Shown here: positions 1 through 64,000 of the stretch, piece by piece
Numbering within the stretch: position 1 is the first letter of the stretch
Layout of the letters: the number at the start of each line of letters is the position of its first letter
IMG/VR virus record: IMGVR_UViG_3300028591_000079
Coordinates: 96,001 to 160,000 of that record
Reading direction: 5' to 3' (one strand)
Length of the DNA: 64,000 bases
Origin: a virus
Taxonomy: Duplodnaviria > Caudoviricetes
Notes under the pieces: generated by a model
Databases searched by the model: none
Seen by the model: only the letters and a program-made list of their open reading frames with translations
Told to the model about the DNA's origin: nothing
Translations under genes and position numbers: made by a program

Positions 1-30
1 GAAAATTATTATACAAAATTTATCGATTCA

Positions 31-1824
31 ATGCAGCAAAAAATTGATAAACTAAATCCAAACAAAAAAGAATATTATACTCAAAATCTTGATATTTATC
101 TTGATTTGTTTGGTGTAAAAGATGAAAAAGAAAAAGATGTAATTAGATTTTTGGTATATAAAAATATCAAATGTTTTTCTTATGGTGCATCTGGTGGCAA
201 TACACGTAAAGCTGTCATGTTGCATGTTGGAATTACAGAAAAAGAATATAAAAAAATAATGTCATCGAACTTTTGTAGCATATGGTTTTGCAAGGGTAAA
301 AATGATAAAATTTTATATAACAGTGATATGTTAGAGCCTATTTTCAACATAGAATCTGGAAAAGAATGTTTTTTAAATAGTGTTATCAAAAAAACTGAAA
401 AATCAAAACTTTCATTGGATGATTTTGGACATGTAAAGCAAAAAGACTATATTCTCAGTGTTTTACAAAACGCATTAAGAAAGCAAAAAAAGGGAATTAA
501 TATTTTATTATATGGCAAACCTGGAACTGGAAAAACAGAATTGTCCAAAACACTAATTGATGCCTGTGGTGCTGAAGGTTATAATGTTCAAGGTATAGAA
601 GATCCATCATGTCCAATGAGATATTTAGAAGGAAAAGAAGATGTAAAAAGAAGAAAATATATGTATTACATGCTTCAAACGTATTTAAAAAACAACAACA
701 ATGCAATAATTTTATATGATGAAGCCGAGGACTTTTTCCGTAAAGAAGAAAAAGATGGTCAATCCAAACAAAAGATTAATGATTATTTGGAAAATAACAC
801 AACTCCTGTAATTTGGACATGCAATTCTTTGTGGGATATTGAACAGAGCTTTTTGAGACGTTTTTCATATATTTTAGAATTGGACACTATTGGTTCTAGT
901 GTTTTATCTTCTTTGGTTGAAAAAATGTGTCAAGAAAAAGGAATAAAACTTGACGAAAGAGTAAAACGCCTAATTGAACAAGAACAACCATCAATAGGAA
1001 TAATAAAACAATGTCTAAACACATATAAATTATCAAACATAAAAAAACAAGATCTATTATATGAAGCATTGAAAAACTCTATATATGCCGAATCTTATAA
1101 TACAAAAAAACCAAAAGATATAAATAGAAGTCAGATGCATGGATATAATCAAAATCTGGCAAATACTGACATAAAACTTGAATCAATCACCAATGGCATA
1201 ATCAAGTCTGGTAAAAATGATTGGTCTTTGATTTTATATGGCGTAAGTGGAACAGGGAAAACCGCCTATGCTGAATTTCTTGGTAAAAAGTTGGGGATGC
1301 GTGTTATAAAGAAAAAAGTAAGTGATCTTCAAAGTATGTGGGCCGGTGAGTGTGAAAAAAATATTGACAAGGCTTTTGAAGAGGCGAGACAAAACAACGC
1401 AATATTGCTATTTGATGAAGGTGATTGTTGGTTGAGAGATAGAAGACTTAATCGAGCATCTTGGGAAACCAGTCAAACAAATCAGTTCTTGCAAAATTTA
1501 GAAGCAGCAACCACACCAGTAATAGTAACAACAAATCTTATGGACTCTTTGGATCAAGCCGCATTAAGACGTTTTGTTTTCAAGGTTGGATTCAGATATA
1601 TGACAAAAGCACAAGTAAAAGAGGCGTTCAAAACTTTTTATAATATTGATGTAACAGAAAATGAAGCAAATATATCTTATGCAACCCCGGGAGATTTTGC
1701 TGTAATACAAAAGCAAATAGAATACTTGGGAGAAAAACCTACGGCTGGTAAAATAAAAGAATTGCTGTTGGGGGAAATAAAAAATAAAAAGGATGACTTC
1801 AAAGAAAACAGTATAAAAATATAA
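31..1824 (+). CDS. Double-domain AAA+ ATPase (probably 5'-truncated by the window edge)
   Basis: Two Walker A/B sets: GKPGTGKT / IILYDEAE and GVSGTGKT / LLFDEGD, each followed by an LRRF arginine-finger motif. The frame is open back to base 1. Confidence 0.85.
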   Translation: MQQKIDKLNPNKKEYYTQNLDIYLDLFGVKDEKEKDVIRFLVYKNIKCFSYGASGGNTRKAVMLHVGITEKEYKKIMSSNFCSIWFCKGKNDKILYNSDMLEPIFNIESGKECFLNSVIKKTEKSKLSLDDFGHVKQKDYILSVLQNALRKQKKGINILLYGKPGTGKTELSKTLIDACGAEGYNVQGIEDPSCPMRYLEGKEDVKRRKYMYYMLQTYLKNNNNAIILYDEAEDFFRKEEKDGQSKQKINDYLENNTTPVIWTCNSLWDIEQSFLRRFSYILELDTIGSSVLSSLVEKMCQEKGIKLDERVKRLIEQEQPSIGIIKQCLNTYKLSNIKKQDLLYEALKNSIYAESYNTKKPKDINRSQMHGYNQNLANTDIKLESITNGIIKSGKNDWSLILYGVSGTGKTAYAEFLGKKLGMRVIKKKVSDLQSMWAGECEKNIDKAFEEARQNNAILLFDEGDCWLRDRRLNRASWETSQTNQFLQNLEAATTPVIVTTNLMDSLDQAALRRFVFKVGFRYMTKAQVKEAFKTFYNIDVTENEANISYATPGDFAVIQKQIEYLGEKPTAGKIKELLLGEIKNKKDDFKENSIKI

Positions 1825-1825
1825 G

Positions 1826-1849
1826 AAACGCCCCATTTCGGGGCGTTTT
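1826..1849. terminator. Bidirectional intrinsic terminator
   Basis: AAACGCCCC-atttc-GGGGCGTTT hairpin between convergent genes, with a T-run after it and an A-run before it. Confidence 0.85.
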
Positions 1850-1851
1850 AT

Positions 1852-2997
1852 TTAAAATAAATGCAATGTTTTTTTTGGTTTTTTCAACTCTTTTCCATAC
1901 AATGATTCAAATTGTTTCCAAACTTTTTCAAACCATTGTGTGTAGATATGAACTTCGGTTTTTGCGGTTCCTCGTTTACCAAAGTTTTCCATTGTCAATC
2001 TATACCATTGATGATCTGCTTCTGAATATTGTTCGTTGAAATTCCAATCTTTGATTTTAGAAAGATAATCAACACGCAAATTGCGGATATAAGTCGCAAA
2101 TGCAAAAATCAAATTTCCAGTTGTTATTTCATCTAATCCATATTCATCTTGTAATCTCGCGGCTAACAAATATGAACCATAAACCATTGGCATTTGTGGC
2201 ATCAAAACGTTTTTTATATCCTTAAATGCAAAAATAATGGATTTAATGCGTTTTGTTATCAAATTTTTCATCGCCACAGGTACTGTTTTGTTTGTATAAT
2301 CTTTAACCATGTTATATAACGCATTATCATCAATAATATCAGCGTTTTTATCATAGGCGATTGCATCCAAAACATGTTCCAAATACATCCATCTTGTCAA
2401 CAATGTTTCTTGTTTTGTATAATCAGCGGTTTTGCTAAATGCCCGAATTTTACCAATGTTGGTTTTATCGTAAATTTCTTTGATTGTTTCAATTGCAGAA
2501 CCACCTAAAGCATGACGCATTTCTTCTGTTTTGATGCGTTTTCCGTTTTGTAATGCAATGAAAATATCAATTGCAGCAGAATCATTTGTGTTGAACAAAT
2601 AACGAACTGTAATATTTGTTTCTAAAATTTCACGTTGTTGCTCTTTGGACAGATTTCTAAAATAAATCAATTGCCCATTGCCGGGATTGTAAGCAAATTT
2701 GTTTTGAATAAAATTGTAAATTGTTAAAGACCGTTGTTTTCCATCCAAAACTTCAAATTTGTCACCATTACTACGCAAATAAAATAATGGCAACGGAACG
2801 CCTTTCAATAAGGATGTAATTAGTTCATGCTTATTTTTTGCTGGCCAATTATATCCACGTTGATAAACAGGATCCGTGTCCCATTTGTTGTTTTCAATGT
2901 TTTTTACTAATTTTGATATTGTTACAATTTCCATTGATGTAGAAATATCTAATTTTTCAATGGTTGTAATATTTTTTACTTCTGCTGATTTTGGCAT
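1852..2997 (-). CDS. DUF262 (ParB/Srx-like, GmrS-type) domain protein
   Basis: Motifs PVYQRGYNW, LITSLLKGVPLP, EVLDGKQR and IFIALQNG match the DUF262 pattern. No HNH (DUF1524) C-terminus is visible. Confidence 0.8.
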   Translation of the reverse strand: MPKSAEVKNITTIEKLDISTSMEIVTISKLVKNIENNKWDTDPVYQRGYNWPAKNKHELITSLLKGVPLPLFYLRSNGDKFEVLDGKQRSLTIYNFIQNKFAYNPGNGQLIYFRNLSKEQQREILETNITVRYLFNTNDSAAIDIFIALQNGKRIKTEEMRHALGGSAIETIKEIYDKTNIGKIRAFSKTADYTKQETLLTRWMYLEHVLDAIAYDKNADIIDDNALYNMVKDYTNKTVPVAMKNLITKRIKSIIFAFKDIKNVLMPQMPMVYGSYLLAARLQDEYGLDEITTGNLIFAFATYIRNLRVDYLSKIKDWNFNEQYSEADHQWYRLTMENFGKRGTAKTEVHIYTQWFEKVWKQFESLYGKELKKPKKTLHLF

Positions 2998-3008
2998 TGT
3001 CTACTCCT

Positions 3009-3440
3009 TTATTTTTTGTGCCGTGTTTGAATTATTCTGGCATTTTTGGCACTTATTGTGCTGTTTTTGCCAATTAAACTATTTAACAGAGCTTTTGCAT
3101 CATCTTCTGTATCACACAATTCAGTAATAATAACCTTGAATGGTCCCTTTTTTACTTTTTTTATTGCCGATACTTTTGTTTTTTTACTCTTTAGTGTTCT
3201 TTTGGGCATATCATATTCGGCATATTTCCAAACATATCCCCCAATAGTGTTGTTTTTGCCACGAACAACATGAGAAATACCAGAAGATGATATGTTTGTC
3301 ATGCGCCCTGCTTCACCAATGGAACTGAAACGATTGACTACAACACCGTCTTTTATTTGTAAAACCGGTTTTTGTATACCTTTTATTCTATTATAAGGTT
3401 TTATTTCTCTCGCTTCTGCTCCAAATAATGTTCTTGTCAT
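3009..3440 (-). CDS. NUMOD1-type DNA-binding domain protein
   Basis: KPVLQ..F.SIGEAGR...ISHVVRGK..TIGGYVWKY is a typical NUMOD1 segment. AAGGAG Shine-Dalgarno upstream. Confidence 0.7.
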   Translation of the reverse strand: MTRTLFGAEAREIKPYNRIKGIQKPVLQIKDGVVVNRFSSIGEAGRMTNISSSGISHVVRGKNNTIGGYVWKYAEYDMPKRTLKSKKTKVSAIKKVKKGPFKVIITELCDTEDDAKALLNSLIGKNSTISAKNARIIQTRHKK

Positions 3441-3524
3441 GTGTTTTTACTCCTTTTATTTGGATTTTCTACCAGTATAATAACAAAAAAAATCTATATG
3501 TAAAATTAAAAATAACATTTGTAA

Positions 3525-3531
3525 AGTTCTA
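3525..3531 (+). promoter_or_regulatory. AGTTCTA candidate late-promoter element
   Basis: One of about 19 intergenic copies oriented toward the downstream gene (see findings). Confidence 0.65.
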
Positions 3532-3614
3532 TATATTGAGAAAAAGCGCATTAAAAGCATATCTAAATTATACTAATAGAAACATAAAGCGTAACAGTAA
3601 AGAGTAAAAACCAT

Positions 3615-3968
3615 ATGACTATCGCAGGACAAGACTTTTTAACACTAATTGTTGTTGCGCTAATTTCTTTCTTAGCAGGTGCTGTAAAGACTATTCTCGC
3701 CTATACTAGAGACAGAGTTTTTCCCAAAAAGTTAGATTTTTTAGTAAATATTGTTCTTTCGTTCTTTGTCGGTATTTTGGCCGGGTTTGTTTGCACATAT
3801 TTCAACATAGTAGACGGCATGTTATATATAATTGTTGCATTTGCCGCCTTATCTGCTGAAAGACTGCTATCTGCCATCCCTACAATATTCGTAAAAAAAG
3901 TCGAAGATGTAGTAGGGGTAAAGCCAACACAGGAAGACTATAATAGCGATCCTGTAAACAAAAAGTAA
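3615..3968 (+). CDS. Putative holin (LydA-like, 3 transmembrane segments)
   Basis: Three hydrophobic helices and a charged C-terminal tail. The S-F-x-G-I-L-A-G pattern resembles LydA-family holins. Confidence 0.6.
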   Translation: MTIAGQDFLTLIVVALISFLAGAVKTILAYTRDRVFPKKLDFLVNIVLSFFVGILAGFVCTYFNIVDGMLYIIVAFAALSAERLLSAIPTIFVKKVEDVVGVKPTQEDYNSDPVNKK

Positions 3969-3979
3969 AGAGTAAAGCT

Positions 3980-4210
3980 ATGAACACAAAAACCAAACAG
4001 AGGGCAGTAACATTGATAACTATGGGATGTTCTATATTTATTGGTACATTCTGTGGGTTATTTTTAGATTGGTTGTTTCTTCCTCGTATGATTGTTTGTG
4101 GTTCAGTTGCAATAGTATCAACGGTGACTGAACATTATCTAACAGTACACAAGGAATATGTTGAAAAGTTATTAGCTAAGTTTATTGGTGAAGATAATGA
4201 CAATAAGTAA
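3980..4210 (+). CDS. Small membrane protein, paralog of the C-terminal half of the upstream holin-like protein
   Basis: CSIFIGTFCGLFL...VAIVSTVTEHYL aligns with LSFFVGILAGFVC...VAFAALSAERLL. Confidence 0.55.
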   Translation: MNTKTKQRAVTLITMGCSIFIGTFCGLFLDWLFLPRMIVCGSVAIVSTVTEHYLTVHKEYVEKLLAKFIGEDNDNK

Positions 4211-4490
4211 ACGAAACAAAAAAAGATTTATCCAAGGATTGTTTTTACTTCCTTTGGTTACTTGTTTGATTACTGTGATTGCAATAAAATCCTATGTCGA
4301 TTATCGTTTGGGAGGAGTCTGCACGGGTATTGATACAAGAAGAGTTTTTATGTTTATTTCTCTTGTGCTGTTTATAAATGTTTTGTCATCTTTTGGTGCT
4401 TTAATATCTTACTGGTGCCTCGAAAATAAAGTAAACAATATACTAAAAAGAGAAAAAGGGGTACAAAATGGTAAGAAAAATAAATTATAA
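4197..4490 (+). CDS. Two-transmembrane membrane protein
   Basis: Basic N-terminus and two hydrophobic segments. ATG at 4197 overlaps the upstream gene. Confidence 0.6.
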   Translation: MTISKRNKKRFIQGLFLLPLVTCLITVIAIKSYVDYRLGGVCTGIDTRRVFMFISLVLFINVLSSFGALISYWCLENKVNNILKREKGVQNGKKNKL

Positions 4491-4734
4491 TATGCTTGAG
4501 GAAAATTTTATAAAACACTTCCAAAAAACATACGAAAGAACACTAACAATAGATCAATTACAACTCTCTCCAGCTTATTTTGGTTTAGACTCTTTAGATG
4601 CAGCTGAAATGTTATTGTGGGCTGAAGAAGAATATGGCATAAAAACAACTCCAGAAGATTATTCAGATACAAGACCAATGCTGGAGTTTTTAGAATTAGT
4701 TTATAATAGAATTCCTAAAAATAAAAAAATTTAG
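4468..4734 (+). CDS. Acyl carrier protein-like
   Basis: FGLDSLDAAEMLLWAEEEYGI retains the phosphopantetheine-accepting serine motif and the helix II pattern. 88 aa. Confidence 0.8.
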   Translation: MVRKINYNMLEENFIKHFQKTYERTLTIDQLQLSPAYFGLDSLDAAEMLLWAEEEYGIKTTPEDYSDTRPMLEFLELVYNRIPKNKKI

Positions 4735-4778
4735 TTGATTTAATTGTTGGTTTGTAAATCACGATGTCAAATAAAATT

Positions 4779-4806
4779 AGGCCCAGAATAAATCTGAGCC
4801 TTTTTA
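4779..4806. terminator. Terminator between convergent operons
   Basis: AGGCCCAGA/TCTGAGCCT hairpin, fully paired on the minus strand with one G-U, and T-rich tracts on both strands. Confidence 0.7.
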
Positions 4807-5760
4807 TTATAGATTGTTTGGTGGACATGGTATATAATTTTCACAATGAATTATAATAAACTTTCTATGTGTTTCAAATATTGGTCTATAAAAGTCTAAT
4901 ATTTTTTGTTTATGTTCTTCATCACGATATTGAATACAAGGATAGTTTTTTGGATCTCCTATTTTCCAAAACTTCCCTCCGCGGTCATATGTAATAAGTT
5001 TTTCGTTTTTTGTTGGACAGTCGTGAATGAATGCGGCCCCTTTTCCAGTAAATACACCGGGAGCCGACCACACATTGCACGGTTGAAACACTAAAGAGTT
5101 CGACTGTCCATTGTATTTTGGAAGATTTGTAATTGGATTTGGACATTTTGGATAGTTTGATTTAAATTCTGCATATCCACTTCCAAAATAAGCAGCTTTC
5201 AATTTTTCACCATCATTACAAACTTTATCTAATACTGTAAAAATAGAAATCTGTGTTGATGGTAATTTGAAGTCTTTTCTAAAATCGTCTGACCATATTT
5301 CTTTGCTGATATATTTTGATACTTTGCATTTTACATTATGGTATGGCATGTTTGGAGCAATAAAAACACCCATCATGTTATTATCCACACATCTTTCCAT
5401 CATTGTTCTGTGTAACATATTCTTGTATGGTGTATTACAGAAGAAGTACTTAAATAGTTTTAGATCAAGCGAAAAGAAATCAACACAATAAAACTCTACA
5501 CCTAATTTTGTTGCCTCTCCAGTATCTTCTATATCAATTCCAACAACATTTTCTTTAGATATGCCAGCTCTAATCAATGCTTTTGTTAATTCACCTTTTC
5601 CAAAACCAATATCCAAAATTTTAGAAGACCCGTCATATATTTTTACAAACTCTGCAGCCATAATATCCGCAATATGATCTGGGGTCGAGAAGTAATGATT
5701 TTTATTCTCAGCGTTTTGTTTGATTTTATTACCATCTTTATCAAATTTTATCATGCTCAT
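4807..5760 (-). CDS. DNA amino-methyltransferase (m6A/m4C type)
   Basis: YFSTPDHIA (motif X), ILDIGFGKGEL (motif I), GIDIE (motif II) and CNTPY (NPPY-like motif IV), in gamma-class order. Confidence 0.75.
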   Translation of the reverse strand: MSMIKFDKDGNKIKQNAENKNHYFSTPDHIADIMAAEFVKIYDGSSKILDIGFGKGELTKALIRAGISKENVVGIDIEDTGEATKLGVEFYCVDFFSLDLKLFKYFFCNTPYKNMLHRTMMERCVDNNMMGVFIAPNMPYHNVKCKVSKYISKEIWSDDFRKDFKLPSTQISIFTVLDKVCNDGEKLKAAYFGSGYAEFKSNYPKCPNPITNLPKYNGQSNSLVFQPCNVWSAPGVFTGKGAAFIHDCPTKNEKLITYDRGGKFWKIGDPKNYPCIQYRDEEHKQKILDFYRPIFETHRKFIIIHCENYIPCPPNNL

Positions 5761-5773
5761 TTTTTACTTTCCT

Positions 5774-6556
5774 TTACTTTTTTATTTTCATTATTTCTTC
5801 AACACTTTTTACAACTACTTCACCATTTTTATTTAGTAGGTAAAATTCTTCTTGTGTCCCGGATCCTTGTTCAAATGTTGGTTTTTTTGTGTACTCATCT
5901 AATATAAATCCTCTTTTTAAATCTTCACAACAAAACCTATGAACTTCTTCTTGTATATTTTGAACTAATCCTTTTATTCTTCCGTTTTCTACTTCATGCT
6001 GACTCCAAACTTTATTATTTACCCCCCAATCTGTTACCATTTTTTCTGTTGATTTATAAAATGTTGGAGTCTGTAACGCTTTATAATCTGCACCTTGAAC
6101 AAATCTGATAATGTTATTGTTGTATTGTTTAATGAACTCTAATTTTTCTTCATCATTCTCAAAAAGTTTATTAATTTCCAACCATCTAAATAAAACTAAA
6201 TCAATAGGTAAATTCTCATACCCTTCTGGTTCTTCTGCGTTTGTTACTATTTTATATACCTTAGATTGTTGTAGAAATACGTAAGGAGATTGTTCGTTTT
6301 TATTTATAGTCAACATACCTAAAAATGGCAACTTTGAAGCATTACATCTTTCTTCCATGATCTGTAATTGAAATAAATCCCCCTTATCACCAATACCCCT
6401 TCTTCTGTTTTTATCTTCGGCCATAATCCAAAATCTGTCCGGCTGTATCATTTCAGAATCTACATCAATAAAACCAAGCGTCATATAATCTGTTCTTATA
6501 AATCTTTTCCATATGGCTTGAGAATCTTTAAATATATTGTTTTGGTGAAATCTCAT
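5774..6556 (-). CDS. Hypothetical protein, possible PD-(D/E)xK nuclease
   Basis: IDVDS...WIMAEDKN...FQLQIM resembles the D-x(n)-E-x-K catalytic layout. Lies 13 bp upstream of the methyltransferase on the same strand. Confidence 0.4.
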   Translation of the reverse strand: MRFHQNNIFKDSQAIWKRFIRTDYMTLGFIDVDSEMIQPDRFWIMAEDKNRRRGIGDKGDLFQLQIMEERCNASKLPFLGMLTINKNEQSPYVFLQQSKVYKIVTNAEEPEGYENLPIDLVLFRWLEINKLFENDEEKLEFIKQYNNNIIRFVQGADYKALQTPTFYKSTEKMVTDWGVNNKVWSQHEVENGRIKGLVQNIQEEVHRFCCEDLKRGFILDEYTKKPTFEQGSGTQEEFYLLNKNGEVVVKSVEEIMKIKK

Positions 6557-6587
6557 AATAACTAGAACTCCTTTTACTTACTAGTCT

Positions 6588-6650
6588 ATTATAATACATT
6601 TAATCTAAAAAGAAATAATTTAATGTCATTTAATGTAAAAAAATTTAATC
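6588..6650 (-). promoter_or_regulatory. Promoter with four (C/G)ATTAAA boxes and a TATAAT -10
   Basis: Minus-strand boxes at 6644-6650, 6629-6635, 6619-6625 and 6599-6605, then TATAAT at 6588-6593. Confidence 0.55.
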
Positions 6651-6730
6651 AAAAAACCGGTCATTTATTTTCGCTCCTAACTTGATTTATCACATATTTC
6701 GTAGTGAGCTTGGACATGACCGGAAGGACC
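6651..6730 (-). ncRNA. Candidate ~80-nt small RNA downstream of an AGTTCTA site
   Basis: AGTTCTA at 6739-6745 (minus) has no ORF after it. 5' CCGGUCAU pairs with 3' AUGACCGG (8 bp) and is followed by U6. Confidence 0.5.
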
Positions 6731-6814
6731 ATATTAGCTAGAACTATGATTTGAATATTTTTTTCTTTGTTTTGCATAATTAATTTTCACTCTATAATAA
6801 CATAGGAATCTAAT

Positions 6815-6850
6815 AAAAAACCGCCAACAGAACTAATCTTGAAGGCGGTT
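6815..6850 (-). terminator. Intrinsic terminator after the cell wall hydrolase gene
   Basis: AACCGCC/GGCGGTT stem followed by a T-run on the minus strand. Confidence 0.65.
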
Positions 6851-6870
6851 ATTACACTTTGTCTTGCTTT

Positions 6871-7437
6871 CTATTTTTTCTTATTATCATTTTTCCTACA
6901 ATAAAACTGATGGCCACTTATTTCTTTTACCATGTCCATATTATAACTCCATGATGGTTTCTTAAATGCTGTTCCATCAAAATGAGTTACGCATGCAGGA
7001 ATTACTCTCTTTTTTTCATTTTTTTCAATCTCATATAGGTGTTGATAAACCATTTTAGTTAGTTCATATACTTTCTTTGGATGTTTATATATGTATTTAT
7101 AACTTCCGTTGCCTTGTAAATATGAGAATTGTTTATTTTGATGCACAACTTCACAAAATGTATTAGGAAAATCCTTTGATGCAGTTCTGTTGACTATTAC
7201 TTCAATTATTGCCTTTTGTCCTTCTATAGGTTCTCCAATGGCTTCTCCTGCAATAGCATCTACAACGCATTCAATATTTTGTGAACCATATTTGTCATCA
7301 AGTTTTGCATCCATTTTGTTTATCGCTAATGTGTTGATGCAAAATGTATTTATAATTATAGCAAGTAGTGTAGCTAATAGTAAATTGTATAATCTCCGCG
7401 GAACGAAGGTTATACCATAGATTTTTGGTTTATTCAT
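6871..7437 (-). CDS. Cell wall hydrolase, SleB/Hydrolase_2 family, with an N-terminal membrane anchor
   Basis: CVVDAIAGEAIGEPIEGQKAIIEVIVNR..FPNTFCEVV.Q..QFS...ISGHQFY. Confidence 0.9.
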   Translation of the reverse strand: MNKPKIYGITFVPRRLYNLLLATLLAIIINTFCINTLAINKMDAKLDDKYGSQNIECVVDAIAGEAIGEPIEGQKAIIEVIVNRTASKDFPNTFCEVVHQNKQFSYLQGNGSYKYIYKHPKKVYELTKMVYQHLYEIEKNEKKRVIPACVTHFDGTAFKKPSWSYNMDMVKEISGHQFYCRKNDNKKK

Positions 7438-7689
7438 AATTTATGTCTCTATCAAAGCTCCGGTGTTATCTATTAAGGATTAGTGATGCTATACGATCTT
7501 TGCAGACCCTTACATCACCACAAGAATTCTTTGATATTTGGTAAATTATAATAATTCTAAACTAAGGTCAAGTTTAATATAACCAATAGTATAAAATTAA
7601 TCATCTTATCATAAAAATTAGATTTGACGACAAGACTTTAAATAGAACTAAAATATGAAAAGTTTTTAAGAAGAATTAGAAGTGAAAAA

Positions 7690-9024
7690 TTAAACGTTGA
7701 TTTTATATAATCTACAATAACCATTAGTGTTTCTGGTTCCACCGCCTTGACCCCACGCCACTTCATTTCTAGATAAATCTAATACCGCCCAAGCGCCAGA
7801 ACCTGGAGAACCATATCTGTTACCATTTGTGCCAACGCCCCAGCTTCCACCAGGACCAGAAGTTGCAGCTACAACAGTTGAATACGTTGTGCTTCCTCCG
7901 TTTCCATAGGCACCACCCCCACCTCCAGTAGTTCTTGCACCATCGTTGTTGCCACATGCTCCGCCGCCACCACCAGCCAATATTGCTACACATAGGTGAG
8001 ATACTGAAAATGACCCAACTGAAAAAGAATTGTTTGATGAAAAATTGCGGGTCCAAGCAGAATTGGTAAGAGTAGCCGATTGAACATTTTTATCTATTCC
8101 AGCAATAAAACCAGATCCAGCTGCACCAGGACCACCATCATAGTGAGATGAGTTTCTACCATTATTAGCGGCTCCACCACCTCCACCACCACCTTCAGAG
8201 TGCCCAGTTGCACCGGTTCCGCCCCAATAATCTGTTGGAGACGGATAGCCCGTTGTTGCCCCTGTTGTTGTGTTGCCATTATGTGAATTACCAGCCCACA
8301 ATAGGCATTTAGCCCCCTTGTGAAGATAGATTGTTCTTGTTATTAAACCACCAATTCCGCCGCCGTTCCCATCACCAGAATTTCTTGCACCCCCACCCAT
8401 AACTTCAACATAATACCACCCATCAGCAGACACAGTATAAATCGTATTGTTTGCCCCCGTTACGGATGCTACTTGTGTTCTATTGTCGGCAGATGGAGGT
8501 GTTATATTTACTGGGAGTGCGCAACTCAAAGATATGTTTTGTGTTTGCGTTGAATTTACCGTTATATTGCCGGACGATGTTGTGTATGCTGATTTTGAAA
8601 CAGAATAAGAAACGGTTGTGCCCGGATTTACTGCAATAGAGTTACCAACTTGTGTATAACCAGATGCGGTTAGTGTTACTGTTGCATTTGATGGGTCTGG
8701 ATTTATTGTTAGTGTATATTGTTCTGCCAAACTTACTGGATATTGTTCATCGTTTATTGGAGTTCTTGTTCCTGTTTGCGTGACATATCCACCTTTTGAT
8801 ATTGTATATGTTATTATTGCGCCATGATAAACAGTAATAGAATTTCCAGATTGTGTTTCTCCAGGGGATGTTAACACTACAGTTGCATCTGATGGGGTTG
8901 GCACAATTGTAAGGGTTATTCTTCTGTGATAAAACAAATTATTGTGATAATAAATTCTATTTACAGGTTCATCCCCGTAATATACTTTTTGTACCAATGA
9001 AGAACCGAAAGAAAGTTGATTCAT
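7690..9024 (-). CDS. Glycine-rich adhesin / tail-fibre tip protein
   Basis: N-terminal VQKVYYG..V.RIYY docking motif, two Ig-like repeats (TI.P.PS.ATV.LT..G.TQ.GNSI.V..G), and a C-terminal polyglycine domain. Confidence 0.7.
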   Translation of the reverse strand: MNQLSFGSSLVQKVYYGDEPVNRIYYHNNLFYHRRITLTIVPTPSDATVVLTSPGETQSGNSITVYHGAIITYTISKGGYVTQTGTRTPINDEQYPVSLAEQYTLTINPDPSNATVTLTASGYTQVGNSIAVNPGTTVSYSVSKSAYTTSSGNITVNSTQTQNISLSCALPVNITPPSADNRTQVASVTGANNTIYTVSADGWYYVEVMGGGARNSGDGNGGGIGGLITRTIYLHKGAKCLLWAGNSHNGNTTTGATTGYPSPTDYWGGTGATGHSEGGGGGGGAANNGRNSSHYDGGPGAAGSGFIAGIDKNVQSATLTNSAWTRNFSSNNSFSVGSFSVSHLCVAILAGGGGGACGNNDGARTTGGGGGAYGNGGSTTYSTVVAATSGPGGSWGVGTNGNRYGSPGSGAWAVLDLSRNEVAWGQGGGTRNTNGYCRLYKINV

Positions 9025-9027
9025 GTT

Positions 9028-9828
9028 TTATGGATTTACTATAAAATAAATAGTATTTGGATCTGGAGTTGTTGGAAGAGCTGTGACAACTTGAAACATT
9101 GAAATATCTGCCTTTTGATTAAATGCTTCTGCGTTTATTCCTGCTGTTTGTTCTACCGCTGTTTGTGTAAATTCTCCAATATAGAAATACAGATACATTT
9201 GAGTCGCTGGAGGTTGAACTGTTGTGCTGTTGCCATAAATTGAATTTGAATTTGATGCATCTATACCCAAAGTAATGTGGTTTCCACCACCACTGGCAGC
9301 AAATGTTCCACCGTCAGAACCGGCTTCATAAAAAGCCCCAGAGTAAGTATGTAAAAGTCCGGACCCAAGACCAGATACTGTTCCGGTAATATTCGGTAAT
9401 CCCGCTTCAACATAATCTCCAACAGCACCTCTTGCACCAACTATGCCATGTTCTGTTCTTGGAAGTTTGAATTGATTGTTTGTTGTATCTAAAATATAAT
9501 ACCAAGCAACTCCAGTATCTAAAAATATTTGCCCCACATTTGCTTCTTCACTGCTTGGACAAATTTTATGACCATCATCTGCTAAATAAAATTGTACTGT
9601 TGTTGATCCGATTGTTTCAGACGTAAGTGTTTTTCCATCAACATCATCTACTAAATGTTGGTAAGCGTCAGAATAAGTAGTTCCATCATGCCAAGTAAAA
9701 GTATCAGCACGCAACCACTCCATTTGATTTATTTGATGATCGGACCATTTAAAGTCAAAGAGATATAAAGCACTCTTATTTATTGGTCTTCCACCGGCAA
9801 TAATTCTGTTTCCTAATCTTACACTCAT
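9028..9828 (-). CDS. Tail fibre protein (collar-like plus AGLPNITG cassette)
   Basis: True start is probably MSVRLGNRIIAG at 9828 with an AAGGA SD. Contains FKLPRT and EAGLPNITG...ASNSNSIYGNSTTVQPPA, and ends VVTALPTTPDPNTIYFI. Confidence 0.7.
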   Translation of the reverse strand: MSVRLGNRIIAGGRPINKSALYLFDFKWSDHQINQMEWLRADTFTWHDGTTYSDAYQHLVDDVDGKTLTSETIGSTTVQFYLADDGHKICPSSEEANVGQIFLDTGVAWYYILDTTNNQFKLPRTEHGIVGARGAVGDYVEAGLPNITGTVSGLGSGLLHTYSGAFYEAGSDGGTFAASGGGNHITLGIDASNSNSIYGNSTTVQPPATQMYLYFYIGEFTQTAVEQTAGINAEAFNQKADISMFQVVTALPTTPDPNTIYFIVNP

Positions 9829-9839
9829 ACATATTTCCT

Positions 9840-10505
9840 TTACGCTGTTCTTCTCCAAATATTTGCTCGATATGCAGGTGGCTGAACTGTTGAACTGTTG
9901 CCATACACCGACGAAGATAACGATGCATTTAAGTTATAATAACCAGACCAAGAACCGTTGCTTGCCGCACCTTGACCCGGTGTGTATTTTGTTGAAGTAA
10001 AAGCCCCGCTATAAACACCAGTATCTATATTGCCAATAAATGCGGTTGCAAACGAACCAGTGATGTTTGGCAATCCTGCTTCTATTGTGGTGTTTGCATT
10101 TGAACCGGTACCACCCCATAATGCTCTATCTTGCGCTACCAATTCCCAAGTAGAATTAGAAATCAATGTTTCCAAGGGGCATGTTGATTGAGTACCAATA
10201 TATAAACTCCCAACAGGATATAGTGTTGATAATAATGTATTTATAGCTGAGCTTACTTCTGATGTTTTTGCATAATTACTAAGATCAACCTCTCCGCTGT
10301 CTGTTGTAACATCATCTGTAATATAACAAAACCAATCTGGATGTTGATTTTCTATGTCTTGATTTATATATTCAGATTGTGTACCGATCCAATCAAATTT
10401 ATCTGACAAAGCACCCGCAGCGTGATTTTGGTTTTCTACAGAATCAGCCTGGACATCATATACTTCGCTACCAACTTGTATTTGTCTTAATTTTGGATTT
10501 GGCAT
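9840..10505 (-). CDS. Tail fibre protein with a gp10-C-like terminal domain
   Basis: DWIGT..HPDWFCYITDD module, then LYPVGSLY...AGLPNITG...VQPPAY..NIWRRTA. Confidence 0.7.
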   Translation of the reverse strand: MPNPKLRQIQVGSEVYDVQADSVENQNHAAGALSDKFDWIGTQSEYINQDIENQHPDWFCYITDDVTTDSGEVDLSNYAKTSEVSSAINTLLSTLYPVGSLYIGTQSTCPLETLISNSTWELVAQDRALWGGTGSNANTTIEAGLPNITGSFATAFIGNIDTGVYSGAFTSTKYTPGQGAASNGSWSGYYNLNASLSSSVYGNSSTVQPPAYRANIWRRTA

Positions 10506-10514
10506 TTTTCAACC

Positions 10515-11468
10515 TTAATCTATATTGAATTTTGTTACACACATTACTAATTTTTCTTCTTCCACATCAGATGCTTCAAGACATTTACCAATTACTTTTT
10601 CGCCATCCAATGCAATTCGTCCAACACCAGGAGTTTCGCTTAAAGTAATATTGTCAAATCTTTTTACTTTACCAATTATTCTTATAGGAGTTTTTCCACA
10701 AAGTGCTACTGGTAATGAATTTTCTTTTCCAGCATCTAATACGAATCCTGGATCAGCAGAGATTACACCATTACACTTATTGTTTTTAGCGATTGTTATA
10801 TCTTTTTTACCACCAAACTGTATAAGTGTACCTTTTGAATATGTTTTATCTGATTCATACATTTCAGCAAGGTCTGCCCATTTTGCTGAGGTTGATGTTC
10901 CGTGAAAATTTGTTCCATAAGTTTCTGCTGGTAGTTGGGCTCTTATATTTCCACTAGTATCCATTCTTATTTGAATATCTGCATATTGCATTGTTCCATT
11001 TATAGATCTACTAACTCCCAATCTGTTTGCTATAGTACCATCAGTAAATTGCGCAGGAGCAACATATCCGATTTGTATATTATTATTATCAACACTTGAA
11101 AGAGAAGAACTATATATAGTTTCGGATGGATTTGTTGTACTATCAATATTTGAACTTTTATGTTTTAGCGTATCATTAAAAGTTTTTGTGCCACTAATTG
11201 TTTCATTGCCTGTTTTATGAACCGCTATAGCATCAGTTTCTGTTTTTGTGTATACACTATAACCACCCTGTACATCGTCTGTAATATAACAAATCCATTC
11301 AGGATGAAGAGTTTCTATTTGTTGTGTATTGTATTCTGCCTGAGTACCAACCCAATCATAAATATATGGTGTTGTTGAATTTGTATTATTACTGTTTACC
11401 ATTGCTTTACCATGCAATGTATAAACGTCACCACCTGCTTCAATTTCTTCTATAATATGAGTGGCCAT
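10515..11468 (-). CDS. Tail fibre protein with a C-terminal ADLAE (peptidase G2 / intramolecular chaperone-like) domain
   Basis: DWVGT..HPEWICYITDD, VHKTGNETISGTKTF, WADLAEMY...GVIS.DPG...PVALCGKTP. Confidence 0.7.
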   Translation of the reverse strand: MATHIIEEIEAGGDVYTLHGKAMVNSNNTNSTTPYIYDWVGTQAEYNTQQIETLHPEWICYITDDVQGGYSVYTKTETDAIAVHKTGNETISGTKTFNDTLKHKSSNIDSTTNPSETIYSSSLSSVDNNNIQIGYVAPAQFTDGTIANRLGVSRSINGTMQYADIQIRMDTSGNIRAQLPAETYGTNFHGTSTSAKWADLAEMYESDKTYSKGTLIQFGGKKDITIAKNNKCNGVISADPGFVLDAGKENSLPVALCGKTPIRIIGKVKRFDNITLSETPGVGRIALDGEKVIGKCLEASDVEEEKLVMCVTKFNID

Positions 11469-11480
11469 TTTCCTACCTTT

Positions 11481-11690
11481 TTATTGTAATATTAGTCTTT
11501 TATTTGTGGAGTCATATATTATTTCACTATTAACATTTGGTAAATTTACCCAAAGATCCACACCGTTGCCTACTTTGATAATTTTTATATCTGATGCATA
11601 ACCCAACTCACCATTTTGAAGTATATAGGTTGATTCTTCCCATTCTTGAGATGTTTTGATAACCTGTTTATGTCTTACTTCTTGTGACAT
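11481..11690 (-). CDS. Small Mtd-N / hyaluronidase-N-like fibre module protein
   Basis: W....IL.NGELGY.SD...IKVGNG...W.NLP. Confidence 0.65.
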   Translation of the reverse strand: MSQEVRHKQVIKTSQEWEESTYILQNGELGYASDIKIIKVGNGVDLWVNLPNVNSEIIYDSTNKRLILQ

Positions 11691-11691
11691 A

Positions 11692-12480
11692 TTAGACTCC
11701 TGGTTCCATATTTGAATTTTCTAGAACAACATCCCCGTTATCATCAGAGACCACTGTTATATTTGTTGTCACATTTTCATTTTGTTCGTCATATATTTCA
11801 TCTGTTTCATCTATATCGGCAGGATAGATTTCATTATTATTATCTAAAACCAATTCATTATTATCATCAGACACAACTACAATATCACCATCATATGAAA
11901 TATCTCCATGATCGTCTGTTTCATGTCCACCACCCTCTTCGTCATATATTGGTATTATTTCCCCATTTACGCCATCTAGAACTAAATCACCATCTTCATC
12001 TGATACCACAATTATGCCGTGGATTTCTAGACCTTCTGTGCTTGGATCGTATTCTTCTATTGGTGTTGGAGTTGGAGGTGTTCCGGTTGTTGATATTACA
12101 TTATTTTCATCTATCTTTATACCATCACCAGCAATTAGTTTATTAATCAAGTCATTATAATCACCAGTTGTGGCAACATTAGACAGAGAGGCTAATTTTG
12201 CAGCAAGAGTATTTATTTGAGTTTGCACACTATTAATTGCTGCAACTAATGAACTTTTATCTGGTGTAATTAGTTTAGATAGATCTTCAGCAGAACCACT
12301 AGATCCACTGTAATAATTTAAAGCTATCCAGGGACTTACTCCATCCCCAATTTTCAATTTAAATAATCCCCCGCCCAAAATTTCAATACATTGTTCACCA
12401 TTTGCGGGTACAGGATTTAGTGTTCTCCAGTTTGCTGTTGTGTCAATCCTGGTAATAATTGGTTTATATATAGTGGCCAT
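11692..12480 (-). CDS. Tail fibre protein, Mtd-N-like N-terminus and acidic C-terminal repeats
   Basis: RIDTTANWRTLNPVPANGE...LKIGDGVSPW..L.Y, then KSSLVAAIN, VATTGDYNDL, and three VVSD(E/D)xxxxVL repeats. Confidence 0.7.
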   Translation of the reverse strand: MATIYKPIITRIDTTANWRTLNPVPANGEQCIEILGGGLFKLKIGDGVSPWIALNYYSGSSGSAEDLSKLITPDKSSLVAAINSVQTQINTLAAKLASLSNVATTGDYNDLINKLIAGDGIKIDENNVISTTGTPPTPTPIEEYDPSTEGLEIHGIIVVSDEDGDLVLDGVNGEIIPIYDEEGGGHETDDHGDISYDGDIVVVSDDNNELVLDNNNEIYPADIDETDEIYDEQNENVTTNITVVSDDNGDVVLENSNMEPGV

Positions 12481-12631
12481 TAAAAAAACCTTTGATCATG
12501 ACGAAAATTGTCTAGTTCGAACTTATCCTATTATAGAACTTAAAACTTCTGGATATGAAAAAGGTTTGAGAATAAATGAAAATCAAACAAGTCTAAAGAT
12601 TTTGAAGTATTCTTCTTATATTTTTATTTCA

Positions 12632-14137
12632 TTACTTCATTTTATCAACTATATCAAAGAACTCATGAACAGTTTTGCACTCAATTACGCCATTATTCTC
12701 CAAGGTCTTTTTTCTAGCTTTATAGTGTTTATTCATTACAGTGTTTACCTCTGAATCATTAAAGTCTATTATAAGAGCTATATTTTCTTTATTTTGTTTT
12801 TTTCTAGCTACTCGTCCTGTTTGTTGAATTATTTTTATTGCGCTTTGTCCACCAGTAAATAATACACCAGCCTGAAAAAGAGAAATATCTACACCTTCGT
12901 CCATAACTTGAGAGGCTAAAACAATATTATAATCAGAGTTTAGTGCATTTTTTATATCGTCTGTATTTCCTTTTTTTGTGTGTAGTTTTAGTTTTTCATC
13001 ATATTCGTGTATTTTTTCTCCGCCTTGTAAAAATAAACACTTGACCCCAGATTTTGTTAGTTCTTCCATTACTTTTAATCCATGGCCTTTTACTTCTCTA
13101 AACAGCACAAGAGTTTTTATATTATTTTTATTTAGATATTTTACCATTTCTATTCCGGCTTTATTTCTTGCTTTATTATATACAACAGATCTTCTATATT
13201 GAATAAAAAATGGTGTATTGGTCGGATAAAGAACAGGATAAGACTTATAGTTGATAAAATAAGAATAAGGTTGTGCCACATTATTTCCCGCGATTGAGTC
13301 TTGTAATGAAAATTCTATAGCTGGTTCCCCCAAAAGTCCTATCAAAGTCATATCATCAACATTTTTATATGGATCTTTTGGGTTTTTAAATGGCGTTGCT
13401 GTATATCCTACTAAATGCTTGAGATTTGGAGTAAAGAATAATACAGAAAAATGAGATGCAGATTGGAAGTGGGCGCATTCATCACATATTATAACCTCTA
13501 CATCTTCTAAAAACTTTAAATATTTCTCATCACGTTGTTTTAGCCTAATATAAGAAGTTTGAGATGATATAATAAGAATACGTTTGTTAAGATCTTCTAT
13601 GCTCATACTTATTTCATCTTCACTTATCCCCATACTAACAAATCTATCATAAATCTGTTTCAATATAAAATTTTGGTTGTTTATGATTAATGTTTTCTTC
13701 CTTCTCCATAATAAAGATAACAAAGTCATAGTAGAAGTTTTACCTGATGCTGTAGACGAAACAATCAAAGAAGCATATCTAGAAACAGAAGCCAACACTA
13801 AATCTATTTGATAATCTCTAACCTCAAAAGTTGGTAGTATTTGTTTTACCTTTCTTGCAACTTCTAACACATCTTCTTTTCTATAGATTTTTACTTGATC
13901 TCTTTTATGTTCTATCTCTATTCCCAAACTTTTACTAACATATTCACATAATCCAGTTGGAAATTTTATAGTCTCAATTCCGTTTATGTAAGAGTGTATG
14001 TACCAAAACCTAGTCTCTTTCCAACTCTTTCTTTCATAGTCATAATCAAATTTAGTTAATACTTTTTTAGCCCTTTCTATTATTTCAGGACTTTCATTGC
14101 TTATATAACTCCAAAGATTGTCAAATTTATATATCAT
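12632..14137 (-). CDS. uvsW: Superfamily II DNA helicase, UvsW-like
   Basis: RDYQ (Q motif), STASGKT, DECAH, YTATP, MDEGVDI and QQTGRVAR. 501 aa, similar in size to T4 UvsW. Confidence 0.8.
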   Translation of the reverse strand: MIYKFDNLWSYISNESPEIIERAKKVLTKFDYDYERKSWKETRFWYIHSYINGIETIKFPTGLCEYVSKSLGIEIEHKRDQVKIYRKEDVLEVARKVKQILPTFEVRDYQIDLVLASVSRYASLIVSSTASGKTSTMTLLSLLWRRKKTLIINNQNFILKQIYDRFVSMGISEDEISMSIEDLNKRILIISSQTSYIRLKQRDEKYLKFLEDVEVIICDECAHFQSASHFSVLFFTPNLKHLVGYTATPFKNPKDPYKNVDDMTLIGLLGEPAIEFSLQDSIAGNNVAQPYSYFINYKSYPVLYPTNTPFFIQYRRSVVYNKARNKAGIEMVKYLNKNNIKTLVLFREVKGHGLKVMEELTKSGVKCLFLQGGEKIHEYDEKLKLHTKKGNTDDIKNALNSDYNIVLASQVMDEGVDISLFQAGVLFTGGQSAIKIIQQTGRVARKKQNKENIALIIDFNDSEVNTVMNKHYKARKKTLENNGVIECKTVHEFFDIVDKMK

Positions 14138-14153
14138 GTCTTTTAATATACAA

Positions 14154-14200
14154 TAGAACTAACAAGAAATCCACATTAAAATACTCAAATCCCAGTTCTA
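14154..14200. promoter_or_regulatory. Back-to-back divergent AGTTCTA elements
   Basis: TAGAACT at 14154-14160 faces the helicase. AGTTCTA at 14194-14200 faces the right fibre array. Confidence 0.7.
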
Positions 14201-14250
14201 TAATTCAGAGTATTTAGTTTTAGTTCAAATATAAAAAAGATAATCCAAAT

Positions 14251-15432
14251 ATGACACAAGAAGTTAGACATACCCAAAGACCTGGCAACATAAATGAAGT
14301 ACTTGCAGCCGGTGAAATTGCATATTCTGATTCTGATACCATAAAAGTCGGAGATGGTAGTAGGACTTTTGCGGCATTGCCAGAACTATCATCAAACGAA
14401 TCTCTTGGCGACAACTCTACAATTATAGCAAATTCAGCAAAAAAAATACAAGCACACGGAACATTAAATAAAAACCCCAATGCATCCGGTAATTTAGCAA
14501 AGGTTTTTGATTGGATCGGCACAAACCAAGAATTCGTTGATCAAAATATAGCCACAGTACATCCAGATTGGTTATGCTTTGTTACAGATGATGTTAGTGG
14601 TACAATGAGTGGAGCATATACTAGAGATGAAATTGATGCGTTTTTGAACAATAAAGCTGATGGTATTGGTGCCGCCGTTATGACTTCTGGAGAACAAACA
14701 ATACAGGGTGGTAAATATTTTCTTAATAACGGAATACACTCAAAAAGCACAACAGTCGATTCAACACAAACACCAGAATCTACAGAATATTTATCAATGG
14801 TTATGGCTCACGATAAAAATGGGCAAAGAATTGGAAATTTAGAAATTTATCATAGAACAGATGGGGCAATTGGTTTAGGCTTAAATGCATCAGTTGGAAT
14901 AAACGGTACAAATAGTTATTCACCAGTACTTTCAACATGGATTAGTCAAGATGGCCAAACAAAATGGACAGAAGCTGGAACACATCCAACAAGTGTAACG
15001 GCAGATAATTATGAAATAGCAACAACAGGCCATGTTATAAATGTTTTAAAAGCAATTTATCCAGTAGGAGCAATATTTATAGGAACAACTTCTACATGTC
15101 CAATGGCTCAATTCTTTGGTACATGGGAATTAGTGGCAGCAGATCGTTCACTACAGGGGAGCTCAACAAATCATGCAGCCAATACAACCATAGCAGCCGG
15201 ATTACCTAATTTAAGCGGAAGCGTCAATGTAGGCATGTTTGGTGATCCAAGTGGAACCGGTGTATTTACTGGTGCGTCTGCTGGTTATAACTGGCCATTG
15301 AGAGGAACTTATACTCAGGGATATGGTGGAAATGTACCATTCGATGCATCAAATAGCAATTCAATTTATGGTAGTAGTAATACCGTTCAACCATCAGCCT
15401 ATGTAGTAAACGTTTGGAGAAGAACAGCGTAA
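14251..15432 (+). CDS. Multi-module tail fibre protein
   Basis: Mtd-N-like start, DWIGT..HPDWLCFVTDD, TSGEQTIQGGKYF, then IYPVGAIF...AGLPNLSG...VQPSAYVVNVWRRTA. Confidence 0.75.
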   Translation: MTQEVRHTQRPGNINEVLAAGEIAYSDSDTIKVGDGSRTFAALPELSSNESLGDNSTIIANSAKKIQAHGTLNKNPNASGNLAKVFDWIGTNQEFVDQNIATVHPDWLCFVTDDVSGTMSGAYTRDEIDAFLNNKADGIGAAVMTSGEQTIQGGKYFLNNGIHSKSTTVDSTQTPESTEYLSMVMAHDKNGQRIGNLEIYHRTDGAIGLGLNASVGINGTNSYSPVLSTWISQDGQTKWTEAGTHPTSVTADNYEIATTGHVINVLKAIYPVGAIFIGTTSTCPMAQFFGTWELVAADRSLQGSSTNHAANTTIAAGLPNLSGSVNVGMFGDPSGTGVFTGASAGYNWPLRGTYTQGYGGNVPFDASNSNSIYGSSNTVQPSAYVVNVWRRTA

Positions 15433-15443
15433 AAGGAAAATAA

Positions 15444-15830
15444 ATGTCTGTAGTAAAAAAGCAATATGCAAAAATTATAGATGAAACAACTCACGAAGTG
15501 CAAATTGGTGTTGGTTGTCCTGTAAGTTATTATATTGAAATTGGCATGACATGGATGGAAACAGAACTTGCATATAACAGTAAATGGTATGAAAAAGGAT
15601 ATGCACCGAAAGAACCTGATCCAACACCAAAAACAAGAGAAGAAGTAGAAAAAATACGTGAATCTCTATATAAAGAAAAAGTAGATCCAATAACTGCGCA
15701 CATACAAAGATTAAGAGATAAAGAGCAAACAGAAACGGTGGTGGTCGAAATAAAAAGACTGATCAACATAAGAGACTATACATATACACAAATACAAATA
15801 GAAAATCCGTATCCAGTGGAAGGAAAATAA
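15444..15830 (+). CDS. Putative tail fibre assembly/chaperone protein
   Basis: Small gene after a fibre gene. WYEKGYAP then a helical R..LY...VDP..A...R segment ending ENPYP, resembling tail fibre assembly proteins. Confidence 0.55.
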   Translation: MSVVKKQYAKIIDETTHEVQIGVGCPVSYYIEIGMTWMETELAYNSKWYEKGYAPKEPDPTPKTREEVEKIRESLYKEKVDPITAHIQRLRDKEQTETVVVEIKRLINIRDYTYTQIQIENPYPVEGK

Positions 15831-15831
15831 A

Positions 15832-16419
15832 ATGAGTGTAAGACGTGGAAATGATATTATAGCTGGACTTCCAATTATAGATGGTAGTTTAAATACTTCA
15901 TCACAAAGACCTATTGCAAATGCCCCTGTTGCTTTGGCTATAAATAATTTAAACGACAGAATAGATACAATTGTTGGTGGGGATGTTTATACAAAAACTG
16001 AAGTTGATAATTTGATTGCTGGAGTTTTTGCAAATCTGTATCCCGTTGGAAGTTTATATTTGGGCACCCAAACAACATGCCCACTTACTACACTTATACC
16101 TGGTTCAACTTGGGAATTAGTATCGCAAGATAGAAGTATTCAAGGTGCGAGCACTAATCATGCAGCAGGCACAACAATAGAGGCAGGATTACCTAACATT
16201 ACAGGAATGTTTGCCTTACCTGCAACATATGGGTCAGCCAGTTCCTCAGGTGCATTAATAGCAAGTACTTCAGGAACAACAGGAAGCCCTAATAATATAA
16301 ATAAAGCCGGAGATTTACAAGTTGAGATAAATGCCTCTAATTCATCATCAATATATGGAAACTCAACTACTGTACAACCAGCAGCCTATGTAACAAATAT
16401 TTGGAGAAGAACAGCATAA
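15832..16419 (+). CDS. Tail fibre protein with a gp10-C-like terminal domain
   Basis: MSVRRGNDIIAG, YTKTEVD, then LYPVGSLY...AGLPNITG...VQPAAYVTNIWRRTA. Confidence 0.7.
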   Translation: MSVRRGNDIIAGLPIIDGSLNTSSQRPIANAPVALAINNLNDRIDTIVGGDVYTKTEVDNLIAGVFANLYPVGSLYLGTQTTCPLTTLIPGSTWELVSQDRSIQGASTNHAAGTTIEAGLPNITGMFALPATYGSASSSGALIASTSGTTGSPNNINKAGDLQVEINASNSSSIYGNSTTVQPAAYVTNIWRRTA

Positions 16420-16697
16420 TGAAAACAATAATTCTCTATTCTCCGGTTACCAAGTCTGAATATCTTATATGTTTAGATCAAGTAATACATCTTCATGAAA
16501 TAACAAATAAAAGGTCTAAATATTTTGGTTGTATAAAGATGAGATTTGAAGATGGAAGTACTGAAATATTTAAGGCCAATTACGCAGATGTTATAGAGGC
16601 TTTTGTTGTACATACTTGGTTGGAAAGTGTATGGAACAGTATGGTTTGGTGGATAAAGAGTAAAAATTTGAAAAGAAAAGAGAGCAAAAAGAAATGA
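16419..16697 (+). CDS. Hypothetical protein
   Basis: ATG overlaps the upstream stop (TAATG) and its own stop overlaps the next start (ATGA), so it is translationally coupled on both sides. Confidence 0.6.
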   Translation: MKTIILYSPVTKSEYLICLDQVIHLHEITNKRSKYFGCIKMRFEDGSTEIFKANYADVIEAFVVHTWLESVWNSMVWWIKSKNLKRKESKKK

Positions 16698-17674
16698 GTA
16701 TAAAGCAAGGTGGAGTTTTAATTGCAGGCGGCGGCAATGGTGGCGGACAAGCAGTGGTAAACATGGATAATATTACCATTACAAACAACGCCAATAATGA
16801 AATCCAAACTGTAGCAAAAATAAATCAAAATCAAGCTAATGGTGCTGAAGCTTATTTATTTGATTGGTGTGGAACTCTTGCTGAATATAACTCTCAGGCT
16901 ATTGCAACCACACACCCCGAATGGATTTGTTATATTACAGACGACAACTCTGGTTCAGGTGGTGATGAAACAGAACAAATTGTAACAGTAATATATAACA
17001 CAACGCCATATGCAAATATAAAAGCTGCTTATGATGAAGGTAAAATAATACTTTGTGTTTATAATAATGCAATATATTATGCTTCTTATTTTCTTCCTGG
17101 AACAACATCTTATATATATTTTTCTGCAATAAGATTTAGCTCGACAACAATATATGGCATAAGAGTTTCTTCATCTAATGTGTGGGCAACATACACAACA
17201 ACAGTTCAAAGTTACATAGGTGGTGCTGCATCAACAATAACAAGCTCAAATCTAACTACAAACAGAGCTCTTATTAGCAATTCATCTGGTAAAGTAGCAG
17301 TTAGCACAACAACATCTTCAGAATTAGAATTTTTAAGTGGGACAACTTCAAATATTCAAAACCAGCTAGACAATAAAGTTTCTAAAGGGTATGAAATAAT
17401 AGATTTTCAACTTCCAACATCTGCTAATTCTTATATGTGGTATAAAAAATACGCAAACGGATGGGTCGAACAGGGTGGTCTTAGTGCAACTGTTGGAACA
17501 ATAACTTTACCAGTAGAAATGAATAGTATTGAATATTCTCTTGTTGTTACACCAATTGGAACAGGGTCAAACCAAGACGTTCATGCAAATAAAGTAAGCG
17601 CAACCCAAATAGAAATTGGAAATGGTGCTGATTGGAGTATGGATTGGGAAGTAAAAGGCTTAGCGGCACAATAA
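16694..17674 (+). CDS. Tail fibre protein with a C-terminal lectin/gp53-like domain
   Basis: MSIKQGGVLIAG, DWCGT..HPEWICYITDD, NRALISNSSGKV..S..EL..L.G.TSNIQ.QLD.K, WYKKYANGWVEQGG. Confidence 0.7.
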   Translation: MSIKQGGVLIAGGGNGGGQAVVNMDNITITNNANNEIQTVAKINQNQANGAEAYLFDWCGTLAEYNSQAIATTHPEWICYITDDNSGSGGDETEQIVTVIYNTTPYANIKAAYDEGKIILCVYNNAIYYASYFLPGTTSYIYFSAIRFSSTTIYGIRVSSSNVWATYTTTVQSYIGGAASTITSSNLTTNRALISNSSGKVAVSTTTSSELEFLSGTTSNIQNQLDNKVSKGYEIIDFQLPTSANSYMWYKKYANGWVEQGGLSATVGTITLPVEMNSIEYSLVVTPIGTGSNQDVHANKVSATQIEIGNGADWSMDWEVKGLAAQ

Positions 17675-17693
17675 TAATAAAGGAAAGTAAATT

Positions 17694-18137
17694 ATGTTTT
17701 TAGCTTATCAAGGGGATTTAATATCTTTTGTTGCAAACTCTAGAGAAGAAATAGAAAAAATATCACGTATAAAGTTTACAAAAATAGAAGAAACAAATGA
17801 GCCTGTAGAAATGGTGAGTGGTACGTATTATGTTGGAGAAGAAAATATAAAAGAAGCACAAGAAAAAGATGTAAGAAAATATCGCAACCATCTTTTAGAA
17901 ACAGAAATAGACCAAATAGTTTCAAATCCTTTGCGTTGGGCAGATCTCAGTAATTATGATCAGGAAAAATATAAAGAATACAGAAGATATTTATTAGACT
18001 ATACCGAAAAAGAAAATTGGTGGAAATCTAAACCTAAAACTTTTGATGAATATTGTGACGAAGATGAAGAAGTAACATTAGATCTTAGTGGCACCAGTTT
18101 AAGCAATGCAGAACCAGTGGATATAGAAGAAGAATAA
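17694..18137 (+). CDS. Tail fibre assembly chaperone-like
   Basis: VRKYRNHLL.ET.D....PLRW.......YKEYRRYLLD...W..KP matches the phage tail assembly chaperone pattern. Confidence 0.65.
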   Translation: MFLAYQGDLISFVANSREEIEKISRIKFTKIEETNEPVEMVSGTYYVGEENIKEAQEKDVRKYRNHLLETEIDQIVSNPLRWADLSNYDQEKYKEYRRYLLDYTEKENWWKSKPKTFDEYCDEDEEVTLDLSGTSLSNAEPVDIEEE

Positions 18138-18149
18138 AAGGAAAATAAT

Positions 18150-19460
18150 ATGTCAATAAGAAAAGGTACATCAATCATAGCAGGAAATCTAGGACAAAAT
18201 ATAGATGATGCTCTTTCTTTGACTAGTACTAACCCTGTCCAAAATAAAGTAATAACAGAAGAGCTAGAAACAAAACTAGGACAATCTGATATCACAAACT
18301 GCATAACCAAAATTCCACAAGATATAAAATTAGAACTCAATGGTGGTGCACTAATACTAAAATCAGGTTCAAAATTTTATTATCCGAATGGACTAGATGG
18401 AACTACGCCAATTTTCAATTCTTTTACAACAGCATCTGATCTTACCTTAAGCGTTGGCGGAACGGGGTGGACAAACAAAGAACATGCTATACTCGTGCTA
18501 AATGATGGAACCTCTAGTGCTGGTTATGCTTGCCCAGATGATTTATATTCAGGAAGTAATCCTCCAACACTTTCTACTCAATATGCTTGTTGGTATGACA
18601 CTGGTAGCAATATTATAAGAAGAACAACTGATTCTGGATCTACTTGGACTTCTACACCATATTCTTTTCCGATTTGTATAGCTGTAAATACTGGCGGAAA
18701 TTGTGATAGTATATCTCAAATATTCAATGGATTTGGTTATGTTGGTTCAACAGTATTTGCATTACCAGGTGTAGAGGGTCTGATTCCAGATGGTAGAAAT
18801 GAAGATGGAAGTTTGAAAAATATCAGAGTGATCGTAAATAACGTTGTTATAGCAAACACCGATCAAAGGGGTAATGATACAGGATTGCTCAGTATTGACG
18901 GCGAAATAACATTTTGGGATACTGGTTCGTTGTTTACTGATTATTACCCAACCCCTGCTACTGGTTATTGGTGGCTTGTGTATGACACAAAGAAAAATAC
19001 ACTTTTTCAATCAAACGATGGCGGTGCATATTTTGAAGTTAGAAGAACAACATTTGGCAATTGGAGAAAAGAAGGAAATAAAATTACATCACTCATCTCA
19101 AAAATGCCATTCCATGCGGTTGATTACGATGATACAGAGTATATGGCACACCAAGCAATGCCAAGTAATAGGTATATAGATATTACGCCGGGGGCTTCTG
19201 GCACTATTTACAATATGCCGGCAGACGGATATTTAGATGTTGGTGCTACGCACCCTGATAATGCTGACTGGGTGAATATAGGTATTGACGTTTTGGATTC
19301 TAATAATAATTTCTTGTTCAATGTAGGTGGCACATATAATTTGAATAATCAGACATACTGGTTTGTTGTACCTGTGGCAAAAGATTTTAATGTTCGAGTG
19401 TTTAGTAATAGTTTTAGTATCACTAGATTAAGATTTATATATGCCCAAGGTGCTGTATAA
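18150..19460 (+). CDS. Tail fibre / receptor-binding protein
   Basis: MSIRKGTSIIAG, IDDALSLTSTNPVQNKVI, ITNCITKIPQDIKLEL, WYDT..N, and a C-terminal AMPS..Y...PADGY...RFIYA domain. Confidence 0.7.
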   Translation: MSIRKGTSIIAGNLGQNIDDALSLTSTNPVQNKVITEELETKLGQSDITNCITKIPQDIKLELNGGALILKSGSKFYYPNGLDGTTPIFNSFTTASDLTLSVGGTGWTNKEHAILVLNDGTSSAGYACPDDLYSGSNPPTLSTQYACWYDTGSNIIRRTTDSGSTWTSTPYSFPICIAVNTGGNCDSISQIFNGFGYVGSTVFALPGVEGLIPDGRNEDGSLKNIRVIVNNVVIANTDQRGNDTGLLSIDGEITFWDTGSLFTDYYPTPATGYWWLVYDTKKNTLFQSNDGGAYFEVRRTTFGNWRKEGNKITSLISKMPFHAVDYDDTEYMAHQAMPSNRYIDITPGASGTIYNMPADGYLDVGATHPDNADWVNIGIDVLDSNNNFLFNVGGTYNLNNQTYWFVVPVAKDFNVRVFSNSFSITRLRFIYAQGAV

Positions 19461-19464
19461 TTTC

Positions 19465-19497
19465 AAGACTCAACTAAAAAATGGTTGAGTCTTTTTT
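19465..19497 (+). terminator. Intrinsic terminator of the right fibre array
   Basis: AAGACTCAACT/GGTTGAGTCTT stem followed by a T-run. Confidence 0.85.
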
Positions 19498-19601
19498 ATA
19501 ACCAACGATGAGTTCTATAGAGAGGACAAGGAAAAATCTTCTAATCTAGGCTTCTATTTGGGTCTAGTTTTTATTTTTTAACAGCAGGGAGATTTTTTGA
19601 T

Positions 19602-20564
19602 ATGAAATTATTTACCATTGAAGAACCTATTCGCAAAGGCAAGACTTATCAATATGCAGTATTTTCAGATTTACACATAGGAAGTAAAGAATTCGATGGA
19701 GAATCATTAAAAAGAGATTTAGAAAAGTGTAAAGATAATGATGCAAAAGTAATAATCAACGGCGACACTATGGATTTAATATTGATGCAAGATATAAAAA
19801 GAGCATCTGCATCAAGGATAAAACCAGATGAAGGACAAATTAATCGTTTTATAGAAGAAGCTGCAGAAAATCTAATACCATATGTTTCTCAATTATGTAT
19901 TATAGCTCAAGGTAATCACGAAACTGCAATGATAAAACATCACGGAGTAGATGTATTGGCTTGGTTGATTGATATACTAAACAGAGAAAAGAAAAATGGT
20001 AGAATACAAGAAGGTCATTATCAAAACTTTGTGCGTGTAAATTTTCTTGACCCTAAAAGAGGCTATAAATTAGGGGGAAAATATACAATTTATATGAGTC
20101 ATGGGCAAGGTAATAGCTCTGCTCCAGTTACTAAGGGTATGATTGACTTTAATCGTATCGCTGTAGCAAATGAGGCTGATTTATATCTAATGGGACATAA
20201 ACACAATCACATAGTAACAACAATACCTTCCGCCACAATAAATGAAGATGATGAAATAACTGTGAGAAACAGAATAGCAGTACAAACACCGTCTTATACA
20301 TATCAAATAAATACAGATAAAGATAATGCTTGGATAGATAATTTTTATGGCAAACAATCAGCTCCTGGTTTTGCAAGAATAGAATTAGAACCAAGACTAT
20401 CATCAAAAAAATTTTCTCTCCCTTATGATATACATCCTACAGTTTGGATAGATAGCAATGATTCAAAACCAGAAATGATATTTAATGGTAATGTTGTAAA
20501 AGCTGTAGAAATTCAAAAAGCAAAAGATAAAAAAATAATTGAGCAACTCCAAAGACAAAAATAG
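19602..20564 (+). CDS. Calcineurin-like metallophosphoesterase
   Basis: SDLH, NGDTMD, GNHE, SHG and GHKH motifs in canonical order. Confidence 0.85.
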   Translation: MKLFTIEEPIRKGKTYQYAVFSDLHIGSKEFDGESLKRDLEKCKDNDAKVIINGDTMDLILMQDIKRASASRIKPDEGQINRFIEEAAENLIPYVSQLCIIAQGNHETAMIKHHGVDVLAWLIDILNREKKNGRIQEGHYQNFVRVNFLDPKRGYKLGGKYTIYMSHGQGNSSAPVTKGMIDFNRIAVANEADLYLMGHKHNHIVTTIPSATINEDDEITVRNRIAVQTPSYTYQINTDKDNAWIDNFYGKQSAPGFARIELEPRLSSKKFSLPYDIHPTVWIDSNDSKPEMIFNGNVVKAVEIQKAKDKKIIEQLQRQK

Positions 20565-20584
20565 TTCTAATAAATGATATACAA

Positions 20585-20666
20585 GAAAACCATTGAGAAA
20601 TTCGGGCCTCATAAGTTTTCACGGTCAGTTTCCCATCTATAGCCCGAATCTATAGGTGGGATTTTT
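20585..20666 (+). ncRNA. Candidate two-hairpin kissing-loop RNA or attenuator leader
   Basis: Follows AGTTCTA at 20563-20569. The hairpin 1 loop contains AUUCGGG. Hairpin 2 (12 bp, then U5) has the loop CCCGAAU, its exact complement. Confidence 0.6.
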
Positions 20667-20683
20667 ATAAAAGGAAACAAATA

Positions 20684-21502
20684 ATGAAAAAAATTCATGT
20701 ATTAACTGAAGAAATAAAAGAAATTTTTGATGATCAATTATTTGTGTTTACTGAAACAAACATAAAACTAACAGATTGGTATATACATCATAATGAAGAT
20801 TTTATAAATTATGTGTATGATAGTTTACAAGAATGGAGCAATGGCAATATAGATAATTGGAATATTGACGTTAATAGAGGTATATTTCTAAAAAATAAGT
20901 TTGAAAACACTCCAGATATAGAACTATCTCTTTTTAATGATATGGATTGGGCTGTTTATATGCCAAAAGAAGAAAAAATAATGTTATTTTTGTTGAACAG
21001 AGATTTTAAGATAAACAAAGAATTTATAAAAAGAAAAAATATGGTAAAACTTGTAATATTACATGAACTAACGCATCACTATGATAATATGTTTCTCAAA
21101 GGTAAAGGTATAAATATAGGTAGTAAACGAACAAAAATAAAACATCAAAACAATATAGAAAAAAACGCATACACAAAACAAATAATTCAACAAATGGAGG
21201 AAAATATTGTTGATACTATAAAAAAAATTAAATCAAAAATAATATCCAATGTAGAAACAAATTTTTCAACAATTTTACATTATTCATTAGGTGAAGTATT
21301 AAAAGAAAATCCAGAATTAAATAATTTTATGCAATCTTTAGATGATAAAACACTCAAAAAAGTATACAAAGAAATTGGAGAATATTTTAAAAATCGCATT
21401 GAAAAAGATTATAATTCATATGCATCCTTACCAAGTGCGATTTTTGACAAAATTAATTATAATGATCTACAAAAAACAAAACATAAAAACAGTTCTAAAT
21501 AA
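20684..21502 (+). CDS. HExxH zincin-like protein
   Basis: VILHELTHHYD followed by a distal IEKNAY (third-ligand Glu). Confidence 0.6.
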   Translation: MKKIHVLTEEIKEIFDDQLFVFTETNIKLTDWYIHHNEDFINYVYDSLQEWSNGNIDNWNIDVNRGIFLKNKFENTPDIELSLFNDMDWAVYMPKEEKIMLFLLNRDFKINKEFIKRKNMVKLVILHELTHHYDNMFLKGKGINIGSKRTKIKHQNNIEKNAYTKQIIQQMEENIVDTIKKIKSKIISNVETNFSTILHYSLGEVLKENPELNNFMQSLDDKTLKKVYKEIGEYFKNRIEKDYNSYASLPSAIFDKINYNDLQKTKHKNSSK

Positions 21503-21518
21503 GAAAGGAGTATAAAAT

Positions 21519-21833
21519 ATGTTCAAAAGACTATTTAAAAGAAAAAAGAAAGAGGCACAAAATCCGTTAGGTTATCTAAAAAAGAATTACACCAACGAGA
21601 TTACAATTCAAGACATAGACCATAAAGAAGTGCAATTCAAAATAAGAGATGTTGGTAATGATAGAACTTTTCTAATTATTACTGATCTAAAAACAAAAGA
21701 AGAGATGGTGTTTGATTTTGACTCTGCTATTGTTTTGAATGCTATTATTACTGATTATGTTGAAAATGGAAATCTAAATAAAGTAGAAGAAATTTTCAAT
21801 GAGAGTCAAGAAGAAGAACAACAAGGAGAATAA
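21519..21833 (+). CDS. Hypothetical protein
   Basis: AAGGAG SD, with AGTTCTA at 21491-21497 upstream. Confidence 0.7.
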   Translation: MFKRLFKRKKKEAQNPLGYLKKNYTNEITIQDIDHKEVQFKIRDVGNDRTFLIITDLKTKEEMVFDFDSAIVLNAIITDYVENGNLNKVEEIFNESQEEEQQGE

Positions 21834-21835
21834 TT

Positions 21836-22105
21836 ATGAGTTTAAAAAGTACACTATATAAAATGTTTGAATCAAATGAGGGCGGAAGTCTTTCATGTGC
21901 TAGAGTTATGACTTGGACCTGTGGTGGTATTGGTATGATTTTATTGATTTTACATTTCTTTGGTATTGGACAAAATGTAGATACTGCTTATACCTTATTG
22001 GGTGTAGGTTTTGGTGGAGGTATTACAAAGTCAATTACATCTCAGCCAAGCACAAGAGTACATGTAGATATTGAAGAAGAAGAAAAGGTGGAAACAAATG
22101 AATAA
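21836..22105 (+). CDS. Small two-transmembrane protein, holin-like
   Basis: G.LS..RV motif followed by two hydrophobic segments and a charged tail. Confidence 0.5.
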   Translation: MSLKSTLYKMFESNEGGSLSCARVMTWTCGGIGMILLILHFFGIGQNVDTAYTLLGVGFGGGITKSITSQPSTRVHVDIEEEEKVETNE

Positions 22106-22460
22106 AAAACTAAAAAAATTACTTGAAGAATATTTGGTAGACTCAGATCGCATGGTTGATGAATATTATGATGAGTTTGGTGAATTTATTATTTGTACAG
22201 AATCTTTTACCAAACTAACAACAGTATTGAAAGAAGGTTTGGAGATTTATAACTTAATCATTACAGAAAAACTATACCAAAATGATGAAGATATACAAAA
22301 GCTTATGGGTCTAATCTGTGAAAAAAGCAGTAAATTAGAAATCAATGAAGAAAATGCTAAAAACCTAAACACTAAAAATGCTATTGAGGCTTGGTTGGAT
22401 CTTCAGTCTTATCTTCTTACTCTTGGTGTTATGATTTTAGGTAGTGAAGAAAACGAATAA
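22098..22460 (+). CDS. Acidic hypothetical protein
   Basis: Likely start MNKKLKKLLEE at 22098 with an AAGGTGG SD. Confidence 0.65.
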   Translation: MNKKLKKLLEEYLVDSDRMVDEYYDEFGEFIICTESFTKLTTVLKEGLEIYNLIITEKLYQNDEDIQKLMGLICEKSSKLEINEENAKNLNTKNAIEAWLDLQSYLLTLGVMILGSEENE

Positions 22461-22522
22461 TTTAATTTTGACTTTATTTTTTCTTCTAGTAATATAATTG
22501 TATCGTAAAAAAGGAGCGATAA

Positions 22523-22915
22523 ATGAAGAAAATATTATTAGGTGCTTTAGGTGCTGTTGTTATTGTTGGTGGTAGTTTGATTGCTTATAATCGCTATGAA
22601 AACAATAAAAGACCAGCGTGCAATAGTGAAGAAACAAATGAAGCGTTGATAGAGTTTGTTGATAAGGAATTTGGAAAAACGACTCTAACAATGGAAGGTT
22701 TTTCTATCAAAGATGTTACACAAAGACCAAGTAAAATCTCTGATAACACCAATGTTTGTACTGCAACTGCTTATATCAAATTTAGTTATTATGGTTATGC
22801 AGTTAGAGATGGTGAAATAAACATAACTTATACTACACAGAAAACATTGAATAATAAAGTAAAAGTAGATATTTATTCTGTTGGTAGTAAGGATCTGAAA
22901 AAACTAAACGACTAA
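22523..22915 (+). CDS. Membrane-anchored/exported protein with its own sigma70-like promoter
   Basis: N-terminal signal anchor and two Cys. TTGACT at 22468 and TAATAT/TATAAT at 22490-22498, with an AAGGAG SD. Confidence 0.65.
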   Translation: MKKILLGALGAVVIVGGSLIAYNRYENNKRPACNSEETNEALIEFVDKEFGKTTLTMEGFSIKDVTQRPSKISDNTNVCTATAYIKFSYYGYAVRDGEINITYTTQKTLNNKVKVDIYSVGSKDLKKLND

Positions 22916-22978
22916 AACATAATTCCTCTTTGTTTTGTTGTATGTTACCCAGTTCTATATAAAAAAGGACTGGGTTTT

Positions 22979-23425
22979 ATGATTAAGCTAAAAACAACAT
23001 TAGGAAAAACAGGTAAAGCAAATTTTAAAAAGACCACAAATTACCTTTCTACACATGACATAACTTCAGAACATCAATTACAAAAAAGTTGCGTGTCTAT
23101 TTTACGGGCTCATAATTTTCTTTGCTTCACAACAGATGTCTTCAATGGTATAAGTTTTATCAAAGATCTAAAATCAAAGGCAATTTATAAACAACATATG
23201 ATAGCTATGGGCGCAACTCCTGGCCAACCAGATTTAATCATTATAGGCAAAGGAAGGGTAACGTTTGTAGAGTTCAAGTTTGGTAAAGGAAAAAAATCAG
23301 TAGAACAAATTTCTCAATGCAATCTTTTAGAATCTATGGGGTATGAAGTTTTAGAGTGGAGAAAATTATCTGATTGTCAAGACTGGATAGTAAAACAATT
23401 GAATTATAAGAAACAGGAAGAATAA
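22979..23425 (+). CDS. VRR-NUC family nuclease
   Basis: SEHQLQ...MGATPGQPDLII.....FVEFK...GK.S.EQ......L...GY. Confidence 0.85.
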   Translation: MIKLKTTLGKTGKANFKKTTNYLSTHDITSEHQLQKSCVSILRAHNFLCFTTDVFNGISFIKDLKSKAIYKQHMIAMGATPGQPDLIIIGKGRVTFVEFKFGKGKKSVEQISQCNLLESMGYEVLEWRKLSDCQDWIVKQLNYKKQEE

Positions 23426-23427
23426 AT

Positions 23428-24444
23428 ATGATAGAAAGTGCAAAATCAGAAAGAGATGCATTAGTTGTTGCCGGAAAAATAACTGGCGACATTATCAATA
23501 TTTTGTCCAACTTATGCCAAAATAAAAACACCTCAGATAGACTTATTGAGCTTGAAAAATCAGGCATATGGGTTGATGGTTGTTTTTTTATTGAATTTAC
23601 TTATAAAAATAAAACAATATTACTAAAACTATCAAACAAAGATAATGAAAACGGAGATTATACAACACTAGAATTTAGTTTTGGATATTGTGGCACTAAA
23701 GATATGCCAATTCCAACGGTAAAAATAAAATGTCTAACTGTATCTAATAAAATTCTTGTGTGCGACATTCAAAACATAATAAAAAGAAATACATCACTGT
23801 TACATGAAATTGAACACGCACTATTGAATGAAAAATTACCATCAAAATTACAATTAACACCGCTAAAACTACCAACAACAAATAAAGAATATAAAACATA
23901 TGTAAAAAACCCAAAAGAATTAGATGCATACACAAAACAGATTTTATTGTGGATAGATCAAATATTAAACAATGAAAATATAAATATACAAACTTTTAAA
24001 AACACAACAAATATTCATAATTTTTTAGATTCTCACGGTTTTTATATTCACAGTAAACCAAACAATCAAAATTACAACATACAAACACTAAAATCATTAC
24101 AACAAAATTGGGATGAAAAAAACAATAAAAGAATACTAAATAAAATATATGAACAACTGAAATATTTATCTGAGCTTCATATGCTAAAAAAAGAAGAGTT
24201 GGATGATTTATATGACTATTATCTTTCACTTGGATTACTAAACATGGCAACATTAATCAAAACAGAATCAGAAAAAAGAAAAAACTTAGAAGAAACTACA
24301 CATATAACTTTTATGAAATGTGGTTATGATGAGTTGATAGATGACACTCTCAACGAAGCAATAAACAAACAAAGCACAAACGAAGAATTCTCAAAAACAT
24401 TAAATAAAAAACTAAGAGAATATTTTAGTGATTTTGATATATAA
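23428..24444 (+). CDS. HExxH zincin-like protein, paralog of 20684-21502
   Basis: LLHEIEHAL...Y..NPKELDAYTKQI, compared with IEKNAYTKQI in the paralog. Confidence 0.6.
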   Translation: MIESAKSERDALVVAGKITGDIINILSNLCQNKNTSDRLIELEKSGIWVDGCFFIEFTYKNKTILLKLSNKDNENGDYTTLEFSFGYCGTKDMPIPTVKIKCLTVSNKILVCDIQNIIKRNTSLLHEIEHALLNEKLPSKLQLTPLKLPTTNKEYKTYVKNPKELDAYTKQILLWIDQILNNENINIQTFKNTTNIHNFLDSHGFYIHSKPNNQNYNIQTLKSLQQNWDEKNNKRILNKIYEQLKYLSELHMLKKEELDDLYDYYLSLGLLNMATLIKTESEKRKNLEETTHITFMKCGYDELIDDTLNEAINKQSTNEEFSKTLNKKLREYFSDFDI

Positions 24445-24459
24445 TATAAGGACTAAAAC

Positions 24460-24987
24460 ATGAAATGGGCACAACTCGTAAAGGGAGCAAATCTAGTACA
24501 AAATAATAACGTAGACCAATCAAATCACGTGTCTGTTACTAATATTGTTTATGCAGCCGGTGTTAAAACTCTTACATTTTATTTTACAATTAGAGGAAGC
24601 AAAGGAAGAAGTTTTGGTGCTATTATAACATTCCTTAGAGTAGAAGAAATAGAAGTGAACTCAAATGAAGAAGCAATGGAAGCGCTATCAAATCGCGAAA
24701 ATATGATGGTAGAAGATGCAGAGGGACATAAACATATAGTAGAAAAACCAAATCTAATGTATAACGATGTCCAATGCAGATGTTCTTGTGAAAGTTTTAG
24801 ATTCTCTTTTGCTTATGCCGATAGAAAAGAAAGAGCTATGGCAGGTGCGAACTTTCCAATATATCACAGAAAGACTCCGTTACCACCACTAGGAAGACCA
24901 AGAAGAAATCCAGAACAAATACCGGGAGTAGACAAACATCTTATAGTCGCAATGGATACTTTAGCTAGAGAAGGTTTAATAATATGA
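24460..24987 (+). CDS. SWIM-like zinc-finger protein
   Basis: VQCRCSCESF...R.RNP...PGVDKHL, a CxC...CKH pattern with Asp at the third ligand position. Confidence 0.55.
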   Translation: MKWAQLVKGANLVQNNNVDQSNHVSVTNIVYAAGVKTLTFYFTIRGSKGRSFGAIITFLRVEEIEVNSNEEAMEALSNRENMMVEDAEGHKHIVEKPNLMYNDVQCRCSCESFRFSFAYADRKERAMAGANFPIYHRKTPLPPLGRPRRNPEQIPGVDKHLIVAMDTLAREGLII

Positions 24988-25030
24988 TGATTTTGAGTTC
25001 TAGTCTATATAATTCAAGGTAAAAAATAAA

Positions 25031-25897
25031 ATGGCAATAAAAATACAATCTTCTCTTAATGAAATCGACGTGGAAATGGGCAATATACTACTAAAAGAAA
25101 TGAGAATTGCCGATACACGAACCATAGAAAAAACTCAAACACCTTTATGGGATAGCGATAATGTTATTTTAGTAGACGAACTTGAAATAGAAGAAATATT
25201 CCGTGCGTGGCTTATCAAAAATTCCAAAAAGAAAGTAGACGTTCAATATCCAATCTTAGCATACGCACCTAATGATATTGATGAAGTTTTCTACGGAACT
25301 GGCAATCGTGTGCAGCAATGGGAATTTGTAACAGAAACTAAAGATGAATCGTGGGCAGTAGGCGATCTTGTTTGGGTTATCGATGGCTTTTATAGAGGAG
25401 ACCAAGGAACGATTACAGAAATCAATCTAGAAAAGAAAACAGCCAAAGTCAATATGGGTGGCGATAATGTTTATGAATTTCCTTTTGATCAACTAAGACC
25501 AACAGGAGAAAAATTACCACAAAAATTCAAAGCAAAACAAATTATCACATCCTACGACTCCGTTATTCTGTGCGAACAAAAACAAGAAGCAAGATATTTT
25601 ATGAACAATTTTATTTTACGCTGCGCAGATGGACAAATATGGCACCCTTTCAATTCTGATATACTAAATGGTTCTGAACTTCATATCTTTACAGTCTTTG
25701 GAATTCCTAATATGAAAAAATACCCAACTTCAGACGCAAAACTAAAAGGTGCAGGTTATATCTATGGTGTTTCATTTAGGACTCAAGTTTGGGCTTATCT
25801 TACAGACTTCCCAGTTCCAAATGGCTTTATTGAACAAATTAGAGAAAATATTCATGTTGAAACAGATGGATTAGTACAAAAAATCGTCATCAACTAA
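25031..25897 (+). CDS. Putative neck/tail-completion protein with an inserted KOW domain
   Basis: Late-motif gene with YPILAY. WAVGDLVWVIDGFYRGDQGTITEINLEKKTAKV is a clear KOW motif. The structural role is inferred from context only. Confidence 0.4.
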   Translation: MAIKIQSSLNEIDVEMGNILLKEMRIADTRTIEKTQTPLWDSDNVILVDELEIEEIFRAWLIKNSKKKVDVQYPILAYAPNDIDEVFYGTGNRVQQWEFVTETKDESWAVGDLVWVIDGFYRGDQGTITEINLEKKTAKVNMGGDNVYEFPFDQLRPTGEKLPQKFKAKQIITSYDSVILCEQKQEARYFMNNFILRCADGQIWHPFNSDILNGSELHIFTVFGIPNMKKYPTSDAKLKGAGYIYGVSFRTQVWAYLTDFPVPNGFIEQIRENIHVETDGLVQKIVIN

Positions 25898-26064
25898 TTC
25901 ATACAAAACATTAATTCTAAAATCTCACACCTTAATTATTTTCGTGAGATTTTTTTATTTTGTTGTTAGTTCTATTTTATCAGAAGTACTAGTTTTTATC
26001 TAAATTATGAATCCTAGTCTTTGAGTATAACGTTAAACATAAATTTTATAAAAAAGGTATTATA

Positions 26065-27138
26065 ATGAAATATTTATCAAGATTCCGTGCACGTCAAGCA
26101 TTGGATAAATTGAAAGAATCAAAGGCTTGGATTGCTTCTAAGAAATTGGTTCTTGAAACCGAAGAAGGTGATTTGGAAATCGAAAAAGGTCAAGAAGTTG
26201 TACTTGGTGCAACAAAAGAAGGCAATGTTGCAATCAAGGACCCAACTGCAATTGTTGTTGTAACTGATGATGAATTGGCTTCAAAAATCGTTGATGCAAT
26301 GAAAAATGCAGAAGATTTGGGTGATGTTAAATTCTTAGACCGTCCAGCTTTGGATTCAGCATTAGATGGTGAAACAGTTGAAGATTTGGTTGCTGGATTG
26401 GCAGATGCAGAAGAAGATTCTGACGAAGTTGAAGTTGCAACAGTTGACGCAGAAGAAGACTCATCTGTTGAAGAAAAATGTGAAAAGATTGCTGAAAACG
26501 TAATTCCATTGACTGGTAAAGTTTTGGAATGTGAAGCTATCCAAATCGCAGAAGATGATGATGCACCAATTAATTTGGGTGATGTAACTGCAGACGCTGG
26601 TTGTGCAGAAGATGTTTTGTCTTATGATGACTTTACAGCAAAAGTTGCAGAATTCGGCGGATCAGTTCAACCAGGCGAAAAAGAAATTGCTCTAAATGCC
26701 GAAGGCAAGGTTGTTGGTTACTGGGATGCAGAAGCTAATACCGGTAAAGTATTCAACTGCGAATTTGATAATGCTGAAGATATGATGAATGCAAACACAG
26801 ATCCAGTCGCAGCAATGGGACCAGCAGAATTTGAAGCAGGTTTGGATGCTGATAAATTAGAATCTGTTGAAGAAGCATTGAAAACATATGAAGAATCAGC
26901 AAAATCAGCTAAAGATTTGTTTGCAATGACAGAATCCTTAGAAAAAGTTGGGTTAGAAGAAAGCGCAATTGCAACAGTTGCAGGTTCATTTGTTTCTCGC
27001 TCAATGAAAGAAGGCGTTGCAGTGTTCGATACCAAATTGGGTAAAACAGTTGCAAAATTCACAGAATCAGTTGATGCTAATAATTACATTGCAGAATCTG
27101 GTGAAGAATCTCGCTTTACAAAACGTTTCTTCAAATAA
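26065..27138 (+). CDS. Acidic, probably abundant head core/internal protein
   Basis: Very E/D/A-rich with many hydrophobic-x-E-S sites (LKES, MTES, LEES, FTES, IAES). Has its own AGTTCTA and terminator. Confidence 0.55.
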   Translation: MKYLSRFRARQALDKLKESKAWIASKKLVLETEEGDLEIEKGQEVVLGATKEGNVAIKDPTAIVVVTDDELASKIVDAMKNAEDLGDVKFLDRPALDSALDGETVEDLVAGLADAEEDSDEVEVATVDAEEDSSVEEKCEKIAENVIPLTGKVLECEAIQIAEDDDAPINLGDVTADAGCAEDVLSYDDFTAKVAEFGGSVQPGEKEIALNAEGKVVGYWDAEANTGKVFNCEFDNAEDMMNANTDPVAAMGPAEFEAGLDADKLESVEEALKTYEESAKSAKDLFAMTESLEKVGLEESAIATVAGSFVSRSMKEGVAVFDTKLGKTVAKFTESVDANNYIAESGEESRFTKRFFK

Positions 27139-27163
27139 TATTGTAAGAAAATGTTATAAAATC

Positions 27164-27199
27164 AATCCTCCTATTATTTTGAGTAGGAGGATTTTTTTT
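27164..27199 (+). terminator. Intrinsic terminator
   Basis: AATCCTCCTATT/AGTAGGAGGATT stem followed by a T-run. Confidence 0.85.
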
Positions 27200-27297
27200 G
27201 AATTTTATAAAATATAATTAAAAACAATAAAAGTATGATTAAGTTTTTTTTAGTAGTTCTATAAATATGTAAAACTTTAGAGAGGAGCAAGCGTGAA

Positions 27298-27555
27298 ATG
27301 TATTTAGTACGTGAGGTTAAGAACGGATTTTTTGTAGATTATAAAGTAAAGGGACATTTGGTTGAATCATTTTTTGTTACGATTTCACCTAAGAAAGAGT
27401 GTTCCTGTAAATATTTTGCAGAGTCCCACAATCACTACAATCATTTTCACATCAATTTAGTAGAGCGTTGGATAAGGGATGGAAAACCGAAATCAGCGAT
27501 GTATGAAAAAACTAAAGATGGGAAGATAAGTGTACTATTTGAAGGGATAAAGTAA
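27298..27555 (+). CDS. Small SWIM-like zinc-binding protein
   Basis: ECSCKYF...HNHYNHFHI. Confidence 0.5.
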   Translation: MYLVREVKNGFFVDYKVKGHLVESFFVTISPKKECSCKYFAESHNHYNHFHINLVERWIRDGKPKSAMYEKTKDGKISVLFEGIK

Positions 27556-27556
27556 G

Positions 27557-27694
27557 ATGGAAAAACAACCGCTAATCTATAAAGAATTTGAAGCTCTAAT
27601 GAAAAGGTATGAACATAGGAAAAAAAATAGAATTCATAAAGAGCACGTAAATCCATTTAAATATAAAAAAGTGTTTAATAACAAAGGAAAATAA
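27557..27694 (+). CDS. Unannotated 45-aa basic peptide
   Basis: MEKQPLIYKEFEALMKRYEHRKKNRIHKEHVNPFKYKKVFNNKGK fills the gap between two genes with 1 and 2 bp spacing. Confidence 0.6.
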   Translation: MEKQPLIYKEFEALMKRYEHRKKNRIHKEHVNPFKYKKVFNNKGK

Positions 27695-27696
27695 AC

Positions 27697-28368
27697 ATGA
27701 GCAAAATGAGAGAAAGAGTGATGGCGATGCTAGAAGAAGTTCAAAGCTCAGCAGACATCATTGATACAAATACTACAAGCTGGGAAAGCAGAAAACTAGA
27801 TCGTGGCGAAGGTGCTTTTTCTACAGATGAGGTTACAGATTTAGGAAATATAGATCGTAATCGCATTAATCATGAACTACCAATGGATGTGTCAGATCAC
27901 AATGAAGATTTAGATCCTGAGAAAAAAGTTGTTGCAGGCATGAGCTCTATAATGATTGGTGTTTCTGAATCTAAATTTGCTCAAGATGTTAAAAAAGTAT
28001 TACAAGAACAAGATTGGGAAGGCGTAAAAGCTTGGAATCCTGATACTCGTATTGCCGCTTATCAAGTAAAACGTGCTTTAGATTCAGCATGCCCAGGTGT
28101 AAAAGGCATTCAAGTTGAAGAAGAATTGGTGGGAGAACAAGGTGAAGGTATAGCTTTTAATGTTACTGGTGGTGTAGATTGGGATCAATATGGCGAAGAT
28201 CAACAATTACCAAAAAAGCTAGATGTAGAAAATGTACAACTGGAATTAGTAGAAGAGCCTGAAGAATTTGATCACGGCATCGAAAATGTATCCAATAGAA
28301 AAAAACATTTATACAGAGTTGTAGGTACTAATTCTGTATTTCCTATTCCAACAGACGATGCTTTATAA
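27697..28368 (+). CDS. Acidic hypothetical protein (possible internal head protein)
   Basis: AAGGA SD. N-terminus MSKMRERVMAMLEE. Confidence 0.65.
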   Translation: MSKMRERVMAMLEEVQSSADIIDTNTTSWESRKLDRGEGAFSTDEVTDLGNIDRNRINHELPMDVSDHNEDLDPEKKVVAGMSSIMIGVSESKFAQDVKKVLQEQDWEGVKAWNPDTRIAAYQVKRALDSACPGVKGIQVEEELVGEQGEGIAFNVTGGVDWDQYGEDQQLPKKLDVENVQLELVEEPEEFDHGIENVSNRKKHLYRVVGTNSVFPIPTDDAL

Positions 28369-28381
28369 TAAGGATTGAGTA

Positions 28382-28783
28382 ATGGACGATTTCAATATAG
28401 AAGATTACAAAATTCACAATCCAGGCAACGATTTTGAAATGACTTATCGTGATGCTGTTGATCATTTGGAACGTGCTGTGAAATTTTTAGAAGATACACA
28501 CAAGAATCATTTTTTATTGGGTGTAGCAAGACAATTATTAGATGATGCAAAAGCTAAAAATCCCGATGATCAAGCTGATTTTGCTACTGTGAATTTTATT
28601 GCAGATTTTGGTAACCCAGAGATGATGGATAAACTAGCAGGTGAAGAAAAAACCGAAGATACTTGCGATTGGGTTAGAGCAAATAGTGTTTATAGCATGA
28701 GAGATGTTCCAGAATCTGCTCCTTCTAGATTTCGTGCATTATGTGAAGAAGAAATAGCAAAATTCAAAGATGTTCAGGGATAA
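28382..28783 (+). CDS. Acidic hypothetical protein
   Basis: AAGGA SD, tightly packed in the operon. Confidence 0.65.
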   Translation: MDDFNIEDYKIHNPGNDFEMTYRDAVDHLERAVKFLEDTHKNHFLLGVARQLLDDAKAKNPDDQADFATVNFIADFGNPEMMDKLAGEEKTEDTCDWVRANSVYSMRDVPESAPSRFRALCEEEIAKFKDVQG

Positions 28784-29327
28784 GGTAGAACAGATTTTAA
28801 AAGAGTATGATGACTTCAAGCCTGGAGATATAGTCCGGCTTGATCTTTGGTTTGGAAGGATACTAGAACATATTCAACCAGATGTATATAAAGTTTCTGT
28901 TGCTACACCGGATGGAATTCAAACAAAAGAAATATCAAAAGACCAAATGCAATTATCTTATCCCATTGAAGTTGTTACGAATTGGAATGGGTGCGGAGGA
29001 AATACAACGGATATATTAACAGATGAAGAGTGGAATCAAATAAAAGCAAATCATCCGGAAATATATAAAGATTGTTTAAAAAAAGTAGCAATGAATACAA
29101 ATTATGGGAGCTTATTGGAAGACTGGATTTTTGAGTTCTTAATGAGTAATAAAAATCCAAAGCAAGGCAAACCAGGAAGCGTTATTGATGCCGTAAAAGA
29201 TGCAAACTTCGGACCAATAATGAAATATGTAAATCCTGGAGAACAATTACATGATGCGATAATAAGACTTTGGAAAGAAGCTTTATATGTATCAGACGAC
29301 AAGAGAAATGTTTTTATGTCATACTAA
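28770..29327 (+). CDS. Hypothetical protein with an N-terminal SH3/Tudor-like fold
   Basis: MFRDKVEQILKE followed by FKPGDIVRL...GRILE....YKV. Confidence 0.6.
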   Translation: MFRDKVEQILKEYDDFKPGDIVRLDLWFGRILEHIQPDVYKVSVATPDGIQTKEISKDQMQLSYPIEVVTNWNGCGGNTTDILTDEEWNQIKANHPEIYKDCLKKVAMNTNYGSLLEDWIFEFLMSNKNPKQGKPGSVIDAVKDANFGPIMKYVNPGEQLHDAIIRLWKEALYVSDDKRNVFMSY

Positions 29328-29339
29328 AGGAAAATAATA

Positions 29340-30086
29340 ATGGCATTTATAAAGAAACAAAAATTAGTAGAAGAAACAAAAGAAGAACCAGTAGTAGAAA
29401 CAATTACTGAGTCCGTAGAAGATAATTTACAAAGTGCAATGTTAGAAGTTGTTGCAGATGAATTATCTTATGTTGCAAAACTAAATCGTATGATAGAATT
29501 AGCAGAACAAGCAGATAAAGAAGATTTGGTTGCAGTTCTCAAAAAGTCTCGTGCATCTATGAAAAGCAATATTGCAGAGGTTTATAGCAAAAGTAAAAAA
29601 ATTCTTGGTCTAACTGAAGATGAAAAAGAAGAAGTTACCGAAGCTGTTGATCCAAGTAAATTATATGATGGAGAAAAAGTAGCAGATATTATTTCAGATT
29701 ATACTGTTGATCTTATTGGAACAGAAGCAGCAAATGATTTAGAAATGATTGCACATAGCTTTTATACAGGTGAAGATTATACCGCTGAACAAATAGATGC
29801 TGAACTAAATAAATACCAAATAGATCCAGCAACTCGTGAAGCAATAGAAACAGAAATATCACAGCTACCGGATGCAAAACTATCAAGACAACAAGAATTC
29901 AAATCAGACCTAGACTCAGATATATCAACTTTAGAAAACATTAAAGATGATCTAGGAACATTTGCAGCCCAATCTCGTCTAACCGACCTTATCTTGGCAC
30001 TAAAAAATATTGAATATGATGGTCGTCCTGGAGTTGCTTGGGGAAAAAATGATTATGGTCAAGGTAAAGGTTCAATTATAGCATAA
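29340..30086 (+). CDS. Acidic helical protein (possible internal head protein)
   Basis: MAFIKKQKLVEE, with ITES, LTED and VTEA sites. Confidence 0.65.
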   Translation: MAFIKKQKLVEETKEEPVVETITESVEDNLQSAMLEVVADELSYVAKLNRMIELAEQADKEDLVAVLKKSRASMKSNIAEVYSKSKKILGLTEDEKEEVTEAVDPSKLYDGEKVADIISDYTVDLIGTEAANDLEMIAHSFYTGEDYTAEQIDAELNKYQIDPATREAIETEISQLPDAKLSRQQEFKSDLDSDISTLENIKDDLGTFAAQSRLTDLILALKNIEYDGRPGVAWGKNDYGQGKGSIIA

Positions 30087-30098
30087 GGAAGTACAACT

Positions 30099-30863
30099 AT
30101 GGCATTTCGTGAATTAGTAGTCGAAGCAATAAAAAAATCTACAGTTATGGCTAATAGTATTATTCGCCGTATGAATGTAGCTGAATGGAAAAATATATCT
30201 CGCATGACAGAAATGGATGCAGATTATATTTCAGATTTAGCTTCTTTTCATATGCCAACTTTCGATGACTTAAAAGACGATGAAAAACAAGAAGTAATTG
30301 AAAAAGTATGGAATAAACTAAAATCAGGAGAAAAACCAGAAGAAGTAATGGAAGCAAATCCTGAAGAAACACCATTGTCACAATCAGAACTCAAACAAAA
30401 AATTATGGACTATGTAAAACAAAATGGTGCTGTATTATATCCATTAGAACAAGCCGCAGAAGAATTGGCAAAATCATTATCAAATCAAAAAGAAGAATGC
30501 GGCTGTAATTGTAAAGAAGGCGAAGAAAAATGTAAGTGCTGTGGTGAATCTCCTTGCAAATGTGGACCAGATTGTGAATGTAAATGTAACAAAAAAGAAT
30601 CTGTAACTGAAGCTGTCATGAACGATATTCCACATGAGATTGATGACCAAATTCATACATTAAAAGATATGAGATTTGAATTAGAACAAACAAAAAAGAA
30701 TTGGAATATCGCCGGAGTAGAAACACAACCAATGGATCAAGTCTTAAAAGATATTGATGGGCTAATTGCAAGTCTGTATCAAAACGGTGCAAAAATGGCT
30801 GATGATGAAATTTCAAAAGGCACATCAGAAACAGAACAAAATATAGAAAAAGATGAAGAATAA
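30099..30863 (+). CDS. Acidic protein with a cysteine-rich insert
   Basis: MAFRELVVEA, and CGCNCKEGEEKCKCCGESPCKCGPDCECKC. Confidence 0.65.
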   Translation: MAFRELVVEAIKKSTVMANSIIRRMNVAEWKNISRMTEMDADYISDLASFHMPTFDDLKDDEKQEVIEKVWNKLKSGEKPEEVMEANPEETPLSQSELKQKIMDYVKQNGAVLYPLEQAAEELAKSLSNQKEECGCNCKEGEEKCKCCGESPCKCGPDCECKCNKKESVTEAVMNDIPHEIDDQIHTLKDMRFELEQTKKNWNIAGVETQPMDQVLKDIDGLIASLYQNGAKMADDEISKGTSETEQNIEKDEE

Positions 30864-30946
30864 AACTCTATTTAGAACAACAAATAATCAAAAAATATCG
30901 TGAGTTCTATAGATAAGAGTTATAAAACAAAATAAGGATTTATAAA

Positions 30947-33160
30947 ATGGCAATTGTTGGAAACTTCCCTGGCGTATACCCAACCATTACTGATTTATCT
31001 CAGGTGGTTACTGCAAATTCTGTTACTTCATGTGCTTATGTTGGCGAAGCAGAGTTTGGACCAATAAATACACCAACTCTTATAACAAATAAAAAAGGTT
31101 ATGTAGATCGTTTTGGCGCAATAAATTCAAAATATGGCTATATGGGATATTCATTGGCTGTAGCCGCAGATGCAATTGGTCAACACTACATTGTGCGCGT
31201 TGTAAATGAGGACACTGCGCGTTATGGTCAAGCTAGCGTTGCATTAACCGGAGAGTCAGTTGAACAACCAGAAGATGGTTTGACAATTTCTTATGTAAAA
31301 TCTGCAGATAAAGACTCTGGATATCTATTTACCAATGGTGATGAAACAATAACTTATGATACAAAAACTGCATTCAAGATTGTTTCACAAAACCCAAATA
31401 ATAAAAAAATAGTTGTTCAATTAGAAGATTCTACAATAAACACAAATAAAACATATAAATCCTTAAAAACAACAATTGCAGATAATCAAGTAAAAGTTAC
31501 AGTTCAAGATGAGGGCGTTTTTGAGGCAGGTGATACAATTATTGTTACCTGCCCACAATGGCTTGTTGATGTCAAAAATGATGATGGTGAGATTGTTGAG
31601 CAAATTCCTTATGAAAAACGTTTTACTGTTGAGTCTATTGGAAAAAGTTATTACTATACAGCAGAAGTAACCAACGGTGGAAATACCGACGGAGAGCATC
31701 CATACAATGTTGGAGATATTTTGACTTTGGTTGGTGCAACACTAACACCAGACCCAGAAACACAACAAGAAAGAACATTACAATGTCAAGTTGCAACAGT
31801 TGAAAATGGTGTGGTAAAAACAGTAAAAGTTTTAACCGGTTCTGATTATAACAAATTAGAATCTGAGTCTGCAAGCGGATTTTCGACAACTGGCGAAACT
31901 AGTGGAACTGGATGTGTTATAAAAATTAATAACAAAGAAAAATCTGATGTTGTAATTTATAATGATACAGAAACACATACGCCAAGTTCCGTTAGTACAC
32001 TTAAAATATTAAAGTATCCGGAAAAAGAAGATACAACATTTTCAATTTCTGTTTATGAAAATAAAAATAAAAGATTAGAAAAAGTTGAACAATTTAATTA
32101 TTTGACATTGTTTGAAAACAAAGATCAATATGGTAATTCTACATTCGTAGAAGATGTCGTGAATGGGCGTTCAATATATATAAAAATTTACGCAAATCCA
32201 TATATTGAAATAGAAAATCCTGTTCCAACTTTTGGCAGTTATAGCGTTGATCATGGAACATCAGGAGTTTCACCAACAATTGATGAATTGGCAAAAGCTT
32301 GGGATTTATTCTTAGATCGCACACAAACAACTGTTAGCTTATTGATGAATTGTGGTTACGTTAGTGACACAGAAAATTTATATCAACAGGCTATGCTTAA
32401 CGTTGCAGAAAAGCGTCGTGATTGTTTTTGTTTGTTTGATGTTCCATCAACAACAACAAGCATGGAAGGGGAAAATACAGTATTAGATTGGCGCAAAAAT
32501 GTAAGTGGTATGACCACATATCGTGGGGCTTTGTTTACTCCTTGGGTGAAGTCATATGATACTGAGAATGGAAAACGAAACTTCAACATGTGTCCGTCTG
32601 CATATATTGCAAAAATCATGGGCGCAGCTGGAAAACCTTGGATTGCTGCTGCTGGTCCGAATCGTGGTTATTATACATCATCAGTGGTTTCCCCAACAGG
32701 ATTAACGTCTTATTATGATGAAGAAACTGGCGGTGTTTTATACCAGAATCAATTGAATTGCGGAATCAAAGATATTGCTGGTTATGCAAACTGGGGTCAA
32801 AAAACATTACAAATGAAACCATCCGCATTAGATCGTATAAATGTTGCACGCACAGTTATTTATATTGAAACAACATTGCGTGATGCTGCAAGATATCACT
32901 TATTTGAAAACAATACAGCATTTGAACGTATGCAGATCACACTACAATTCAATCAATTCTTGGATGAGGTTTTGAATGGTGGCGGGTTGAATCGTTATCA
33001 AGTTATCTGTGATGATTCAAACAATACCCCATATATCATTCAAAACAATCAATTAGTAATTGACATTTATTTGTGGCCAGTATATACAACAGAATTTATT
33101 GCTTTGAATACAATTGTAATGGGGGCCGATGCCGAAATAACAATTTCTTCAAACGCATAA
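30947..33160 (+). CDS. Contractile tail sheath protein (gp18-like)
   Basis: FPGVY...DLS, G.AEFGP.NTP.LI, AEKRRDCF, W.AAAG.NRG, LYQNQLN, WGQKTL, SALDRINV.R, LFENN, Y.V.CD.SNNTP..I.NN.L..DI...P. Confidence 0.95.
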   Translation: MAIVGNFPGVYPTITDLSQVVTANSVTSCAYVGEAEFGPINTPTLITNKKGYVDRFGAINSKYGYMGYSLAVAADAIGQHYIVRVVNEDTARYGQASVALTGESVEQPEDGLTISYVKSADKDSGYLFTNGDETITYDTKTAFKIVSQNPNNKKIVVQLEDSTINTNKTYKSLKTTIADNQVKVTVQDEGVFEAGDTIIVTCPQWLVDVKNDDGEIVEQIPYEKRFTVESIGKSYYYTAEVTNGGNTDGEHPYNVGDILTLVGATLTPDPETQQERTLQCQVATVENGVVKTVKVLTGSDYNKLESESASGFSTTGETSGTGCVIKINNKEKSDVVIYNDTETHTPSSVSTLKILKYPEKEDTTFSISVYENKNKRLEKVEQFNYLTLFENKDQYGNSTFVEDVVNGRSIYIKIYANPYIEIENPVPTFGSYSVDHGTSGVSPTIDELAKAWDLFLDRTQTTVSLLMNCGYVSDTENLYQQAMLNVAEKRRDCFCLFDVPSTTTSMEGENTVLDWRKNVSGMTTYRGALFTPWVKSYDTENGKRNFNMCPSAYIAKIMGAAGKPWIAAAGPNRGYYTSSVVSPTGLTSYYDEETGGVLYQNQLNCGIKDIAGYANWGQKTLQMKPSALDRINVARTVIYIETTLRDAARYHLFENNTAFERMQITLQFNQFLDEVLNGGGLNRYQVICDDSNNTPYIIQNNQLVIDIYLWPVYTTEFIALNTIVMGADAEITISSNA

Positions 33161-33186
33161 TAAAGACAACAAAAGGATAATGAACA

Positions 33187-33735
33187 ATGAGTATTCATAC
33201 TTTAAAATCTATCAATAATTTGAATGATCCTATTAAACAATTTTTGATAGACTTCAATATTGTATTGCCACAAGGTGTATTTAACTTTGATGCTCAACAA
33301 TTAGAACTTCGTGCACAATCATTTAGCTTTCCAACAGTACAAATGGATGCTACCGAGGTTTGGTGGGGTGGTCATCATCGCCAATTTGCCGGCAAACAAA
33401 CTCGTCAGGGGGATTGGAACGTTACTTTTACAGAAGTTTGGTCCGGAGATGTTATTGATGGATTCCGTAAGTGGATGCAATTAGCTCATAACTTCACAGC
33501 CGGTACAATTTCTTTGCATGAAAATTATATGACAAGTGCACAAGTAAATTTATTGAATCCTGACTTGTATGACCCAAAACCACAAGGTGCCGCAGCAAAA
33601 GCCGTAACTTTGAAAATGTTGTATCCCACACAAGTTCAAGTAGATGGTACAATTAATCCTTCAAGTTCTGAACCTGTAAATATGAGTTGTACTTTACATT
33701 ATTCATATTTCTTGATGTCAGGAGAACAAGAATAA
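33187..33735 (+). CDS. Tail tube protein (gp19-like)
   Basis: Directly after the sheath. LRAQSFSFP, FAGK....DWNVTF.E, YPTQV, L.YSYF. Confidence 0.85.
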   Translation: MSIHTLKSINNLNDPIKQFLIDFNIVLPQGVFNFDAQQLELRAQSFSFPTVQMDATEVWWGGHHRQFAGKQTRQGDWNVTFTEVWSGDVIDGFRKWMQLAHNFTAGTISLHENYMTSAQVNLLNPDLYDPKPQGAAAKAVTLKMLYPTQVQVDGTINPSSSEPVNMSCTLHYSYFLMSGEQE

Positions 33736-33790
33736 AACAGACACTGTTAAACAATTAGTTTCTATATTATCTCCTTTTGATTGTCTGTTC

Positions 33791-33827
33791 ACCCCGCTAT
33801 TAAATAAAGTAAGATAGTGGGGTTTTT
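33791..33827 (+). terminator. Intrinsic terminator after sheath-tube
   Basis: ACCCCGCTAT/ATAGTGGGGT stem followed by a T-run. Confidence 0.75.
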
Positions 33828-33887
33828 CATTTTTTACATAAGTTCTATTAAGTGTTATAAAAATTTCCCCCAAAAAAGAATTTCATA

Positions 33888-34439
33888 ATGGCATTAACAC
33901 AAATAAGATCTATAAATAATTTATCTGACCCACTAAGACAATATCAATGTAAATTTCATATTTCTAAAGGGCTTGGTACCGCCGCATTAGCTTTGGTCGG
34001 AAATGATATGGTAAGAAAAGAAGATTTTGAACTTAGAGCAACTTCTTGGACTTATCCCGGAACACAAATAAAAACTGTTGATACTGTAATTTTTAATCAT
34101 TATAGAAAAAGACCAAGTATACAAGATAAATCGGGCACATGGAGGGTTAGTGTTGTGGAGGATATGCACGGAAATGTCTTGCAGAGTATTCAAGATTGGT
34201 GCGATAATATAATGAACCCAATGACAGGCGTTATGCTTCCATCTGAATTTTATGTTGGCATGGCATCTGTTGAAATTTGTGGACCAGATATGAAATCAAA
34301 CAAAACATTATATTTGCGTGGTTTTTATCCTACAAAGATCGGTGAAATAAAAATAGATCCAAGTAGTTCAAACGTTGTTACTGTTGATATTGAGTTTAAT
34401 TATGACTGGTATTCTGAAAACAAAGTATTAGGACTTTAA
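33888..34439 (+). CDS. Second tail-tube-fold protein
   Basis: Paralog of 33187-33735, sharing SINNLxDP, ELRAxS, YPT and I.PSSS. Confidence 0.8.
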   Translation: MALTQIRSINNLSDPLRQYQCKFHISKGLGTAALALVGNDMVRKEDFELRATSWTYPGTQIKTVDTVIFNHYRKRPSIQDKSGTWRVSVVEDMHGNVLQSIQDWCDNIMNPMTGVMLPSEFYVGMASVEICGPDMKSNKTLYLRGFYPTKIGEIKIDPSSSNVVTVDIEFNYDWYSENKVLGL

Positions 34440-34445
34440 AACAAC

Positions 34446-35225
34446 ATGGCTTATACTCCAACCATTTATGAAAATCCAGCAATTATATTGAGGCGTAGAC
34501 GTTTTGGCGGAATGACAATAAAACATTTAGACGGTGCACCAAACATAAAAAAAATAAAAATAATAAAAAAACCAATAAAAGAATATAACTATAATCAAGA
34601 ATTTTATAAACAACTCAACAAACAAACACAAAGAGGCAATATTGATATAACACAAGGGCAAGACTTGACACCACCAGAAAAAAAGATATATAAAAGAGCA
34701 ATTACTAGAGATATGAAAGGAACAGATATTGTTCAAGTAGAGGCTGATAGAAGAAATCTTTCGGTTACATATACAGACAAAAATGGTAATATAATAATAA
34801 AACAAGGTGGAAATAAGGCTTGGAGAACAAACAACCCTGGTAATCTTAGTTTTTCATCATTAGAAAAAGCAAAAGAGTCTGGTGCAATTGGAGTGTGGGA
34901 AGATGCAGAGGGACATAAATTTGGCATATTTCCATCAGAAGAAGCTGGCGAAAAAGCATTAAGAGAAAAATTGCAAGAAAGAAGATTCTCATATAGAAAA
35001 GATGGCTCAAAAAGAAATATTGCACAAATGATCTCGGAAATATATGCACCAGCTTCTGACAATAACGATTCTTCTGGTTATGCAAGATTTTTAAGAGATC
35101 GTTATGGTGTAGATGTGTATAATAAAACTGTTGAAGATTTAGATAGAGATGAAATGGACAGATTGATTCAAGGTATTGCAGCAAGAGAAGGAAATAAGCA
35201 GGGAACATTAATAACTCAAAAATAA
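34446..35225 (+). CDS. Virion-associated lysozyme-like protein (NNPGNL family)
   Basis: AWRTNNPGNL, F.IFPS.EAG.KA, YAPASDNND..GY, I..REG. Confidence 0.7.
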   Translation: MAYTPTIYENPAIILRRRRFGGMTIKHLDGAPNIKKIKIIKKPIKEYNYNQEFYKQLNKQTQRGNIDITQGQDLTPPEKKIYKRAITRDMKGTDIVQVEADRRNLSVTYTDKNGNIIIKQGGNKAWRTNNPGNLSFSSLEKAKESGAIGVWEDAEGHKFGIFPSEEAGEKALREKLQERRFSYRKDGSKRNIAQMISEIYAPASDNNDSSGYARFLRDRYGVDVYNKTVEDLDRDEMDRLIQGIAAREGNKQGTLITQK

Positions 35226-35260
35226 TAAGATAATAGTTCTATGTAATAAAGGATTAAATA

Positions 35261-35968
35261 TTGAGCTTAAGATTTAGATCACAACTTTCAGTAGATTTAA
35301 TGCCAGATGAACAAATCGATAATCGCTGGGAAGTTATTATGCCCAAAATGAATTTAAAAACTTCAATTGTTGATTATCCATATTATCCAATTGTCGAATC
35401 TATTCATTTTGCACCTTTAGGATTTAAAAACTCAACAAACGTAAGGGCTGTAACCACATATTATAATATACCGGTTGACAAAGAAGATGCAAAAGAAGCA
35501 AATATAACAATGTATTGTGATACCGGAATGTTGGCCCAATATTATATTGCAGCATGGAAAGAACTTATGTTTGACCAAAAACATGAATATTATTATTATC
35601 CTTGGCAATACAAAAAAGATATCGTCGTTTTGTTTTTTGGTGCTGGCTCTGCTGCTCCAACAGCAAGGTTTTTACTAAAAGGATGTTATCCAATAATACA
35701 AAATGATTTTGAATTACAATATACGAGAGATCCAAAAAGACTACGTATAACGCAAAAATTCAATGTTGATAGAGTTGTTTATGACCCTGCATATTCAACA
35801 AGCGCAATTATATCAACTTTTGCGTCTGGAAATCCTCTTGGAATATTGAGTGATACTGCACTTGCCGCAGCAACAGACAGGGCCTTTGGAACAGCTACAA
35901 GCTGGTTCGGAGGAGATAATTTTGAATCAGATAAAAACTTTAGTTATAACGGTTCGCCAATAAATTAA
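35261..35968 (+). CDS. Tube-fold baseplate protein (gp54-like tube initiator)
   Basis: NRWEV, Y..AW..L, LKGCYP, EL.Y, ITQKFNVD. TTG start with an AAGGA SD and AGTTCTA at 35235. Confidence 0.6.
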   Translation: MSLRFRSQLSVDLMPDEQIDNRWEVIMPKMNLKTSIVDYPYYPIVESIHFAPLGFKNSTNVRAVTTYYNIPVDKEDAKEANITMYCDTGMLAQYYIAAWKELMFDQKHEYYYYPWQYKKDIVVLFFGAGSAAPTARFLLKGCYPIIQNDFELQYTRDPKRLRITQKFNVDRVVYDPAYSTSAIISTFASGNPLGILSDTALAAATDRAFGTATSWFGGDNFESDKNFSYNGSPIN

Positions 35969-35981
35969 AAGGAGAAAACAT

Positions 35982-36716
35982 ATGGTACAAGAAGAATATT
36001 ATAATGTAGAGCTTCCAGGTAAGAAAAATTATGATCCAAATATAAAAATAGAAATCAAAAAAATAACACCATTTGAACAAAAAAAATTTTATTCACAAAT
36101 GGTGGCGGCTCAAAATGAAGAAGAACAAGACAAGGTTGTGAAAAATTTTATAAAAAGTCTTGTTAGGTGTGAAGGTATTGCTTTTGAAGATATATTCTAT
36201 CCTGATTATATATTTTTATTGTATCAAATAAGAGAAGTTACTTATAAACTCTTTCCACTAAAATATCATTATACATGCTCTGAATGTGGACAAAAACAAA
36301 GTGTAGAAATAAAAATAGATACTCTTCAAATTGAATCTCTTGATGAAAAATTAAAGGACGTTGTTGAGTTGGATAATTTTGGAGAAGTGGCAATAAGATT
36401 TAAAGTTATAAAAGATGATGATATTGTTACAGAATTTTTAAAAAGAAGAGGAGAAGATCCAGAAGATATATTTATGCGCATTTTAGCAGCAGAATTGTCA
36501 TTACTAGATAAATGGCAACCACTAGAAGAAACTTGGGAAATGGCTAAAACAGGTCAAATCACTTCTCAAGATATTTTGCGAATAGAAGATTTTATTGCAA
36601 ATAACAATTGGGGGGTACACGAAGAGGTTCATCATAAATGTTCTAAATGTGGTAAGGAGGTGGCAGAAAGCTATTCTATAGACCCTGCTAGCTTTTTTTC
36701 CACTAATAACGATTGA
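35982..36716 (+). CDS. Baseplate hub / tail assembly chaperone (gp26-like)
   Basis: V.LP, D..FLL..IR..TY, two CxxCG zinc motifs and a C-terminal SFF. Confidence 0.75.
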   Translation: MVQEEYYNVELPGKKNYDPNIKIEIKKITPFEQKKFYSQMVAAQNEEEQDKVVKNFIKSLVRCEGIAFEDIFYPDYIFLLYQIREVTYKLFPLKYHYTCSECGQKQSVEIKIDTLQIESLDEKLKDVVELDNFGEVAIRFKVIKDDDIVTEFLKRRGEDPEDIFMRILAAELSLLDKWQPLEETWEMAKTGQITSQDILRIEDFIANNNWGVHEEVHHKCSKCGKEVAESYSIDPASFFSTNND

Positions 36717-36876
36717 AGAAATATTAGAACGTGAATACTATTTAATAACTGAAATGCATATGTCATATAGTGATCTTGAAACAATGCCGATGGAATATAT
36801 AGAATGGTTCTACAGAAAAGATTACTATGAAAAAAACAAAGATCAAAACAGTGAAGACGCAGTAACAGGATTGTAA
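36694..36876 (+). CDS. Unannotated gp51-like frame reached by a probable +1/-2 frameshift
   Basis: The +1 frame from the T7 run reads FFPLITIEEILEREYYLITEMHMSYSDLETMPMEYIEWFYRKD... and stops 2 bp before the tape-measure ATG. Confidence 0.7.
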   Translation, partial: FFPLITIEEILEREYYLITEMHMSYSDLETMPMEYIEWFYRKDYYEKNKDQNSEDAVTGL

Positions 36877-36878
36877 TA

Positions 36879-38627
36879 ATGGCAACAAAAATAAGCGGAA
36901 TAAAAGGTATCAATATTTCGAAATCATCTGTACTCAAGGATGGTAGTAAAAAAGCTGGCGCAAATGATAGTTTTAGAGATACTGCAAATGGAACAACAAG
37001 GGATAACTCTAAAAACAACAACCAGAGTGCCCTTGATGCCGCTATGATAAAAATGCTTCTTGGACAAACCGAGCTTATGGCCAAAAAGACTCAAGAAATA
37101 GAAGCAAATATGCGTAGAGCCGAAAAAAAAGAAGAAGAAAGACAAAAAACAAAAGAAAGGATAGATAGGGAAAAAAACGAAAAAAGAATAGAAAAAACAT
37201 ATGATTCTATTGATGGTGGTCTTGTAAATAGTGCTTTGTCTGGAGTTTTTGGTCCAATTGGTGTTATGCTTGGTAAAGGATTAAATAAAGCAGGGCTTCC
37301 ATTAAATAAAATACCAACAAAAATTATGTCTAAAGTTTTTGGTGGTGGAAGCATAAAATCATCTGGTGGAAGATGGGGAGGAGGATATGAAAATCAAACA
37401 AGTGGCGCTCTAGATGTAAACAGAAGAGAAACAGAAGCAGAACCAATAAATAGATTAAATAATTCTGTTTCATCTCGACTTGATACAATTATAGAATTGC
37501 TTGGAGGGAAAAGAAGAAGTGAAAATGGAGAAGATGAAGATGGCAAAAAAAAGAGTTGGTTAGGAAGATTATTGGACAATTTTCTTCCCAAGGGTTGGCT
37601 TGGCAGGTTGTTGGGTTGGCTTGGACCAAAATTAGCGTATCTAGCTGGAATTGCAGGCTTAGCATATGGTTTTCATAAGTTTTGGAATTGGATAAAGGAT
37701 AAATTTGGCACAGATTGGGCAAATAGTTTAACTGCCACATTGGCACAAGCAATAAAAGGTGCATTAAAAGGTGTTGGAACAAGTTTAGAAAACACAGCCA
37801 AATCTTTGAAGGCACTAAAAAAAGGTTTTGTTGGTTCAAAAGTTTACGGAGGTTTATCAAAGGGATTACAAAAACTAGCAAACAGCGGTAAAATTGGCAA
37901 CTTTGTTTTTGGCGGTGCAGCAAAAAGAGCAAGAGCTGCATCAATTGCAGCACAAAAAACGTTTCAATCTGGTGTGCTTGGAAAAACTGGAACACTCTTA
38001 TCAAAAGCCGGAAAAACTCTGGGTAAGGCTGGTAAGATTGGTGGATATGTTGGCGATTTTGTTATTGCTGCCGAAAATTTATATGATGCTCATAAAAAAT
38101 ATAAAGCAGGAGATAAAAGAGGTGCCGCAGGCTCTGTTGGAAGAGGGGCTGGAACAATTTTAGGCGGCACCATTGGAGCAAAAGGTGGTGCTGCTGCGGG
38201 TGCGGCGCTTGGTACAATGATATTTCCTGGTGTAGGTACGCTTATTGGTGGTGCATTAGGTGGTCTTATTGGAACATTTGCCGGGTCACATGTTGGATCA
38301 AAATTAGGGGCAAAAATCGGAGAAAAAACTTATGATTTAGCAACGGACACAAAACCAGAAGTTCAATCCGAGGGGCAATATACAACAGAAAACACAAATG
38401 GTTATGAGTCGTTACAACTACAAAGCGAATCACTCAATATGCAAAACGAAATATTGAATTCATTAAGGCAAATTGAATATAATCTAAATCCAAATGTTCA
38501 AAAAAGCTTGGATCAATCATATTTAAATAACGCCCAAAGAATGTTTGATAGACCACCAGAATATGATGAATACTATCAAGATTATGTTGGTATAAATCCA
38601 AATATGACATCTTTGTTGAATAAATAA
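36879..38627 (+). CDS. Tape measure protein (gp29-like)
   Basis: Follows the chaperone genes. Helical and Gly/Ala-rich with a GAAAGAALG..FPGVGTLIGG glycine zipper. 582 aa, close to the length of T4 gp29. Confidence 0.7.
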   Translation: MATKISGIKGINISKSSVLKDGSKKAGANDSFRDTANGTTRDNSKNNNQSALDAAMIKMLLGQTELMAKKTQEIEANMRRAEKKEEERQKTKERIDREKNEKRIEKTYDSIDGGLVNSALSGVFGPIGVMLGKGLNKAGLPLNKIPTKIMSKVFGGGSIKSSGGRWGGGYENQTSGALDVNRRETEAEPINRLNNSVSSRLDTIIELLGGKRRSENGEDEDGKKKSWLGRLLDNFLPKGWLGRLLGWLGPKLAYLAGIAGLAYGFHKFWNWIKDKFGTDWANSLTATLAQAIKGALKGVGTSLENTAKSLKALKKGFVGSKVYGGLSKGLQKLANSGKIGNFVFGGAAKRARAASIAAQKTFQSGVLGKTGTLLSKAGKTLGKAGKIGGYVGDFVIAAENLYDAHKKYKAGDKRGAAGSVGRGAGTILGGTIGAKGGAAAGAALGTMIFPGVGTLIGGALGGLIGTFAGSHVGSKLGAKIGEKTYDLATDTKPEVQSEGQYTTENTNGYESLQLQSESLNMQNEILNSLRQIEYNLNPNVQKSLDQSYLNNAQRMFDRPPEYDEYYQDYVGINPNMTSLLNK

Positions 38628-38639
38628 TTGGAGTAAAAA

Positions 38640-39839
38640 ATGGCAAATCCACAAGTATATGCTGGTCCTGGAGTTACAAAAATAGATGATGTAACAAAAC
38701 AAATAAACAGTAGTTCACCAAATGTGCTCTCTGGACCAAATTGGATTCCAACATTGACCGGAAATTTGGATGCTTCAAAAGCACAAGCTGGATTAAAAAG
38801 AAGCAATAGTAGTAAAACATGGTATTGTTTGGATTTATTGGGTAAATACCACAAGGAATCAAAATTAAAACAATTTCATGCCTTAACATTTTATTTTAGA
38901 AACACAAAACAACAAAATGGCGCAATAATAACATCAATGCTTCCAGAAAGTTTTACATATGCAATTGGTGGTGTTTATAATAATCCAATAAAACTTATTG
39001 GCAATGATATTGTCAATGTTATAGCTCAAAATTTTACAAACGGAAATGCATCAACAAGTTTTAATTTGGATACTGCATTGGTTTGGCAATCGCCCAAAAG
39101 AATGGATTTGGTTTTTAAAATTCCAGTGTTTGATGATTCTGCAAGTGGTTCTAATATAAACTATCAAGAAGCAATAGATTTGTTTGGCGAAGCTATATTA
39201 CCAGAAATTGCTAAAAATGGAACATATGAAAGTATTCCTGGCCCAAACATTAGTACAACTATAAGATATAGAGCAAGAAACGGAAAAGCAATTACAATGT
39301 CTGGTTGGGGGCAAAAAATAACAGATGTCACATCAAAAGGTTTTCAAACTGTTTTTAATGGCCAAGAAAGAGAATGGGATAGAATTAGCGTACAAGTTGG
39401 CGGATTGCTACTGTTAGATTGGTGTGTAATAAAGGATTTGAAAGTAACATTTCCAAACACAAAAGCCATGGTGCTGCATGATTTTCGCGGAACACATTCT
39501 GCACAAATTGATGATACTGGTCGTGAAACGTATCAGGTACATCTTCAACCGATACAGGCAGAATTAGAAGTAACTGTTTCAACCGTTATGGGAATAACTC
39601 GTGCAACATTTAAGGATATGTTGTATCAAACAGAGTCCACAAGCAAAGGATACAAAGAAGATGCATCAAATACTACACCAGTTACTTCAACATATAAACA
39701 AACAATTGATACATTAAATAATATTGCATTATCACAACGTGGCGGATATCCACAAATGTCATATGCGCCTGGTTATAATGAGCATGATTTTGATCTTTTT
39801 CGAGACCCATCAAAATTCATGAGTTATCCTGACGCATAA
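38640..39839 (+). CDS. Baseplate tail-tube cap-like protein (gp48-like)
   Basis: LPESF.Y, W..P, and CVIKDLKVTF...P..AELEVTV. Position after the tape measure gene. Confidence 0.5.
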   Translation: MANPQVYAGPGVTKIDDVTKQINSSSPNVLSGPNWIPTLTGNLDASKAQAGLKRSNSSKTWYCLDLLGKYHKESKLKQFHALTFYFRNTKQQNGAIITSMLPESFTYAIGGVYNNPIKLIGNDIVNVIAQNFTNGNASTSFNLDTALVWQSPKRMDLVFKIPVFDDSASGSNINYQEAIDLFGEAILPEIAKNGTYESIPGPNISTTIRYRARNGKAITMSGWGQKITDVTSKGFQTVFNGQEREWDRISVQVGGLLLLDWCVIKDLKVTFPNTKAMVLHDFRGTHSAQIDDTGRETYQVHLQPIQAELEVTVSTVMGITRATFKDMLYQTESTSKGYKEDASNTTPVTSTYKQTIDTLNNIALSQRGGYPQMSYAPGYNEHDFDLFRDPSKFMSYPDA

Positions 39840-39854
39840 AATAGGAAATATAAA

Positions 39855-40262
39855 ATGAACAGTTTGAATTCAAATTTTTGTTATGATTTTTCTTATTGGT
39901 TTTCTGATAGAATAATTGATAACAATGGAAATACAGTGTCTGATATAAACGCTGGAATAACAAAATTAATTCCAGACATGATTGACGAATTGAATGACAC
40001 AAGCAATGAACATACAAGATTTATTATTCCTGATTGTCAAGTTTCGATGCCCGATGTAGCAGCAAAATCTTTTTATAATTATGAAAATTTGTGGTGGTAT
40101 TTGTGTTTATCAAACCTAATAACAAATCCGTTTAATGAATACAATTCAAATTTATTATATTATGCCTTTACCTTGAACATATTGAAATCTCATGACATAA
40201 ACACAAATAATTCAAACAAAAATACAAAATCAAAAATTGGAACAATTATAGAATTAAACTAA
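39855..40262 (+). CDS. Baseplate wedge protein (gp53 / LysM-like)
   Basis: PDVAAKSFY....LWWYLCLSNLITNPF. Confidence 0.7.
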   Translation: MNSLNSNFCYDFSYWFSDRIIDNNGNTVSDINAGITKLIPDMIDELNDTSNEHTRFIIPDCQVSMPDVAAKSFYNYENLWWYLCLSNLITNPFNEYNSNLLYYAFTLNILKSHDINTNNSNKNTKSKIGTIIELN

Positions 40263-40265
40263 GAT

Positions 40266-41408
40266 ATGATAGTAAATAACATATACGACATAAATATATT
40301 AATTTCTGATGTGGATATTTTCGGCACTGGAATTGCCACAAGAGTAAATTGCAAAATAGAAGAATCTATTTCTGACGGTGTTCCTATATGCAAAATAGCT
40401 TTTTTATCATCAAAAGATTTTTTAGATGGTTTTCCAATTATTGATGGTACCAAAGTTACTATAAATATAAAATCACAATTGTTTAATATAGATGAAAAAC
40501 TTTTATTTAGGGTTGCAAATATTACAGCAACCCCTATAAAAAATGATATGATTTTTTCATTAGATTGTATTATTGATTTTTATGAATTATTTAGAGCACC
40601 AATCAAATATTGTATGAACAATAATTCATCAGAAGTTTTTAATTTTATATTGAAAGAAAACAATCTAAATGGAAGCATACACCAAACACAAGATAAACAA
40701 TTGTGGGCACCATCTGAAACCAATCTGGGGCAATGGATGACATATGTGGCATCTCATGCCTGGGCATCTCCACAATCAGGTTTTTATTGGTTTATCAACA
40801 GAACAAAAAACTTATTTTTTTTAGATATAGATAAAATAATACATGAATCAAAAAATGTTGCCAAATTTTATTATGGAGACATAGAAGAAAACGATATAAG
40901 TAATAAAATTATAAGATACAAAAACATTACAACAAAAATAAATTCTGGAGAAGAAAATTTATTTAATAACGGATATAATGGAAATAATTACCATTTTGAT
41001 TTAAATTCTTATACAACCAAAAAAGAAAATGCAAACAAAGTCAGGGCTGTTAGTGAAATAGTAAATATAAATAAAGAATTATCAAAGGGGCTTGGTGAAA
41101 ACATATTACAATTTGATGTTGGAAATCATCACAAAAATTTCTTTTTAGCCGAAGCACAAAATAAAAGAGTTTTATCAACATTTTCAACATATGTAGGGGT
41201 TACGTGTGAATATTTTAGACCAATAAAATTATCACAGGTGTGTACAATGCAGGCCATGTCACCAACACAAGCAAATGGTGAAATAAACACATTGAATATA
41301 AAATATATTGTTTCTAAAATTATTATAAACATTAATAGTTCTACTGTAAATATGGAAGCAGAATTATGTTCACAGGGATATAACGGAAAAAGCACGGAAA
41401 GTTATTAA
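40266..41408 (+). CDS. Baseplate hub protein (gp27/gpD-like)
   Basis: IEESI..G.P, SSEV, F.WF.......F.DI..I, and YIVSKI...EL. Lies just before the spike gene. Confidence 0.6.
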   Translation: MIVNNIYDINILISDVDIFGTGIATRVNCKIEESISDGVPICKIAFLSSKDFLDGFPIIDGTKVTINIKSQLFNIDEKLLFRVANITATPIKNDMIFSLDCIIDFYELFRAPIKYCMNNNSSEVFNFILKENNLNGSIHQTQDKQLWAPSETNLGQWMTYVASHAWASPQSGFYWFINRTKNLFFLDIDKIIHESKNVAKFYYGDIEENDISNKIIRYKNITTKINSGEENLFNNGYNGNNYHFDLNSYTTKKENANKVRAVSEIVNINKELSKGLGENILQFDVGNHHKNFFLAEAQNKRVLSTFSTYVGVTCEYFRPIKLSQVCTMQAMSPTQANGEINTLNIKYIVSKIIININSSTVNMEAELCSQGYNGKSTESY

Positions 41409-41410
41409 AA

Positions 41411-42061
41411 ATGAAAAATAATAGAATAAATAAAAACATATTTACAAATCCATTTAATGTTGCAACCGTTATTGATAATAGTGATCCAACAAATTCTTAT
41501 CGTGTTAGAGTTAGAATAGATGTGATACATGATAATATTCAAGATAAAGATTTGCCTTGGGCTGCTCGTGTTGGGCCTGGTTTTATGGGTTTTGGAAATG
41601 CAGACATAGACCATGCGATACCAGAAGTTGGAACAAAAGTATTGACATTGTTTATAGCAAACGATCCAAATTCTATATTATATCTTGGAACTCTTTATAA
41701 AAACAATTCTGCCACTCCTTCTGGTGGTGATTATTTGGGCTCTTATGGGATCTATACTCAAAATGGTGAATTTATAGGGGTAGATAAAATAAATAAAACA
41801 CTTAAAATGATATATGAAGGAAAAATAGATATATCAAAAATAACACAGGCAACCATAAGTATAAATGGTCCAGTAACAATAAATGCAAATTCTGCCACAA
41901 TCACATGCAAAACCAATATAATAAAAGGTGATGTAAAAATAGAAGGTGAATTGGTTGTCACAAAAGATGTTAGAGCAAGAGATGGACAAGTTGGTTTACT
42001 CACTCACACTCATCCAGGTATATTCCCAGGTCCAAGTTCAACAGCTCCGGGTCAAGGATAA
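41411..42061 (+). CDS. Baseplate central spike (gp5 OB fold, gpV-type)
   Basis: VIDNSDP...RVRVRI..IH...LPWA, IPEVGTKV...F...DP, beta-helix region, and a C-terminal HTH metal-binding tip. Confidence 0.85.
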   Translation: MKNNRINKNIFTNPFNVATVIDNSDPTNSYRVRVRIDVIHDNIQDKDLPWAARVGPGFMGFGNADIDHAIPEVGTKVLTLFIANDPNSILYLGTLYKNNSATPSGGDYLGSYGIYTQNGEFIGVDKINKTLKMIYEGKIDISKITQATISINGPVTINANSATITCKTNIIKGDVKIEGELVVTKDVRARDGQVGLLTHTHPGIFPGPSSTAPGQG

Positions 42062-42066
42062 AAATT

Positions 42067-42573
42067 ATGAGTATGGCTGCAACTTTGGGATTAATAAGTA
42101 AATTAGCTTCTTCTATTGGTGGAGCTTCTTCTTTGTCTGCCATTGCAAGTGCTTTAAAGTCTGGAGCAAAATCTAGTATGTATGCTATGAAAGTTGATGA
42201 AGGAGAAAAAAGTGATTGGTTAGTGTCTGCAATAAATTCTTCTGGTAATCCAACAATAATAGATCCAAATGCAAATGGTCAAAGTCCCATAACATTTTCA
42301 AGCAAATCAGATGCAGAAAGTTTTATAACTACAAATAACTTACATTACGACTACTCTCAAACTGAATCATCTACAATTTCCGTGGCAACTTTGATGGAAT
42401 ATACTCCTGAATCCGATGAAAATGTGGAAAAAATGGCAACAGATCCAGAAACGGGATTGGCTCAACCATGTTTAAATAAAAGAGCAGAATGTATAGCGCA
42501 AGAAAGAATGCCAACACCAGCAGATTATATACAAGCAATTAAACAAAAAATGTCTCAATGGCTACCAATATAA
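42067..42573 (+). CDS. Hypothetical baseplate-region protein
   Basis: Coupled to the spike gene, with an AAGGA SD. Confidence 0.6.
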   Translation: MSMAATLGLISKLASSIGGASSLSAIASALKSGAKSSMYAMKVDEGEKSDWLVSAINSSGNPTIIDPNANGQSPITFSSKSDAESFITTNNLHYDYSQTESSTISVATLMEYTPESDENVEKMATDPETGLAQPCLNKRAECIAQERMPTPADYIQAIKQKMSQWLPI

Positions 42574-42645
42574 ACTAAAAAAACCATAAAATACATTGAT
42601 AATTATAGTTCTATCTATTAGTATAAAACAAAAATTCCCAAAACA

Positions 42646-43011
42646 ATGTATATAGATCTAAACATAAAATTTTCTCCATATAGTAATGAGTATGTTTACG
42701 TAGAAGACGTAAAAGACATTGTACAATCATTGGAAAGATTATTTAATACCAAAATAGGGTCTGTTCCTTTTAATAGATCTTATGGTTCTTCTTTGTGGAA
42801 TTTATTGTTTGAGAATGAAGGATTAGAAACTTACCAAATCGCCATGTTAATGTATCAAGAAATTCAAATGTGGGAACCAAGAGTAAGTTTATCTCCTGCC
42901 GATGTATCCATATCAAAAATGGACGAACACACGTATGAAATCAAGGTGATATTTAAAGTTCCGTCATTAAACAACACAATAGGTCAGATAACTTCAACAA
43001 TAACAGAATAA
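42646..43011 (+). CDS. Baseplate wedge subunit gp25-like
   Basis: Y.DL, I.QSL..LF.T..GS.PF...YGS.L..LLFE, I..WEPRV. Confidence 0.9.
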   Translation: MYIDLNIKFSPYSNEYVYVEDVKDIVQSLERLFNTKIGSVPFNRSYGSSLWNLLFENEGLETYQIAMLMYQEIQMWEPRVSLSPADVSISKMDEHTYEIKVIFKVPSLNNTIGQITSTITE

Positions 43012-43014
43012 GCC

Positions 43015-46000
43015 ATGAAATTAGATTCAATTATTTATGATACAGGTACTTTAGCTACAGCGTTGACAGAAAAACTAACAAACGAATCTCCAACTTTTAA
43101 AGCTATGTACCCATCTGAAACATCAACAGCATTGGTAAATCTTTTAGCCGGTTATGGATCAATGCTTCAATATACAATAGTTTCAGCATTGGCGAATTGT
43201 TATACCGATACAGCTTATTCGCCATCGGCAATATATCAACTAGCTGAAACATTAGGAAACAGACTTCATGGTAATGTCTCATCTCAACTTTATTGTGATA
43301 TAACAAGAACAACATTACAAAGCAAAAATGGTGTAGTGATTCCTTCTTATAGTATTTTTGAGGTTGAAGGTTTGCCATTTTTCAATACGAGTCCTGTGGT
43401 TTTTCCAAAAGGTGTTGATACCATTCATAATGTTTTATTGGTTCAAGGAGAATATACAATAGTTGAATTTTATACGAGTGGAGCTGCCGGAGAAAAATTA
43501 TACTTTTCGAATGATTTTAAGTGTAATATGAATATGGTAAAGGTATTTGTTGAAGATAAAGAATGGGATACATTAGACACATTCCTTCCACTAAATTCTA
43601 TGACACTTATTGATTCAGAACAATCTAACACAGTCGTATTACGCATGTCTTCTGATGGAAGGGCGTATATTAAATTTGGAAACAATTCAAATGGTGCCTT
43701 GCCACAGGCAGGTTCAAAGGTGAGAATTGAATATGTATCAAACGAAGGTGCAAATGGAAACATTGAAAAAACGAATATGAACGTTCAACTTATGAGTCAA
43801 ATTTATTACAATGATAATGCAATAAATACACTTTTGGAAGTTGATATTGTAACAAGTCAACCTGCATATGGTGGATATAATACTCAAAGTTTAGAAGTTT
43901 TAAAAGAATCATCCCCTTATGTTTTTGCATCTGGCGATAGAGCAGTAAGAAGAGAAGATTATAAGGCAATTTTGTTGAATAAGTGTGGTTATATTTCGGC
44001 AAATGCATGGGGAGAATACGAAGAAGCAAAATCTTATGGTGGTTATGATAAAATCATGATGAATATGGTTTATTATACTGGAATAAAAGAAATTCAACAA
44101 TATGATTATAGACCACTCGGCGGATTGAAAATTGAAGACTCAGAAGAAGGAGTTGACACATTAAACCCCGTATATTTTACAAACTCATTAGGTAGCGTAA
44201 AAGGATTTCCGGGTTCTTATGAGGTTGATTTAATAAGCAATTTAGATGATACACAAAAAATAAGATATTCTGACAAAAAAGGTAATGGAATATTGGTTTG
44301 TGATCCAAGTGATAATAATATGTGGGATGCAACAGGGCTGGATGATATTCAAGAAAGATCACAATATTTATACCCATATAATGATTCTTTTGATTTATAT
44401 AAGAATTCACCAGCGACAGAATTTTCTGTTTATTGTTTACAAACAGTAGAAAATTCTAGTGATCATGAATATCAAGGTAACCCAAGAGAATATAATGACA
44501 GAACTTTGTTGTTTGACATAGAAGGAAATGCAAAAAATGAAAATTTCATATCGCATGGAACATATGACTCGGGACAAAGTGGTCAAAATCCATCAATGAA
44601 AATAACATTTGATACGCCATTGCAAATATTTATGCAGTTTCCTGGTGATGGAGTATCTATATCAATGTTTTCTTTTATGACACCAACAAATGCAACAACA
44701 ACTGATTTAGGTAGATTCCCAGGATCAATATCTATTTATGCAACAGATACAGACACAAGTCAAGAAAATAGTTCGTTTTTTAATAATATAAAAAATAATA
44801 GTGCATGGACAAGAATTGCTGAAGTACAAAAATTAAATGTACCAAACATATCTGGGGCATGGAGTGATTGGGTTACAACGAAATTATTCAACCCGACTAA
44901 TGGAGGATGGAGAAAATACCCAAATTACATGATTGAAATTTATGATTTACAAAACCTAGATTTAGTAGATTGGGGAACAGGAGAACAAAACTCAGATCAG
45001 GGGAAATGTTTTATTGGAAAAATAAAATTTTTATTGAATGAAGTTAAATCAAAAAGATATGCATGGGGTGGACAAGAAATAACAATAGAAGATCCTGCAA
45101 CAGGAGAAGAAACAACGGCGTTGTCGAATAAATATTATACAAAATCTGCAACATATGACGAACCATATGACCCGACAAATCAAAATCAAAATCATGATTT
45201 ATATACAATTTACGACGAAAATATGAAGAAAAAAGTTGGATGGCATGTAAATTCATTGGTTTCGGGCGATAATGGTGATTATATAACAATAATTACACCA
45301 ACCGGGGATATAATTGGTAGAGGGGAAACAAATAATTATGATTGCACCCTGAGAAAAATGGTGTCTGGAGAACAAGAACAATTCAATATTACAGATCACG
45401 AAACATCGACGATTGATTATGAAAATAATTCTTTAGCGAATTTGTGTATACCAAAATTATTAGATTCTATGAATTATTATAAATACAACATAATAGTAAG
45501 TGGACTAACTGCAGCAAACAATTATAGATCTGGAGATTTATTAAGTTATTCATTTAATAATGGATATTATGTAAATGTTCGAGTTGCCAATATAAATACA
45601 GAATCATATGAAATTGCAATAAACAACATTCGTGGATCTGTGGCAAATTCAACATCTACGCAAAGTGGAAAAAGAAAATTAGAAGTGTCAGATGTGGATT
45701 TGAATTATATGATTGGCACAACCGGACAAGGTGCAAAAGTCACGGTAACATCTGACGATGCAATAAATGTTTATGGTACTTTTACTGGAAATGCGTATAG
45801 TACAGCTACAGCTCAAGCAATAGATTCTCCAATTTTGGAACAATATAATCATTTTACAACATATACGGAATTTAAACAACCAAGGGTGAAAAACGTAAAG
45901 GTTGATGTAACGGTAGAATATGAGGATAGTAATTCGTATAAAGACACTCGAAGAAAAGTTGAAGAAGCTATTCATGGTGTTTTTGATATTACTCCTTATT

Positions 46001-46179
46001 ATGTTGGCAAGAGTTTGGATGTTTCAGATATTTGGGCCGCAATAAACAATGTTGCTGGTGTTAAAAGATTTATAGTTACATATCCAACCGAAAATATAGA
46101 TTGTGAACCATATGAATTTATAACTCTTCAAAAAAATAATTTAACAATAACAGACAAATTTAGCGAAGATTTCAAATAA
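43015..46179 (+). CDS. Baseplate wedge subunit gp6-like with a large insertion
   Basis: AIYQLAETLG, L.QGE, IKFGN...G..P..G..V...Y....G..GN, GG....S.E.LK..SP.......RAV..EDY, AWGE. Confidence 0.85.
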   Translation: MKLDSIIYDTGTLATALTEKLTNESPTFKAMYPSETSTALVNLLAGYGSMLQYTIVSALANCYTDTAYSPSAIYQLAETLGNRLHGNVSSQLYCDITRTTLQSKNGVVIPSYSIFEVEGLPFFNTSPVVFPKGVDTIHNVLLVQGEYTIVEFYTSGAAGEKLYFSNDFKCNMNMVKVFVEDKEWDTLDTFLPLNSMTLIDSEQSNTVVLRMSSDGRAYIKFGNNSNGALPQAGSKVRIEYVSNEGANGNIEKTNMNVQLMSQIYYNDNAINTLLEVDIVTSQPAYGGYNTQSLEVLKESSPYVFASGDRAVRREDYKAILLNKCGYISANAWGEYEEAKSYGGYDKIMMNMVYYTGIKEIQQYDYRPLGGLKIEDSEEGVDTLNPVYFTNSLGSVKGFPGSYEVDLISNLDDTQKIRYSDKKGNGILVCDPSDNNMWDATGLDDIQERSQYLYPYNDSFDLYKNSPATEFSVYCLQTVENSSDHEYQGNPREYNDRTLLFDIEGNAKNENFISHGTYDSGQSGQNPSMKITFDTPLQIFMQFPGDGVSISMFSFMTPTNATTTDLGRFPGSISIYATDTDTSQENSSFFNNIKNNSAWTRIAEVQKLNVPNISGAWSDWVTTKLFNPTNGGWRKYPNYMIEIYDLQNLDLVDWGTGEQNSDQGKCFIGKIKFLLNEVKSKRYAWGGQEITIEDPATGEETTALSNKYYTKSATYDEPYDPTNQNQNHDLYTIYDENMKKKVGWHVNSLVSGDNGDYITIITPTGDIIGRGETNNYDCTLRKMVSGEQEQFNITDHETSTIDYENNSLANLCIPKLLDSMNYYKYNIIVSGLTAANNYRSGDLLSYSFNNGYYVNVRVANINTESYEIAINNIRGSVANSTSTQSGKRKLEVSDVDLNYMIGTTGQGAKVTVTSDDAINVYGTFTGNAYSTATAQAIDSPILEQYNHFTTYTEFKQPRVKNVKVDVTVEYEDSNSYKDTRRKVEEAIHGVFDITPYYVGKSLDVSDIWAAINNVAGVKRFIVTYPTENIDCEPYEFITLQKNNLTITDKFSEDFK

Positions 46180-49100
46180 TGACAGACATAAATAAAATAT
46201 TTTTAGATACAACTCTCACAGTAGAAAGTGGATATAGTAATTCACTGTGTTTTGTTGATGGTGTGGCTATAGATAAATCAAGATACACATTAGAAAATAA
46301 TGAATTGAACATATATAGAGAAGCATCTAATTATGTTAGTTTATTTTATGATTTAAATATTAGTAGATGTTATTATTTTGAAAGAAACCTAAATGATTAT
46401 GGAACAATAATTAGCGGACCAGATAAAAAAGGAAACACTATACAAAATCTAAAGAACAAAAATATTATGATTTTTGTTGATGGTATACTGTTAGGAAAAA
46501 ATGAATATAGTGTGTTAGATTCAGAAAACGTAGCACTACTAATAATAAAAAATGACAATAATTTTCATGATGTTATTATCTATGTATCAAATACAGAACT
46601 TACATACGGAATTTTATCAGATCCACTAAATCAATTGGGACCAAACAGTACAATAAGTGATTTTTATGTTGTATTAAATCATGATGTAACTTGGAGACTG
46701 TCCGATGTTGATAATTCCATTTGGGTAGATAACAATGGATTAAAATGGACTTTAGAAGATATAGACAAAAATAGAATAAGATTTGGTCGTGGAGATAACA
46801 ATCATAATTTAAGAACAGAAACAACAATACCAAATTATTTCACTTGTATTACAATAGGTGAATTGTCAATAGCATCTTCTGAAATAATAAAAAAAACTTG
46901 GGGACCCGATCAAACAGAAGAATCAAATAATCCTGAAAATAAAATAGGATATAGTCGTTATAATACATTGATTTTTAAGAACGGAAGACTTGTACCAACA
47001 TCATTAATAAAAACAAACGCAGACGGATATAGTTTTGTAGAATTTGACCCACTACCATCTGATAAATTTGAATATTATAAATTAAATAGTCAAACGTTGT
47101 CTTATAATTTTGAAGCCACCCCTGGTATAACAACTTATGGACCCAGGGACGATTATCGTGTAAAACTTCCATTGTTATATGATTCAACTGTTCTTTTGGG
47201 TGATCTTGCAAGAGTTGTTGTTGATGATCTTAGACCTGGATTTATTATATGTGAAAAAGATCGTGCCGGAAGATTAATGGTTGTGGATGAAACAGATGAA
47301 AGTTCAAGAATAAAAGTTTTAACAATTCATGAGTTTTCTAAATCAGAATATGCACCAGATGAATATTATTTAGAGGTTCCAGAAGCAAAAAATATCGTAG
47401 ATTATCTTTCTGATTATGATAAAAAATTCATTATGCTTCCAGAAATTTTACGCATCTTCCAAAGAGTGTTGTTAGATGAAGTTCATGATGAAGTAGAAAG
47501 AATAAAAAACATAAGAAACTCATCAAAAGTGGATTCTGCGCATATTCATAAATTATTAAGTCTTCTTGGTATGAAATTAGACATAAAGCATTTGAATATA
47601 AAACAATTGCAAGAAGCCATTGATGAACTTACTAATTTTTATAGATTGGCTGGGACAAAACAGTCATTAAACTATTTCAATATTGTACAAGACAATACGA
47701 AACTTATAAATATCAAACAATTGTTCACATATCACAAACAAAGAGAAAAAGAAGATAGTAAAAAAACTTATTCATATAAATATAATTTTTTAAATGATCA
47801 ATCACACGGAGAAGGTTATCGCGAAGGAGAAAAGTATAAACTTATAGACAATCATAGTGGATATCCTGTTGATACAGGAAGCATTGTCACTATAAATTCT
47901 GTTGGCGAATTCGATGGAAAACAAAATGCTATATTGTCGTTTTCTGCAGATAAATTTGAAGGAAGTCAAAGTTTTCAATATTTACCACTAACTTTGGAAA
48001 CAATGTCAACAGGAGCAACAGTTGATATCAAATCTATTCCGTATATGTATCAATATGATATAACAATTCCAGAAGAAAGTAGCTCTACTGGTTTTAATGA
48101 GGGAGACATATTAACATCACCGTTATTTGATGGAAGGATTTGGGTTGAAGAGGTTGACCCAATAGATGGACGTATTACACGTTTTGATTTTGAACCAAAA
48201 AGCGGAACAAAATCATATGAAAATATTCAAAATTCACCACTACAAATACAAACATCTGGTGCTGTTTTGAAACTTATTATAACAGCAACAACACAAGAAC
48301 AAACCATAACTTATGATACTGTAAATGGTAATTTTGACAGTAGAAGAAATGGTGGAAATAAAATCGGAGTCTTTGATGTAAAAATAAACGAAACCGCAGA
48401 GTATGAAATTATAATGTCCGGGGGTGGCGGGTCTGGTGGCGCTGCTGATACAGAAATTGGTTCAACAAACGATTCTCCGGCAGAAAAAGGATATAGTGGT
48501 GAAGAAATAACAAAAAGAATTGTTTGTGTTGCTGGAAGTATAATATCATGCAATATTGGGCAAGGTGGAAGGTCAAGTTACGCAAAAGGTGGCGGCGGAT
48601 GTTATTGTGGTTCTGGCGGTGTTGGTGAAAATAATGGTGGTATGGGATATAATAAATCGGAGCGAATAAAAGGAAACACATCACATGGGACTGGATTCGG
48701 AAGTCATTATTCTATTGAATTTTACACACTAAACGGCAAAACAACTAGCGGTTATAGATGGTCAAAAGCAGCATCTGGATCTGGTGGCGGTAGTTCTTCT
48801 TTCGTATATAATAATAAAAAATATATAGCAAAAGGTGGCGATGGTGGAAGTGCAACTTGGGCCGGGAAAAATGGCGCAAATACTGTATTACAAGGCGGCA
48901 TTGGCGGCGGCGGCGGCACAAAATCAGGATCCGGGGCATACGGTGGTTCCAGAAACCCTGACAATAGCAGCTTTACATCTGAAGCAGGTAAAGACGGTTA
49001 CATTATAATTAGAAAAATAACACAAAATTATTCATCAAAAGCAACACTGGAAAATAATTACAACATTAAAGCGCCAAGCGGTACAGTATTTAAATCAACA

Positions 49101-50141
49101 GATAATTCTTTTACTCTTGTTGCAGAAACGATTGAAAATGAAAAAATTACAAGTTTTACAATAACCCCAGAATCAGGGATTATGCCTGTGTGTATCACAA
49201 ACGCAAATGGCGAAATAACTTCATATACAAAATCGTTTGATTTGGTAAATATCGAGAAAAGTGCCAATTTTACTCTTTCACAAAATGTTAGTATATATAA
49301 TTATAGCGTAACCTTAAGAAACCAAGGGATAAATTATTTAACTGAACAAGTATTGAAAGATAACGATGAATTTGTAACAATAAATGTAACTGGTGTTGAT
49401 CAAGGAAAAATTACAAATTTTACCTATACACCAACACAAGGGACTAATTTTGTGGAATTTTATGGTTTATCATTAAATAATACAACACATGGAAATGGTG
49501 CAATTTTAACAATAGATGCATCATCACCAATAAATATTCAAAACATAGAAAGAGAATATATTGATTTTTACACAATAGACGAATTAGCTGGGCCAGAAGC
49601 TTATCATAAAGAGTACAGATTTCCAGTTACGGACTATGGATATGTTAATCAGGGATCACCAAACTCCCCATATCCATGGGCACCAGGAATGGCAGATATT
49701 GATTATGGAAGAACATCAGAAGGTAGCCCAAATTCCCCAAATATTACCGAGCCTGGTGGTGCAGATATTGATTATGGATATGTAAAAAATAGAATAAAAG
49801 GCCAATGGGTTGAATGGTGGGATTTTGAACGTCCGAGTGATTTATATCCAACGAACCATGTTGAAATAGAGATCAATATTTTATCAAACGAAAATTATGA
49901 ACAAGCAGTGACGAGATTTTATAAACAATTTTATTCGTTGGCGAGTACTGTTTTATATATACACAGACTTATTACAACATATAATATGGGAAATAATTTG
50001 GCAACAGGAATTACTGCTGACAATCCTAATGGTGGTGACGGTAGAATATTAATGGGTATAATGACAACTCAACCATACGTAAACCAAGTAATAACAGTTA
50101 CCAATGATCCGGCCAGACAACCAGATATATCAAACAACTAA
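46179..50141 (+). CDS. Large baseplate protein (gp7-like) with inserted repeats and a glycine-rich domain
   Basis: FYRLAGTKQSLNYF is a tail protein I/gp7-like motif. Also G.GY..GD repeats, a polyglycine block and DYG repeats. Confidence 0.65.
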   Translation: MTDINKIFLDTTLTVESGYSNSLCFVDGVAIDKSRYTLENNELNIYREASNYVSLFYDLNISRCYYFERNLNDYGTIISGPDKKGNTIQNLKNKNIMIFVDGILLGKNEYSVLDSENVALLIIKNDNNFHDVIIYVSNTELTYGILSDPLNQLGPNSTISDFYVVLNHDVTWRLSDVDNSIWVDNNGLKWTLEDIDKNRIRFGRGDNNHNLRTETTIPNYFTCITIGELSIASSEIIKKTWGPDQTEESNNPENKIGYSRYNTLIFKNGRLVPTSLIKTNADGYSFVEFDPLPSDKFEYYKLNSQTLSYNFEATPGITTYGPRDDYRVKLPLLYDSTVLLGDLARVVVDDLRPGFIICEKDRAGRLMVVDETDESSRIKVLTIHEFSKSEYAPDEYYLEVPEAKNIVDYLSDYDKKFIMLPEILRIFQRVLLDEVHDEVERIKNIRNSSKVDSAHIHKLLSLLGMKLDIKHLNIKQLQEAIDELTNFYRLAGTKQSLNYFNIVQDNTKLINIKQLFTYHKQREKEDSKKTYSYKYNFLNDQSHGEGYREGEKYKLIDNHSGYPVDTGSIVTINSVGEFDGKQNAILSFSADKFEGSQSFQYLPLTLETMSTGATVDIKSIPYMYQYDITIPEESSSTGFNEGDILTSPLFDGRIWVEEVDPIDGRITRFDFEPKSGTKSYENIQNSPLQIQTSGAVLKLIITATTQEQTITYDTVNGNFDSRRNGGNKIGVFDVKINETAEYEIIMSGGGGSGGAADTEIGSTNDSPAEKGYSGEEITKRIVCVAGSIISCNIGQGGRSSYAKGGGGCYCGSGGVGENNGGMGYNKSERIKGNTSHGTGFGSHYSIEFYTLNGKTTSGYRWSKAASGSGGGSSSFVYNNKKYIAKGGDGGSATWAGKNGANTVLQGGIGGGGGTKSGSGAYGGSRNPDNSSFTSEAGKDGYIIIRKITQNYSSKATLENNYNIKAPSGTVFKSTDNSFTLVAETIENEKITSFTITPESGIMPVCITNANGEITSYTKSFDLVNIEKSANFTLSQNVSIYNYSVTLRNQGINYLTEQVLKDNDEFVTINVTGVDQGKITNFTYTPTQGTNFVEFYGLSLNNTTHGNGAILTIDASSPINIQNIEREYIDFYTIDELAGPEAYHKEYRFPVTDYGYVNQGSPNSPYPWAPGMADIDYGRTSEGSPNSPNITEPGGADIDYGYVKNRIKGQWVEWWDFERPSDLYPTNHVEIEINILSNENYEQAVTRFYKQFYSLASTVLYIHRLITTYNMGNNLATGITADNPNGGDGRILMGIMTTQPYVNQVITVTNDPARQPDISNN

Positions 50142-50233
50142 TAATGTAACATGTTTTGATTATAAATATTTATAAAAACAAGTTCTATATAAAGATCAGG
50201 TTAAATAATTTTTCAAGCAAAGAGTAACAACAA

Positions 50234-52555
50234 ATGAAAGTCTCAAAAAATACACTTCAATTATCATATTCAATTGCAGAGAGTCATTTTTTTCTAACTC
50301 GTAATGATAGAAATTCTTATTTTGCTAGCTATCCTGCAGAATTGGTAGCCGGTGTTATGTGCGCAATCGGTGGAGATCCACAAACTACTGCTAGTGATGC
50401 AGAGGTTTGGGAAGCAGAAATGTACAACGGAGCAAATTGGACATTGCAAACAATCGATCAAAGTTTTTCTCTTGTTGTTACCGAAGATGGATTAAATGCA
50501 ATAACCTATATTGGTAAAAACGAAGGATTTTATAAATTAGCAATTTCAGCAATAAAAATCAAACAAAACAATATTATAAACCCACTAAAAAATATCATGC
50601 AGTGGACAAAAGAGGATTTTGAGGCGGATGGGGATATAATATTAGATTCAATGACAAATGCTAATTTTACATTGGACAATAATTTGTCTTACAGAACAAA
50701 TATGTCAAATGGAGGTATACAATTTGCAATAAAAATTGATACAAACACATATGGAGAAATTGGAAGAGAAAGATATGACGAATATACAATAGGTGCAATT
50801 GGTTTATATGTACAAGACCCCCAAGAAACAAATAGACAAGTTTTGTTTGCTGTGGCAAATCTAAACAATGCAATCCCAAAATATTCAACAAAAGCAGATC
50901 GCGTTGGAAATGCAATAAAAATATTATTGAACACCGTTATTTCAAATCTTGGATATGTATCAGATCTTACTGTTTTTCCGGAAAGTGTAAATAGTATTCC
51001 AGAAGTCGATACTGAACAACAGTTGGTGGAAAACTATGGTACGGTTATATCTCCTTATAATTTTTATTTAGTAAACAATTATGCAGGAACTAATCAACCA
51101 GCATTAGCAGCAAGAAAAGGAGATCCAACAAAAGAAGATGTTACATGGGAATATTTTACAACAAAAGATGTTGCAATCAATAATATTGACGATGCTATGT
51201 TTGATCCTCTCATAGAAGAATATATGGTTGTTACATGGGATTCGAGTGCTGAAAAATTTGTAAGAGCAGATGGCGCAACGGTTGATCCAGCAGTAAATCC
51301 ATCAAACAATAATCTTACCGGCATTAAAACTGGGAACGGAGTAATTTTTGCTGGAAGTGTTAGCAATTTTAATATAAAAACACAATTCAATATCTCGATA
51401 AATGATGGCGGATCAAATTATAAAATAAACGACAAATTATTTTATGCAGACACAGATACAGGACTAATATTTAAAATAAAAGTAACAAATGTAGATGCTG
51501 GTGGTAAAGTTTTGCAATTTTCAACAACAAGCATAAGTGGAACTGGTACAATATCAAAAACAAATGTTGCTTTTGAATATGATACAAGTGAACAAACAAC
51601 AACTCCAACAGGTAGTGGCTTTAAAGCAAACATTGTGTCTGCAGGTGTTGATTCATCTGTATATATTTGGGATTTTCCATCATCTTGGTATAACATGCCA
51701 TTATATGTTGATACACAAACACCAACATACACAGGAGACGATAGAACCGATGGGCGTGGAAGATTAACAAACGTAGAAACAGATTGGTTTGTCGGTTGGT
51801 GTACTGGTACAGGCACAAATAGTTCTATAAGGTTGGCAATAAACCTTGACGATAAAGCGTCAACATCTGATTATGGAACAACAAGATACGCAACAACCGC
51901 AGAAATAAACAATCCATATAATAATCAAGGCGCCGCACAAGTAATCACAGCAGACATTTGGTCTTTGAAAAACAATTATTTACAAATAACAAAGCCGGGA
52001 ACGATTCGTGCAGATGGAAACGGACATGAGGGTGATTCAATAAATAATCCAATACAAGTAGATTCTTTTGTAAAATTCAACGAAACTGTTGTTGGAAAAG
52101 GTGTGGCAAATATGCCAATAAACAACAATACAGTAGTGGATCAAAACGTCTCTTTCTTTGGTTTAGCATATCGCGCATGGTGGGGGGACTTGGCAGAATA
52201 TTATCGATCAGATAAAGTTTATCCTGCCGGAACATTGATTACAATAGGCTGTGGTCCCGCAGAAATAACTCAAGCAATAACAGAATGCAACGGGATTATT
52301 TCAGAAAGACCAGGATACGAACTAGGAAATAAAACATCACCAAATGATTTACCCGTAGCACTTGTTGGAAAAGTCCCAGTTATATTTGACAATAGATGTA
52401 ACCCAAGATTTGGAGATAGAGTGTATTTGTCTTCAATTGAACCAGGAAGAGCATCAACAATTCCGTATGGACCTTGTTTGGGCAAAATCATAGACAAGGG
52501 TAAAGATTTAAAAACACAAAGCACTATTTTATGCTCAGTAAGAATAAGTTTCTAA
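50234..52555 (+). CDS. Tail fibre/baseplate attachment protein with a C-terminal DLAE domain
   Basis: VVTEDGL, IGAIGLY...VLFAVA (gpH-like N-terminus), YGTTRYATTAEI, WGDLAEYY...PVALVGKVP. Confidence 0.7.
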   Translation: MKVSKNTLQLSYSIAESHFFLTRNDRNSYFASYPAELVAGVMCAIGGDPQTTASDAEVWEAEMYNGANWTLQTIDQSFSLVVTEDGLNAITYIGKNEGFYKLAISAIKIKQNNIINPLKNIMQWTKEDFEADGDIILDSMTNANFTLDNNLSYRTNMSNGGIQFAIKIDTNTYGEIGRERYDEYTIGAIGLYVQDPQETNRQVLFAVANLNNAIPKYSTKADRVGNAIKILLNTVISNLGYVSDLTVFPESVNSIPEVDTEQQLVENYGTVISPYNFYLVNNYAGTNQPALAARKGDPTKEDVTWEYFTTKDVAINNIDDAMFDPLIEEYMVVTWDSSAEKFVRADGATVDPAVNPSNNNLTGIKTGNGVIFAGSVSNFNIKTQFNISINDGGSNYKINDKLFYADTDTGLIFKIKVTNVDAGGKVLQFSTTSISGTGTISKTNVAFEYDTSEQTTTPTGSGFKANIVSAGVDSSVYIWDFPSSWYNMPLYVDTQTPTYTGDDRTDGRGRLTNVETDWFVGWCTGTGTNSSIRLAINLDDKASTSDYGTTRYATTAEINNPYNNQGAAQVITADIWSLKNNYLQITKPGTIRADGNGHEGDSINNPIQVDSFVKFNETVVGKGVANMPINNNTVVDQNVSFFGLAYRAWWGDLAEYYRSDKVYPAGTLITIGCGPAEITQAITECNGIISERPGYELGNKTSPNDLPVALVGKVPVIFDNRCNPRFGDRVYLSSIEPGRASTIPYGPCLGKIIDKGKDLKTQSTILCSVRISF

Positions 52556-52570
52556 ACGCAAGGAAAAAAC

Positions 52571-54634
52571 ATGGCAACAACAGCGATTAGTTTTAGACGT
52601 GGTGACACAGATGATAATAAAGTTTTTGCAGGTGTGGAAGGCGAAATAGTTGCCGACTTGGGTAATGGTGGCAATATTGATGATGGAAAAGCAACAATTG
52701 TTTTGCATCGCGGAGACAGCACAGCCGGTGGTATTCGCATGGCAAGAGAAGATTTTGCAAACATAACTGACGATTCTTTATATAATTTAACAACATATCA
52801 ATCGGAGGGTGGTGCAATAACGGGGTTGATGTACAACGATCTTCACAATATACAGCACAATAATAATTCTCAATTTAGAAGTGCAACAGAAAGCACATTA
52901 AAATATGATTACAATATAGCAAGTCAAGATGGACATGATTTATCTACACGTATAATAACAGATCCAAGTTTGACCCCAGGATCAACAGAAGTACCTGGTG
53001 GGGGTCCGTTTGTTGCAACAATTGGATTAAGTAACATAAGTCAAAACGGTATATCAAACATAAGAGATTGGAGTTTTGATTGGTGGAAAATGAGTGTTGA
53101 TACTGAATTTTTGGCCACCAATGAAAATACACAAGCAGGTGATACACATGGACACAGAGGAAAAAATTTAGCTTATGCAGACATGTCAAACGTAAACACA
53201 GCAAATTTGGCAACAACTGGAGCAGGACACTCTGGCGGAAATCTCGCATATGCAGATCTAACAAATGTCTATTATCCAACTATTGTCAATCGCATTGATG
53301 ATGCATATAGAATCGGTGGAAATAAATTACAAAATTATGAATGGGTTATAAACAAACAAAACATTATAAATCCTTATGAAAGCGAACAAGAGCAGGAAAA
53401 AAAGTATCCAAGCATCAAAGCAATAATAAATTATACAGCAACATTGGGTGAAACTTATGTAAATTTAAAATTAGATAATGTTTTAGATTGGAAAATTGCA
53501 TCAGAAAAAGAGGATTTATATAAAATAGATGTTGTTATAGATAATGGTGGAAGTGGATATGCAACAACAGGATCAACAAGCACAATAGTTACAAATATTG
53601 CCCATCCAGATGGAGGTTTTGTTGAAATTTCTGTTTTAGAAGTTGATGATAATGGTAAAATTTTAAAGGCAGAAATTGCAAACGCAAAAAAATATAGTTC
53701 ATCATCAATAGCCACAACAGCATACATAGACACAATAAATCCTGGTGCAGCAGAATTTACAATTTCATCAACAAATGTGCATGTCGGCAAACTGATGAAA
53801 TATGATTTGTCAAATTCAGAAGTGGAAAATTTGACAGATACACAAAATGCAAAATTAACGTATAAAATGCAAAGAGATGCATTGAGCAACTCTATAACAT
53901 ATATTGACTCTGTTAGCGGAGAAATGACAGATTTACAAAACAACAGCTCCGGTTCTTTTTCTGTCGACAATACAACAAATGGTGTAATCGCAAGACTAAC
54001 CACAAATACAATAGCAGAAGTAAATGATGAAATTGTAAAAACAAAAATTTCAAGTATAGACGTTACAAAAACAAATGCTTATTTAAATAAAAATGAAAAC
54101 ATCGGAGATTATATATTAGACACTGATCATGAATTATTGAATCGTGGAGAAATAAATTCAGCAATACAAGATGCTATGGATGCAGCAATTGCGACTGCTG
54201 TTGTGTTCAAGGGTATAGTTGCAGACGAGACAGCGTTACCAAGTAGCGGGCAAACAAACGGTGATTTATATTGGGTCACTGCCTTCTCATCCAACCCACC
54301 AGCAGGTATGATATCTGGCAAATCTGGTTCTGCAATATGGAATGCAAACGTTACACCGGCACAGTGGGAATATAAATTGGATAACCAAAACGCACCAGAT
54401 AATCAAACTTTGGAATATAGTGGAGGTAGTACACAACAAGTTTTAAAAGTAAAGATAGCTGGAACACAAACAGAAGGACCTAATGCGTTGGTTGTAAAAT
54501 CTGATGGCTTATATGTAAAAACACCAGTGGAGACACCAACAATACCAACAGCAGATGGGGTTTATCACCTATATGTAAACAACGGTGTGGTTTCTTGGGT
54601 GAACGATACAAGACTACAAGTCACAAACCAATAA
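52571..54634 (+). CDS. Tail fibre protein (Mtd-N-like)
   Basis: ISFRRG.T.....F.G..GEIV.D, LAYAD.(S/T)NV repeats, NGGSGY, and FKG.VA...ALP......GD.Y.V. Confidence 0.7.
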   Translation: MATTAISFRRGDTDDNKVFAGVEGEIVADLGNGGNIDDGKATIVLHRGDSTAGGIRMAREDFANITDDSLYNLTTYQSEGGAITGLMYNDLHNIQHNNNSQFRSATESTLKYDYNIASQDGHDLSTRIITDPSLTPGSTEVPGGGPFVATIGLSNISQNGISNIRDWSFDWWKMSVDTEFLATNENTQAGDTHGHRGKNLAYADMSNVNTANLATTGAGHSGGNLAYADLTNVYYPTIVNRIDDAYRIGGNKLQNYEWVINKQNIINPYESEQEQEKKYPSIKAIINYTATLGETYVNLKLDNVLDWKIASEKEDLYKIDVVIDNGGSGYATTGSTSTIVTNIAHPDGGFVEISVLEVDDNGKILKAEIANAKKYSSSSIATTAYIDTINPGAAEFTISSTNVHVGKLMKYDLSNSEVENLTDTQNAKLTYKMQRDALSNSITYIDSVSGEMTDLQNNSSGSFSVDNTTNGVIARLTTNTIAEVNDEIVKTKISSIDVTKTNAYLNKNENIGDYILDTDHELLNRGEINSAIQDAMDAAIATAVVFKGIVADETALPSSGQTNGDLYWVTAFSSNPPAGMISGKSGSAIWNANVTPAQWEYKLDNQNAPDNQTLEYSGGSTQQVLKVKIAGTQTEGPNALVVKSDGLYVKTPVETPTIPTADGVYHLYVNNGVVSWVNDTRLQVTNQ

Positions 54635-54643
54635 AAACAAATT

Positions 54644-54675
54644 ACGCCTGAGATTTTTCTTGGGCGTTTTCTTTT
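54644..54675 (+). terminator. Intrinsic terminator at the end of the tail module
   Basis: ACGCCTGAGA/TCTTGGGCGT stem followed by a T-rich tract. Confidence 0.8.
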
Positions 54676-54712
54676 AAAATTAGTTCTATAATGTATCAAA
54701 AGGAGATATTTT

Positions 54713-55033
54713 ATGCCTACACCAAAAAAGAATTATTACGCTTTTAAAATTATCAACTGTAAAGTTCCTCATTGGAAAAAAGGAAAAATCATAAAAGAAG
54801 ATGGTGATATTGTATTTTTAGATAGTGGTGTATTGGGCATCAGAAAAGAGAATTTATATACCAACGAGAAAGAAGCCCTTATGGATTTTGTAAAAGAAGT
54901 AAATAGATGTAATAAAAATAACATTAGTGGCATATATGGCTCAGAAGATTTAAAAGCATATCATAAGGGTAAACAGATATTATTAAAAAAAGCTCAAGAA
55001 GAATTAGATAAAAATGAACAAACAGAAGATTAG
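54713..55033 (+). CDS. Hypothetical protein
   Basis: AAGGAG SD, with AGTTCTA at 54682. Confidence 0.65.
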   Translation: MPTPKKNYYAFKIINCKVPHWKKGKIIKEDGDIVFLDSGVLGIRKENLYTNEKEALMDFVKEVNRCNKNNISGIYGSEDLKAYHKGKQILLKKAQEELDKNEQTED

Positions 55034-55397
55034 AATATCAATTAATCCTTTGTCAATTTTAGATAAACCTCCGATAGATATAGTAGAATTAGGTGATGTG
55101 TTAGACTATATCAGCGTAAAGTTTGATATAGAGAGTTTGAGTATACAATTGAATGAAAAGAAAAAACCATCAGAACTTTATTTTTCTTTATTATCTGGTT
55201 TGTGTAAGACTGCATGTAAAAAAATTATTGTAGAAAATTATGTAGGCAGTAAAAAACCAAACACATTAAAACTTGATTCTTTTTCATCTATGTTATTAAT
55301 AATTGACAATTTGGATGGTTATACTTTGATTTACAACAACGAAAAGCACTCATTTAAAGATATTGAGGCGTTTCGTTCTATTTTAGATATTTTATAA
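55014..55397 (+). CDS. Hypothetical protein
   Basis: Overlaps the upstream gene and fills the operon. Confidence 0.6.
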   Translation: MNKQKIRISINPLSILDKPPIDIVELGDVLDYISVKFDIESLSIQLNEKKKPSELYFSLLSGLCKTACKKIIVENYVGSKKPNTLKLDSFSSMLLIIDNLDGYTLIYNNEKHSFKDIEAFRSILDIL

Positions 55398-55404
55398 GTT
55401 TTAG

Positions 55405-55444
55405 ACATTAATTTGTTGCTTTCCTCATTAAATTTAACTAAAAT
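55405..55444 (+). promoter_or_regulatory. Sigma70-like promoter with a CATTAAA box
   Basis: TTGCTT-17bp-TAAAAT, with CATTAAA at 55426-55432 and ACATTAA upstream. Confidence 0.65.
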
Positions 55445-55465
55445 AACACATATAAGAAAAAGGAG

Positions 55466-55981
55466 ATGTGCATGAATCTAATGTGCAAATTGAAGACTAA
55501 AGAAAAAAGTGCCACACTAACAAAACTACGTGAACAAAAAGAAAAATATAAAATAGTAACAAAGCAGATTAGAGGGGCAACACTAAAAACTCCAAACATT
55601 AAATACTTTTTAAATTGTGTTCCTGAAATTCCTGCCGGTAGAGATGTTGTTGCTCGTTGGCGGGATTATTTGGTTATGTACGTAAATTGGTCCAACGATC
55701 CCAATGTAAAAGGTGCAGATCAACTAAAAAAGCAATATGGGTTTGTTGTACGCGTTGAAAATACTGTGCCACGTGGATTGAGAAAAGAAAAAGACCCAGA
55801 AACGTATGCTATGATATTTAATAATGCAGAACGTTGTAAAAAACACTTAGACTGGTTCAATGCGTGTTTTCATACTACAGAAGAACAAAAAGAAATAAAT
55901 GCCGACAATGAAAAGAAACGCAAAGAATTGAGAAAATCCAGCAGACAACAATTCAATGGATATAACCCTCAATACACATAA
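55466..55981 (+). CDS. Basic hypothetical protein
   Basis: AAGGAG SD. First gene of the recombination operon. Confidence 0.65.
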   Translation: MCMNLMCKLKTKEKSATLTKLREQKEKYKIVTKQIRGATLKTPNIKYFLNCVPEIPAGRDVVARWRDYLVMYVNWSNDPNVKGADQLKKQYGFVVRVENTVPRGLRKEKDPETYAMIFNNAERCKKHLDWFNACFHTTEEQKEINADNEKKRKELRKSSRQQFNGYNPQYT

Positions 55982-55995
55982 AAAGAAGGTCTAAA

Positions 55996-58044
55996 GTGTC
56001 TAATTTTCATTTAAACAAATTATATATTCAAAACTTTCGCAGCATAAAAAAAGTCGACTTAGAAATAAAAGATGGATTATATGCTGTTGTTGGAAAAAAT
56101 TTAGATCAACCTGCTACTTTCAATGGTGCCGGTAAATCTTCTACTGTATACGCTTTATGGTGGTGTTTAACAGGTAATTCTTTGGGCGGTGAAGTTTTAG
56201 CTGATGATGTAGTAAACATTCAAGAAGGAAAAGACTGCAAGGTTGAATGTACTTTTGATACAGACCAGGGTGAAGTGGTTATAATGAGATGTCGTAAAGA
56301 TAAAGAACACGGCAATAATCTTTTTTTAACAATCAATGGTCAAGACGTAAGCTGTCATAAAGTATCGGACACTCAAGAAAGAATAAATCAACTGTTGAAG
56401 GTAAATTTTGATGTTTTGAAGGGGACTATTATTCTTACTTCTGACATGAAATCTAACTTTGCTGACCTAACGCCTAAAGACCGTATATCAATGTTGGAGT
56501 CTATTAGGGATTATACTATATGGGAAAAGGTTAGAGCAGAATCAAATGTAGACATAAAAAATCTTGATGGTGAAATAAAAGAAAATACTGGACAAATAAA
56601 CCAAAAACAAGGCTCAATTGACACACTAAATGGGCTTGTGATTGATTTAAGAAGAGAATATGTTGAAGAGAAACAAAAAATTACAAATGAAAACTCTGAA
56701 GAAAAACTAAAAAATCTGCAAGAAGTCTTAGAGCAATCCCAAAAAGAACTATCAGAGATTAAAGATGTAGATTATGATGCAAAAATATCAGAGTTAGATG
56801 TACAAATTGGCAAAAAAAATACAGAATTACAAAACAAACTGATAGAACACAATACAAAAAAAGATCAAATCAGAGAAAAATACAAAAAAATGAGCTCTGA
56901 TGTTGAAAATTTGATCTCAGAACTACAAGCACAATCATCCCAATTAGAAAAAGATATTATGAATGTAGATTTTGAGATTAGAGGTTTGCGTTCTGATGTG
57001 GATATAATACAAAAATGGTTTACTAATGATGTTTGCCCAACTTGTCATCGTAAATTAGACCGGACAGATGATGAAATTAATGAAAAAAACAAACAGCGCG
57101 ATCAACTTCTTCAAAAAATCAAACAAAAAGAAGATGAAAAAGCCGCAATAAACGCTAAATTTTTGACCATAGAAACGCAAAAAGCAAAAAACAAGGAAAT
57201 CATACAGGAAAATGAAAAAAAGTGTTCTGTGGAGCTTGAAAATGCAGAAAATGACTATCAAAAATTAGTAAAAAACATACAAGACGATATAGAGACATTA
57301 AAAAAAGATCAAATCAATATAAAAAACATACAGAAAGAAACAAAAAACAAAATTGACACATTAAATACAAAAATAACCAGCTTACAATCTCAAATAACCA
57401 TCTTAAGTGAACAAAAAAACACCACAGATGGGAAACTAAACGAAATCCAAGAAAAAGCTGAAAAATATAAAGCACAAATGGAGCAATTAGAAAAAGAAAA
57501 AGATGAAATTGTCACCAAAAATGCAAAACTAGAAAAAAGAAAGACATTGGCAAAATTCTTCTATGATGCTCTTGGTCCAAAAGGTGGTTTCAGAGGCGGT
57601 TTGTTGGCTAGAGATATCGCATATATAAATCAGTGCCTAAAGTCTTATATAACTAAATTCTTTGATTCTGCGGATTTATATCTTGTGCCACCAACTCCAG
57701 AGAAAAATGTTATTGATATAGTATTTGAAGAAGATGGAATTGCAAAACCAGTATCAAATCTTAGTGGAGGTGAACGTAAAAGAGTTAACTTATGTGTTGC
57801 TCTTGCTATTTATGATTTGTTGCAGTCTACATCTTTGTTTAGCTTCAATCTTTGTGTGTTCGACGAAATAGAAAGCGCATTAGACCCAGAAGGTGTTAGA
57901 CAATTGTTGGAAGTTATTGATGATAGACAAGATAATTTCCAAACTGCATGGTGGATAACAAATAATGAAATGGTATCTTCAAATATTCCCAATAAATTAG
58001 TGGCAACAAAACAAAACGGATTTACAAGAGTGGAGTATAAGTAA
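55996..58044 (+). CDS. Rad50/SbcC-like recombination ATPase (gp46)
   Basis: QNFRS, NGAGKSS, coiled coil with a CPTC zinc hook, LSGGE, and VFDE...ALD. Confidence 0.95.
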   Translation: MSNFHLNKLYIQNFRSIKKVDLEIKDGLYAVVGKNLDQPATFNGAGKSSTVYALWWCLTGNSLGGEVLADDVVNIQEGKDCKVECTFDTDQGEVVIMRCRKDKEHGNNLFLTINGQDVSCHKVSDTQERINQLLKVNFDVLKGTIILTSDMKSNFADLTPKDRISMLESIRDYTIWEKVRAESNVDIKNLDGEIKENTGQINQKQGSIDTLNGLVIDLRREYVEEKQKITNENSEEKLKNLQEVLEQSQKELSEIKDVDYDAKISELDVQIGKKNTELQNKLIEHNTKKDQIREKYKKMSSDVENLISELQAQSSQLEKDIMNVDFEIRGLRSDVDIIQKWFTNDVCPTCHRKLDRTDDEINEKNKQRDQLLQKIKQKEDEKAAINAKFLTIETQKAKNKEIIQENEKKCSVELENAENDYQKLVKNIQDDIETLKKDQINIKNIQKETKNKIDTLNTKITSLQSQITILSEQKNTTDGKLNEIQEKAEKYKAQMEQLEKEKDEIVTKNAKLEKRKTLAKFFYDALGPKGGFRGGLLARDIAYINQCLKSYITKFFDSADLYLVPPTPEKNVIDIVFEEDGIAKPVSNLSGGERKRVNLCVALAIYDLLQSTSLFSFNLCVFDEIESALDPEGVRQLLEVIDDRQDNFQTAWWITNNEMVSSNIPNKLVATKQNGFTRVEYK

Positions 58045-58607
58045 TGATAATCAAGAAGCCCTTTATATGCAACCCTGGAGAAATATTAAAACCTATTATT
58101 GGATATGAAGGTCTTTATGAGGTATCTAATCTTGGCAGAGTAAAAAATCTAAAAGATAACACTGAAGTAGATTACTATATCCATAATGGATCTAATTATA
58201 TTCGTTGTTCATTAAAAGATGCAAATGGTAAAAGAAGATATTGGCGAGTTAGTATATTAACAGCAGACGCTTTTATTCCCAATCCAAATAATTTACCAGA
58301 AGTTGATCACATAAATGAAGATAAAAATGATAATAGTGTTTCAAATCTTCGACGAGTTACACACAAACAAAATATGCAAAATTATTATAAAAATCATAAA
58401 GGCGAGTTTCAAAAAGCAAAACCAATTAGATGCATTGAAACCGATACAATATACGATTCAATTAGAGAGGCATCTAGAAAAATTACATATATTGATAAAA
58501 AAACTGGTGAACTAAAACATGGCATAAACAAAAACAGATTACAAGAAACATTGAACGGCGGCCAAAAAACAGCTGCTGGATACCATTGGGAATATGTGGA
58601 GAAATAA
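58044..58607 (+). mobile_element. Free-standing NUMOD4-HNH-NUMOD1 homing endonuclease gene
   Basis: KPIIGYEGLYEVSNLGRV, FIPNPNNLPEVDHINEDKNDN.VSNL......N, and KPIRCIET..YDSIREA...TAAGYHWEY. Confidence 0.9.
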
Positions 58608-58609
58608 TT

Positions 58610-59665
58610 ATGATTCTATTTTTTACTGATTTACATATTAATGAAACAGCAACATTTAGCACAGCAACAGAGACTGGTTTTAGTGTTAGACAATTAGAAA
58701 GTCTTCAATGCTGTCAAGAAGTTGTGGATACACTAAAAGATCCAAATTACAAGTTTGATGCCGTGGTTTTTGGTGGGGATTTGTTTCATAAGGTTGGTAA
58801 CAGTATTTCAGCTTCAGATCTTGCTTGTGCCACTAAATGCATACAAATAATTCAAGAAGAGTGCATAAAACAAGGTATAATATTTTATTTGATCCCTGGC
58901 AATCATGATATAGCTAATAACATTCAAGGGTTTCATAAATTAATTACATTCAAAACATATAAAAACGTAGAAATTGTGGATACCTTTAAAGAAATTGGTG
59001 ATTATGTATTTATGCCTTATGCTTATGATGATGAAGAGGCTAATAATTTTCTGGAAGGTATAAAAGATAAAAAAAATAAAATAGTCTTTTCTCACCTTGA
59101 ACTAAAAGATGTACCTCTTGGAAATGGACTAACTTCTTCTCATGGTGCATCTGTAAAAACCTTGGCCCAATTCAAATCAGTCTTACAAGGTCATTATCAC
59201 GTGCCACAAACACCAGCAGATAATGTAATAGTAGCTGGTTCATGCCACAAAACATCATTCAAAGATCCTGGTGGTGGTTCAATGATTATATATGACGATA
59301 AAAGCAATACATATGCAAGAAAACCATTTACAGTCCCTTCTTGGTATACTTTTGATGATGATAATATAGAAGACATAAAAAGTCTAGATTCCAATAATTA
59401 TGTAAAAGTTGTAATATCATCAGAGAATATACTAAAAATACACAATATAACAAGAGAATATCTAAAAAGATTCAAAGGGGCAGAAATTATGATAGATGTA
59501 CAAAAAATAAGTCTAAAGAAAAAAATGAACCAACAAGAAAACATAGAAAACGAATCAGAAGAAGAGATTTTGCATAAATTTATTGAAACATCTAAAGTAC
59601 CAGAAGAAGATAAACAACAATTAATTGAAATAGGACTAGATTTGATAGCAAGAGCACGAAAATAA
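58610..59665 (+). CDS. Mre11/SbcD-like nuclease (gp47)
   Basis: Start MILFFTDLH at 58610, then GGDLFH, PGNHD, FSH and GHYH. Confidence 0.92.
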   Translation: MILFFTDLHINETATFSTATETGFSVRQLESLQCCQEVVDTLKDPNYKFDAVVFGGDLFHKVGNSISASDLACATKCIQIIQEECIKQGIIFYLIPGNHDIANNIQGFHKLITFKTYKNVEIVDTFKEIGDYVFMPYAYDDEEANNFLEGIKDKKNKIVFSHLELKDVPLGNGLTSSHGASVKTLAQFKSVLQGHYHVPQTPADNVIVAGSCHKTSFKDPGGGSMIIYDDKSNTYARKPFTVPSWYTFDDDNIEDIKSLDSNNYVKVVISSENILKIHNITREYLKRFKGAEIMIDVQKISLKKKMNQQENIENESEEEILHKFIETSKVPEEDKQQLIEIGLDLIARARK

Positions 59666-59682
59666 AAAAGGAGAAAATTACA

Positions 59683-59720
59683 ACATTAAACTTGATAAAA
59701 ACATTAAAATAAACTAAAAT
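59683..59720 (+). promoter_or_regulatory. Sigma70-like promoter with two CATTAAA boxes
   Basis: ACATTAAAC-TTGATA-aaaaCATTAAAataaac-TAAAAT (17-bp spacer). Confidence 0.7.
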
Positions 59721-59753
59721 AAAGATATAAACTAAAAACCTAAGGAAACTAAA

Positions 59754-60641
59754 ATGGAAAAAGAAATTAATCAAGAAATGGTAAACAGATACGCAACAAA
59801 AACACAAGAAACAACACAACAAAATCAAGAACAAAATAATATCGATTGGGTTAATACACGAGATTACAAACGCATGATTAAATTCCGTGTATTTCCTGCT
59901 AACTCAAAAGAAAATAAAAAGATTGGTGGTGCGTTTTCTTCTGGAGCTCATTGGTTAGAATGTAACGGTGAAAAAGTACGCTATCAATGTCCAGAAAAAA
60001 CCTTCCCAGAATCAGGTGTAGAATGCCCAGTATGTAAAATGTATCGCGAACTGAAAAAGGCAGGCTATACTGAAGAAGAATTATCAAAAGATGGAAGATT
60101 TGGACCAGAAAACATTTTTAGACCTCGTTTATCATCTACTGTAAAATGCGTTGTAATTGAAACAGATACTCGTAAAGACTGGGATAAAGGACATATTTCA
60201 TTGCTTCAACAAAACGGTACAGCTCTTATTACTTGGTTGGTTGATGAATATATCAATCCAGAAAAACCAAACTTTACAGACTGGACAAAAGGTAGCATAA
60301 TCAAATTCTCACGTGATACCGATAATGGAAAATGGAATCGTGAAGTGTTGCCAGACTCAGTTGCCTTTAATCTTTGGAATGCCCCTCAAGATGTTGTAGA
60401 AAAAGTTCAAAAAGAAAATGAAGAAATCACAACATCAGAATTATTCCATATGCCAACGGATGAACAAACACTTCAAGTAAAAGCCATATTGGAAAACATC
60501 AAAGCAGAAATCGATGCAAAAAGAGCTTCTGGTTCAACAACTACAACAACAGAAGCAACTCCAAATGTTTCTGCAGCCACACCAGTACAACCATCCACAA
60601 ATAATGGTGGGTTTGGTGTAGACGATGCGATCCCATTCTAA
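59754..60641 (+). CDS. Single-stranded DNA-binding protein (gp32-like)
   Basis: IKFRVFP, HW, CP......CPVC zinc site, D..KG, and an acidic C-terminus ending DDAIPF. Confidence 0.8.
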   Translation: MEKEINQEMVNRYATKTQETTQQNQEQNNIDWVNTRDYKRMIKFRVFPANSKENKKIGGAFSSGAHWLECNGEKVRYQCPEKTFPESGVECPVCKMYRELKKAGYTEEELSKDGRFGPENIFRPRLSSTVKCVVIETDTRKDWDKGHISLLQQNGTALITWLVDEYINPEKPNFTDWTKGSIIKFSRDTDNGKWNREVLPDSVAFNLWNAPQDVVEKVQKENEEITTSELFHMPTDEQTLQVKAILENIKAEIDAKRASGSTTTTTEATPNVSAATPVQPSTNNGGFGVDDAIPF

Positions 60642-60658
60642 GAAAATCAAGTAAAATC

Positions 60659-60689
60659 AAGGCGTTAGACTAATTGTGTTTGACGCCTT
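60659..60689 (+). other. Intergenic RNA hairpin between SSB and RecA
   Basis: AAGGCGTTAGAC/GTTTGACGCCTT, 12 bp with G-U pairs and no U-tract, so it may be a stabiliser or processing site. Confidence 0.55.
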
Positions 60690-60721
60690 CTAAAAAATAA
60701 AATCAAAGAAAGGATTGTAAA

Positions 60722-61792
60722 ATGGCAATAAAAAAAGAAGAAGCAGTTGAAATAAACTCTAAAGATATCGGATTGAAAGCAGCTTTATCTGAAATTCAAA
60801 AACAATTTGGTAAAGAAGCCATCATTTCTTTTACAGACAATAGTGCCCGTAAAGAATTGGAATATGTTTCATCTGGCTCTTTAAGTCTTGATTTGGCATT
60901 GGGCGGCAAAGGTTATCCAAAGGGGCGTATTGTTGAGTTATTTTCTGAACCAAGTTGCGGTAAAACCACAATTTGTTTACATGCAGTAGCCGAAGTTCAA
61001 AAACAAGGCGGTAGGGCGGCGTATTTTGATTTGGAAAATGCTTTGGATTTAGAATATGCGGCAAAATTGGGCGTAAAAGTTGATGAATTGATTTTCTCAC
61101 AACCAGACTCAGGCGAACAAGCATTAGAAATGGCAAATATCTTAATGAAAAATAATGCTGTTGATATTGTTGTGTTTGATTCTGTTGCAGCTATGATTCC
61201 ACGTGCCGAATTAGAAGGCAATATTGGTGATAGTTTTATTGGTACAACTGCAAGATTGTTATCACAAGGGTTGAAAAAAATTGCACAATCAGCAGCGAGA
61301 GCAAATTGCTTGGTTATGTTTGTAAATCAGACTCGTAACAAGATTGGAGTTATGTATGGCAGTCCTTTGACTACATCTGGCGGCGAAGCTTTGAAATTTT
61401 ATGCAACCCAAAGACTTCATATTACTCGCACAACAAAACCATTAGAAGAACGTGGTGAGGCTGTTGGTAATGAAACTAAAGTCAAAGTTGTAAAAAACAA
61501 AGTCGCACCACCATTTCGTATTGCTGAATTTGTAATTGAATATAATAAAGGTATTTCAATTGATTCAGAAGTGTTTAAATTAGGCGTAAAATTGAACTTG
61601 ATTGAAAAGGCTGGAAGTTTCTATTCTTATGAGCCAGAGTCCTTTAGATGTCAAGGTGAGGCTAAATTCAAACAATGGTTGCATGAAAATCCCGAAATCA
61701 AAGAAAAAATTATCGCTAAAATCAAAGAATCAATAGCAAGTGGGGATGCAGAAAATATTGTTGAAGCTGAAGATACTGGAGTTGAAGAATAA
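60722..61792 (+). CDS. recA: RecA recombinase
   Basis: SSGSLSLDLALG, PKGRIVE, GKTT, D.ENALD, SQPDSGEQALE, DSVAA, NQ.R.KIGVMYG.P.TTSGG.ALKFYA, KNKVAPPF. Confidence 0.97.
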   Translation: MAIKKEEAVEINSKDIGLKAALSEIQKQFGKEAIISFTDNSARKELEYVSSGSLSLDLALGGKGYPKGRIVELFSEPSCGKTTICLHAVAEVQKQGGRAAYFDLENALDLEYAAKLGVKVDELIFSQPDSGEQALEMANILMKNNAVDIVVFDSVAAMIPRAELEGNIGDSFIGTTARLLSQGLKKIAQSAARANCLVMFVNQTRNKIGVMYGSPLTTSGGEALKFYATQRLHITRTTKPLEERGEAVGNETKVKVVKNKVAPPFRIAEFVIEYNKGISIDSEVFKLGVKLNLIEKAGSFYSYEPESFRCQGEAKFKQWLHENPEIKEKIIAKIKESIASGDAENIVEAEDTGVEE

Positions 61793-62223
61793 TGCTTAGA
61801 CGGACACCTTTGAGACCTAAAAAGAATTATACTTTGAAACGCACTCCTCTAAATTCAAAAAGTGCAGGTCTCAAAAGGTCTCCATTAAAAACAAAATCAA
61901 CGCAACTAAAAAGAACTCCACTAAAAAAACAAAATGAAGAAAAGAAAAAAGCCTGGGAAAAAGCTAGGGAAAAAAGATTAGAAAAAGATAATGGCAAATG
62001 TGTTGTGTGTAAGAAGAAAGCAACAGAAGTCCATCATATACATCTAAGAAGCAAGAGACCAGATCTATTATTGAATCAAAACAACTTACGGTCACTCTGC
62101 TCTAAACATCATTTTCATCAAGGCAACGAGAATTATGATAAACAGTGTGAATTATTAGCGAGAGTAGAAGGTATAACAGTAGAAGAACTATTATATAACG
62201 CAGAACAACCGGATGGAGAATAA
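61792..62223 (+). CDS. HNH endonuclease with basic N-terminal repeats
   Basis: Four (K/R)R(T/S)PL repeats, then CVVC, EVHHI and NLRSLCSKHH. Confidence 0.8.
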   Translation: MLRRTPLRPKKNYTLKRTPLNSKSAGLKRSPLKTKSTQLKRTPLKKQNEEKKKAWEKAREKRLEKDNGKCVVCKKKATEVHHIHLRSKRPDLLLNQNNLRSLCSKHHFHQGNENYDKQCELLARVEGITVEELLYNAEQPDGE

Positions 62224-62224
62224 A

Positions 62225-62449
62225 ATGACATTAAAAATTGTACCAAATCCAGATCAAGAATTTTTAAAAGAGATAACACAACGAGTAATTGATAATGATG
62301 GTTACTGTCCTTGTCTCTTGTATAAAAATCCAGATACAAAATGCATGTGTAAAGATTTTAGAGAACAAACAACTCCTGGATTTTGTCATTGTAAGAGATT
62401 TATGAAAATAGAAGAAGAAACAAAAACAGAAGAACAAAAAGGAGAATAA
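62225..62449 (+). CDS. Ferredoxin-thioredoxin reductase catalytic subunit-like
   Basis: PNPD...GYCPC......CMC...F......G.CHC..F, matching the CPC/CxC/CHC pattern. Confidence 0.8.
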   Translation: MTLKIVPNPDQEFLKEITQRVIDNDGYCPCLLYKNPDTKCMCKDFREQTTPGFCHCKRFMKIEEETKTEEQKGE

Positions 62450-62452
62450 ATT

Positions 62453-62905
62453 ATGGATGCTTCATTATATTCATTTGACAAGGTAAGAGCTTTTAATGAT
62501 GTTGAAATAAGAAAACAACTTCAGTATATGTTTGTTGAAGAAGATATTGATGCATTTATTCAGTTTCTCCGTAAAATAAAAGACTTTGGAAAGCAATCAG
62601 CAGACAAGAGACACATGATTCTTGTTGATTTAGCTTTCTTCAAGTCCCAAATACAAAAATTCGAAGCACAAGTCAGATCTGCAAAAGAAAAAGAAAAACT
62701 AAAGCAGGTACAAGAAGCAATCAAAAAAGCAAAAATGACAGGTGCTAAAATTACAGAGAATGCAGTTACAGAATTTACAACAACCAATGCCAATTATGAA
62801 AACTTAGAAGAACTACATGCGTTGGCTCAAAGTTGGAAAGATTATATGTCTGATTTATACTTTATGTGTCAGCAAACAAACAAAATCATTGACAACTTTA
62901 ATTAA
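62453..62905 (+). CDS. Possible UvsY-like recombination mediator
   Basis: Helical 150-aa protein near recA with a KITENAV segment. Weak similarity only. Confidence 0.4.
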   Translation: MDASLYSFDKVRAFNDVEIRKQLQYMFVEEDIDAFIQFLRKIKDFGKQSADKRHMILVDLAFFKSQIQKFEAQVRSAKEKEKLKQVQEAIKKAKMTGAKITENAVTEFTTTNANYENLEELHALAQSWKDYMSDLYFMCQQTNKIIDNFN

Positions 62906-62921
62906 TATTTATTTTCACTTC

Positions 62922-62958
62922 ACATTAAACTTGTAAAAAACATTAAATATACTAAAAT
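62922..62958 (+). promoter_or_regulatory. Sigma70-like promoter with two CATTAAA boxes
   Basis: ACATTAAAC-TTGTAA-aaaaCATTAAAtatac-TAAAAT, a near-copy of 59683-59720. Confidence 0.7.
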
Positions 62959-62987
62959 CTATACAACTCAAACAAAAGGAGATGTAT

Positions 62988-63227
62988 ATGAGTAATTCAC
63001 AAATTGATGGCGCACAGTTGTTATCTTACATTGAACGCGTAGAAAAATTGAATGATGATGCTGCTAACATTGCCGCTGACATCAAAGAAGTAATGAATGA
63101 AGCTAAGTCTGCAGGTTACGATCCAAAAATGATTAAGTGGTGTGTAAAAATGCGTAAAATGGACAAAGATGAAATTGAAGAACTGTCAGAGTTAGAAAAA
63201 ATGTACAGCAAAGCAATTGGTCTGTAA
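62988..63227 (+). CDS. gapR: GapR / DUF2312 nucleoid-associated protein
   Basis: QLLSYIERVEKL..D...IA.DIKEV..EAKS.GYD.K.....VKMRKMD..E..E.......Y..AIG. Confidence 0.9.
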   Translation: MSNSQIDGAQLLSYIERVEKLNDDAANIAADIKEVMNEAKSAGYDPKMIKWCVKMRKMDKDEIEELSELEKMYSKAIGL

Positions 63228-63257
63228 TATAAAAGTTTGAAAGAAAAGGAAAGAATC

Positions 63258-63503
63258 ATGCCAGTAGTATTTATGAAACAAGAAGAATATAAGTCCCCAG
63301 TTGATGAAATATTTGAAATTGGAATTGTAGATGCTACTGGTTTTTCTTTTCTTGAGGCTGAATTTTTCAAAGAATATATTGGTAAAGAAATTGAAGGACC
63401 AGATGGAAAGCAATATATCATCCACTCGATTATGAAAGATGTATTTACTGAAAAATTTTATGCTTTGTGTCAGGAATTAATAAATATAATGGAGGTAGGA
63501 TAA
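63258..63503 (+). CDS. Hypothetical protein
   Basis: Likely ATG at 63258 with an AAGGA SD. Confidence 0.6.
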   Translation: MPVVFMKQEEYKSPVDEIFEIGIVDATGFSFLEAEFFKEYIGKEIEGPDGKQYIIHSIMKDVFTEKFYALCQELINIMEVG

Positions 63504-63751
63504 TGTCAAAAAAAAGTGAAGATTGTCAACCAAACAAACTATCTGAACTGTCTTATTTTACTCAACAATTTGTCCCGTTAGATACTGTTTTTTATCATCC
63601 AACTATAAATGGAGTAGAAGAAGTATCATATAGACAATTTCTCAAGACAGATCAACCTCCAATGACTGAATTATATTTCTCTAAAGCAAAAGCAGAAATT
63701 GTATCAGAAAAAATAAAGAACAACGAAACAGACGAAAAAAACAATGAATAA
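63503..63751 (+). CDS. Hypothetical protein
   Basis: ATG overlaps the upstream stop (TAATG), with a GGAGG/AGGA SD. Confidence 0.6.
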   Translation: MSKKSEDCQPNKLSELSYFTQQFVPLDTVFYHPTINGVEEVSYRQFLKTDQPPMTELYFSKAKAEIVSEKIKNNETDEKNNE

Positions 63752-64000
63752 TACAACTCTAATCGTAGATGCATCACACTTAATTTATCGTAATCTATCG
63801 GTAACTGGAAAAGATCTGTATACAAAATCGAATCTTCCAGTAAAGGGGTTGTATGGTGTTCTTTCTTCAATCAATAAAATACTAGAAGAAAATCCTACAA
63901 TAAATAGAATATACTTAGCTTTTGATGGATTCTCTAAATATCGTCATGAGCTCTATCCAGAATACAAAGCAAATAGAGAACATAATCCAGAAAACAAAAG
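63744..64000 (+). CDS. 5'-3' exonuclease / phage RNase H (partial, runs off the window)
   Basis: Translated by hand: MNNTTLIVDASHLIYR...GLYG......I.......IYLAFDG.SKYRHELYPEYKANR. Confidence 0.9.
   Translation, partial: MNNTTLIVDASHLIYRNLSVTGKDLYTKSNLPVKGLYGVLSSINKILEENPTINRIYLAFDGFSKYRHELYPEYKANREHNPENK

Follow-up and report, generated by a model that had tools for sequence, protein, structure and literature searches.

To our knowledge, the literature offers hardly any case, apart from the guanidine-IV riboswitch, in which the loop of a terminator is paired by a hairpin loop of the same RNA. ColE1 RNA I and RNA II, a pair of antisense transcripts from the same locus, interact through several loops, and phi29 pRNA is an RNA of 120–174 nucleotides with a three-way junction, encoded beside the packaging genes in small phi29-like phages. 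Lambda oop RNA and lambda 6S RNA (pR′ to tR′) are transcribed from a phage promoter to an intrinsic terminator within about 100 nucleotides; oop is antisense to cII, and read-through of the 6S terminator depends on the Q protein. DapZ and MicL are 3′-UTR small RNAs that have an internal promoter at the end of a coding sequence and share the terminator of the mRNA, and they work with Hfq and single-stranded seeds. The guanidine-IV riboswitch (also called the mepA motif or GGAM-1) consists of two hairpins with a short linker between them, the second hairpin being an intrinsic terminator (PMC7736828, PMC11611296). Its kissing loop is supported by covariation, and in the antitermination model the kiss stretches the linker, such that the outer pairs of the terminator cannot form (PMC7736828, PMC11611296).

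We studied a locus with two linked hairpins in a stretch of 64,000 nucleotides (hereafter the window), which covers positions 96,001 to 160,000 of virus record IMGVR_UViG_3300028591_000079. The record is 231 kb long, with 32% GC and an estimated completeness of 96%. Its source is an uncultivated jumbo phage, close relatives of which are known as metagenomic contigs. Directly upstream of the element is a metallophosphoesterase gene that ends with the stop codon TAG at 20,562–20,564, the last two bases of which are also the first two of an AGTTCTA box. The features of the locus are given below in window coordinates.

19,602–20,564, + strand: metallophosphoesterase gene (Pfam PF00149; PHROG 7339, "DNA repair exonuclease")
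20,563–20,569, + strand: AGTTCTA box, presumed to be the phage late promoter for this unit (from motif enrichment and conservation)
20,570–20,584, + strand: A-rich variable 5′ leader, presumed to hold the transcription start (from the alignment; 15–26 nucleotides in relatives)
20,585–20,620, + strand: hairpin H1 (from RNAfold, RNAalifold and covariation)
20,600–20,606, + strand: H1-loop strand of the putative kissing helix, complementary to 20,643–20,649
20,621–20,630, + strand: linker between H1 and H2 (9–11 nucleotides in relatives)
20,631–20,661, + strand: hairpin H2, intrinsic-terminator stem of 12 bp (20,631–20,642 with 20,650–20,661)
20,643–20,649, + strand: H2 loop of 7 nucleotides, the second putative kissing strand, complementary to the H1 loop over its entire length
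20,662–20,668, + strand: terminator U run, where the short RNA presumably ends (T5 at 20,662–20,666; kept in all relatives)
20,684–21,502, + strand: HExxH-motif gene (HELTH motif; found in only some of the relatives)
21,491–21,497, + strand: next AGTTCTA box, presumed from its position to be the promoter of a 104-amino-acid gene at 21,519

The coordinates and letters that the first-pass annotation had given for AGTTCTA, the two hairpins and the complementary loops proved right to the base. H1 comprises 13 stacked positions with an AU-rich base. In this phage its outer stem (20,585–20,590 with 20,615–20,620) and inner stem (20,594–20,597 with 20,608–20,611) are separated by a 3×3 internal loop, whereas the stem is an unbroken 13 bp in other relatives. 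The H1 loop (20,598–20,607) is 10 nucleotides long in this phage and 9–10 nucleotides across relatives. The stem of H2 contains five G-C pairs and has a GC-rich and invariant base, and together with the U run it has the makeup of an intrinsic (Rho-independent) terminator; in a terminator scan it was the top terminator-like site in 10 kb. In this phage 20,600–20,606 is the exact reverse complement of 20,643–20,649, with G/C at 4 of the 7 positions and a duplex energy of about −9.5 kcal/mol. RNAfold on the single sequence returned precisely H1 and H2 (−25.6 kcal/mol, z = −2.2, with 4 of 200 shuffles equally good), and the same two helices were recovered independently by RNAalifold on the alignment of homologues. 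Energies across the variants range from −4 to −12 kcal/mol for H1, from −15 to −18.5 kcal/mol for H2 and from −8 to −9.7 kcal/mol for the kiss duplex. The 5′ leader is poorly conserved and carries indels in the homologue alignment. The 5′ part of the linker evolves at a near-neutral rate, and its last four bases (20,627–20,630) are invariant.

Homologous loci were gathered by three independent routes, by the HExxH protein, by the metallophosphoesterase, and by a DNA pattern in which only parts of the H2 stem were fixed and the loop was left free. About 18 metagenomic contigs from close relatives carry the element, in 12 distinct sequences; wherever a locus extends far enough upstream, the metallophosphoesterase gene is there, with the element at its 3′ end. 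In the model-based alignment (A4), 5 of the 13 pairs of H1 have changed on both sides with pairing kept. In H2 every sequence is 100% paired; two pairs have changed on both sides and three by wobble. Overall, eight pairs show two-sided changes that preserve pairing. The paired fraction of alignment cells is 94.8%, as against 28–53% when the partners are slid, and none of 500 shuffles reaches the observed covariation score. Many U:G pairs on the + strand would read as C:A mismatches on the other strand; since these wobbles are valid only on the + strand, this is the strand that folds. The proposal that the locus holds a conserved RNA structure is thus borne out, with the fold on the + strand and covariation in both stems.

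The rates of change differ among the parts of the element. The H1 arms evolve almost at the rate of third codon positions, and their pairing is nonetheless kept. Mean pairwise identity in the neighbouring gene is 0.64 at third codon positions and 0.87–0.91 at codon positions 1 and 2; in the element it is 0.66 in the linker, 0.70–0.78 in the H1 arms, 0.86–0.88 in the H1 loop, 0.92–0.93 in the H2 loop and 0.85–0.98 in the H2 arms. The loops and H2 surpass the first two codon positions of that gene in conservation, and the identity values also hold in the protein-found subset alone. A coding reading was rejected: the 22-codon ORF from the ATG at 20,574 is not conserved, its ATG being absent in relatives, and no conserved ORF was found within the element among relatives.

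It is also evident that the complementarity of the two loops, noted earlier in this phage, is kept in the homologues, where all 7 loop-loop pairs are intact in each of the 12 distinct sequences. One of these pairs shows a compensatory change: the pair C20,603:G20,646 is found in eight sequences and A:U in four, with no mixed state. The A:U state occurs with two H1 stem types (L001 versus L011, L016 and L028). The replacement of C:G by A:U may represent one evolutionary event or two, both being possible because the tree of the flanking gene (630 nucleotides) is a polytomy. An eighth possible loop pair appears dispensable, since L019 is altered on one side only. Perfect complementarity and one covarying position lend the predicted kiss good support that is statistically not yet strong. 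Conservation and the one compensatory change show that the loop-loop pairing is under selection.

We then considered how readily such a pairing could arise by chance. AT-rich loop complements are common close to hairpins: genome-wide, complements of at least 7 nucleotides occur in 7 of 6,680 neighbouring hairpin pairs, each of them AT-rich, and complements to terminator loops are as frequent upstream as in control regions. A genome-wide search of upstream loops against terminators found no other G/C-rich loop-to-loop kissed terminator in the 231-kb genome. Two other candidates with 7-nucleotide kisses were rejected, as they lie inside coding sequence and fold otherwise. The present case stands apart by its G/C content (4 of 7) in a genome of 32% GC, by its loop-to-loop placement and most of all by its conservation. 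A single window leaves room for chance; conservation and covariation in relatives show that chance is not the explanation. A covariance model of the element (R1) finds a single copy in the 231-kb genome.

The element matches no catalogued family in the searches made. As the first-pass annotation had suspected, there is no known family to which it can be assigned: cmscan against Rfam 15 over 19,500–21,500, with E values up to 10, gave noise only. No match was found by blastn of 2 kb against GenBank phages, and degenerate patterns anchored on the H2 and H1 stems gave no match in 185,579 prokaryote species genomes. The last result also led us to reject an RNA anti-CRISPR or mimic of a host RNA, and excludes near-identical mimicry only. 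A pattern anchored on the loops gave 6 viral and 93 prokaryote matches, all of which were judged by model R1 to be chance. A tRNA-like or tmRNA-like RNA was rejected as well, since ARAGORN finds no cloverleaf, and no tRNA or tmRNA, in the window. Among relatives with a metallophosphoesterase at 63–40% identity the element is absent, and the metallophosphoesterase genes of relatives at or below 63% identity end without such a module. The element thus appears to be young and restricted to one narrow clade, because it is absent from distant relatives and from prokaryote genomes, and the pattern matches elsewhere are due to chance. Its conservation and covariation mark the element as a real, uncatalogued structured RNA of one jumbo phage clade.

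Among the described systems, the guanidine-IV riboswitch has the nearest architecture, and shares with the element the linked hairpin pair, the pairing of the loops and the use of the second hairpin as terminator. The element differs from it in having seven contiguous Watson-Crick kiss pairs and in being probably ligand-free and phage-borne. Its neighbouring genes are unrelated to guanidine, and it survives without a downstream ORF; the gene context of guanidine-IV (MATE/mepA, sugE/emrE) contrasts with a downstream HExxH gene or none. The helix expected to yield would also differ, being H1 and not the terminator. Membership in the guanidine-IV class is not supported, the two being set apart by gene context.

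The other systems share less of the arrangement. ColE1 RNA I and RNA II have in common with the element fully paired hairpin loops of 7 nucleotides. In the element, however, both loops are in one sense transcript, and signs of an antisense promoter are absent. An antisense RNA of the ColE1 type was rejected: Rfam gave no match, the wobbles fit the + strand only, and the reverse strand scores 16 bits with model R1 as against 104 bits. Like the element, phi29 pRNA is a phage RNA with two mutually complementary loops for which dimers or rings are possible, but it belongs to another type of genome, and the location here has nothing to do with packaging. It was likewise rejected, with no Rfam match and two simple hairpins without a three-way junction. 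The lambda oop and 6S RNAs resemble the putative transcript in being short, terminated RNAs with downstream genes reached by read-through only, and unlike the element they have no loop-loop pairing. DapZ and MicL share with it a promoter placed where the upstream coding sequence ends, and a terminator in common with the mRNA, whereas the element has conserved G/C-rich loops that are complementary to each other, and the search for its targets was negative.

AGTTCTA occurs 27 times in the window, with 7.6 expected, and the 62 copies in the genome are mostly co-oriented with, and 13–120 nucleotides ahead of, ORF starts. Ahead of the element the box is retained in all 12 variants, one of them reading AGTTCTG, and it stays constant while the leader of 15–26 nucleotides after it drifts and gains indels. 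Five of its seven letters at the element are non-coding. In L017 the stop codon has shifted upstream, off the AGTTCTA, and the box is still present. AGTTCTA thus behaves as a promoter box of the phage's own would, and the copy at the element, by its co-orientation, short distance upstream and enrichment, would be one of these promoter units. A search of the literature for phage promoters with AGTTCTA gave nothing but noise. The earlier idea that AGTTCTA is a promoter box therefore agrees with its enrichment, its orientation toward genes and its conservation ahead of the element, as far as sequence can tell. The description of the element as promoter-flanked applies to some relatives and fails in this window, where the next AGTTCTA after the element is at 21,491, beyond the HExxH gene.

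The HExxH gene, the product of which has no Pfam match and no PHROG family, starts 18 nucleotides past the T run and has a ribosome-binding site, but no promoter box belongs to it. Nine variants have this gene; it is absent in L016, L017, L018, L020 and L028–L031, and five distinct relatives lack it. The loci without it retain the box, H1, the kiss and H2, and have a second AGTTCTA box about 25 nucleotides after the T run, followed by the 104-amino-acid gene. The H1 of L017 is unique, and is compensated throughout. Since the element is complete where the HExxH gene is missing and a second promoter box follows directly, it is not merely the leader of that gene. HExxH homologues in other contexts (L009 and L010) have their own AGTTCTA box 25–45 nucleotides ahead of the ATG. 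The HExxH gene has the look of a passenger that can move, and would be expressed via read-through.

The best reading of these results, to which we assign a probability of about 0.45, is that the locus encodes a discrete late small RNA, the terminator of which would also leak into the promoterless HExxH gene. The element would be a self-contained late unit for a structured RNA of about 90 nucleotides. Transcription would begin a few bases downstream of the AGTTCTA box that overlaps the metallophosphoesterase stop codon; the RNA would fold as H1 and H2, with the H1 loop pairing with the whole 7-nucleotide H2 loop, and H2 and the U run would terminate the transcript. The small RNA itself would be the selected product. 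The same H2 terminator would close the upstream mRNA, and leakage through it would be the sole evident route by which the promoterless HExxH gene, where present, could be transcribed. The first-pass annotation had left a choice between a discrete RNA of about 90 nucleotides and an attenuator of the HExxH gene; the former is favoured here, as the element persists in relatives without that gene. If correct, this reading adds a small RNA gene to an uncultivated jumbo phage clade, apparently under the clade's own AGTTCTA box, a claim limited by the narrow-clade distribution of the element.

Two readings would dispense with such a transcript. Whatever comes next, the element invariably adjoins the 3′ end of the metallophosphoesterase gene, and H2 is a canonical terminator; the element could thus be a 3′-end module of the metallophosphoesterase mRNA only, in which H2 terminates, H1 and the kiss protect against exonucleases, and the box is unused. 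We consider this improbable, given that the mostly non-coding letters of the box are kept amid a drifting leader, that the box persists in L017 although the stop codon there lies upstream of it, and that the relatives at or below 63% identity end the same gene without such a module. It is hardly credible that the element is a signal at the DNA level, with the 8-bp arms 20,600–20,607 and 20,642–20,649 serving as inverted half-sites for a dimeric DNA-binding protein. Such an inverted repeat would also remain complementary under symmetric changes, and the arm centres are 42 bp apart, or about four helical turns. Each arm, however, lies exactly in the loop of a covarying hairpin, the G:U wobbles fit RNA of the + strand only, and the eighth position varies one-sidedly in L019. 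A 34-bp spacer would moreover be unusual for a dimeric site, and the motif does not recur elsewhere as such a site.

An attenuator tuned by the kiss is the chief rival of the small RNA, less likely yet possible. The box at 20,563 would then be the promoter of the HExxH gene, H1 and H2 would form its 5′ leader, the H1 loop would capture the nascent H2 loop, and the short RNA would be a by-product. The position of the HExxH start just past the T run, with its ribosome-binding site and no box, agrees with this reading, as do the AGTTCTA boxes at a similar short distance ahead of its homologues elsewhere. The gene just upstream likewise carries a promoter box with a hairpin and T run behind it, and the linker length is constant at 9–11 nucleotides. 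The same steric model has been proposed for the guanidine-IV riboswitch (PMC7736828, PMC11611296). Against it stand the five distinct relatives in which the element is complete, the HExxH gene is missing and the next gene has a separate promoter box. Furthermore, the weakness lies in the AU-rich base of H1, the base of H2 being GC-rich and invariant, so that H1 should open first; a 7-bp kiss with four G/C pairs looks constitutive, and a sensor element is not evident. We favour a kiss-locked small RNA over a kiss-driven antiterminator. The two readings are not mutually exclusive, because the HExxH gene needs some read-through anyway.

Geometry bears on the form that the small RNA could take. 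A coaxial stack of 13 + 7 + 12 bp is estimated at about 90 Å, and a linker of 9–11 nucleotides spans at most about 60–65 Å. Because the linker is shorter than the stack, both full stems and the kiss cannot form in one molecule, and this incompatibility requires either partial unzipping or head-to-tail dimers. The strain should open H1 and spare the terminator, because the base of H1 is AU-rich and weak and that of H2 is GC-rich and invariant. An intramolecular kiss would thus open the weak base of H1 and yield a compact rod, about 23 bp long, in which the terminator stays whole; alternatively, the kiss could form between two copies, head to tail and free of strain. Either form would give a stable, nuclease-resistant particle without a free loop.

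Pairing in trans was considered both with other transcripts and with further copies of the RNA. No convincing target was found at the start sites or ribosome-binding sites of the phage, where the best target duplexes have z scores of about −3 to −4.7 and are on doubtful small ORFs. It is conceivable, though unlikely, that the small RNA, instead of kissing itself, pairs head to tail with a second copy via two reciprocal 7-bp loop-loop helices, hand in hand as pRNA does, or with a nascent copy still on the polymerase. Copy pairing is favoured sterically, because full stems and the kiss are incompatible within one molecule and a closed dimer is easy to form. In the case of a nascent copy, accumulated RNA would capture the emerging H2 loop and termination would switch to read-through; if true, the RNA would act as a timer that senses its own dosage and controls the promoterless HExxH gene. 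Whichever form is taken, the element would be a simple natural kissed terminator, in which the kiss has seven pairs, the linker is short and of fixed length, and the loops come in two natural versions. The steric mechanism of guanidine-IV is still a model, and the C:G and A:U versions of the loops make the steric question directly testable.

The HExxH-motif gene (window 20684-21502), which lies downstream of the paired hairpins, shows a presence/absence polymorphism and is absent from several metagenomic contig loci of related phages (L016, L017, L018, L020 and L028-L031). Its insertion point lies exactly between the T run of the element and the next AGTTCTA box, the presumed promoter box of this phage clade. 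In other phages the gene is found in a different context with its own promoter box (L009:515-1300 and L010:79-807), and in L009 it adjoins a LAGLIDADG-type gene. The HExxH gene behaves like a movable passenger gene. The element region is also mosaic, as is evident when L018 is compared with the window and with the related locus L005. L018 carries an L005-type C-terminal coding sequence and yet its H1 is identical to that of the window, and recombination breakpoints therefore lie no more than a few tens of bases away from the element.

Conservation is also seen in the leader of the upstream metallophosphoesterase gene (window 19511-19604, + strand), which is likewise found upstream of the gene in L004, L005, L013, L024 and L026-L028. 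Features of this leader, and one on the opposite strand, are as follows.

Within 19511-19604, + strand: AGTTCTA box of the metallophosphoesterase leader
19546-19567, + strand: hairpin with a T run, in the same leader
6630-6745, - strand: AGTTCTA box, then ~85 nt without an ORF, ending in a stem and U run

The AGGGAG ribosome-binding site of the leader is predicted by RNAfold to form a helix of ~12 bp with a pyrimidine stretch, and a short TCTAATCT-like box is still present in relatives at 40-63% protein identity. The leader has the appearance of one that acts on translation or termination. The minus-strand stretch is possibly another short unit running from promoter to terminator; its fold is not better than those of shuffled sequences (z = -0.6). 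In the distant relative L027 (3450-3490), downstream of the metallophosphoesterase gene, a 10-bp hairpin terminates within an AGTTCTA box, so that a terminator-like hairpin and a promoter box overlap there.
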